From positions 310,001 through 374,000 of the forward strand of contig CAJFCJ010000014.1 of NCBI GenBank assembly GCA_904063045.1: a stretch of DNA of 64,000 nucleotides, read 5' to 3'. The notes beneath the pieces are model-generated. The model made no database searches, was not told where the DNA came from, and saw only the letters and a program-made list of their open reading frames with translations. The stretch comes from Dimorphilus gyrociliatus (Eukaryota > Animalia > Annelida). Shown in pieces: positions 1 through 64,000 of the stretch. How positions within the stretch are numbered: position 1 is the stretch's first letter; every line of letters begins with the position of its first letter. The translations under genes and the position numbers were made by a program.

Positions 1-50
1 GTCCATGTTTACTCAACACTTGTTCCAGTTTATATCTTTTTCCTTAATCA

Positions 51-53
<3 letters not shown>

Positions 54-106
<53 letters not shown>
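54..106. repeat. (CT)n microsatellite
   Basis: Direct reading. Confidence 0.95.
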
Positions 107-109
<3 letters not shown>

Positions 110-1789
110 AATCTGTCTGTCTCTTTGACATGTTTATAATATAGAAAATTGCATAAATCCCTTGTAAAGCGAGTGTTTCTTGAAGGGGTGACATGAGATC
201 TTTGATCGCTTACTAACCCTTTCCATTATCAGAAATATTTATTTTCCTTTATTTTTTCCATAGTTAGACTTTAAAGGTGTAATTTAAACGCCTCCATTCG
301 TCCTCTTTCCCCTATCGAATCAATTGAGGTATTTTCGAGTGCAGTTGTAATTGAAACTAGATTATTATTTTCTTTCTCTTTGCTATTCTACTAGTTCGAA
401 TGAAAGTAATTTAAAAATAAGAAATGCAGTTGTTGGCATCGATTAGAGAAAGGGTGGATGGGATGGAAATGAGGGGGTGAAAAAAAAAAGAAGGAAGGAG
501 CATGTTAAAAATAAAATTGAAGGCCTATAATTAAACGCCAACGCACGTGGAAGAATGTAAGCTTTTTTTTAGTTTGAAATGTATTTGCATTAAATCGTGA
601 AATGTAAAAAAGAAATTAGCAGTTTAATTCTCTTTTCTTAACAAGTTGAAAGCCAAAACTTGCTTTTTGTTAATATTGTTTAGCAAGAGAAATTCGAATG
701 CATACGATAATTCAAAAATTTATTATAATCTTTTGAACAGGCAATGCAATATGTTTTACTTGAACATTTTCTTAGAAATTGTATAAAATTCCTTGTCAAT
801 AATAGAATTCTTAATAAATCATTATAAATCTTATATATACAGTATATATATATATTATTCTATTAAGATTAATAATAAAAGATATTAAAGACGGTAACGG
901 CAAGTTGCTTTGAAAAAAGCAACAGTAAAAATTTTCTCTTACATAACAGGTAAAGTGTATGTTATTCTTAGTATAGGCCTTCCTCCCTATAAAAATCTAA
1001 TGTTAATGTAACGCCTATTGACGACCAGCTATTTATATACATCAATAAATAATTATTCACTCTTATTTTTTTCTGCCTACGCACTTAAAAAAAAAACTGT
1101 AGATAATCAATTGGTCAATGTCCCTCCTATTGAACGCATGTTAACTTGGCGAATCACGTGATCAAGTGCATCCTTTAAGTTTAATTAGTAAGTTAAAATC
1201 ATTGCTTTTTCGATATTTTAGTGTCTTTTTTAATGGATTGTTAAATTATATATCTGCCCTATATTTTGCTTTTTGAGGAAAAGAAAGGTAAAAATTGAAG
1301 AAAAGCTGTTGAAATATTTAATGTTCCTTTATTTATCTTGTGTTTGTCAAATGAGAGATTTATAAAAAGGAAAGGAAGACAAAGATAAAATCAAAGAGAA
1401 AAGAAGGAAAATAAAAATGTTTTATATAATCAAAGAATTATTGAAATTATTTGAGTGTGTAAGGAATATTTAATGCTGTATACAGTATATTCCAGTTTTG
1501 CCTCTCATCTACTATTTTTGAAATGTCTATCTCTCCTCTCTCTCTCTGAATAGAATTGCTATAGTCTCTCATAAGAATGCTTTTTCATGCAAATTTTGCA
1601 TACTGTCTACTCATCACATCATTCTTATGGTTAACATGACTAAAACCTCCACCCATAACTATTATATAAATCAATAGGTGTGGTAAAAGAGACGTTACAC
1701 AATGCGTTAATTCGCTCCAGTTTCAGGTCTGTTTATGAATCAGTAAAATGCCGAGTCAACCAAAAGGGTGCATATATACAGTCTATACA

Positions 1790-1824
<35 letters not shown>

Positions 1825-2547
1825 GTTATATGTATAGAGAATATATTTAGATTTGCACACTTGTATCTACACGCAACAAATCTAGCTCGAGGAGACATGA
1901 TAATGAATGAAATAACGATTACTTTGCAATCAAAGAATGTAGGAAAGAGACTGGGAAAAGGGAATAGAATAGGAATAATGTTCCGCTCGTTAAAAAAATA
2001 TGCCAATTTCTATTAACAGCTACATTAAAAAAATAAGAAATGCTATAACGCCAGATGATGGGATAGGCTTAATCAAGTGGAAAGAAAGAATGAAGGAGAA
2101 AGAGAAAGATATATATATATATATTAATTAAAAAAGAAACTCTTGCTGGGGGTGTTATAGACCTGTTTAACGTTTTATTATTATTGCTTTATCTCATTGG
2201 AGATTAAAAAACAGTAAGAGGAGTTTCAAGAAACGAGGAGGGGAGGCTAGCGAAGAAGTGATAAAAAAAAGAGAAATACAAGAGGCCAGTTAAGAGACAG
2301 GAGAGAGATGAAGAGAGAGCGAGAGAACAAAATCATTTTTCATTAGAAATATACCCAAAAGAAAATACAAACTCCTTTAATTACGTATAAAAATCAATTA
2401 GTTTCCATTGAAAACGCTCTCAAAAAATGGCCTAGAAAATAGCCTACTAATTATATTCTAAAATAATTAAACTAGAGATTGTAGATCGCCCTTATACACC
2501 ATCATACTTATATAGCCAAGTTGTTGGCGCCAAAACCAGCGCTGATT

Positions 2548-2598
2548 TGCGTCATTCGTTGCCAGGGGATACCAACAGCACAGGAAACGATGACGTAA
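2548..2598. promoter_or_regulatory. SIK proximal promoter motifs
   Basis: TGCGTCA 2548-2554, GTTGCCAGGGGATAC (X-box-like) 2558-2572 and TGACGTAA 2591-2598, ~130-180 bp upstream of the ATG. Confidence 0.5.
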
Positions 2599-2639
2599 GC
2601 AGAAATTTTAGCATGACTTTTTCTTTACTAGTTTCCTGA

Positions 2640-8617
<5,978 letters not shown>

Positions 8618-8911
8618 GACATTGTAGAACAAACAAGCAAAAAGTCAAATTGGATGAAAGAAGATAAATAAGAATATCCTTGAATCACTTTTTTTTTCCA
8701 GTCTCACTAGAAGTTTGGCGTTGCTGGTTCGACGCCTCAATGAAAAATAATAATAATAAAAACACATAAAAAAGATAATGTGCCATAAAAGAAGATTTCA
8801 TGCAAAAAAATGAAAAATTGAAAACCAGAACAAAAAAAATGGAACAGATAAAAACAAAAACAAAAAAAAACACTCATTCGAAAAGACTGTTGTGCACATG
8901 GAAAAACGTAT

Positions 8912-8947
<36 letters not shown>

Positions 8948-8987
8948 CAACTCTCTAATTCTCACAGCTTATCTAACTCCTCTCTTT

Positions 8988-9022
<35 letters not shown>

Positions 9023-10542
9023 GGCTATACCTCTTATTCTTTGGAAGAAAGGAAAAAAAACATTATCGTAGAGGCGATTCTTTAGTGCATTTATTATACA
9101 AAGAAAGCTACAGGCCATTTCTAATTGAAATAGAACTGTTTATTTATTTATTTATAAAATTTTCGTATGAATATAAAAAAATAACTAAGGGCTATTTTCA
9201 ATTTTCTCTCTTTTATTTCTTTTTTACTTTTCACCGCGTACGACTCTTTCTTTCTCTTCTTCCTCTTCTTCTTCTTTTGTATCCTATACCTATAACTCTA
9301 GAGAAAGCAGAGGCGGAATAAATCAACGTTTTTCCACCTCCCTTGGCCTACTTTGTTACGTCCATTTGTAAGATAGTGTATTATAAAGGCAATAGAAAAT
9401 GTCGGTCAGTCTCCTAAAAGGAAAAACAGTAAGAGAAAACAAAGGATTAAATATTCTTGACAATCTATTTTCGTTTGTAGTTGTTTGTTTTTGCTGTAAA
9501 GTAAAAATAAACAAAGAAATAAATTCCTAGAATTACTTGTTCAATCATTTTGCTTTTTGAATGCTAGAGTTTAAACATTGTATTACTTATATATCTTTAT
9601 TCGTTCAAGAAGAGAGAGAAACAAAAGGAACATACATATACATATATGTAGAGACTGAATTACAAGATAACAAGGATAAAAAGAGAAAAGAGAAGATAAA
9701 AATTTTTATTCAAAACATCACAGATAACTTTGATTGGCCTTGTTTATCTTTGAATATATAAATATATATATTTAAAAATGTATACATGGAGATACATATG
9801 TGTGTATAATGTACTTTAGCAAGCACTTCTTTTCAATTGAAGTTTGTTTGGTTTGTATGTGAAAACATTAAAGATATACGCCTTGTTTGTTTTGGGGTTT
9901 TTAGGATAACTACTTGAAAAAAATCTTCTTTCCTGTTCTAATTAGATAAAACAATAAAAAACAAAAAGTATCTTTGAATATAAATGACCAGATAACAAAA
10001 ATAAGGAGAAGGTAGGAGCAGAAAGGTGGTTTCTCTCTTTTCAACTTTCGTAAGTTTCTTCAGTTAAGCTGAGTTCATCTAATTCCGACTATAAAGGATA
10101 AGAATAAAAAAAGAAACAGATTAATAATACTGCAATACTGTAATTTATAGAAAGCACATAAAAAATAACATTTAATTTAATAGACTATAGTCAGCAGAGG
10201 AAGGAGAAAAGTGGAATGGAAGGATAACGCGGAAAAATGAGCACAAATTACAAATCGTCAAAAACAGTCAGCTCTTTGCCCGCAGTGTTTTCGAATAGGA
10301 ATATGGAATAAATAGATTGATTGATCAACGAAAATATGGATGGGTGGAGGGCTTGATAGATGAATGATTGGGTGAAGAAGAGTTTAGGAGGGGATACGAC
10401 GAGGAATAGAGATAGAGAGGGAGAGGGAGAGACGTACCTTGTTACTGTGTTTTTTGTAAAATAGTTTAATATAAAGGTAAGCAATTAATGAAAATTAATA
10501 AAAGATTGTTAGCGTTATTGATATCTTTTGGTAAATTCCTTA

Positions 10543-13500
10543 TCAATTATCACTTACGTTTGCGGCGCCACCTCTCGAAGCAGGTCTTTGGCGAACGCCT
10601 CCACTTGATCCACTCAGGGATGGATCAGAATCCCATCTTTCAAGTTCTTCTCTAACTAAACGTTCCATCTGTTCTCTTTTCTCCTCGTCGTTACCACTTT
10701 CTGTTATACTATCTAAAATTTTGCTCATTGTTTCTCTTCTCTTACTCTTTGCCCTCTCCATGGCTTCTAATTTGACAAGTACAGCGTCTATTTTAGATAC
10801 AATAGAACCAATAGAATGCTCCATTCTGTCTACTCGTCTTGCGAGTACTGTGAACTCTTCGAAAGAAACCCCCGATACAACTCCTCCACTACCACCTCTA
10901 TGACCTCTGAGATCATCTTCCTCACTAGTTTCAGAACCCATACTACTTCCGGGTCTGGCAGTTTTTGGTCTGGATGATAGCGGTCTTTCGCCACCTTCAG
11001 CATCTGCTAAATCGCTGTTTAATTTCTGCTTTTGACCTTCCAAGTCAGCCTGCATTCTCTTCTGTTCCTCTTCATCCAAGATTCTATCGCCGTCCAAATC
11101 GTATTTAGCGAATACAGCTTCGATTTCTGCTTCGGCATAGCCTCTAGTCTTTAGATCTTGTCTCCATTCATCAAAGTCCAATTGTTTATCCTGATTAATA
11201 TCAGCCGATTGTAGAGCCTTTTGGATATCGATTATCTTGTCTCTCTTGATGTTTAATTTCTCCAACATTCTATCGTAGCCCTTCTTAAAGTAATCAGCCA
11301 TTTCGAATTCGTTAGTTTGGTTCGAAATATCGGCTTTAACTTCCGAGTATGTATCGTTAATAATGGCCAAGAACATGTTGAGTAGTACGAAGAAAACGAA
11401 GAAAACGTACAAGATGAAATAGATTGGACCGAGTACTCTGTTGGCTGCTTCCAACTCGTGGAAATTGAAATCACCCAAAATAATTCTAAATAGAGTAAAG
11501 ATAGAACTTGGGAAGGATGAAAAGTCCTTAACTTGTGTGCCAAAGATCAAATAACCGAGTTGGGCAAATGCCAAGAAAACTATAAAGAACATGACGGCGA
11601 ACCCGGCCAAATCCTTTGCGCATCTTGCCAATGTGGAGCTGAGTTGAGTCATGGTTTTATTAAATGAAATGTACTTGAAGACTTTAACCCAAGCAAAGAA
11701 AACCGTGATAGCAATTGCGCTGTTGAATTGAACTTGCCAATAGGAAAGGAATTCAAAATCAGGATATTCTTCCGGTTTCTTTAGCAAATCATTTAACATC
11801 TTATTAACTTTGATCGTTCTATAAATAAGATAAAAATATATTAATTAGAGAGGAGACTATCATCTGAGGGAGAGAGAGAGAGAGGGATAGGGATTTCTTA
11901 CCTGTAAATGTTAAATGCTACACAAATAAGGGAAATGATGATGACAAGTATATCAAGAATATTCCAGAAGCTCTTAAAATAAGAAAATTTTAGCTTCTTT
12001 ATCTCCAAGGCTTCTTCAACGATGTAATAACAAATGAACAGGCAGAAAATAGCTTCGCATGCCAAGACAAAGTAATCTCCAACGGTTACGTAACGGATAA
12101 GTTTGACAGTTCTAAAGTTCCAGGAAGGTATAGCACCTCCAGTTGCTGGGAATTCTATTAGTAATCTTATAACGCAAAATAGGTTGATGTTTGCGTTATA
12201 GACGCTAAAATCTATAAAAACTGCTCTTGTTCCTCTATCCAACCAAAGATTGTCCTTAAGTTCTTTAATAAGTTCATAGGATTTAACTTTGGTAGTTCCT
12301 AAATTTTGTACGTAGCCACCGCCTCCGTATCTACTGATAAGACCCCAATGGGACGATCCGTCCAATTGCTCGTCAGTATGATATTTCCATCTATGGAAAA
12401 CAAACAATTACGATTAGGCGTTTATAAAAACTATATATATAATATAGATAAAACTAACGCTGATCCATTCATCTTGCCGAAGGGTTCTTTGTCCTCAATG
12501 CTTTTTGCGTAGCTGTCATAGCAGGCCTTGATCTCATTTCTAAAATCGTCATGAACAGTACAGGAATCGTTTTTAACCTTGGAAAAAACAAGAGGAGAGA
12601 AATGATAAAATACGCTTAGAACTCTATGAATACAGTATATTTACCTTTAATTGTCTAATCCTCGGTACTCCTAGTAGTTTGTTCTCGTAGAAAATATAGC
12701 CTAATTCTTCGTTGGTGACATTTTTACCGTTATACCATTGTTCCCAGTAGAGTCCGCTGACAAGAGGTCCTTCGGCAAACTAATTTTAGTAAAAAATTCC
12801 AGGAATTACACATCAACTTATTGGATACAAAAAAAAATAAATATTACTAATGTATATGCATCTTAAGATGAATAACAAAAGGCTAACAAGGGCGAAGGGG
12901 TTAAAGGATTTAGGTTAAAGATGAAACATATAAATATGCGCTTTATACAAAGAGGAGGGGGATGACGGAGAAAAGATTAATTAGTTGTCTAATAAACTCT
13001 TTTTTAAGTGAATGTTATGTTTCCTATAGAAATTGCATCGCGCGCCAAAATGACAGGGGAAATAAACATAAAAGGAGCTGTTTTATGGGTAAGCGATGAG
13101 CATTGCGCCAAGTTACCCTCCACATATCGGCCATAGTCGTCATTCCCCTATAATTGTTCTTCGTATCAGCAAAACTCGAATCAAGGAATAGTTCGCTCAT
13201 TACTTTCGTATAATAGTACATTGTCGAACTGGTCATACCGAACGTTACTGTAAACCGAATGACAAAGTGGTTAGTAAGTTCAAGAAAAATATAACTACCC
13301 GCCAAAAATCTTTTACAGTTGTCATTCCCCTGAAAGCGTTACGAGTTTCTTCAAATTGAGCGTCTAAAAACAGCTCGCTCATTACTTTTGTGTAGTAATA
13401 CATTGTCGGACTCGTCATACCAAACGTGACTGCCATGATATAAAATAATTAAAAAAAATCATTCTCTTTCTTTACAGCTTTAACTAAAATTCTTTTTATA

Positions 13501-15292
13501 TTAATATTCTAGCAAATCATCCACTCTCTTCCCTTCCCCCTTTTCATCATCATCATCATCATTATCATCTTCTTCTTCTTCTTCTTCTTCTTCCTACTCT
13601 TCTTATAGTAATTCTTAAAAGTTTAAACGTAATAGGAAAGGCTAAAAAATATTTTTTTTCAGCTGCCATCTGTCGGATTGCGTCTCTCTTTCACTCACTT
13701 CTTTTTTTATTTGAATAAAGTTTTTGTTGAATTTACTCGGTTGAATGTTGTATAATTATCTTTATATATAGATATATAAATACATTCAATATTTGCCTTA
13801 CCTACACACAAAACGACCAAGAAAACGATGTAGATTATCAATTCTCTTAGGGTTGTCTTTACGTGTAGCTCCTTGTCCTTTTTCGTATCTTCCGTTTGTC
13901 TTGTAGCCCATAACGCTAGAGGAGAATTACCATTACTATTTGTTATAACATTCTATCAATAGGAAAATATATTGGAAGGATAAAACTGCAAAAAATAGAT
14001 GACAAACTTCATACTGACAATCAATTGTTCAAACAAAAAAAGACGTTAGTTCATATCGATAACGGGCGTCAAAAGAGAGAAAAACTTGTTTGTAATGAAT
14101 AACTAAATCAATAATAAATCAATAAATGTCTTTCTTTTATTCAAAAACATTTTTTCTTTTTGGTCGATTCGTAAAGGACGACGCCATTTTAGTTTTGGTT
14201 CAATTTATTAATTTTCCTTGCAAATTTTCGATATCCGCTTTTCAAAGAATTGTTCAATTATAGTCGCTAAATAATAGATGAAGATTGAGTTGATTTGATT
14301 CTATCTTATTAATTATTCATAGATTTTTAATAACTAAAATAAAAGGCTTATATTGAATTGCGATTAAACTGTACATGTCCTCATGAATAAATTTAATTAA
14401 TCAATATCTGAATTGATTAAGCGATAGTCTAATGATGGTATATTCTAAAGAATAAGGTCATTTCCTCATATTCAATAAAAAGAGAAAGAAAGATAGATGT
14501 TGAATGTATTGATTATCTTGCATTTATCCGATCATTAGATCATTATTATTATTGTTCCTATTGATTTTGGCTATGTCTATTCTCTCCTCTTATCACCGAA
14601 TGCATGCTTCATGTAAAAGACTCTTACTTTTATGATAAAACTATACCTTGATTGATATTACATATTTTAAAATCTTTTAACTTTATATCATAGGTTCTCT
14701 TTCTTTCTCTTTCTCTTTCTCTTTCTCTTTCTCTTTCTCTTTCTCTTTCTCTTTCTCTTTCTCTTTCTCTTTCTCTTTCTCTTTCTCTTTCTATCTACCT
14801 ATCTATCTATCTATCTATCTATTTATCTATCTCTCTTTGTGCATGCTACAAGTTGTTCATGTTACTATTTCAATTTTGTTTTTAGTTTACTTACATCTAA
14901 CTGCTCTGGAGAACATGTTACAGCAACCAGACTTGGAATCTCTTGCAACAACGGGTTCGGGTCTCTCTTCCATTTGCACAGTTCCTTGATAGAGCTATAG
15001 GATAAAGAAGATAAATATATTTTTACCGTTGTTTATTATGTTATGATAATTTAGTTAAATAAAACTGTTACACAAACATAAAAATGAAAGAGAAAAATGA
15101 AAGAAAAGAGAAAGTTTTTCTTATTACCTCGCTTTCCATCGGAGCATGCATATCTTCTTCTTCGTTTCGGAATCTTGGGTTGTCGACTCCATCGTCCGAC
15201 CAGGCTTGCCTGCTTTGGGCAGAGCCGGGACGTTGGTTCGAAGCAGAGCTTAGCTGAGCACGGGATCGTGAACTTGCTGGACGAGTTGCCAT
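10543..15292 (-). CDS. PKD2: Polycystin-2 (TRPP) cation channel, ~842 aa per isoform
   Basis: Exons 15292-15128, 14994-14895, 13915-13802, (13429-13299 OR 13247-13117), 12779-12645, 12577-12459, 12390-11902, 11818-10543, all in phase. Motifs: [44 protein letters not shown], pore [21 protein letters not shown]-hand [12 protein letters not shown] and C-terminal coiled coil. Confidence 0.96.
13117..13247 (-). CDS. PKD2: PKD2 alternative exon 4b (131 nt): [44 protein letters not shown]
   Basis: Acceptor ttacag|TA at 13247, donor AGG|gtaact at 13117. Same length and phases as 4a. Confidence 0.9.
13299..13429 (-). CDS. PKD2: PKD2 alternative exon 4a (131 nt): [44 protein letters not shown]
   Basis: Acceptor ggcag|TC at 13429, donor CGG|gtagtt at 13299. 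Phase 1 in, phase 0 out. Confidence 0.9.
14704..14830. repeat. (TTTCTC)n hexamer array followed by (ATCT)n in PKD2 intron 2
   Basis: About 14 hexamer units, then tetramer units. Confidence 0.9.
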
Positions 15293-16405
15293 GATCAAGT
15301 GACGTTTACCTCAAAGCTAGACGCTTATTTGAACAGCGTTCGATTCCTATTCACGTCATCATAGTTGTCAAGGGAGCGGGTCGAAGGCGTCTCTTTTATA
15401 TATTTTATTTTATTTTACAGTTAATGTTACGGTTTATAATCTATAATCCAAATCGATTGTTTTTTTGAACGAAATCGTCGTCAGTTAGGAAAGTAGCTCG
15501 TGTGATTTCAATAACTTGTATTATAAGTGATTTCAATGCTTTATCTGTCTATGTGTAGGGGGAGGGGAATAATAGATAGGCCATTGCTAACCTCTTTATA
15601 TCTTTTTTACTTATTTTGCAATATGATTTTGTTCATACTGAACGTCTTTCTCTTCTGTAGCGCAGCCTGTAAATACTTCTCTTTTAAAGAGACCACGCTA
15701 GGTCCCGATCTATTGAAGACCCTGGAACTATTCTAACAATTTTTACAGGATATTCTCATCATTTAAGCCATATATCCGCCCTCTTACGTATAGTAGACCA
15801 ACGCCCTTTATAGCTTTTTTCCTTTCATTTGCGGAACACCTGTATACAGTATATATATCTATATAAATTTATATATCTGTCGATTATGTCGTTAAAATTT
15901 GGGCATTTTTTTCAAATAAATACAACAGGTGGCGTTCCAATAAATCATCTACGCAGGCAGGACCAAGAGATAATTTTAATGATTGTTTTTAAGTCGCTAA
16001 TTGTAAATAAAGTACATATTGTATATTTGTCACATTCGTTAAGGTTTCATTAAGAAGAAGCATGATGAATAATCGAAAAGAGAGAAACAGAAACAGTTTA
16101 CCAGACTGAACAGCGTAGGAGTTTTGAATGATTTATCAAGAACTGTTTGTTCCTTTTTTATATAAAAGGAATAGATTCGACTCGCCTTAAGTATTCATTA
16201 ACGATCAAACTAATTGCTTTATAAAGTATAGATAAGATTTTCAAAACGATATATTAGACAAATACTGCTTTAATTACAATTCGCGTTTAATTCTATATCA
16301 CCGTTAATTGAGTCTATTTACCTTTCAATACGTCTTTTGTCATTAACTTTTATTTATTAATTATTTTTTATTGTTTACATAAACTTAACCTAAAAATATA
16401 ATTTC

Positions 16406-19399
16406 TTAATCATTAAATCTTCTCCTCTTATTCCTATTATCATTTGAAAATGAACCATTGCCATAAGGTCTTTTCCCGCCGTTTCCTGATCGAAAATTAC
16501 CATTCTTTCTACCAAAACCACCGCCGCCACCACCTCCTCTTCTGTCCATTCTATTCCTATTCATACCGCCTCCTCCAAAACCTCCTCGTGAGAAACCTCG
16601 TCCGCCTTGACCTCTGTCGTAGCTTTCTTTTGAGGGCTCTATGATATCTGGTAATTCTGTTGCTCTTTCGAGAGAGTCATACTTTCCGTCAGTCCATCTC
16701 TCTTCGATGTAATGAATAAAATTGGAAGAGACGTCAAAGACGCAACCCTAATGTAAGCAAAGATATTATTAACTAGTTAAACGAGCGTTAAAGAGATATG
16801 TCAATTTACCATTTTGTCAGTGGTAAATCTCATTTCGCGTACTCCCTCCCGAACACTTGTTCCAAGCCTCCTTTCTAAACTCATGAAAACGTAGCCTGGT
16901 CCTCTTATTTCCATATTTGTTTTAAAATAATATGTTCGACAGCCCTTAGCTGACGTCAGTAAGCTCCTTTCTTCGACATTCTTCATTCCGGATATCACTG
17001 CTAATGCTCTAGCCAATTGATCGACCGCATCCTTTTCTTCTAAAATGCCTGTGGCAGCTTCTTTAAATTTTTCTAAAACTCCCTCATCGACACTTTCTAA
17101 AGATTTAGCTGCGTCCTTGGCTGCCGCCGTTACTAAGTCATTTAAAGTTGGAGCTCCTATCCTCTTAAACTTAATCCCTATGAAATTAATTAATTATTAT
17201 ACCAATTGACAGGCATTAAGAATTTGAGAGATATAGTTAAATCAATACGTTAATATATGTATACATATAACTCCCTTTACCTGCTTTCTGTTCCACTATT
17301 CTTAAATCCGCCAGCGCCCTTGGTTTATAAAAGCAAACACATGCACCAGACCTTCCGGCTCTCCCTGTTCTTCCTGATCTATGAATATACGAGTCGACAT
17401 CTTTTGGTGGCTCTAATTGAATAACTAAATCGACTTCAGGTATATCTAATCCACGGGCTGCTACATCTGTTGTAATCAGGACTTTATATTTTCCTTCTCG
17501 AAATCCGGCTAACACCATTTCTCTTTTATCTTGAGGAATATCACCATGCAGAACATGACATTCTTGGCGTATTGAAGACGATACGGTTAACTCGTCAGCA
17601 TCCCTTTTTGTTGGAGCGAAAATCATAGCCCTTCCGTGTTCACCACTATAAAACTGTTAAAAGAGAATAAAAAAGCTATATTTTATAAATTAAAGGTAAA
17701 ATATATTTACCTGTAAAACATCACCAACGGTTGCTGCTCGGTCTGAATAATTACATTTTATTGCTAAATGTTGCACAGTTTCAGCCGTTCTATTTACTCT
17801 TCTACCAACCATATCAACAACTTTATAGTTGTCAGTCATATATTTTTTGGCTGTTTTGTAAACCCAATCGGGAGTTGTTGCGGAAAAGAGTAATGTTTGT
17901 GGATTTTTTGCAGATTCGTCATTCAAGTCGTAGGCAAATTTTAAAACTTCCTCAACGATATCAGCAAATCCCATATCAAGCATCCTATCTACTTCGTCCA
18001 GTACAACGTGTTTAAGTTCATGCAATTTTAATGTCTTCTTTTCAGCCAAATCTTTTATTCTACCAGGAGTTCCAACGACAACATCTACACCCCTAGATAA
18101 TTCTCTTTCTTGTTTCTCATAAGGGACACCGCCGTATATACTCATTACTTGAAGATTATCGCTAAGACTCTCAAAATTATCAGCAACCTGTTTTGCTAAT
18201 TCCCTAGTGGGGACCATAACTAATATCCTAGGACATCTACCCCTTTTAGAAGAAGGCTCAAGACGTTCGACTAAAGGTAAAGCAAAGGAAAAAGTTTTTC
18301 CACTTCCTGTTCTAGATTGAGCAATGACGTCATTACCTAGAGAGAAAGAGAAAAATAATTAAAATAGTATAAATCTATATTCAAAATAAATCTCTAAATA
18401 TGAAAATGGTTAAGTATAATACAGATCCTAAATGAAAACAGAAACATTGGTTATATGCATAATATATGTAAACAGTAAAAGGCTTTATTCATATAGTGAT
18501 TCATGTTTAGTAGACAACGTTGCAAAGAAAAAAAAGGAAAGGAAAGTCAGGCATAAAATCCCTATTAAAAGGAGGGCAGTATTATTTATAGAATAGAAAG
18601 AATGATTCATTTCCCTATAATTCTTGTTTAGTAACAAGAGAAGAATAGAAAAAAAAACTTGGAGATATGTGGTTTTACTTTACTAAGAACAAGGGAAGAA
18701 ATACTAAAAAACTTACCGTCGTAGACAATGTCAAAGGTTTTTACTTGTATTGGAAAGAGATATTTAATACCCAAACTCCTAAGCTTGTTCTTTGTATCAG
18801 GACATATTGAAAAATTGTCAAAATCTCCTTCTTTCTCTTCAATTGATAAGCTATTATCTACGTCTTCCTCTGCATGATTATGATTACCATTATCCTTATC
18901 ATTCCCATTTTCCAATTTCTTCTTTCTCTTCTTATCATTAGCGTTCACTTCCTCACCATTAACCTGTATATAAAATAGAGATGCATATGTAGACAAATGA
19001 GAAAAGAGGTCAACGTATTATCTCTTAACCCAGTGTTTAAGTTAGTCAACATTTAAGACGCAATTAATGAATTTCTATGGAAAAAGAAAACTGGTAATAA
19101 AGAACAAAGATTAAGATTAAAATAGTGATTTAATAAGTAATACATTTGTATTAGATATATAGAAGAGACGTATTTACCGTTCTCTTTATTATTTTAGCGA
19201 TTAGACAATAGCTTCTACAAAATGAAGTATAGCAGTTTCTAATCTACTCATTATGAAATAGCTTCCCACGTGTTTCTAGTAAAACGACGTATTATCCCTC
19301 ATATTCTATTTGATTGAACGGTAGATCACTTACCTTTCTTTTTGAAAGTTTAGATATTTTGCTAGAATTTTTATTTTCGCTTTCTCTTTCAATTTTCAT
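16406..19399 (-). CDS. DDX21: Nucleolar DEAD-box RNA helicase 2 (DDX21/DDX50 family), ~673 aa
   Basis: Exons 19399-19334, 18963-18717, 18336-17711, 17653-17281, 17177-16810, 16747-16406. Q motif [57 protein letters not shown]-like region and RGG-rich tail. First exon assignment is less certain. Confidence 0.93.
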
Positions 19400-19727
19400 T
19401 CCGGAATTTAGGTTTTTTAATAAAATAAAACTTTCCTTGGCTATTTCTACAAGTTTCGATTATATCGAAAGTGTTTTCCCTATCGGAAGTTGAATGACGT
19501 CACACATGAGTTTTTTCTCGTATAATAAATATTAATATTGTTTATTAGAATTTCTATAATAAGCTAAGTATAAATAAAAACGAACCATATTTATACGAAA
19601 TATATAAATAAATATTAATCAACCCCCTCAACGCAACCTAGCGGCAATTTGTAATATAAACAAAATGGCCACCTAAATAATTATTTAATCTGAGTTTCGC
19701 CGCCGAAAAACGTACACTAACAGAATC
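19400..19727. promoter_or_regulatory. Bidirectional promoter between DDX21 and APP start codons (328 bp)
   Basis: Divergent ATGs at 19399(-) and 19728(+). Contains TGACGTCA at 19495-19502, CGGAAGT (ETS-like) near 19484 and CAAAATGGCC (YY1-like) at 19661-19670. Confidence 0.6.
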
Positions 19728-22700
19728 ATGAACGCAGTAAAGAGTTGCGGAATCTTCTTTTTATATTCAATTTTATTCTTACAGGTAAGATTTAGTATTC
19801 CAATGTTCTCTTTGACTGGATTAATTACTGTTCTGGACATATCATTGTTATGCAAAATGTATATAAACCACTTTGTTTTTCGTTATACCTGCTTTAACTG
19901 TAATGATTTTACGAATTTATCATTAAGGAACCATTATATAGTAATTTTGCACGATTTTCGATAAGAAAATTATAGAATATGAGAGGATAATTAGCTATAC
20001 AGTATGTTCATTATTACTAATCGTATATGGAAAAGGAGAGGAGATAGGAAAAATGGAAGGCGGTATAATAAGAGGGAAGAACCGGTTTAAAAGTTAAATA
20101 CATATAACTAAGTAGAAAATGGCATAAATATTATTGATGAGTTTTTCTAGGCTAATCTAAATATGGAGTAGAAAGTATCCATGAATAAAATAGGAATCTG
20201 AATCCTTTAAACACGAATGAATAATACTGATTATGATAATATTTAATAGGCAAGAGGAAAGAGAGTTAAAAAAGGATTCTTTTTTATCGTATAGTTTCTT
20301 TTTGGCTTTGTACTTGAATATTATTTTCATATATTCGGCCTGAGAATATGATATATATATATACTTTTATTGCTGCTATCTCTCTCTCTTTCTCTCTATA
20401 TTCCTCATTCTGATTACTCACTTGTTTTATTATACTTGAAATTGTATTTGCTTATTTATCAAACAATAAACTAATTGGTTATAACCCTATTAAAATTTTA
20501 TCTACTTTTAGGTCTATTCTTCGGAAAATGAACCGATGGTAGCCTTTACGTGCGAGGCCAAAAGGCCAGCCGTCTATAAACTGGATAATGGCTGGAGAAA
20601 GGATCGTACAGTTGGATGTTTGAAGGATGCAGTAGAAATTCTAAGATTTTGTAAAAAATCTTTCCCCAATTTGGCAATTTTTAACGTGGTTGAAGCCAAA
20701 GAAGAAGAAAAGATTGATGTGTGGTGCAAAAGCGGAAAGAAAAAATGTTTAGCTGAAAGGGTCACCAGACCTTTCAGGTGTCTCGGTATGCAAATATACA
20801 AATAATTGTCTGACAAAAAAGGAGGGGGGGATTTTATCGACCCATTTCTTATATTGGTTTTTATTTCTTTTATTCTTCTAGTTGGGCCATTCCAATCAGA
20901 CGCTCTTCTTGTACCTGATAAATGCGCATTCGATCATGAACACAACCCACATATATGCGCAAATAGCACTAGATGGAAAAAGATAGCCGAAACAAGATGC
21001 CACCAACGAGAAATGATGTTCCACGATCACGCGATACTTCTCCCGTGCGGCTTAGATGCCTTTAACGGCGTCGAATTTGTTTGCTGCCCTAAAGCCGGTA
21101 CGTATCCAATCGCGTCTAATGAGTCATGTACTTCTAAGAAAGTAACTTTCATCCAACAATTACACGGTATTTTGTTATCCTCTTTTGCCTTCGACGCTCA
21201 GAAAAAACCCCATACAGTCTCCCTTTTACTAGCGGAATGATAGTATCGATTTTTTTTTTTTGGTGCCATTTGCCTTATTTAGGAATAATCCAGTAAAGAA
21301 AAGGCAAGGGGGATAAGAGTAATAAAAAAAGGAAAGAAAAACAGTAGTCTATTGAATATTTTCGTAAAAACGAATAACATTTTAACAATTAGTCGAATAA
21401 CTTATTTCCCCTCTTTTTAGAGCTACGGTTAATGTAAAAGCTATTTTCATTATAGCGTCTAAAACGATAGGCTTAAGCCATTCCATCTAATATGAATATA
21501 TATATATATAAAGAGAACTAGAGCATGTTATATATTAAACTAAATATGATAAAGTGTATGCTATATAGGAAAGAAGGGCCATGTGTGTGTGTGTGTGTAT
21601 GTGTCTGAGTGTGTGACAGAGAGGGAAGTAACGAATGAGAAATAATATTATTAAAGCAATAAGATATTGAAAAGAGAAAAGTAAAGAACAGTCTTTTTTA
21701 CAGCAATGTGTTGTATTTATATAGGATTTTTTTCATTTTAAAATTAAATATATAAAATAATCTATTTCTTTATCATCTCCTTTTGTTAGTTTTACTTCAT
21801 TAAAGAAAGAAATGTAAACAATAGATAACTATATTATTAATGATACTCTTTTAGTTTGTCTAGAAGGCGTCTAAAGAACATAGGCTGATTGTTTGATTGT
21901 ATTTTAGATGATTGATAAATTAGAGGAGAATTTCTTATCTAGCCACTCTGATCGAAAACGTATTGTAATTTAACAAGTAATTGCATTTCGATCATTCGAA
22001 CAAAATTGATCCATTTTCCTGGTTTATAGGACTAAAGCAATTTTCTAGTTGTACCCTTGAGGAGACGGTTTATCGATCATTTCTTAGCAAAACTGTACAT
22101 TTTTTGTTGTTGCAGCTAAGACTGATTTGAATACTGGAGAAGATAAGAAGGTTACCGATGGAGAGAAAAAGAAGGATTTATATCAAGTAAGTTGAAATTT
22201 CTTTTACCAAAATTACAATAATTCAATTATATATTCTATTATACCAGTCATTTAAGTGATTACGTAAATTACGTTGAAGCAATTAACCTATTATATCTTT
22301 TATAATTATCTCATCTAGGTTTACCTCGAAGATGACTCTCCCTCCGAATTTCGTAACGAACATGAATATTTTATGAAAGCAAAGCATGATCTCGAGAAAC
22401 AACAACACAAAAAGATAGCCAATATGATGAGGGACTGGACAAATGAACGTCAAAGGGTCGATAGTTTGAAGAAGACAAGAGGACAAGCTGAAATTGACAA
22501 GCTTACTCAAGAGATGACAGTTAAATATCAGAAAATCTATACCGATTTAGAGAAAACGTACGCTGAAGAAAAGTCGACTTTCTTGAAGAAGCACGAAGTG
22601 CGAGTAGAAAGAAGATTGGACGAAAAGAAACACGAAGCAATGAAGGCTGTCTTAGCAGTTGTTGATAAAAAGAAAGTCAATTATGAAGAGGTCAGAAAGT

Positions 22701-24069
22701 CCATGGCCAAGTTCATAAGAACGGAGATGAAAGACCAGGAGCATTATATTAATAGGTAGATAAAAGCTTCGTACTCTTAAATTAGCAACTATATATATAT
22801 ACTAATATATATATATATATAAATATACACCAATAACATTGTTTTTCCCTCCCCGTTTTTCCTACATCTTTAGATGGATCCATTTACAAAGAACTGACAA
22901 ACAAGCGGCCGAAAAAGTTCTAAAACTTTATTTGGATAAGATTGAAATGAGCAACGAAAGAATAGATCAAACTAGATCTTTCGCCATTGATCATCTGAAT
23001 ACGGATGATGCGGAAGAATTAAAACTTTTCTGCGAAGAGTTTATTAAAGAGTACGCTGATGTTGCCGAGGGAAGGCAGTGGATGCTGGCAGCAACCCCAC
23101 AACCAACGACAGAAAAACCAGTCGAAAAAGAAATTATAGAAAATGTTCCAGACACCGACAAAAAAGATGATGAAGACCTTGACAATAATGATGATGATGA
23201 TGAATACGATGACGAGGATGATGAAGATTTTGACTTGGATGACGAAGAAGATGACGACGACGATGATGACGAAGATCTTGATGACGACGTCAAGACAAAC
23301 GATGACGATTTTGACGGGGATGACGATGACGAATTTGATTATGATGATGAAGACGATGATGAAGACGATGAAGGTGATTTTAAACTAGTCGATGGAGATG
23401 CAGACAAAAAAGAAGATGCCCCAGCCGAACGATTAAACGGTTTAGATGATGGAGATGACGACGAAGACGATAACGATATCTTTGAAGATACCCGCGAGAA
23501 AGATGATGAGTTCGGTCGCGACGACGACAATGTGAGAATGAACGAAGAAGATATAGGAGACAAGTACGTCGATAATAAAGAAATTGAAATGGATAGGATC
23601 TCGTCGGCTCATGTGGCAAAATTATCTGCCCATCATCCAGATCGCGTAGTATTGGGTCGTGATGTGGCAACAACCCATAATGCCTGGGTTATCTGCGTTG
23701 TTGCATTTGCTGGAGCAGCTATGCTTGGCATTATTGTCGTGGCAGCTGTGGTAAATAATTTTTGAAATTTATATTATTTATCTTTATAATTTATTACTTG
23801 TACATAGACTCTTATCTAACGCACTTTAATATATAGATATATACTGTATAAAGTAGATAACATTCTTTCGACCTTGCTTAAATTTTGGTTATTCAATTTA
23901 TTCCTTCGTTATCCAGATGAAACACAAACGACAAATGAAAAGACAACGAATCGCTCGCGTTGAAGCGGAATCTTGCGTTATGGATGTAGAAAAACGACAT
24001 TTGACCACAATGCAATGTAACGGATATGAAAATCCGACTTATAAATACCTCGAAACAGGTACCCAATAA
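19728..24069 (+). CDS. APP: Amyloid precursor protein-family member (APP/APPL-like), ~694 aa
   Basis: Exons 19728-19784 (signal peptide), 20512-20785, 20882-21097, 22116-22186, 22319-22755, 22874-23750, 23917-24069. E1 (EPMVAFTC, PFRCL, SDALLVPDKC, LLPCG, GVEFVCCP), E2 (NEHEYFMKAK..MMRDW), one TM helix and cytoplasmic GYENPTY. Confidence 0.95.
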
Positions 24070-25388
24070 GAAGAAAGGGTGAGAAGGAGGAGTAGAAGAA
24101 GTTAGAGGAAAAATTCCAACATTTCTTTTTTTTTTTTTTTACAACAAAGGAATTTCTTTTCCCATTATGCTAATCAAATTCTAACAAAAATCCATTTAAA
24201 TCAAAAATGAATATTTATTTTAAAAAAGATTGGAAAAAAAAATCTATTCATTTTTTTCTTCCCATTTACTATATGACGTGAATTTGTTTGTTTTTTGGTA
24301 ATTTTAACACTATAGATGTCTGATGTAATGTGTATATAATAATATATATATATACCTCAGACTCTTCTTTCTTTTCGTTTTTTTTGCACTTAAGATTAAA
24401 CCAAGAAAGAAAACAAACTAAATTAATCAAAACTGAGTTTTTTTTTTTATATCTTTGTTGCTTATACTATATTTTTTTTCTTATATTTTGTTATTATTTT
24501 TTTCAATATATCTTTCTCTCTTTCGACTGTTTTTTCTTTTCTATTTTATCTCTTTTTCATTAAAGAGATAAAATAGGAAGAAAATCTCTAAAAGGGAAAG
24601 AAAAACATTAATATAATATATATATAAATTTATATATATATATATATATATAACTTACGTGTTGTTTGAAAAAGAGAAAACAATCAATTTATAATCATTA
24701 ATAATAATTTTTCTTAGTAAAACAAAAAAATGAAAAAGAAAGAAAAATTCAATATAATAAAAAACAAATTTGAACAAAATGCTTAAATCCACTACTCACC
24801 CTCTCTCTCTCTCTCTCTCTTCCCCTTTCCACATCAGAATATAAATCTCTACCACCCAAGCCCCCCCCCCCCCCAATTCAAACCTATTGCGTATTAATTA
24901 ATTAATTCACTGCATTGTAATGTTTTTTTTTCTATGTAGTTTAAAAAGAGATATCTACTTGTCGTTGACTTTCGATAGTTTATGTTAGAAAAAGAGAATG
25001 AGAGTAAGAATAAATATAAATTGATATTGAAAGAAATTGTTCTGAAAGAGGGCAAGGGAAGGGGCGAAGGGGAAAAAGGCCGAAAAGCTGATCTATGTTA
25101 ATGACTTAATTTTATAGGACAATATTAAAGGTTAATTGAATGGCCTGTTTGTTACTTAAGAACATTCGATAAGTTTTTCCTATTGTATTTACTTCTTACT
25201 TACTTTTTTTTTATTATCTCATTCTCTTTTTCGCGAAACTATTGTTTATGTAACTACTCGAAAGTCTCTTATATAATTAATAATAACGTAAATATTGTTT
25301 CTTTTTCTTTTGGCACAAGTAATAATTATACGTTATGAATTATTTAGAAAAAGTACAATACATTGAGTATATATACAGCATATATACA

Positions 25389-25389
<1 letters not shown>

Positions 25390-25452
<63 letters not shown>
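25390..25452. repeat. (TA)n microsatellite
   Basis: Direct reading; begins immediately after a TACAGTA motif. Confidence 0.95.
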
Positions 25453-25456
<4 letters not shown>

Positions 25457-26089
25457 TAGTATATATAATGTAAGTATATTATGGAAACAGGCAACCGTGT
25501 TGAGCATATTCTTTGTATCTATTCACGCTTGTTTTATAATATATATATATATATATATATATCAAAATTTCGTTCATATCACTATATATATATGTATATA
25601 TATATTGATATATATGTATATATATATTGATATATTGTTATTTTTTTTCTTATTTCAACTGTAGTAGTCTGTCCTAGTTTCATCAAATAACAAAACATAA
25701 ATTTTACCAACGATGTCTCTTGGATAAAGATTAGCTTGTTAGATAATTAAATGAAAAGTGGAAAAAACAAATATATATATATATATATACTGTATATATA
25801 TATATATTTATATAAAATCAAGCTTCCTTTTTACATTTCCTTTTCAGCTTTTGTTATTATTACCTTTTCAACTTATTTTTTAAGTTGTATTCAACCTTTA
25901 TATACATATTTATATGTTAGGTATAAATATGTATATAGATAATATCATACATTATATATACATATGCATTGCATTGATAGTTTACGAGAGATGTAATAAT
26001 ACTATTATTTAATAAAATTGTAGTGATAAATGTAATAATTTATTGTCTAATTAATTAATTTATTCATTCGGGTAGACAATTTGTTGTTC

Positions 26090-26603
26090 TTACAACTTAC
26101 CATCAATATGAGATACGTACATATTACCTATTGATAAAAGAGAAAATGATAAAGCAAAAGTTAATAATTGTCTCATGAAATCGTTTCTTGGCAGGAAACG
26201 CTTTAGGGATGAAAAAAGCACAGCGCTACCAAAGTTAAACAAAGCGGCTGCAAAACTGCTGAACAACACCCTTTTGTACTTGCTATCCATCTTTAAGTGT
26301 TTTCTATTATATAAATATAATCCAATTCCCAGATGACAATTGTACCAAATACATTTTATTAGTAATAGACGTCGATGTGGTTGAAGACTGACGGTAAAAA
26401 ATTCCATAGAGGTCGAACGTTTATAAGGAACAAAACGAAAATCTGCCTGTAGGCTGTTCTTACCTTCTAAAGATTGGTGAATTAGTTATGTGTAAGGAAA
26501 AAATTATATTTGAACCAGCTCCCAATAATGAGAATAACTTTATAGACGCCTTTCCCGGTGACGCTGTGAATGGAAAAAAATTGACGCGAGATATTATCGA
26601 CAT
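26090..26603 (-). CDS. Uncharacterised ~145-aa multi-pass membrane protein, 2 exons
   Basis: Exon 26603-26464 (MSIISRVNFFPFTASPGKASIKLFSLLGAGSNIIFSLHITNSPIFRS), 76-nt gtaaga..ccgtcag intron, exon 26387-26090 (LQPH..IWYNCHLGIGLYLYNRKHL..RVLFSSFAAALFNFGSAVL..YVSHIDGKL*). Phases match; about four hydrophobic segments. Confidence 0.72.
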
Positions 26604-27543
26604 TATTCGCTCTATCTCTCTTCTGCATAGAGATAGAGAGAGAGAGAGAGAGAAAGAAAAAAAAACAATTTCTGTAAGCCTATTTTAACCTCTCTCGCAT
26701 TTTGCGGGCACCCATATTACCCCAACTCAATCATGTTTACAAACTGGTAACTCTGCAAAAAAAAAAAAATAACTCCAGAGTCCATTGCTTATTCAGACTA
26801 TAGGCGCATTCTAATGTTCTATTTTAGTCATTCAGTACATTTCCTATAAGTTGTGTACGCAAAAATTGCCTCTCCTGCTTTCGTTCACTCCCTTTTAATA
26901 TTTTACTCTTCCTCAACCTGTCTATATATTCATAATTTTCAGTGCATAATTGCTAGTTGATAAGCCTACTGTGTAGTTCGAGCAGAAGGTATTCGAGTTC
27001 GTTTATTATAAGATAATCAAGTGAAAAATTTCTCTTACATATAAGAAAAATGCAACAGTTTGCAGAAAATTAAAAATAACAACGAAAGAAAAGCTGACGA
27101 CGACGACGACGCTAATGAAAAACATCTTAAAGGAGAGGAAGAAAGGGGAGAAGATGAGGAGGGAAGGTAATGAAGTAGAAAATGTTAAGATATGGAAATT
27201 ACTTTGAGAAATCTCAATTTTAAACGTACGTGAGGTAGACTAAGACCACCTGAAAGATAGTTTCACCTTCTCTCATTATCAGCCGACGGTCGTGAGAGAT
27301 GTTTTTCTTCTTCTTTCTTTAAAAATATATAATAAAGGAGGTCGTTGAAGTTTTCGATTTTTCACTATTTATTATTATTGTCATTGCTGTTATTATTAGT
27401 ATTTTCGTCATTGAAAATTGCTTAATTACTTTGTAAAAAAAAAGACCTTGACCTTCTTTGTACAATAATGGCGATAAACATGTGCTTACAGATACGAGCT
27501 GAGAAAGAGAGAGTAAGTAAATGAGAGAGGTAGAAAGATAGGA

Positions 27544-27576
<33 letters not shown>

Positions 27577-29595
27577 AAGAAAGAAAAGATAAAGATAGAA
27601 TGACTAGAGGTAATAGAAAGAAAAGCGTTTAGTTTAAAGTGAACAGTACAATAACTCGTATTTGAAATAACCCCGTGTTGCCACTTGGACAAGTATACTA
27701 ACAAGTGCCGCCTGGTGGTTTTTATGCTAAGCTTAAGCCAATTATCACCTATAAATAGGTTGCATATGATACAGGTGATCATAATTTTCGTCTATCATTC
27801 ATGCATTCTATCATACAGTTATCTATCCATTCATACATTCACCCATCCGTTCTCTAGCAATTTTTCTCAAGCTTTATGCCATTCAACCTTTCAGTAACGA
27901 CACGATCTATATAAAATAGACGTATTTACTGAAGTACGGTATTCTCTCTTCAAATCTCTTTCTTGTCATGGATGTTTTAGAATTTCATGGCCTGAATTCA
28001 GTTTACATCCTACTCTTCTCTTTTTATCCATTAAAGGGGGCGTTTCTTTATTAGAGCATATTTTTTCCTCCATTAATCTTTCTTGGCGAGATAAGATGGC
28101 AATTATCATTTAAACTACTTAGTGGGTTTGTTATTAAGGAGATATATGGATAGGAGGATTTATTATTTCTTATTGTTATAGAAGAGAAAAAAGAGTAAAA
28201 CTCCGTCTGCTTTCAATTAAGTATAATTAACGATTAGAAAACCGCTCGATCGCCCTATTAATCACGCAATAAAACATCAACCGCTACTTAACGTGCCGAC
28301 CTTTTTTTTACATAGCTCTGTCTCTTTAATTAACCTCTTCAATTATTTACCGGAAATGGTCAAGTTGTAGCCCGGAAATTGAATAAAAACGAAATTTTTT
28401 CCTTATCAGCACATCCCTAAGCGTTTTTTCTATCTTTTTGTTCTTGTTGTTTTCCGTTCTCTTTTTATCTACCTAAGTATCTATCATTTTATCTTTTTCC
28501 TTCGTCTTTTATCCCTTCTTCCTTTCCTTATTTCCATTCTTCTCGTTCTTTCTTTTTAAAACATTGTACAACGCATATTAATGGAAATAAAACAAGTAGC
28601 ATATTTCGGGCGTCCTTTCGACGCCTTATTTATTTATAGGTTAATTATCGATAAAATATTAATTAAAAGAATGATTCTCTTTTTGACAGACATAAACGGT
28701 TGTACATATATATTGTATATAAACACATAGACGCCAGACACACACATATACATACATACACATGTCGCTCGTCAAACAGACGACTTTTGTAATGTTCAAG
28801 TGAGCGTCTAAAAAAGTCAGACGCTCTATTTGAATATGTAAATTTTCTATTCAAAATGTGGAAAAATTCTTGAAGGTTTAAGATAAAAATACTCTTTTTG
28901 AATGAAAAACTGTCCTCCAACGATCTCTTAACGCTCAATTGAACTCAGTTGGATTTTAAAATGGACGCTCCGTGACGCCGACAATTCAGGAAATTTTTTT
29001 TCTCAACGCTAGTTGTCAGGTTCAATACCGTTACGAGACGTTTCGGGAAATAATTGCGTTTTTTTAAAGCGCTGTCTCTAATAGCCGTTATAATGGCCTC
29101 ATCACTATAATCAATTAGAACGGTTGGTTGAATGGAGCGCGTTCATAGGCCTATTGAGGCCCTGCTGTTACAGCATTGTGCTAACTGTCATCAATTTTTC
29201 ATTCGCAACGATTCAAATTGACCGTGTTGTGGTTCGTGGAGGGCAATTTATAAGACTGAGTGTCTTGATGAGATTTTTTCAGTTCTTCTTCCCTACTTTT
29301 TCCTTTTGTAGTTTTGTCAAGAAAAATACTTGAACGTTCAGAATTTGGGAAAATTTTCAATTATCAATAAACTATATTTATCTACAGTTATAGAGAGTAA
29401 GTTGAAATTATTCATATCTATCCTTTCTATCTTCCGTATCATTCCCACTTTTAATTCTTATTCAATACGTAAATATTTTGTTTGAAAAATTCAAACATTT
29501 CAATAATTAAATCGCTTTTTCTCAGCCTAATTCGGTACAAGCGTTTCCTTTCATGTCAAAAGGGAAAAAACAGATTCTTTCATTTTCAATACGTT

Positions 29596-29846
29596 NNNNN
29601 NNNNNNNNNNNNNNNNNNNNNNNNNNNNNNNNNNNNNNNNNNNNNNNNNNNNNNNNNNNNNNNNNNNNNNNNNNNNNNNNNNNNNNNNNNNNNNNNNNNN
29701 NNNNNNNNNNNNNNNNNNNNNNNNNNNNNNNNNNNNNNNNNNNNNNNNNNNNNNNNNNNNNNNNNNNNNNNNNNNNNNNNNNNNNNNNNNNNNNNNNNNN
29801 NNNNNNNNNNNNNNNNNNNNNNNNNNNNNNNNNNNNNNNNNNNNNN
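29596..29846. other. Assembly gap (run of N)
   Basis: Contiguous Ns. Confidence 1.
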
Positions 29847-30459
29847 TTTATTTATTTATTTATTTATTATTAAAAATATTAAAAAGAAATAAACATATAA
29901 AAAAAATCTATTTACAATATTGAACTGTTCAAGCTGATCTATTGTAAAGAAATTCAATGTGTTTGCCACTTATCTTTACGTTAGGCTTCTGTTCAATTCA
30001 CCTTTTTAAGGGAAAATTCTCAGATCGGTTAACCCGAAAATATGATTGCGTCTGATTAGCTGAACAGATAAAAACTCTTGAAAATGCATGAACAAGTACA
30101 ATTGAGGAGTGTACAGCGATTGGATAAACGTAGTAGAGAACTTAACCAATCAGCGCTGTTTCCCTTTCAACCATTCGTTCGTCCTGTTCAAGTAGCGCTG
30201 TTCATCAAAATTGGAAAGTAAACGTTTACTTTTCTCATTCTCCTCAAGTGTTCGTGCGCGGAAAAAATTCCCAACATCGATTTGTCCGGTTGGTGGTTTT
30301 CAGGCTAATTAGATGAGAAAAAAAACTTTTATCCATTTTTTTCTGGATAAGAAATAAAACAAAAAAACTAATTTACAATCTTTTCTATTCATTTATCTAA
30401 TTAAAAAAAAAACCCAAACAAACAACAGATTATCGAAGAATAGAGGAGAAGAATGAATA

Positions 30460-30835
30460 ATGGAGTGTGAAGATTTTAATAAACCTTTAGATTTTTCGCC
30501 AAAGACTCTTCATTCAAAGAAAAAATATCCGGATTATTGCAAGACAATAACTGTTAAAGGTAAGTTTATGAATATTTCGCCTTGTTTTCTTAATATTATC
30601 GGTATATTTTACCTATTTGATTCGTTTCTGTTTCTTTTCATTTCATCAATTTAAATTGTTTTTAACGCATAGTTTAATTATATAACGGTCTGTTTATTGC
30701 TTGAATTTTTGCTTGAACACTTCAACATGAATACTCATTACGGCAATAATTCTAAATTATAATATTTTTTAATATCTCTCATAAGATTTTGGTGTTTTTC
30801 TCTTCTCTCTTTCAATTTAGCCATTCAAGACATAA

Positions 30836-30875
<40 letters not shown>

Positions 30876-31301
30876 ACAGGATATATATAAGTGTATAGAT
30901 ATGTACTTAAAAAAAGAACAAAAGAAGCACTTAACAAATTGAAGGACACCTGGTAGTTTTTACATTCTAATTTTATAAAAAAACTTGCGTGACAATTGTT
31001 AAATTTTTGCTCAAAGAATAGCGTTTTTTCTGACCAGGATGAATTTCTTTTCTAACAGTTTTTTTTTTTTTTAAAGAAAAAAATCGTTACTTTTTAACTT
31101 TTTTAACGCTTATTAGGAACCATTATAACCACTATTTGAAAATGTGACAAAACAATATGAATACATTGTCTAGAAACTGATTTTTAAAAGCTTGAACACG
31201 TGCGCTAAATGGGAGATGAGTGGTATGAAAAATATTAAGATATTTAAAAAACTTGTAAGGGTCTTCATGTTGTCTTTCTATCTATCTGTCTATGTGTCCG
31301 T

Positions 31302-31339
<38 letters not shown>

Positions 31340-32045
31340 AACTTTTAAGGTATTTCATATATTTCCCCATAGGCTTATAAGATTTTTCATTAAAAAAAGA
31401 ATCAGAAGAGACACACTTACGATTAAATAAATAGGAGATATAAAGGAATTCGAAATATTTCTTGTCTAGGAAAATTTGCAAGATATTTAAGTTAATTGCG
31501 AAATTATTAAATAAAAGGGGAATGTGAAAAAATGTAAGAAGGAAAGGCGAAAGAAAGTAGACAAAATTGTTAAATCGTGTATTGTAAATGGTAGCTTATT
31601 ATCTCAGGTGAGAACTTGAATAATTAACTTTTTGTTAACGATTACCCACCAGAAAATTTTTTTTCGTTCAACGGTTAATTACTTCAAATTTCTCCCGCAT
31701 TCTCCTTTCGCCAATTCTCTAAAATACCTCCAACTAAAGAAAAAGAAACTTCTCTCTCTGAAAGTGACGTCAGATGACGTCAGGGGAGGATAAGAGTGTG
31801 AAAAGTACTGCGTAATTGTTGGTTAAATAACCGCTCGCCCATTCGCTCTTGGAGTAGGTCCGCGCAGCGCGCACCGTTGTAATTAGCATCAATAATTGGT
31901 AGAATTTGGGTCAGTAAATAAAGAACAGAGATGGTATTTTTTAGGTTAGAGTTTAGATGAGATACAGAGAGAAAAGGAAATATATTTTCATATATTTTGA
32001 ATAAAACTAATAAAAAAGAGATAGAGAGAAAAGGAAAGAGAGAGA

Positions 32046-32094
<49 letters not shown>

Positions 32095-33454
32095 GGAGAG
32101 TGAATAGGAGTGAGTATATTTTTAACAATTGTGGGAATAATTGTAATATTCATGACCAAAGTTCAAGATTTTTTTGAAATGTCATTGAATCACGCAACGA
32201 TGAGTGCTACTCCTTCTCCTCGACAACTGCTGCGTTTGTTAAACGTTTTGATTTGACTTTAAATATTCCATTATATTCTCTTTAATGGTTCAAAGACCAT
32301 CACCTTGGTTTAAGGTGGGGATAAGGGAAATTGACAAGAAATTTTATTCTTTCATTTTTAACTCATCTCTAACTGTGGGAAAGTTAACAGAGAACATCAT
32401 TTAACTGTAACCCGAGATAATTAACCAATCAGCAATCGATATTGGTCTTGTAATCAACCAATCATCGTATTCCTCCCTCTTAATTAGTTTAGCGGCAGCT
32501 GCCCAAGAGATGTTTATCTAGTAATCCTTTACTTAATAAAAATAGTTTGGATTCGATTTTTAACTGTCCCAGGCAAGCTTATAATAGCTTATAATCGGTC
32601 GTCTATGGCGCCGTCTAGTCTGAATAAATTCCTATTTATTTTTCCAACTCCTCTATTTAACCTCGCTTGTATTGTGAAAAAATAGTTGGCGTTACTACTT
32701 CCGTTTCTAATTCGTTTAATACGCTCTTTTATGAAGATTTCCCCTTAATTATAATATCCCATAATTTCGAAACCTTATTAAGGTTAATTATACCTAATTA
32801 AATTATCTAACCTATTGACCTCTTCTCAACCATTAATAACTCTATTTTTTTTCTTACGCTTCGGAAGTGGCGTTTGGTGGCACGAAATTCAATTAATTAG
32901 TGATTTAATAGTTGTTTTTTTCCCCTTTTTATTACCTCTTAACCAGATGCGAATGGTGTGACGAAGGAACTTGTCTTTCCCAAGGCCCTTGACCTTGACC
33001 GGCCAAAAAGGGCTAGAACAACTTTTACAGCCGAGCAACTTTATCAACTAGAAAAGGAATTTGAAAGAAACCAGTATCTAGTTGGGAGAGAGCGAACGGA
33101 ACTAGCAGAGAAATTGCAGCTGTCCGAAACACAGGTAAAAAGATAAAGAGTAAAAGCGGAAATTACATAATAGCAATATAGATAAGGATCATTCGCTAAA
33201 AATTTTTTTTGACACTTGCGTGACTGTAGGTAAAAGTTTGGTTTCAAAATCGAAGAACAAAATACAAAAGAGACAAAGTTAAGGAGGCAGAAGAGAGGAA
33301 AGCAATACCAGTAGAAGCTTCCACAAATCCAAATTTTCTTCGAATTCTACAATCACCCCCAGGAAATACAGCACCATTATTTCCTCTACCAACTGCACCT
33401 TTTATGTTTCCAGCTTCGGCGTTTACTCATCAATCAAAGACAATGTACAGTTGA
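30460..33454 (+). CDS. VAX: Vax (ventral anterior homeobox) transcription factor, ~170 aa
   Basis: Exons 30460-30559, 32947-33134, 33230-33454. Vax-diagnostic pre-homeodomain [32 protein letters not shown] and homeodomain [52 protein letters not shown]. Confidence 0.93.
31765..31782. promoter_or_regulatory. Tandem pair of full CRE/ATF palindromes in Vax intron 1
   Basis: TGACGTCA at 31765-31772 and 31775-31782, in a locally CpG-richer patch. Confidence 0.5.
32046..32091. repeat. (GA)n microsatellite in Vax intron 1
   Basis: Direct reading. Confidence 0.9.
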
Positions 33455-34097
33455 GAGAAAAAATAGATAATTCTTTCTTTCTTTCTTGTTTTATACTTTT
33501 GTTTGTTTGTTTGTTTGTTTAAAATGTTTAGAGTTAAAGAAAAACATGTCTCACAAAAGGAACAAAAAACGGAACAAAACAGAAAAGAAACAAAAATCTT
33601 CCATTCATTATGCTCATTGATCATCGTTCTACTACTTTCCTAGATTACTGTAATGTTTTACCTTTATTCTTTTTTTAGGCCTATATGTTTTCTATATTTG
33701 ATATAATATGTTGTTGTTTTTTTTATACTTTAAACCATAAAAAAGTCAACAAGAAAAAAAAAATGTAAACAAAAATACTATTGTCAAAACAATAAATATA
33801 TTAAAGTATTGAAATTATAATATCTATTGTTATGACGTAATTATTACATAATCTATATTTAGAATTCATACTATAAACAGAAATCTATTTAGTTTCTTTA
33901 GTTTTCTTTTGTTCTGCAAGAAATTTAATCTTTTAATGGAGAATGTGAAAGAAGATTGTAGGCCTTAAAGGAATTGTTTTTTTAATTATGACGGAAATTG
34001 GTTGGAGTTATATATATATATATATGCTACTCTCAATTGAAACTCTATCGAGTAGAGGACGGAGAAAGTTTGAAAAGATTAGAAGAAAGGAAATATT

Positions 34098-36068
34098 ATG
34101 GCAAGTTATTCGAGCGATAGTTCCACACCACCGAGTTCTCCTCAATGGAAGGTTGATTCATTTTCCGAGACGAATGATCAACGGCGTCTATGCAAGATAT
34201 GTCTTAAACAATGGGATTCAAAAAATGCTAGAAAATTGGCGTGCATGCACGTCTTTCACGAAGAGTGTCTTAATTCGCAAGCCACTATTAAGTCTACAAC
34301 GTTCGTCTGTCCAGTTTGTTCCACAAGGGTAGCTTGGCCCAAAACTGGAGCTTCAAGCCTCATTAAACACGATGACAATTCGTGTTGTATAAACTATTCT
34401 GACAGTTTTATAGGTAAGTTATTAAACGAAGGATGAGAAGAGAAGAGATTTACAATCATGATTATCTTTTTCTTCTTTTCCTTCTCCTTTCGTGTTTCGA
34501 ATAAAAAAAAAATTATAAATAACCAAATAGTAGTAAAAATTGGCATTCTTCTATTATTTACTAATTGAGAATAATGATGTCGTTTATTCTAGAAATAGAC
34601 ATAAATTGATTGTATAAAAAGTATTAAAATTTAATTATTTGTCCTTCTTTTGTTACATAACAACTATTTAGGTGTTAAGCTCTTAAGCTATTTCATCTAT
34701 TCTATTCTCTTTCTAGACGAGCCATCACCAAAATTTCGTTGTAGTTTAAATGATAGAAAAGTTGTTGATATGGTCTGCATAACTTGCAATTATGAACCTA
34801 TTTGTAGTGGGTGCATTTCAAAGCATTCGGGTAAAGGTCATCACTCAATTGCTATGGAGGAAAAGTTCAATTACATACATAATTTTCAGCACGAATGTAT
34901 GGAAACTATTGAAAAATTAGATTCGCTTATTGATGAAGAAAAAACAATTTTACACAGTGAAATTGATGTTTGTATTGAAAATGCCAAAGAAAAACTCTTA
35001 CAACAAAAAGAACAATTCATTCAACAATTGAATGATGTTTATGATAAGAAAATAACTGAATGTAGGAATATTGCATTGATACACGAATGCGATACTCTTT
35101 CTATCACTCCTTCCATTGAACGAAGTATTCAGGATAAATTGGAGCAGATGTCTATTCAAGTGAATAATTCACTTTGTACATTTGAAAAATTCCCCATAAA
35201 ACAATGCGCATCCATTAAAACTGTACCAGAGGGCAGCACCACTCAGAAGACGGCGACGCTTGGTAGGAACAAAAAGTTGTCGTTTTATTTTCAACGATTT
35301 GAGGTCTTTGACGACGATTACGTTACCAAAGTTAAAGAATTATTTGTTGATAGGAGTCGAATATATTTGTTATCCGAATCAGTAATAGGTGGCGCCACAA
35401 TACACAAAGTAGTGGCTTTCGATCATGCTCTAAAGGAGAGTCACACAATCATTTCGAGAGAAGGTGAATTAAGGGGTTTTACATCGGACGGAAAATGGAA
35501 TTATTTGATTGATGTTGAGGATGAATCGATTATAAGATGTAAAACAACCGAATTGGGCAGTGAAATCTTTTTTAAATCCTTTTTTAGGGCTGAAGGAGCG
35601 AAATCTTTGGTATTTTATAGTCAAGATAATTTAATAATTATCATTAGAAAGAACAGTGTGTTATGTCTAAAACAGTCGGGAGAGGTTAGCCAAGTGAATA
35701 TAGATATCGATGGTGCGAATATGACATACGGGATCTTCTGTCCCCTTAAATCAGAGATATTTATAATAGATTCCGGGCCATCAAATTGTCTTAGAGTATT
35801 TGATCCAATAAGAAAAAGCTTTCTACAAAGTTATACGCCAATTAATCCGCTATCCACTTATTGTATTGGAATTTATAAGCAGTTTTTATTGGCACCAACT
35901 GGACGTTCAATGCTCTCTATTGATCTTTTAAGAAGGGACGAAATACGTGTACCGGAACTATTAAGAGAAGAATCACAGTATATCTTTGTTTACGGTAACA
36001 AAGTTTTCCTCTTGAGCAACGCTCCTAACGGATTTAAAATACAAACTTATTTAATAAGGGTCGAATAG
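34098..36068 (+). CDS. TRIM-like protein: RING, B-box-like, coiled coil, probable C-terminal beta-propeller; ~555 aa
   Basis: Exons 34098-34413 and 34717-36068 (phase 1). RING CKIC..CMHVFHEEC..CPVC, B-box-like CSLN..CITC..ICSGC..H..H, helical Q/E/K-rich stretch, then beta-strand-rich repeats. Confidence 0.75.
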
Positions 36069-36544
36069 ACAAGTTTGTCGAACAAAACAAGATAGAATTG
36101 GCAATTTTATTAAGTTAAAATATAAGCACAATATGGCTATAGTATAGTTATATCAAACTCTTTTTAATGCATTAAAATTATCAAATCATTTGAATAAAGC
36201 GCTTATAATTAATCTTATAATACGCTAAGATATATATGTATAATGTATATACTCTGTCTGTCTCTTCCTCCCTCTCTCTCTCTCTTCTCTCTTTTCCTCG
36301 TTTTCTTTCAAAAAGAACGTTCACCTCATGACATAAACAAAATAATGTATTGAGTTATATAGAGCTCTCTTGTAAATATGATAGTAAGATTATCTTTGTC
36401 TTTCAAATATGCTTAATTCTTTTTCTTCTCTTGTTTCATGCTTTTAGCCTCTTTTCCTTTATGTAACAAGATATTATGACTACGAAATACTTAAGTTGTA
36501 AGCAATCTTGTTGACGTCTAAAACATAAAATGAAAAATAGAGAA

Positions 36545-36552
36545 GAGAGAGG

Positions 36553-36628
<76 letters not shown>
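36545..36628. repeat. Compound (GA)n/(GACA)n microsatellite between the TRIM-like gene and TMEM163
   Basis: Direct reading. Confidence 0.9.
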
Positions 36629-36631
<3 letters not shown>

Positions 36632-37028
36632 CGTAACAGATATAGAGGAAAAGATAAAAGGGAGACAAAAAGAGATAACAAAATAATAATACTAGAATAT
36701 TTTTGATAAGATAAGGATGGAAAAATGAAAATAAAATTGTAATTTTTGCAATTTTCTTTCCTTCCTAAAAATTAACTATAGGAAAGTTTAATAAACGAAT
36801 CTTTAATCATAAATTCCAGAGACATTTTCCAGAATAATCATAATAATAATAATCATAAATTGATATTCATAAATACGGTTTTTAATCCTTTAAATCTTTT
36901 TTTTTATGTTTTTACTTTTCCCTTTCTTTTCCTTCTTTAATTATAATGTGGCATTTTTCCAATTATCATCGTCCATTCTCTTCTTTTTCCCTATCCTTCT
37001 CTACTTTCTTCTCTTTAATAATTTAAAT

Positions 37029-37793
37029 TCAATTATATTCATTATAGTTGTCTTTCGCTTTCGCTTTCTTGGACAAGTTAATAATGAGTAGTCTCATTCC
37101 CCAAATTGTAAATAGTAGAGCGCTAACGTAAGATACAATAGCATCAACGTACCAAATACTAGGATTTTTTTTGTACAACGCTTCATTGATAACAATGGAA
37201 AAAGCCATAAGAGATTCAATGAAACTGTTAAAGGCGTCTGTTGTAACGGCTTCGGATTCTAAATATTTACCAATAAAATATTTACCAACAGCCAACATAA
37301 TACATACTGAACCGTTTATTGCCGATATAATTTCAACAGACGAGTTTTCCAACGGTTTCTTAGATTTACCTAATGCGTACGATGTCTTTGAAATAATTAC
37401 TAATGAAGAGATATTGAATATTACTCCCAATGCTATACAGGCCAGTCTTTCTCTTCTTGAATTGTATAGACTGTAATTGCCACCAGACCCGTATCTCCAG
37501 ATAACAATAGCTGATGACACGCAATCTAATAGAGCTGCTAGACCAAATGCAAAGCTAGCCGAATTATTTTGACTAATTGATATATAGAAAGTTGCAATAC
37601 TAAGTAGTATTAAAAAAACAATGGTAGCATAGCTTATAGATAGAGCAGCAATTCTGAATTTTGCTGCTTGGTAAAGAGTTAAAGAATGTTTTCTGTCAAA
37701 TATTCCATCAGCTCTTGAATCATTATCACTAGAACATTTACTCTTATCTTTATCATTAACATTATCTTTACCAATTTCTTGTAATTCTGCCAT
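37029..37793 (-). CDS. TMEM163: Transmembrane protein 163 (ZnT/CDF-related zinc transporter), single coding exon, 254 aa
   Basis: Six TM helices. SASFAFGLAALLDCVSSAIVIWRY, RERLACIALGVIF, KYFIGKYLESEAVTTDAFNS and WYVDAIVS match TMEM163 as I recall it. Confidence 0.88.
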   Translation of the reverse strand: MAELQEIGKDNVNDKDKSKCSSDNDSRADGIFDRKHSLTLYQAAKFRIAALSISYATIVFLILLSIATFYISISQNNSASFAFGLAALLDCVSSAIVIWRYGSGGNYSLYNSRRERLACIALGVIFNISSLVIISKTSYALGKSKKPLENSSVEIISAINGSVCIMLAVGKYFIGKYLESEAVTTDAFNSFIESLMAFSIVINEALYKKNPSIWYVDAIVSYVSALLFTIWGMRLLIINLSKKAKAKDNYNEYN

Positions 37794-39438
37794 TATTTAT
37801 TTACAATTTCTCCAGAATATTAGGGCGAATAATCCTTAGGAAAAACGCTTCTCCAGTTTTCTTTGAATACTGTGCTTGAACAGAAATTTCATGATACATT
37901 TATATAAAATGTTGAAAGAGTTTTTTGTATATTAAAATGTTAATGTACAATTTACATTAAAAAGTTCTGTATATACAGGATGTATATATCTAATATATAT
38001 ATACGTACATGTATATTATATGCTTGCATATGAACATATAATACTTCCTTACCTTTCCAAGCTGTGGCATTAATCGTCTAATTTTTAAAAATAAACAAAG
38101 TTAGTTGTTTCAGCATGTTTTAACGGCACCCGTATTAAGAAAATTAAGCCTCTTCCTAGACAATATTGATCTAATTCATACATGCTCTTAATGTGCTTTT
38201 TTTTATATTTGTTGTACGCCTATTTTACTCTTATATTAGAATATTCATAGTATTAATGATACTTTTTGATTTGATCTTCATTATAGCCTTACGTAACTAT
38301 GATCTACCTAATCAAAGAAGTTTGGTTTATACGTAGTTAACTACGTATTCTATAGACTCAAGTAAACATAAGAGTCGATTATTTTTTTGAAGCCTTTCGT
38401 GAGGGTCAAGTTCATTTATAGATCTTACTCCCTTATCTTTCTTTGCCAACATCTTTTTCGTGTTCGTTTCATTGTCCCCTTAAAGATGTTCTGTTCCCTT
38501 TGCGTCTAAGATAGCTATATTGAATTGAGAGAATTTTCTTTATTTCTACTATTCATTACATTCAATACGACAATATCAGATCAAGTTTAGAATTGCTGAG
38601 AAAGAGGAAAATAAACAGCATTTGGTATTATTATATTAATAACACAATTAATATCGGTAATAAAAATACTTAAAAAGTTGGTTATTGAAACCGATAATAG
38701 CAAATTGTTATTATTGGTTTACTTGAAAATATCAATATCTCTGTTTCGGATAAAAGATAACAAAGGGAGAAAATATATTATTGATACTCTCTTCTTCTTA
38801 CTGAATAAGGAGAATAAGTTGCTTGTATCATCACGTCCTAAATTTCAACAATATTCAATATACTGTATATTTTTAATGTACAAGTGCAACACGTCAATGT
38901 AAAAGTAATTAATTAATTGGTTAATTATCTTATAGTCATAGAATATGTTCATTTTTCTTTTGGATAAACAACAAAGAGTGCATGAATAATACCGTATTAA
39001 GATTAAGAAAGAAAGGGAAGATGGAGAGAAAATCCGCGATTTTTTTATATGAGCCCTTTTTAAATATTGTTCTTTTAGTTATTCGTCTATTCTCTAATCG
39101 TCTACTGTTTCATTTAACTACTTCGTGAGCCGACACCCCATTACTCACTTTTCCTTTATTGTTATTGTTATGATAAGAACCCATTTTTTAGCGTTTTTTT
39201 TCTAAATCCTATTTGTCTATATAAAAATAAATAGAACTATAGATGGCACTTTAATCATACTTTCTATTTTTTACTCAGGTTGAATGCTACACATAATAAA
39301 CTGCTATAAATAATGGTACGAAACTGGGGTAAAAACCCGTTCTCGCTGTAAGCGTGACTTGCAAAATATTTTGATACTTAAACTTGACTTGATTAAGATA
39401 GGATTCATTTTCCTTCTTAGTCTTGTGTCAAAAGCACT

Positions 39439-42276
39439 ATGAAATTTTATATATTTTTAGCAGTTACCTGTTTGTTGGTGGAAGGTAATGTTTTTGTTTA
39501 TCATATTCTATCATTTATTTACCCTGTGTACGTTACTGATTAAAGCTATCAAGCTACTCAACTATCGACTTAATAGAATGTTATCTAATGATTTATTCTT
39601 ATTATTTTTCCAGTAAATGCACAGTATTATGGCAAGTTTATTGGAGCTTTGAAGCAATTAACAAACGACTATTTTATTGCTGGTACAGTCTATGCAGCAG
39701 ACGAGAACCATTTGTATATTGAAAATTTTGAACACGATGGTAAAGGGCCAGGTAAGAGAATTTTCTTAATTATAAGAACGTATTCCTGTTTAATTCGAAA
39801 TGTAAAAGAAAACAAATTAAAGAATATAGACAGATTAGTCGCTTTTTCGCACCTGAAAATTAGAAAGTCTTAAAGTCGGTATTCGAAGAATCCTTTTGCG
39901 AAGCAGGATGTTAAAAAAAATACTATCACGAATGGTTAAATGAAAAGCTTACTGCGTAGACTCATTGTATTTTTACCAGTTGAATAAGAAAACTATAATG
40001 AATACTATTGTCCAATATTAATCAATATATTTATGCCAGCACCATGGTTTAATGGTACTTGATCAATTAATATGTCTCTAAATAATGTCTTGTAGGAAAT
40101 TCTTGTCCAATATTTGTGCTAATATCTTATTAAAGATTTTACAAATTTTAGGTGTTAGATTCTGGGTCGGTAAAGTAAATGGAGGTGCAGATATGAACGC
40201 AATTCTAAACAATGGCGTCGCCTTATTGGATGAAAATGGAAGGTAAATAATGAAATTCGTATGCTAGAATTTCCATATACTGTACATATATCTGCATTAC
40301 ATTACATATCCTTCGTGATATTTTAATAATCAGAACTGAAGATACATACATTCACCATTTTATATATAGATTCTTATAGATGCTTTTTCTTTTAAAATAG
40401 CGATAAACCCATTAAAAAGTATGATAAGAAGACTATCTATTTGACTTTACCTATTGGAATCAAATTTAAGGATGTCAAATATTTTTCAATTTGGTGTGAT
40501 ACTGCCAATGTTAACTTTGGACATGTTGAAATTCCATCAAATTTAGATGTTCCTGTTAAACGTCAACTCGGTTCATTTGGTTTTTCGCCTGCAAAAAGTG
40601 GCGTCAAAGCTGAAGATGTTATTTTGGAAGCTATACAAACTATTCTCGTTAAGAAATTTGAATTTTCCGGAGGTGATAACGTATTTTTCGGTCTTATGTC
40701 CGGAGATTATACAAAACCTGACCAAGTTAAATTGGCTACAAAGATCTCGGATAGTTTATTAGCGTCTAATCAGGCTGACAAACTTTTGAAATTACCTATT
40801 GGTATCGATGTTAGAAACTTTAAAAATTTTATCGTCTACAATTCCCAAACTAACGAGGTTTATGGTAAAAAAGACATTCCTTCCGGCTTGAATATACCAC
40901 CGAAATCATCTACGACAACAGTTCTGCCCTCTAACGAACACTGCAAGCAAATTACAGATGATGTAGCTGTCTTCTATAAAGTTGATGGTTTAGATTTGGT
41001 TGTGACGGTAGATGGCGTCTTAGCCGATGACAATTACATTGCGTTCGGTATCAGTGGTTCATCTACCGGAACGCAAATGGTTGGTGGTGATGTTGTCGCC
41101 GTCTACATGGACAATGGTAATGCGAGAGCGATTGATTATTACCTTTCTTCTAAAGCTCAATGTAGCGCCGGAAAGGGGGTCTGTCCGGACAACGACGGTG
41201 CAACCGCTCAAAATAATGTTGAATTAATATCCGGTAAGAAAGAGAACGGGAGAGTAAAAATTCAATACAAGAGAAAATTATCAACTGGAGATAATGAATT
41301 CGATAAAGATATATCGAAAAACCAGGATGTGCAGTTTATCTGGGCGAAAGGACCATATAATGCTCAAAAGCAGATTCTTTATCATTCCGAAAGGAGTGGA
41401 TTTGCAAGCAATTTGGCTACTGTCAAATCCGATTGTAAGCAAACAACCAAACCATCAACAGCACCTCCAAAAGGATTTGAAGAAATAACTATTTCTGATA
41501 CTACAGAATTTGAAGTTACTCTGGGATCTAGCGGAGGAGAACAAGGTTACAAAGCAATTACTAAAACCAACTCATGGGGTATAGCTTATTATATTAACGG
41601 AAAGCTTATTCCTGTATTAAAATTGAATCCGAACGTCCTGTATACTTTTAATATATTAACCGGAAATAATACTGACGTCGACCCAGAATATCATCCGTTC
41701 TATATTACTAATGATCCTAAAGGCAACTATAGAGCTTATGACGAAAATCAAAGAAAGGTAAGTTATCTCTTATCCTGTCTACCTTGATTTATGAAGAAAG
41801 CTTTATAAAAAAAATCCTTTTTTTCCCCCCTTATAGGATATCAAAATATACGCCGGTTTAGACGCTAACGGCAAACCAATTCCATCTGCCCTTGGTACTT
41901 ATTGTTCATACAAGAAAAAGGACGGCGTACAACCAAAGGTTTACGATAGCTTTCCAAGTTTTTCAGAGGACTTGAAAAAAGTATGCAGACACGATCCACC
42001 GATAAAAGGTCAATTTAAATTTACGCCAACATCCGATTTAGTTGGAAAAGAATTATATTATCAGGTAAAAAATAAAACAAAGCTTAATTGATTAATTAAT
42101 AAAAGTTTAACTAATGTAAATCTATTCTCCAGTGCTACGCTCACAATAACCTGGGATGGAAGATTGTTGTCGGTAATTCATCAGAATCATCATGTTCAAA
42201 ATTAACATCGTCATTAAGCGGAATTGTGCTATCAATATTTACATTTACTTGCCTGAATCTTATCAAACTCTTTTAA
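39439..42276 (+). CDS. Skeletor: Skeletor-like secreted/GPI-anchored DM13-DM13-DOMON protein, ~667 aa
   Basis: Exons 39439-39484 (signal peptide), 39614-39751, 40152-40242, 40401-41757, 41837-42064, 42133-42276. YYGKFIG..GTVYAADEN..DGKGP (DM13), FSIWCDTANVNFG, DOMON YIAFGISG..QMVGGDVV..WAKG..YH, YHPFYIT, YYQCYAHNNLGWKI, and a hydrophobic C-terminus after a Ser-rich spacer. Confidence 0.88.
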
Positions 42277-43019
42277 ATTAAACGTAATACAATTAATGTT
42301 TATTACTGATATTATTAACTTTTAGAAATGTTAACTTTTGCTATTGTCCCTTTGTATTACTGTGTTATTTGTTTTCATGTTAACACGTCTTTTGTGGCAA
42401 ATGAGCCTTTTCATGTAAAACTTTTTAGAGTTATACCGTATATGGTTTTTAAAAGAACTTAGTGGAGAAGGAAGAGAAAGAGAGGTGAATAATCAAAAAA
42501 GATGAATATTTTATAATTTAAATAAATACCTTGAAAAACCATACGTTTTGTTGCATCTTATTACTATTAAAGTTCTCTTTTGAACGAAATTTATTTAGGC
42601 CTATAGTTATTTTTAGGGGCTATAAAAGACATATAAATCGAATATTCACTCGAATTTCTCCAAGTGTAAGATAGAATTTCGTTAATTAAGTTCTCGTATG
42701 ATTTTTTATAAATCTACTTGATTTACGTGTTTAATTTAATTGGGTGAGAATTGAAAGAATGAGGTGAAGGAGGAGGAGGAGGAACACAAGAACAAGCGGA
42801 TAAAAAGAAACAACTAATTGTAGTAGAAAGGCGAATATATATAAAATAGACACCAATGTACAAATGCATACAAATATAAACGATTGCAAGTACAACACAA
42901 GCACAGTTAATTAATATTAAACATACTGTTAATATAGAAATTATATATACTAACTTTTTTCTTTCTTTTCCTTGTAAATAAAAAGTTGTAAAGATAAAAG
43001 AAAATGTAAAATATGAAAG

Positions 43020-43054
<35 letters not shown>

Positions 43055-45200
43055 TCTGTCGAATCTTGCAGTAAAATTTATATGAGAGTGTTTAAAAATA
43101 AAGTAATATATGAAATATAAGAAAATTGTTATATGATCAATTAATATTTTTAAAAAGACTGATTTTTAAATGGAAAAATTAACGAACGTTTATTGTTATT
43201 TAATATCTATTAAATTAAAATTTCTGCTTTATGTTCCATTAGAATATATATATATTCTTTTATATTGATTTTCCTAACTAATTTGTAAGAAGAGATCCGG
43301 TTTGAATGCTTTATAAGGAACGCCTGTCCGTTCATAAAATCATTCAGCAGTTAGCTCGATTCAAATCAGAAGAGGTTAGATCTTTCTCTCATAAAGATAT
43401 CTAACCACCCCCGCCTACTCCACCTACAACTACCTCGAATTTTGAAGAGAACTGGCCTCCCAGGTAAATAAATTTATTCTTCTTTCATTGGCTATTTTGA
43501 AATTTTTTTTCAATTTGTTATTCAATATTATTCAAGCAATAAACGGCTGTAGGTCGTCTGTTTTATATTATATTCTCTTTTCTTTTATCTTTTAAGACTA
43601 GTGCTTCTTTTCTTTCTTTCTCTTCCCACTATATATTCTATACAGTATATATATATATATATTAAATTTCTCTCTCTCTCTCTCTGCACTCTGGTCAAGA
43701 TTTATAAACTGACAAGCTCTTTTATAGAAACTTGAACGTGTTTTAGAAAATGTCGATGATTCGAATTTTCTGGTATTCAACAAAGATTTTTAAAATTTCA
43801 TTTCAATACGGCAAATTCTTTTCTTGCTTTGCTTACAAACTGAAGAGGGAGAGATAAGTTAAAGAGCGCCAGAAAGGAAGAGAGAAAGAGGATAAAGATA
43901 AAAAAATGAATAGTTTTATTCCTTATTGAACGCTTATTCAAGAAGAAAAATCTTTTATTTAAATGTTTTTTTATATTGTTGTTTAACAGTTTCCCGATTT
44001 TGAATAACGGTAATAACGGCTATTAGATTTGGACTAACGCATGCGCAATTTATGGGCCGAATTTCATATTCCCGCCATCAACAGTATATAACGAGAAGTA
44101 AACCGCTTCCTTTTTAAAACTAAATTGTCGATTAAAAAGGTAAGATATCCTTATTTCTTTTATAAATTGAGTGTTAAGTAATTGTTGGTCTTTTCTTATT
44201 GACCCTATTAAAATATCTTTTAAATAGGCCTAATGGCTATCGTATTACAACATACTCTTCGTCAGTGTCAAATTCAACGATATAGGTTTACCGCATTATT
44301 TAAAAAAAGAAAAAATATGTGACTGGGAGTGAACGTTTAACGTAAAATAAGACCAGTTTTTAGTTAGATACTATATAAATCTTGGTAAAAATGATATATG
44401 ATATTAATGGTCTTTCTTCTTCCTCCTCTTTCCTGTATTTTCTCCCATTTTCTATATATAACTTAGAAAAAGAACAGGTAAGTAAGGAAAGTTTAAAATA
44501 TCTGTTAAAAAGGAATTCATTGAATATATAAGGAGTGCCTAGATTGCGACTATTATTTACTAGAACACATTATTTACCATATTAAACAATGTTGGATAAA
44601 ATAATATTGAGAAAAGAGAATAATAACAATTCATAGAGATTATTTGGAGGTGAAACTTATCATTTTCTGACTTTCTTTGGTTATCTAGCTGTATGAGTGA
44701 GAGAGTACATCATAAAGCTAGGTTACCAAAGTCAAGAGGAAAACGGCTTACATCAAAACAAAAACCTTTCCTGCTCATTTTCTCTTATCATCTCTACTAT
44801 AAATTCATCGAAAAATATTTATAATAGTCATTTAAATAATTGAATGAGATCCCTTTCTTTATTCGAAATAATAAACCGTATTTTTCTAAACGATTCAAAG
44901 ATAAAAACTTTTTATTTTTAATTGGAAAAAGATTTTTTTTTCTATTCAAGTGAATTGAATTCTCTTTCTTTATCTCTCTCTCTCTCTCTTTGCAACTAAA
45001 CCAGTTTTCTTTCTCTTTAGAAAGTTACTGTTTAAAAAAAACTAAATACTCCTATTGGTTATAGATTATAAGCGATAACCGATATCGGTAGAGAACCGTA
45101 TTTAAGGATTTCTCCGCCTGTTCAAAACGTTATTCAATCCAAAAATTATTGGGAAATCTATCTATTGACAGTAGTATTTTTGTATTGAAAATAAATATTA

Positions 45201-46397
45201 CTATAGAGTTTTAAACATTTCTATGGTTTTTGGATATAACAATTCACCCAAACTGATTGAAATGCATTTATCGTCTGCTTTTAATCCCATACCATGTTGC
45301 GACGATTTTACAATTCTACCATCTACCTTTACTGCTGTTACACCTTTTCCATTAGCTTGAACCGGTTCAAAGAATTGATATTGTTTTTTTGAGATTTCTC
45401 CGAAAATTCCTCCGTGAAGTTTGTCGAATATACCATCCTTTGCTGTAGATTTATCAATCTTAACATTCAAAAAGCTCTCTCCGTATTCTTGTTTTATTCT
45501 AAATACGCCAAAGTTCAACTTCCTTATTCCATTTTCGTATTCGATGGATATATCTTTTCCGTTCAATCTTACAAACAGTCTCCAATTTGGATCACTGTCC
45601 TTAATAGTAATACTCTGACTATTATTCCAGTCTATGATCTCGTTAGATGGTAGCGATACATGAGTAGTATTAATAGCAACTTTTCCCAATTTACTACTCA
45701 AAATAACTCTGCCAATATAGTAGTCGTCTCGAAGTTCAATCTGCACTGATCCACCTAAATTTTAAAATATTATATATTTAATAATCTTATGCTTATATTA
45801 TTATAGACATAACCTAATTCCAAATCCGAGATAATCTCATATTTTTCCAGGGATTTACCATACAAATCATAGCAGATAATATTTTTTACTTTCCCAAAAT
45901 TATCATCTGTTCCTTCTACACTTTGACTGAAGTGAGGATCTCTACAAATTACCAATTGGTCTTTGACGAAAACCTTTATTCGTGAAACTAACAGCTCCTC
46001 TTCTAAGCTATCTTCGCAAATTATGAAAAATTCATAAGAGTAATCAGAGCATAAAAGGCTATCTGCAAAAGTTGTTAACTCTGCTTCCATGTCGAAAGCA
46101 TCGCCGACGTTGAATATTTTTGGATTTGTTTGAATGACAGCATGAGTATTAATAGCACCAAATTCACAAATGCCCTGTTTTGAAAATTTTGGGAATTTTA
46201 CCCCAAACTTAATCGTTTGACCTTCAAACGTCGATAACGCACCCTTCAAAAATCCTCCTTCTGTATTATGGATAGATTATATTTATATATACATATATTA
46301 ATATATAACAGATAAATTTACCTTTCGCCAATCCCAATTGAAGTAGTAAGGAAACTGCTATCAATGACTGCACAGAAAAAATTATTGACTGTTTCAT
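45201..46397 (-). CDS. Secreted ~358-aa protein with an inter-alpha-trypsin inhibitor heavy-chain C-terminal (ITI_HC_C-like) domain but no VIT/vWA
   Basis: Exons 46397-46322 (signal peptide MKQSIIFSVQSLIAVSLLLQLGLAK), 46260-45814, 45754-45201, in phase. DPHF..ICYDL..IISDLELG..YYIG..HGGIFGEI follows the ITIH C-terminal pattern (DPHF..CF..LI.D..G..YFG..HGLLGQF). Confidence 0.68.
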
Positions 46398-46986
46398 TGC
46401 ATTTGCCTTTCCCGTCTCCTTGCTCCAGTTAGCATAGACTACTTCGATAGCCTGATTACACAGTTATTTATAGAGGTTTTGCCAAATAAAAAACAGGAAC
46501 AACAACACAAAAAATATCCTAATTAGGAGTTAACAGTACTTATTAAACTTGTATTCTAATGTGTTCTACTCAAGCTGAATTTCATAAAAGGACATCCGAA
46601 CCTCTTTAAAATTTGGCAAACTAAATATCAAAATCTATAAATAGAATTTACTGTATTATGTATAATTAAAAGTAGAATTCTTAAGAAAATGCCATTCCAG
46701 CTATCTCAGTGATACGAATAACTAAAATAACTAAAATAGTTAATGTAACCTAATTAGATAGTTCAGTAAACATTTTTTTAAAAGTGTTTTTGTCAAGAAA
46801 AAGGACATTTTTTGCTGTTTTTTATCTGTTTCGTATAAATATTTTGATAGTTTTGTATTTTCTTTGTAAAATAATAATCTTTATGCTTAAATATATAAAA
46901 TAAATACAAGTTTTGTTACATTTGTATAGTAATATAAATTAGTCCTCATCGATTCTTTCCTCTCTCTCTCTCTCTCTCTCTCTCTT

Positions 46987-48209
46987 TCAGCATCTTGGAT
47001 ATGCTGTTCCAATTGTTGGAGGTTCAATCGATTTAAAGCGGAAGTGCGTAATACGAAGATCAAAATCGTCCAAACGAACTGAACAAACTCTGCCAAGATT
47101 AGAAGATTAAATACAATTATAAAGAAAAGAAATTAATTATCATACTGATTTGGTCTTCCCAAAAAGCAAAGTGTATAAAGAGCCATTTCAATTTCTGGAG
47201 TAGTACCAACCCAAAATCCAGTAATCGGTTTTAAAAATCCATCCCATTCGAAGCTGATTTTAGAGACTTTCGACTAGATGGACAGTTTAGGGGAAATTTT
47301 AATAAAATTAAGCAAAACAACATGATTGACAAATTACTTCGCAAGTTGCCAAGTATCTTTTCAATGTCATTGTTGATTTTTGTTGTTCTCTATAATATTG
47401 TACCCAATTATGGAAACCAGTTACTTCTGAATTTCTTGTTTCGCCTGGAAAGTGATGAAAAAAATTGAATTATTTGTTTGAATGTTATTCGCTTCCTTAC
47501 CCAAGAAAACATGTTCAAATCCTGAACTATCCAATGGCCCATTGCTACGACTATACGGTTTAAACCATGTATCATATAGTTGTTGTTTAAATTCGGCTTT
47601 ATCAGAACTGGATATATCTTTTATAGTAAAAAACGTCTTAAAATTTACAGTCGAGTTGAAAAGCTAAAGGGATAAACCTTTGTCAATGAAAAAATTCCAT
47701 AATCTTTGCATAACTGGAGTTTCTATAATCATATCTAGAAATTCACTTTCGTCTTGTCTACAAGCGCTACAAGGTGGTTCGGGAACCCCAATGTCTGGAT
47801 TATAATTGTCTCTCATTTTATCAAATTTAGCAAAAGTTTTCCTTTTTAAAACATCTTCATTGACGTATTGAAAGAGCCTATAAAACAATAGATATAGTAT
47901 ACTGTATATATATATATGTATATATTATTAATTACTCTGTTCCGCTAGTATTGATAATGACATCATCTGGCCCTGCTCTATCAGTATCAAGTGTCCATAA
48001 TTCAGAAGAAACGACGTTCACTTCACCTTGACTAACACTCTTTGAAGGAATTTTTGCACCAAAACCTAAGAGATATAACATACAAAATGATAAAAAAAAA
48101 CCAAGAAGAAACTAATTGGCAAAGATGGAGAGTCATCCCGTTAAAGTATTATATAATACTTACAAAATGGTACAAGACTGAAGAGGAGAAAAGTGATTAT
48201 TTTCATCAT
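46987..48209 (-). CDS. ENDOU: Poly(U)-specific endoribonuclease EndoU/XendoU, signal peptide, ~276 aa
   Basis: Seven exons: 48209-48164, 48065-47936, 47877-47678, 47617-47501, 47444-47338, 47273-47146, 47089-46987. DSSGFEHVFLGE, TGFHNW, WDGFLKP, GTTPEIEMALYTLCF and IGTAYP, with the catalytic His/His/Lys present. Confidence 0.92.
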
Positions 48210-50299
48210 TTGAGAAAACTTTATTAGTTGCATCTAATTAGAAAATCTGTTCGTTAATGAATTACAAATTAGTTAAAGCCTTTATATACTACGACTCAGA
48301 ATTCACTAACTAATCACACATGCTAAGTAGAATTTTATGCTTTTTCTCATCGAAAATCGAGATAACGATTAAACATACGTAATTTTTTATCATCTTGAAT
48401 ATTACAAGAGAGTTCTTTTTTTTTATTAGTTTCAAGATAGCTTGTATCTTCTGACTTCCTATTCATATTCTCTTGAATATGGTTTTTTTTAATAGAGAGA
48501 TAAACGTTCATTTGAATTGGAATTTATCTAAATAATTAACCAGTTTGTTAATAATAGTATTATTAATGTTAAAGTATGCTGTCTTATCTGAACCTAATTA
48601 ATTATATCATAAAAACTTGGTTAACTACTCAACTATTCCGATTCAATTTTTAATAAGGGTGTTAGTGGTTTTAAATTTAAAAAGGGGCTCTAGTGAAATA
48701 ACCTTTCTTCATTCGTTAACCTTGCCGTTTAGATAACTCCTATCTCTTGAAGAGAATTTCCAATCAATTAGTCTATTTTTATCCGTTGGTAGAGAGAGTA
48801 ATTTGGATGTGTAAAGGTTATAGGTTAGAGATTGTGTATAAAATATAAATTGGTAAATATATTTAATAATTTAATACTGTTATTTGTGTTTCCGGACCGC
48901 AAAGCGATAGGAAAAGATGTTTATCTTAAATACGGAACTATATAGAAAAAATTTTATCTTCTTCCCATCGAGAAACGCTCTAGAATATAGAGAGAACTTT
49001 CCAGATGCATACACTATACTTCCCAGAAAAGAACCACTTATCAAAGTAAATTTTCAACTCTAATCATTAAATGCCTATACAGAGAGTACTTGTATGAAAT
49101 AATTATCGTAGATACATGAATCAGTTATTTTGCATTAAAGCTCTAACGGAAGAGGACAATATGTGAGATGATATATTAACGTACAAGTCTCTTTTCGCAA
49201 TTAAACTAAATGTACTCACTGATAAGATGAGCCTCTCGTGTATTAATGCATAAAACATGTTGAACAACAACATCTTAAAAAGAAATTCATTGCTATAAGA
49301 GAAAACAAGAAATATTTGAAAACGGAATGGTTAGATAAATGAATAAATGAATCAAAAAATAGATATTAGGATCATCAAATGATTTTTGAATCATTCATTT
49401 TCTCTCATCCAATAACGTTTCTATTTGAAACTAAAAATAACAGATAACACAAGTTCAACTATTAGAGTATTCTTTCCTTTGAATTTGATCTAAAATGCAA
49501 TATTATAAACAATACTAGATTAAAAATAAGATAAAGAAATATGAAAAAGATATGCAAGATTTCAAGAAATGTTCATACAGAAACGAAGATAGAACAAGAC
49601 TATTACCATAGCCTTAAAAAAGAAATTGTTGACATTAACCTTTCCCGAAGACATTCAATTCTGAGAAATATTCTTCATAAAACCTCCAGAGCACAACATC
49701 CTGTCTGCGGCCAAATCTTCGGGAAACAGTCCTATTCAATTTTAGAGATATAATTGTCTTTTTACAAAAAATTATCTTCTATTTGATCGTATTTCAGTAT
49801 ACAATCTCTAGAAAAATTACTCGAAATAGTCAACAACCAGTATATAATGAAATGGTCCCGATAACAAAGTATCTTTAGACAAAGGCAAGGAAAATCGTCA
49901 ACTTCTCATCTAGTACTTAAAAGTATAGCATTTAATATAAGAATGTTAGAGATGATTAAAATGAAAAGCATCCTATATTTACATTAAAAACAATTACAAT
50001 AATGCGTTAAGATGTAACCTAGATAGAGAAGGAGACAAATCGTGTACAGCTACATATAATCTCCTTTAGTAAACTATAACCACACATTCACAGAAGTCTT
50101 ATCTTTATCATTACTTCGATTTATACGTATTTATCCATTCTCAATTGATCTCTTCCTCTGTTCATAAATTGCAGTCGTCAACAATGAATTGTACCGCAAT
50201 ACCAACATCATTTTCAGGCCAATAAGTATAAACAGAGAGATTAGTAGGGAGCGAGCAAACTCCACAGAAGTTTCCCTGACACTGGGATCAGAGGAGATA

Positions 50300-50830
50300 T
50301 AAGAAATACAGCACCAACGCGACTCTGAGCCACGGGATCCAAAACAACCACGTAATGCCTTTGAGAGTTGGCTGTCAGCTACTCGAGCCATTTTTAAGTG
50401 CGACATCACCCACTTCAAAATCCTGGTAAATCATTTCAATGTTGACGATTGGGACAAATTATATCTTTTAACAGCTCAAGTAAGCCAAGAGCTGGATGAT
50501 TATAAAGATAAACCAGTAGATGGGTAAAAAATGCAATAAAATACTTGCATCGGAAGTATAGACAGGTGGAACATAACTCGGCGAATGCACTATTAAGACT
50601 GCAAAAGACCGGATTAATTAAAAAAGGTGATTATGAGAATTATGAGAAGTTGACTATGGAGTATAATTCGAACCGAGTTCAATGGGAACCACACAGGTGG
50701 GCAACCAAGTTCACTTAATCATCAAATTCAAAGAATGCAACACAAGACCAAGATAGAGAGATAGGCGATGGGACCACCTGCTTTAATTGTGGAAAGAATC
50801 ACACTCTTAGGTAGTGCACCCATTTCAGAC
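50300..50830 (+). mobile_element. Degenerate retroelement gag-like relic
   Basis: Broken frame DPKQPRNAFESWLSATRAIFK..FKILVNHF and a stop-interrupted zinc knuckle TCFNCGKNHTLR*C at 50776-50816. No pol or LTR seen. Confidence 0.4.
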
Positions 50831-50899
50831 AGTTAGGTTGGCAAGAAAAAGTAAGTTTGGCAAGGAAGGTGGGACTATATGAGAACTGTCTCCTTACTT

Positions 50900-51400
50900 G
50901 CAACCATCAAGCTGATAGATGTCTTTCTCTTCACATTTTCCTGCCTTTATTGACAAATAGAAAAATGTGTATGACAAGAAGATAAAAACTTTCTTGTATT
51001 GTATTTCTTGATTCAGTTGAGTAATTCTAAAATTTTCACATCTTTTATTAGTCGTTAGAATTGTTCAATGGGAAAACTTACACGATAAATAAAAACGGGT
51101 ATTGTGATAACGATAAACGTAGTAACAAAAGGGATAGCAATACTCAAACGATTTTGTGTCTTAGTAGGGCGATTTATTGGGTTCGAAAAAGCGTAACACC
51201 TTTCAAGTGTTTTAGGAGTGTAGTGAAAATATTTCTAATAGAATAAAGGAAAATACTGATACACAAATTATTGTTTCATAGACAAATGACTGATTCTCTA
51301 CTCTCGGAGAAATAGGGTATTGGACATTTTCTATTGTCTGACCAGAGATAACCTTCAAAAAAGCTGTCAAAATGTAGGCATAATTTCGGAAAGAAGGCAT
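50900..51400 (-). pseudogene. Collapsed relic (copy C) of the adjacent LDLa-LRR GPCR gene
   Basis: Signal-peptide start (MPSF..YPISPRVENQSFVY, like copy [19 protein letters not shown]) is fused directly to DNA matching copy A TM3-TM4 (aacacttgaaag..tcgaacccaataaatc..ctaagacacaaa), the following intron (aaagatgtgaaaattttagaattact) and the tail mini-exon (caggaaaatgtgaagagaaa). Confidence 0.75.
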
Positions 51401-51666
51401 TTGATGGAATACTTTAATTTAAGAATTGACTACTACAGCAATTTCCTAAATGAATATAACTAAACATTTCCTATATTTACATTGAAGGTAATTTCAGAAA
51501 AGTGTTGCCATGTAATTTGATAGAAAGCACGTAAAAGTGATTTTATGTTATACTTAGCAGTTTCACTATAAATTGAATAAAGGCAATGTTACTTTGAATC
51601 ATTTGCATATTGCTCTTATGTTCAATTCATGAATTAAAACACTCAGTGATTTCTATACAAATTCAA

Positions 51667-54600
51667 ATGGCTTCTCTTCCTCTTTCGGTATTTATATTCA
51701 CTGCGTTTCTTCCTCTTTTCTCTAGCGAAAAGATCACGTACTTCATTTCTCCTATACAACAAAATCCGTCATATGTCTATGGAGCATTAAATGCAATATC
51801 ACTAGACAACAGAACTACATATTCAATGCTGTTTGGTCAACTATCAATAGAACAGAATAATGCCATATGTTCTTCAATGGGATATGATAACCTGCTTAGC
51901 ACAGCCAATATTTGTATGAAAGGTTTGTTTCTCTTACAATAGTCACTTCGTTGTGAAAGCAAATACAACGTCTCCGTCCATTTGTATATCGTACAGAATT
52001 TAAGCGCAATTCTAGCATTATTAAGGCAATCATTAAGGATCGAATAGCAAAAAGGTATATACTACACAGCGAAGCATTCAAACTCTTAAATCGTAAAAAC
52101 GTCAATCCATCAGAACCATTCAAATAGCAAACTGCCAATCTTGTACCAATTACTACTGTTTGAAGTGTTTCCTCAAGAAATCTCCAAGTAAATCGTTCAA
52201 ACCCTCCTGTCTATTCAATTTACATATCTTTTTCATCTCTCTCTCAACACAGTGCTGATAGCAGCAAACACACTCCGTTCCGTATCTTTTAGTATACTCT
52301 TGAGAATCAATCAACAATTCTACAAACTGTCTGCAAAGGAGGCCAAACATGGAGAAGTATGCAGAAGAGTTCAGTCCAAAATCAACATTGAAAACATTGA
52401 AAAAAAGGCATTTGTCGAAATTGTTGATAATGAATTAACTGTTTTAGAAAATATCTCTACACCTTCTCTATTCAGTGACGTTCACTGCTCGGAAAATGAT
52501 ATTCAAGGTATTGCATTCAATTATGATGCTCAGCAGATGATCTTAATCGCAGTTGTTTAAAAAGATGTCTCCATCAGAGAGACTCCTTCATTCTATTACA
52601 AATACTTTTACCACACTCCAAAAACAAGCAGCAGCAGCGTAATAGTTCTTCACTACATAGATTCTCGAAGATTTGGCGTAATTCCCTTGGCCTATTCAAT
52701 AAACGAAGATATTCAGATGGCAATGAGTGCGAATTGTCAACGTTTAGGTTTGACTCTTAAACCAGTTAAACCTGATATATACTTTCACGGGATCAGTGTG
52801 AAAATGAAAGCGAAATACGTTTGTTTTTTGACTGATGAATTGACGAATTGACAAACTGATTGATTAATATTCTCTTTATTTAGACAAACGACATATTTAA
52901 ATATCAGAATTCTGCAGTAAACGATACTCATTGGCCCATATTGAAGAATTGCAAATGGGACGATTCATACTTGAATGGATGCTCATTAGAAATATCTACC
53001 GATCTCTTTTTCACCTTTCAAATATATTGTGAAAATGACATAATGGAACATAAAGGTAAATTGCTTGTTTTCCTTATCATTTCTCTAACTCGCCATATTC
53101 ATTTGTTCAATAAAGATATGGATCTCAGACTTTATAGTTTTTCAAAAGGCAGTTTATTTGCGGAAACTGGTAAAGTAAATGAAAAAAGTGAATTTGAAGG
53201 AAGTCTTCAGATATATTATAAGAAATCCTGGTATCACATTAATCCATTCTACTTGTATTGGAAAGAGGTGGATACGATATGTAAACATTTTGGATTTGAG
53301 TCTGGAACAAATCATTACGACTTTGAAACTGTACATTTGTTTGGGATGTCATTATTTGCTTTAAATTGTAGTGGAGCTAGCAGCCTTTCTTCATGTAAAT
53401 TCCACTCCAACTGGATAAAATTAGTTTGTATAGTTGAATAATTTGAAATCATAGAATAGAAATTATTGTCCAAATGTATAACTTAGCATAGCCAAAGAAC
53501 CGAAACGATTGCTAAACAATGGACTAAAGCAATGTATAGTAATTTTTAACTCGTTTAATAATCGCTAAAGAGTTTGTATGATTTTCGGATTATAGAAATT
53601 TATTGACGTCTATAAATTATGTGCCCTACTTTCCTTGGATTAAGTGTAACAATCAATTTAAAAGAGGTTTACTTAAAGCTGTATGTAAGTTTTTGGCATT
53701 ATTAATATTATGTTCTGCAGAATGTAGCTTTCATAATGGGATTAGATATAGGGGATCCTGCTACTATCTTTTCAGTAGTGAAAAGAGAATATCAATAAGA
53801 GAAGCTGAAGATAAGTGTAAGGAGAAAAATTTTTTTTTATCTGAAACTTTTTTCGGAGTTAAAAGTCAAATACTTTTTCGGCATATGGGATCGGCACGTC
53901 TTTTGTCAAAACTTTCACCAAAAACGTTGAATTACCTTTCCGGTGCTTATATTTAATTTATTTACTGTATATGACATATATATATATATTGTAGATAATC
54001 CCTTTTCAATTTAGATACGGAGTCGTTAGGTCAAATTTTCCGTTTTCCATCAGGTAAAACCTAAACAAAATATCATTACATTATTGTCTTTTTGAATTAT
54101 TTTTAGCTCTTAGTTATAAGAAAAATATAAGAGGAAGGGAGGTCAAAGTGTTTTCTAATGGATTCGATATTCGTCTTGATAGCAGATATTTTTCCCTAAG
54201 GACACAGTAGGAAAGAATATAAAGATACATAATTTATTAATTGTTGTTATTTTCGTATTTAGTGATTTTTTCAAAGATTCCAGTACAGTAATTGAAACAG
54301 AAAAATGGAACAAAAATTCTGAATGTTACTACGTACAAATCTTTAAAAGAACGTTTGAAAAATATAAAATAAAGATGGCAGACTGCGATGCAAAGATGTT
54401 TCTGTTGTATTTTTGTCAAGAACTTATTGGTATTTATCTTTCCAATAATTCAATTCAATTGTCTAAACAATCAACTCTTTTAAGGTATTATATTCAAAGA
54501 TAACCTTTCAATTTACCTAGCCGTGAAGAATGATTTTACATGTCCTAAAAATTCAATAATGTGTACCAAAAGCCGTATGTGCATACACATTTCAAACTTA

Positions 54601-57600
54601 TGCGATGGCTTTATACATTGTCCACATGGAGATGATGAAGAAAATTGCGAACTGCCAATTCTTTATTTCAAATGCAATGCAACTCATCAAATATCTTATA
54701 AACGCATTTGCAACAATATCAATGATTGCGATAATCGTATTGATGAAATTAATTGCGGTATTACCTTTGATTTTTCCAGATGATTTTTCAATCTTTTAAC
54801 CTATTCTACCAATTTACAGAGTTTGACACTTGTGCAAAGAATGAATTCAGGTATGATGATATAATTCTATTGAAAATACTAGTGTGCAGACTGACCATTG
54901 CAATACATTAAGGTGCGCAAGTGGTAATTGCATTACAAACGATTATCAGTGCGATAATTTTAGAGATTGTTCAGATGGTTCAGATGAGAATTGTGTTGTC
55001 TCTCCTGGAGGTATTTGTGTAATTATTAATAACATCACATACGTTTTTCAGAAAACAATTGACTAACTAATTTGGTTTTGTTATATATTTGAAGAATGTT
55101 TAGCTCCTAAAGAACAATTTCAATGTGATGATAAGTGTATATTTTTACATAATATGTGTGACAGCGTAGAGCACTGCAATGACGGCACTGATGAAAATCA
55201 ATTGCTCTGTCTTAAGAAAAGAGGATTAGGATTTGTACAGTTACAAAGTAAATTATGTCATAAATAGATCATTTTTAATAAAGTTTTCTTGCTTCGTATT
55301 TAGTTGATGCATATACTTGTCATGTAACTTATGATAAATATAATCAGCTCTATACAAAAGTCCAGTTTCCATATTACAAACTTAAGAATTGTCAAGAACA
55401 ACAATGTGCCAAGGGACAATATCAATGCGAAGAGAATCGTTATTGTATTGACATATCAGAGGTTTGCGACAATATAAGTCATTGTTATTATCATGATGAC
55501 GAAATTGGTTGTGGTAAGTTTCATAGTTTACAAAATTATAAAATGCATTTGCATTCAATCAACAACTTTATATAGAAAATTTTTATCCTGCCGGCTTTTT
55601 TATATGTCCGAATAAAAAACTCCTGCCTATCGAATATTTATGTGATGATAATCTCGATTGTTCAGATGACAGTGACGAGCGTCTTTGTGAAGACAAACCA
55701 ATTTGCCCACAACACTGCGAGTGTAATCCCTTTTACGTTGTTGTTTGTTATCATTCTCTATTGGTAGATAATTCAAAAGATGTATTTATTGAAAACATCA
55801 ATAGTCAAAAGTTTAAACGTTTACACTTTAGTAATGTAAACATTTACTATCTCAATCAAACGAGAAATATTCATGTCAATGCTATGGATTTCTTTAACAC
55901 CATATGGAAACAATATTTTGATATTTCTTATTTATTTCCCAATATCGCGTTGCTTGTCCTTGAAAAGAGCCGAATAAGCGATTTAGGACAAATCTTCAGA
56001 CGGCATATGAAAATGTTACAACATCTAAATCTTCGAGATAATCCAATTCAAAATGTTGAAAAATTTTCATTCGAAATTTTCCCTCAACTTCGATTTGTCG
56101 ATTTAAGCGAAACGAAAATTGTATCAATTCATCAAAATCTTTTCAAGGGTTTAAAACATTTGGAGATTATCTATATGATGAAATTAAAAATTCGCTGGAT
56201 AAGTCCAAAGGCGTCTGTGGACTTAATTGGACTTCAACAACTCCATTGGAATGATTCAATTATTAAAGAAAATCAAATAATTCATGTTATGAAGAATCTA
56301 AAGAATGTTGAATATGTGTACAGCAATTACTACGTTACTTGTTGTTTTGTATGGAAATACTCGAATTCTTTTCGTAAATGTTTGCCTGACAAGTCAACAA
56401 TTAGTTCATGTTCTAACCTTATAGCCTCTATTAACCTTCGCGTAGCAATATGGGTCATTGGAGTCCTTTGTATAACTCTTAATATGCTCTCTCTTCTATT
56501 TAGACTGATCATCAACAAAAAGAAGATAAACGCATACTTTATTTGTCTTTGCCTTTCGGATGTTTGCTCTGGTATTTATTTGGTAAGTATTGGAATTGTT
56601 GATCGATATTACAGTGGAAATTTTATGGAATATAACTACAATTGGATTTATGGAAATGTATGCAAATTAATTGGATCAGTATTCAGTGGTTCCCTAATTT
56701 TATCTAGTACTTTATTGCTCTCTATAACACTTGAAAGATATCACGCTATTTCGAACCCAATAAATCACCTTACTAAGACACAAATTCGTCTGAGTATTGG
56801 TATTCCTTTTCTTCTTACTTTTATATTGATGACAATACCCATTTCTATCTATCAAGTAAGTTTTACCGCTGAACAAGTATTTGGAAACGACTATTGAAAG
56901 ATGTGAAAATTTTAGAATTACTTTTCAAGATCGGCAATTTGCTTTTCGTTACACATTAGCAGTGAAAAAGTGGAGGGATGGTTCTTTTCCTTCCTCATTT
57001 TTGGAATATTCACTTTAGCTGTTTGTTCAATCATATTAATCTTATATTTCAGACTAACAATTATTGTTAGAAACGTCAGAAAAGATTTTCAGACAGGAAG
57101 AGACAAAATACAAGAGAAATTAAGGATGAATGCAATCTTAATTGCTCTATCAAATTGTTTAAGCTGGTTCCCCTTATCATTCCTAAGTGAATATACAGCA
57201 ATACTGTAAAATCTAAACAATCTATCGTCTTTCTAAAGGTATATATTCTACTTTCAAACATGTGGAGATAGACAGCGAAACGTATAATTGGCTGATTGTT
57301 GCATTTATTCCTCTCAATCCTACATTGAATCCAATTATCTATACGATTGGCGAATTTCAAACATTTCAAAAATCGAAACGAAAGAAAAAACTAAACTTGA
57401 AGTAAGCGTTTATCTCATTTTCATCAACATCATTCTATTTGTGAATAAAGACAGGAAAATGTGAAGAGAAACGTGAATACTGCAGTTGGGAAAAGTAGGT
57501 CTCTTACTCACAACGAAGTGAAATATCCAAATTGAAATCCTTTGTAGCCTTGCAGTTCCTTTCGAATTGTCATGAATTGAATTTAAATATTGAACCGTTT

Positions 57601-57958
57601 GAAGTAGAAGATGAATGCAGGAATAAAATGAATTTGTTGAAGAAAGGATTGAATGGCGTGAAATATTTGAAGGCGATAGCAACAGCAATAAAGAATTTAC
57701 ATGAAAATAATTTCAGTTGTAATGGAAAGATTCGAGAAGAAGACTTTTATTATTTTGTGAGTTATATATCATTTATCTATTAATTTCATTTGTTTTGAAT
57801 TATTTGCATGACATTCTTTTCAGGACTCTCACTACTCGTTAGACTGTTCAAAAAACATTGAAATTTTGCAAGATGCCTCTAGAAGTCAAGATATTTATGC
57901 TCTTAGTGTGTTTTTTAACAGGTTTCTGCACCTGAACTATTCAGAGTTAAAAGTCTAA
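51667..57958 (+). CDS. Copy A: GRL101/RXFP-class receptor; SP, ~4 diverged SRCR-like repeats, C-type lectin, 6 LDLa, LRRs, 7TM, kinase-like tail
   Basis: In-phase exons 51667-51922, 51997-52054, 52114-52187, 52253-52507, 52565-52818, 52884-53055, 53116-~53430. CTL at ~53720-53940 (GSCYYLF..EAEDKC); LDLa repeats 54540-55690; LRR-TM4 exon 55576-56855 (LCLSD, LERY); then 56916-57186, 57239-57401 (NPIIY), 57451-57494, 57548-57756, 57824-57958. Exon borders at ~53430-54530 are not fully resolved. Confidence 0.8.
51992..53266 (+). repeat. Left arm of a >=1275-bp near-identical inverted repeat (pairs with 62726-64000)
   Basis: Reverse complement of 62726-64000 matches with equal length and only a few substitutions seen by eye (e.g. 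ctgcagtaaac vs ctgcaataaac). Confidence 0.95.
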
Positions 57959-58064
57959 TCTCTCACTTCAATAAATCATAATACAAAAGCACAAATATGC
58001 TGAATATCGCTTTGTATTGAATAGTTGAGTTTCATTTAGAGATCAATTGTATTTAGGTTTCTGT

Positions 58065-61000
58065 TTAATATTTATCTCTTGAATAGGCAGTTCGTTTTTG
58101 GAGAATTTTCTTGACAAAATCTCCAAAGTACAACATGTTCTTCATGGATAAATCTTTGGAAAAGACCTCTATGTCATTGTTGAGATACAAGTATATTTGT
58201 GACTTCTGTTCAGTAAAATGAAAGTTAAAGTAAGCGAAAGATAAAAGGCAATTAATAGAAAGAGACCTACATAAACGATAACATTACTTAATTGAATTTT
58301 ATTCTTAAAACAAAACTGATTTTCGTGTAAAAGTACAATGCATTTGATAATCTTTCGCAAACATTTGAAATATTTCATATTTCTAAAGAAATCCTTTGAT
58401 AATAAAGATGCCAATGATATTCTTTGACTATTTCGCAATCGAAAAACAATACCATTCTCTCTTTGATTTCTATAAAGTTTCAAAACTGAAAAAGGTGGAC
58501 ATGAAAATCTAAAGCCTTGTTCTATTTAAAAAACTACACTTTCATAAATATGGCAATACTTTTCCTTTTCTATCTCTTTATCTCTAGAAAAAGGCATTTA
58601 CATGTAGAATATACTTATTATCCATTAAAACTTTGCCATCTTTTTACCTGATGATCCTGGATCGTTTTCTCTTATCCTTTCTGAGTTGTTTGTAATTTTC
58701 AATGTTGAAAACAACGGGAGTTATCAATGAATTTAAGGGAAAAACAACAACAACCAGCCAGTAATAGGTTTCGTTTGGAATATCAATGGAAACAAATTTG
58801 TGAGAAATATCTAAAAAAATGGTTGACATGATCAAAGGCTTTTTACAAACACAACAGTCCTATTACATAGAACGGAAACTGCTGACCAAATTAGAGAGTT
58901 TGCCAATCCTATGAAAAACGCCTTTATTTCCTTCATTTCTGTGTTAATCATCTTTTCTCCATCGCACTCTTTCATACTTTGTTTTAAAATCAAGATACAT
59001 TTTGAATAGACAAATATCATGATATAGTTTAAGAGACAAATCAAAAATGTAAATGCTAGAAATGAATGCTGTGCATTATACCCTTCGTCGTTGAAAATAT
59101 CAAAAGAAAAACATATCCTCGATCTTGAATTTCTTTTCTATTCGTTTAATTTTCATTAATCCTCTATTCATTAGTATTTCTATCACTAGGCTTACTTTAT
59201 TCAGATGTATTAATAGATACATTATGCTCACTGATATTAGGAGCGCTAACAAATTGCAGGAATAAACTTGTTTGTCAGAGAATCCATAATGAGGTTTTAA
59301 CATTTTCAAATATCTCTTTAGCGCAATTAAAAGCAACAGAATGTTTGATAGAATTAGAGAGCTGCCAAACAGTAAATCTAGAAATGAACAGAACATCCCA
59401 TTTAACCAGTTAGACATTTTAAGCACAAATTCGTCACCAAAATATTTATCAGCAGCTGCAATACTTAGGAGATAAAGGGAAGATGAAAGATTTGAAAAAG
59501 AGAGAAACACTCGCAGCAGATTGCGAGATTCGCTGAATATGATGAATTGGAAGAAGAGAAATAGCGCGTTTGCTATAAAAGAAACACTACCCACGCTCCA
59601 AACTGTCACACGTAAAGAAAATGAATGCAAAAGGGTAGAACAGGAAATTGTTGTTAGTTTTGTGTGCAAACATGTTTTCAATGACTTTGAATATTTCAAA
59701 GCAAAACAACACAACTCGTAATAATTATTAAAGATTGTTTCCACGTTTTCCATTGGTGCTACGAAATGGAAAATATGATCTGTAGGTAGAATTGTTCCTT
59801 TCAAGTTCAAAAGCTTGACATTTTCCAAAGAGATAGAGGCTTTTTGATCTATAGAGAAGACTCTCAAATTAGTCATATGAATGATTTGGAGGTTATTTAG
59901 CTTGAAAAAGAGATGTTCATGAAAATATTGAATATTTGTTCTACTCAGATCGAGGAAACGAAGTTGGGGGAAAATACTAAATGTGAATTTGTCCTTCAAG
60001 CGAATGGGATTATTTGCAACACTCAAGTAATGCAACTTGGCCATTTTCTCCTTGAAAATTGTAGTCAAACTTTTTAAATAATTATGTTCCAGTGTTATTG
60101 AAAAGGCGTTGGGAAATGTAGAAGATATATCAAATTCATTTGTCCATTGAACGTGAACAAACCAAATGGCAACTATATGTTCATGTCGGAATGGAATGCC
60201 ACTTGATATGGTTTTCCATGTAAAATTCAAGCTTTTAAAATAGGTTCCCTTCAAGCTGTCAATTGAAATCGACTGTTTGTAAGCTTTGCTGTCTCTTTCC
60301 ATGCAATTGAGTATATGTAGAGGATCACAAACGCAGTGGTTTAGGCATATAGTTTCTTTGTGACAATAGATTTCGTCACTTCCTTCTATACAATCTACCT
60401 TATCATCGCAAACTCTTTGAACTGGAAGAAATGTATCATTTCCGCGACACTTGAAGTATCCAGGTGGGTAAAAATCATCTGTTTTTAAGAAAACACTGAC
60501 TGAAATGAAGTGGCGTGAATGCCTTTGTACAGTTTACCGCAGTAAAGTTCATCGTCATGATAAGGACACTGACTAATTTTATCGCATATTTGATCCAATT
60601 TAAGACAATATCCAGTGTCTGAACATTTGTAATAGGCTTTAGGACATGTTCTATGTTGGCATACTTCGGAATAGTCAGTATTTAAATAAAACTTTGATTC
60701 CAAAATGCCATTTCGCTCATATTTCAATATACAATCGCTGGAAATATCAGCTGCAGATGTTAATTGATAGAACTCTGCGCACAGAGGGAAACTCTCGTCT
60801 AGCCCATCATCGCAGTGCTGAATGTAATCGCACTTGTGAATTTGTAAGATACATTTGTTATCACATTGAAAGTAATATTGGGAATTCTTGCACTCTAATC
60901 AAATGTTCATTGGAGTAAATGAAAGAGAGATTTTAATGCAAAAGGATGTAAACCTCCTGGCGAAATAACGCAATTTTCATCAGAATTATCAATACAATTT

Positions 61001-64000
61001 ATAGAACCGTCACAATGGTATCGTGAGTCAATACATTGTCTATTGTCGCATCTATAAATAATTGTTAATTTAACAACTATAATGAATTTTTAAAAGCTTT
61101 AAACAACGTTATTTGTCCTTCTCCACACCGCTCGTAATCTGTGGTTTAAAGGTATTGTTAGTCTTCTTATCTTATTCAACTTGTAGGCTGAAGAAAACGC
61201 CGAACTACGTCTCACCGCAATAAGCTTCGTCCAGCCAATTTTCACAGTCGTTCACGTGGTTGCAAACTAGTTGATGAGATATCTTCTGAGTAGAGCTACA
61301 CTCGAAATAGATAAAATGCTCAGGGCAGTTCTCTTCATCCTCTCCCATTGGACAATCTACGACTGCATCGCAAATATAGATATTGTTAATGCATATTTCA
61401 GAAGAATTGCACATGAAAGTGTTGTTGGGGCAAATTCTCTCATATTTCGGAAGAGCTAAGAGATCTTTCATAGTGAGAACATCTGCCCAGCCTGAGTGAT
61501 TAAAGCGATAAGAATCTGATAGTCGATATAACAACAGTTACCAATTAATTCTTGACAAAAAAAGAATATATGATTTGCAATATCACAGCCAATTGTGTAG
61601 AATTTTAGAGTGTGAAAATATTTTGTATAACCGAATCCATAAAAGCAATCCATTTCATTTGTTGATCTCCAGAAATCATCATCAAAAGAATCAGGGTCAT
61701 CTTGCAAGTAATTCCTAAATATATAAGTTAGCTATTAATTATGCTTATAATGTTGTTCTTGATCAAAGGCCTGTGGTCGTTGTCTGTTTACTCTGCAAAA
61801 AAACACTTACACTCGTTCTTTATAAGGGTGAAATATAGGTATTTGACTGTCGATTCCGGATGAATAAACTCTGACAGTTTGACCCCTCAGATTTTTCTTT
61901 ACAGTCAGCTCTGAAACATACGTCTATAGTGAAAGTAATAGGGGAATAAAAATGAAATTGAACTGGAAGGTATTCTGAACATTCCGCCGAGCAATTCCTC
62001 TTCTGCGTCGAAAAAAATCAGCGTCTAGTTTTTAAAATCTACATGAAATATATGAAAGAAACCTCTCAGTTTATAATTGATTTCAATTGTTAAATTGGTA
62101 AGAATATTTGAAGAAGAGATGAGCAAATAAAAATACTGTTGATTATCTCTCTTGGGATCAAAGATAAACAAGTTTCTCTTCCTGCAAAATGCGTCCACCT
62201 GTGCAATAGACCTACGCTCTTCTCCTCTGAAGAGATAATAGCAAGCTCCTCTGTAGAAATATCCATCGCTGCGACTACAGGCTATTGAAGGAGAGAGTTG
62301 AGGAGTTTTTCACCCCAATTCATATATCACTTTACCTCTCTGAATTCGTTTTTCGCATCTGATTATAGGAAGAAATCTCGTGTAATAGATAAAGTTCATT
62401 AACCTTCTATAAAAGATAACACAAGTTATTTTCATTAATCATATATATGTGAATACTACAATGCTTTGAATTTTTGATCAATTTTATCTTTCACTTTAAG
62501 AGAATGCTATTTCGAAAAATGCTCTCGTTTTTATTAAGATCTAACTATCTATTGAAGGTGATACAAACCAACTTGATCCAGTTTGATTGAAATTGACACG
62601 ATGAAAAGTTGACAGCATTTGTACAATTTAAATTGAATAATGACATTCCAAAGTATCTTAACCGTATTCGATGAAAAGAAGTTGAACCTGCAGAAAATCC
62701 AAAATATCCGCAAACTAGTTTTGCTTCTTTCCAATACAAGTAGAATGGATTAATGTGATACCAGGATTTCTTGTAATATATCTGAAGACTTCCTTCAAAT
62801 TCACTTTTTTCATTTACTTTACCAGTTTCCGCAAATAAACTGCCTTTTGAAAAACTATATAGTCTGAGATCCATATCTTTATTGAACAAATGAATATGGC
62901 GAGTTAGAGAAATGATAAGGAAAACAAGCAATTTACCTTTATGTTCCATTATGTCATTTTCACAATATATTTGAAAGGTGAAAAAGAGATCGGTAGATAT
63001 TTCTAATGAGCATCCATTCAAGTATGAATCGTCCCATTTGCAATTCTTCAATATGGGCCAATGAGTATCGTTTATTGCAGAATTCTGATATTTAAATATG
63101 TCGTTTGTCTAAATAAAGAGAATATTAATCAATCAGTTTGTCAATTCGTCAATTCATCAGTCAAAAAACAAACGTATTTCGCTTTCATTTTCACACTGAT
63201 CCCGTGAAAGTATATATCAGGTTTAACTGGTTTAAGAGTCAAACCTAAACGTTGACAATTCGCACTCATTGCCATCTGAATATCTTCGTTTATTGAATAG
63301 GCCAAGGGAATTACGCCAAATCTTCGAGAATCTATGTAGTGAAGAACTATTACGCTGCTGCTGCTTGTTTTTGGAGTGTGGTAAAAGTATTTGTAATAGA
63401 ATGAAGGAGTCTCTCTGATGGAGACATCTTTTTAAACAACTGCGATTAAGATCATCTGCTGAGCATCATAATTGAATGCAATACCTTGAATATCATTTTC
63501 CGAGCAGTGAACGTCACTGAATAGAGAAGGTGTAGAGATATTTTCTAAAACAGTTAATTCATTATCAACAATTTCGACAAATGCCTTTTTTTCAATGTTT
63601 TCAATGTTGATTTTGGACTGAACTCTTCTGCATACTTCTCCATGTTTGGCCTCCTTTGCAGACAGTTTGTAGAATTGTTGATTGATTCTCAAGAGTATAC
63701 TAAAAGATACGGAACGGAGTGTGTTTGCTGCTATCAGCACTGTGTTGAGAGAGAGATGAAAAAGATATGTAAATTGAATAGACAGGAGGGTTTGAACGAT
63801 TTACTTGGAGATTTCTTGAGGAAACACTTCAAACAGTAGTAATTGGTACAAGATTGGCAGTTTGCTATTTGAATGGTTCTGATGGATTGACGTTTTTACG
63901 ATTTAAGAGTTTGAATGCTTCGCTGTGTAGTATATACCTTTTTGCTATTCGATCCTTAATGATTGCCTTAATAATGCTAGAATTGCGCTTAAATTCTGTA
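58065..64000 (-). CDS. Copy B: paralogous SRCR/CTL/LDLa/LRR/7TM/kinase-like receptor; 5' end lies beyond the window
   Basis: Same exon organisation as copy A. SRCR region >64000-~62560, CTL ~62290-62070 (GACYYIS..QVDAFC), six LDLa 61450-60360, exon 60478-59196, then 59137-58867, 58810-58648, 58583-58540, 58485-58271, 58205-58065. Confidence 0.8.
62726..64000 (-). repeat. Right arm of the inverted repeat (runs off the window end)
   Basis: Identical ORF translations at 52252/63740, 52153/63642 and 52941/63051. Confidence 0.95.

Follow-up and report, generated by a model that had tools for sequence, protein, structure and literature searches.

Homologous mutually exclusive exon pairs are common in the ion-channel genes of invertebrates, and in the voltage-gated Na+ and Ca2+ channels such pairs swap a short segment by a transmembrane helix and an extracellular loop, tuning the isoforms. 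In human PKD2, exon 3 is, as far as is known, single copy and constitutive. Steric interference and backing by nonsense-mediated decay (NMD) are both documented as means by which mutually exclusive exons are kept apart (PMC4165533). The pairs of the steric type include exons 2 and 3 of alpha-tropomyosin and, in C. elegans, exons 9 and 10 of let-2 and exons 5A and 5B of egl-15, and 14 of the 19 mutually exclusive clusters of C. elegans are of a length that is not a multiple of three and are policed by NMD (PMC4165533).

The window, that is the whole stretch of 64,000 nucleotides of DNA from the tiny marine annelid Dimorphilus gyrociliatus that was analysed, carries on its minus strand two exons of 131 nt, called here A and B, between an upstream exon U and a downstream exon D. 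The region is organized as follows.

13802 to 13915, minus strand: exon U, upstream constitutive exon, 114 nt, bounded by the RNA joints 13915/14895 and 13429/13802.
13430 to 13801, minus strand: intron U-A, 372 nt, GTAAGG...CAG.
13299 to 13429, minus strand: exon A, putative major alternative exon, 131 nt coding for 44 residues, with an AG acceptor and a weak donor, GTAGTT.
13248 to 13298, minus strand: A-B intron, 51 nt, with TACTAAC at 13276-13270 and the branch A at 13271.
13117 to 13247, minus strand: exon B, putative minor alternative exon, 131 nt coding for 44 residues, with an AG acceptor and a weak donor, GTAACT.
12780 to 13116, minus strand: intron B-D, 337 nt, from RNA joints.
12645 to 12779, minus strand: exon D, downstream constitutive exon, 135 nt, from RNA joints and the Pfam Polycystin_dom match.

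The original prediction, made from the letters of the window, had proposed two exons of this length with intact splice sites and the same phase, 51 nt apart, and the coordinates and the AG/GT sites bear this out; the two peptides were also exactly as quoted there. The final base of U starts a codon which the first 2 nt of either exon complete; both exons enter in phase 1, leave in phase 0 and close on a full codon before D. They are identical at 92 of 131 nt and at 33 of 44 amino acids. The repeat scan showed the pair as a 137-nt direct repeat of 72% identity, consisting of the exon and the splice consensus only, in which the likeness ends 3 bases outside the exon on either side, so that the surrounding introns are fully diverged. 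With their clear homology, equal length and phase and intact splice sites, A and B are a homologous exon pair. The introns that flank the pair (372 and 337 nt) are longer than the three downstream introns (67, 68 and 83 nt), as had been pointed out, and the two introns further upstream measure 979 and 133 nt; intron U-A contains a (GAA)n/(GAT)n microsatellite, found in the repeat scan. The donors of A (GTAGTT) and B (GTAACT) are weaker than those of the neighbouring exons, and weak donors are usual for regulated exons. Frame reading of the joined exons showed that in a message with both A and B the first codon of B becomes TAA and that a message with neither is shifted to a stop; a broken frame had been foreseen for both cases. 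We consider it likely that A and B are a homologous mutually exclusive pair derived from an old tandem duplication, with one of them in each mature mRNA.

The gene was then followed along its whole length, and its remaining coding exons are given below.

15292 (ATG) to 15128, minus strand: 5' coding exon 1, from RNA joints, the open reading frame and phases from exon lengths.
14994 to 14895, minus strand: 5' coding exon 2, from RNA joints and phases from exon lengths.
12577 to 12459, minus strand: coding exon after D, from RNA joints.
12390 to 11902, minus strand: coding exon, from RNA joints.
11818 to 10558, minus strand: coding exon, from RNA joints.

The RNA joints confirm every exon border except the acceptor of B; whichever of A and B is used, these borders and the phases give a complete coding region of 2514 nt (838 residues). 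A Pfam search exon by exon gave Polycystin_dom (PF20519, 8.8e-39), PKD_channel (PF08016, 1.9e-60) and an EF-hand (PF00036, 5e-07), and the solved structures nearest to one exon of 162 residues were human polycystin-2 chains (E about 5e-66). By its translation, exon U covers the stretch before S1 together with the greater part of this helix, and an equivalent exon is present in the loci of other animals; exon D takes up the protein from helix 2 of TOP, and the exons between 10558 and 12577 supply the remainder of TOP, S2-S6 including the pore, the EF-hand and a coiled coil (Pfam and PDB match). Judged by these domain and structure matches, the gene is a PKD2 orthologue of D. gyrociliatus, the identity first proposed for it. 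A second PKD2 paralogue, on another contig of the genome (C9:453232-456360), has the exon once only, in a consensus-like form, and we observed that this paralogue does not have the intron dividing exon D from exon 12577-12459 in the gene of the window. At the 3' end, the PKD2 stop codon is apparently in a 7-nt micro-exon, TAACAAG (10438-10444, minus strand), flanked by introns 10557-10445 and 10437-10089; the loose contig ends at 10558 in three runs read through this micro-exon into an exon starting at 10088.

A and B each align end to end with residues 238-281 of human PKD2 (full-length numbering), a segment in which S1 ends and the extracellular TOP domain starts. The segment had been placed after S1, at the beginning of TOP, and the alignment agrees with this and adds the end of S1 to it. 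The human counterpart of A and B is presumably PKD2 exon 3, which we take to be 134 nt long, to code for residues about 237-281 and to follow a 114-nt exon 2. Exon U, with 114 nt, has this same assumed length of human exon 2, and the intron positions thus appear ancient.

We examined the divergence between the two copies. The comparison of A with B gave a pS of 0.75, which is saturated, and a pN of 0.19, in line with the divergence of synonymous sites noticed earlier. The first part of the two exons, described as near-identical in protein, differs in 22 codons by 13 base changes, 11 synonymous and 2 non-synonymous, and by one residue. In a simulation of 39 random changes, the number of residue changes was never 11 or fewer, and an open frame survived in a quarter of the trials only. 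A and B both retain all the residues that are invariant across eight aligned exons, among them the helix 2 Trp of TOP that corresponds to W280 of human PKD2, a residue affected by an ADPKD variant (PMC10192930). Each copy is up to 86-88% identical to foreign orthologues as against 75% to its partner, and the two depart from the consensus at different positions. Saturated synonymous sites with a conserved protein indicate that both copies are old and under selection, and their greater closeness to foreign orthologues than to each other indicates likewise that the duplication is old and that neither copy is decaying. Both copies are, on these sequence comparisons, maintained by purifying selection.

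The RNA data consisted of the assembled contigs of four public runs, X1, X2, X4 and X6. Run X6 has 99-100% identity to the window and an exon depth far above the intron depth, which identifies it as cDNA of D. gyrociliatus, and run X4 comes from a related species, 5-15% diverged. The joint of A to D (12779/13299) was found in all four runs and the joint of U to A (13429/13802) in X1, X6 and X2; the joint of B to D (12779/13117) was found in X6 only, with a depth of 574 compared to 1913 for A to D, so that B to D makes up about a quarter of the summed A and B depth in this run, contig depth being a rough guide. The joint of U to B (13802/13247) is listed in the contigs of none of the four runs. 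Neither the joint of A to B, which would remove the 51-nt intron, nor the joint of U to D, which would skip both exons, was found in the four runs, whose contigs drop rare forms. Three of the four junctions named in the original prediction were therefore seen (13802>13429, 13299>12779 and 13117>12779) and the fourth, 13802>13247, was not listed in the contigs; the mutually exclusive use that it proposed is supported by the U to A, A to D and B to D joints, and no double inclusion or double skipping was seen among these contigs. A search with short peptide words for transcript fragments of D. gyrociliatus returned 26 exon-sized open reading frames, all from other animals.

B is the minor form and is missing from two low-depth environmental runs, as would be seen if one copy were a non-functional relic, a pseudo-exon, or if the pair were an artefact of the assembly. 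We regard this as extremely improbable. Both exons have an open frame, intact splice sites and a conserved protein with saturated synonymous divergence, both occur in the RNA of D. gyrociliatus, and both were found in the related species of run X4; a base difference of 30% between the copies also shows that they are not collapsed haplotypes. The opposite of a mutually exclusive pair had been described beforehand as the use of one exon only, with neutral evolution of the other; what was found is B joined to D in RNA and selection on both copies. In the species of X4, exon A, compared over 13299-13431, differs from the window at 6 of 133 bases, and B with 100 nt of its downstream intron at 13 of 234, compared to 10-15% for the other coding exons of the gene. 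This low divergence at A and B may reflect an extra constraint around the alternative exons.

The use of the acceptor of B was approached through the shape of the contigs. The B contig of X6 consists of 'AG', the 131 nt of B and 28 nt of D and ends at 13249, and the B contig of X4 starts at the same 'AG', at 13249. Exon U ends in ...TAG, the A-B intron in ...CAG and exon A in ...CGG. The B contigs thus break where U and the intron diverge, as is expected if forms with U spliced to B and unspliced forms are both present in a de Bruijn graph, and since A ends in ...CGG they reach one base past what a form with A joined to B in the graph would allow. By depth-bin arithmetic, the 51-nt intron has zero depth in X6 and X4, and the other introns have some coverage. 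In X4, B is contiguous with its downstream intron, of which 13016-13116 is alignable to the X4 relative. The contig ends and the empty 51-nt intron, read through the behaviour of the assembler, point to an acceptor of B that is in use.

These data also bear on a reading in which B is a poison exon, joined after A so that the immediate TAA leads to decay of the message and tunes the dosage of PKD2. The TAA at the first codon of B after A is what such an exon would need, and contigs from B to D cannot by themselves separate U-B-D from U-A-B-D. However, no 13299>13247 joint appears in any of the four runs, and the 'AG' kept upstream in the B contig is incompatible, in the assembly graph, with the ...GG end of A. 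A poison exon does not need a conserved frame either, yet the protein sequence of B is strongly held by purifying selection, with 11 synonymous against 2 non-synonymous changes in the 22 codons. Such a role for B is in our view very improbable.

The public gene model raises another reading. The largest exon gave a 100% word-search match to DgyrCDS9711 of D. gyrociliatus, an annotated protein of 708 aa (P0001) that opens at a Met inside exon B (window 13117-13236), continues from B to D and reads RQLK-V-KNDSC over the border after D. This model is N-terminally truncated: it is without S1, the N-terminus and the three upstream coding exons. Its start, together with the absence of the U to B junction from the contig joints of the four runs, would fit a B that does not stand in for A in a full-length channel but opens the coding region of a product lacking the N-terminus, made from an internal start or from an incompletely processed message. 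But a protein without S1 could not take the six-helix topology, and conservation extends to the 8 codons of B before that Met (VTFG, the split codon included), behind an intact acceptor. The B contigs of two runs moreover halt at the acceptor and the 51-nt intron is uncovered, which argues for use of the acceptor and not for read-in. Because A followed by B gives a TAA, an annotation pipeline fed a model with both exons would output the same truncated longest open reading frame as is seen in DgyrCDS9711. The start inside B could then come from a both-exon transcript model or from an internal start, and we hold it improbable that B serves only such a shortened product. The finding corrects a public gene model which is cut off at exon B.

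For the mutually exclusive pair, which is our preferred reading, the following mechanism can be proposed. An old tandem duplication of the exon matching human PKD2 exon 3 would have given A and B, and splicing of U to B would place B alone between U and D. The 51-nt intron would likely be too cramped to splice, through steric interference, and messages with double inclusion (TAA) or double skipping (frameshift) would meet a premature stop and be removed by NMD. The A-B intron contains a perfect branch-site consensus, TACTAAC, whose branch A is 28 nt from the donor of A and 23 nt from the acceptor of B; the corresponding distances from the donor are 45 and 57-61 nt in those other short introns of the gene whose branch motif can be recognised. 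The A-B intron, at 51 nt, is smaller than the short introns of the gene, and the median intron of D. gyrociliatus is 66 bp (PMC7854359). A spacing of 28 nt between donor and branch suggests steric exclusion, and a steric block is probably part of what keeps A and B apart. Spacing and length would then probably both forbid the double use of A and B, and the pair would offer splicing biology a further example from a compact genome.

Two other mechanisms were considered. An incompatibility of U2 and U12 splice sites was rejected, as the donors are GTAAGG, GTAGTT and GTAACT, all the introns end in AG and the U12 donor consensus is absent in all three introns. The folding of the flanking introns into docking and selector elements had been suggested as a check: the inverted-repeat scan of the three introns found weak AT-rich inverted repeats only, of 11-24 nt and 76-92% complementarity, and a Dscam-like docking/selector pairing is not supported by these weak repeats.

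We also located the differences between the two exons in the protein. The 11 residues that differ between A and B fall mainly (seven) in the loop joining helix 1 to helix 2 of TOP; a further three occupy the first turn of helix 2, and the remaining one belongs to the end of S1. The AlphaFold model, made with the first 300 residues of P0001 and therefore carrying exon B, has (P0001 numbering) a helix at 4-17, a loop at 18-34 and a second helix at 35-50, with a pLDDT of 83-85 over residues 11-50. It seems likely to us that the gene yields two channels of 838 residues, identical apart from these 11, the A form being the majority and the B form the minority. Should both isoforms be produced, 11 residues of TOP would form a patch singled out by evolution as tunable without harm to the core of the channel, and this patch, mainly the helix 1-helix 2 loop adjoining the ADPKD site W280, could guide mutagenesis of human PKD2.

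The exon pair was looked for in the PKD2 loci of other animals, as had been advised. The loci examined were 7 from protein look-ups, including the leech Helobdella robusta and the sea hare Aplysia californica, and 39 from metagenomes and metatranscriptomes, and almost all of them had one copy of the exon equivalent to A and B. Two copies were found in another animal, at the locus L016 (metagenome contig JAAUYG010195842.1, 779-1543), where two intact 131-nt copies with AG/GT sites lie 503 nt apart and are identical at 92 of 131 nt. The downstream copy of L016 and exon A of Dimorphilus have the motif 'QFEET' in common, and in a tree of the exon over 43 columns, which is almost unresolved, A groups with that downstream copy (94/90) and not with B. 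This grouping is nevertheless not taken to mean a single duplication shared by L016 and Dimorphilus, as the A-like copy is in the reversed order and the tree signal comes from two residues; the duplication in L016 is probably independent of that in Dimorphilus. In four metagenome contigs (L036, L042, L044 and L048), from one group of animals, an additional intron interrupts the corresponding exon after ...YYYTKVM, and there is no duplication.

The neighbouring S1 exon is itself present in two tandem copies in other animals, at L002:4137-4586, L023:762-1208 and L022:1307-1592. The copies of L002 are 120 and 117 nt long, with AG acceptors and GTAAGT donors on both, and are by sequence a candidate for a second, distinct exon switch in this part of the channel. 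One may speculate, though we think it rather unlikely, that the S1/TOP-start region of invertebrate PKD2 is a recurrent target of exon duplication and the helix 1-helix 2 loop a site of functional tuning. If it were so, the loop might select partners of the PKD1 family or set gating across ciliated sensory cells, sexes and stages, and the cell type might regulate the choice of the isoform.

The full-text literature searches found no exon switch of such type described for any PKD2/TRPP gene, and the original prediction knew of none in vertebrate PKD2; the matches for PKD2 together with mutually exclusive exons use both words in unrelated contexts. What is new here is apparently the gene and the site, the kind of switch itself being familiar and not surprising. 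Like the described pairs of the steric type, A and B are tandem duplicates of equal length and phase with the downstream branch site near the upstream donor, an arrangement that leads there to one exon per message. The intron between them is 51 nt compared to 14-30 nt in the steric cases of C. elegans, the steric block being here a putative one, and the exon length is 3n+2, unlike that of the five sterically blocked clusters of C. elegans, which are all 3n. In this respect the pair resembles the NMD-policed clusters of C. elegans: with 131 nt, double inclusion or double skipping is predicted to shift the frame, and double inclusion here to give an immediate TAA. With human PKD2 exon 3, A and B have in common the position, the phase and an end-to-end alignment, at 131 nt against a human length which we take to be 134 nt. 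Compared to the pairs of the Na+ and Ca2+ channels, the swapped segment is here the end of S1 with the start of TOP, which is specific to the polycystins.
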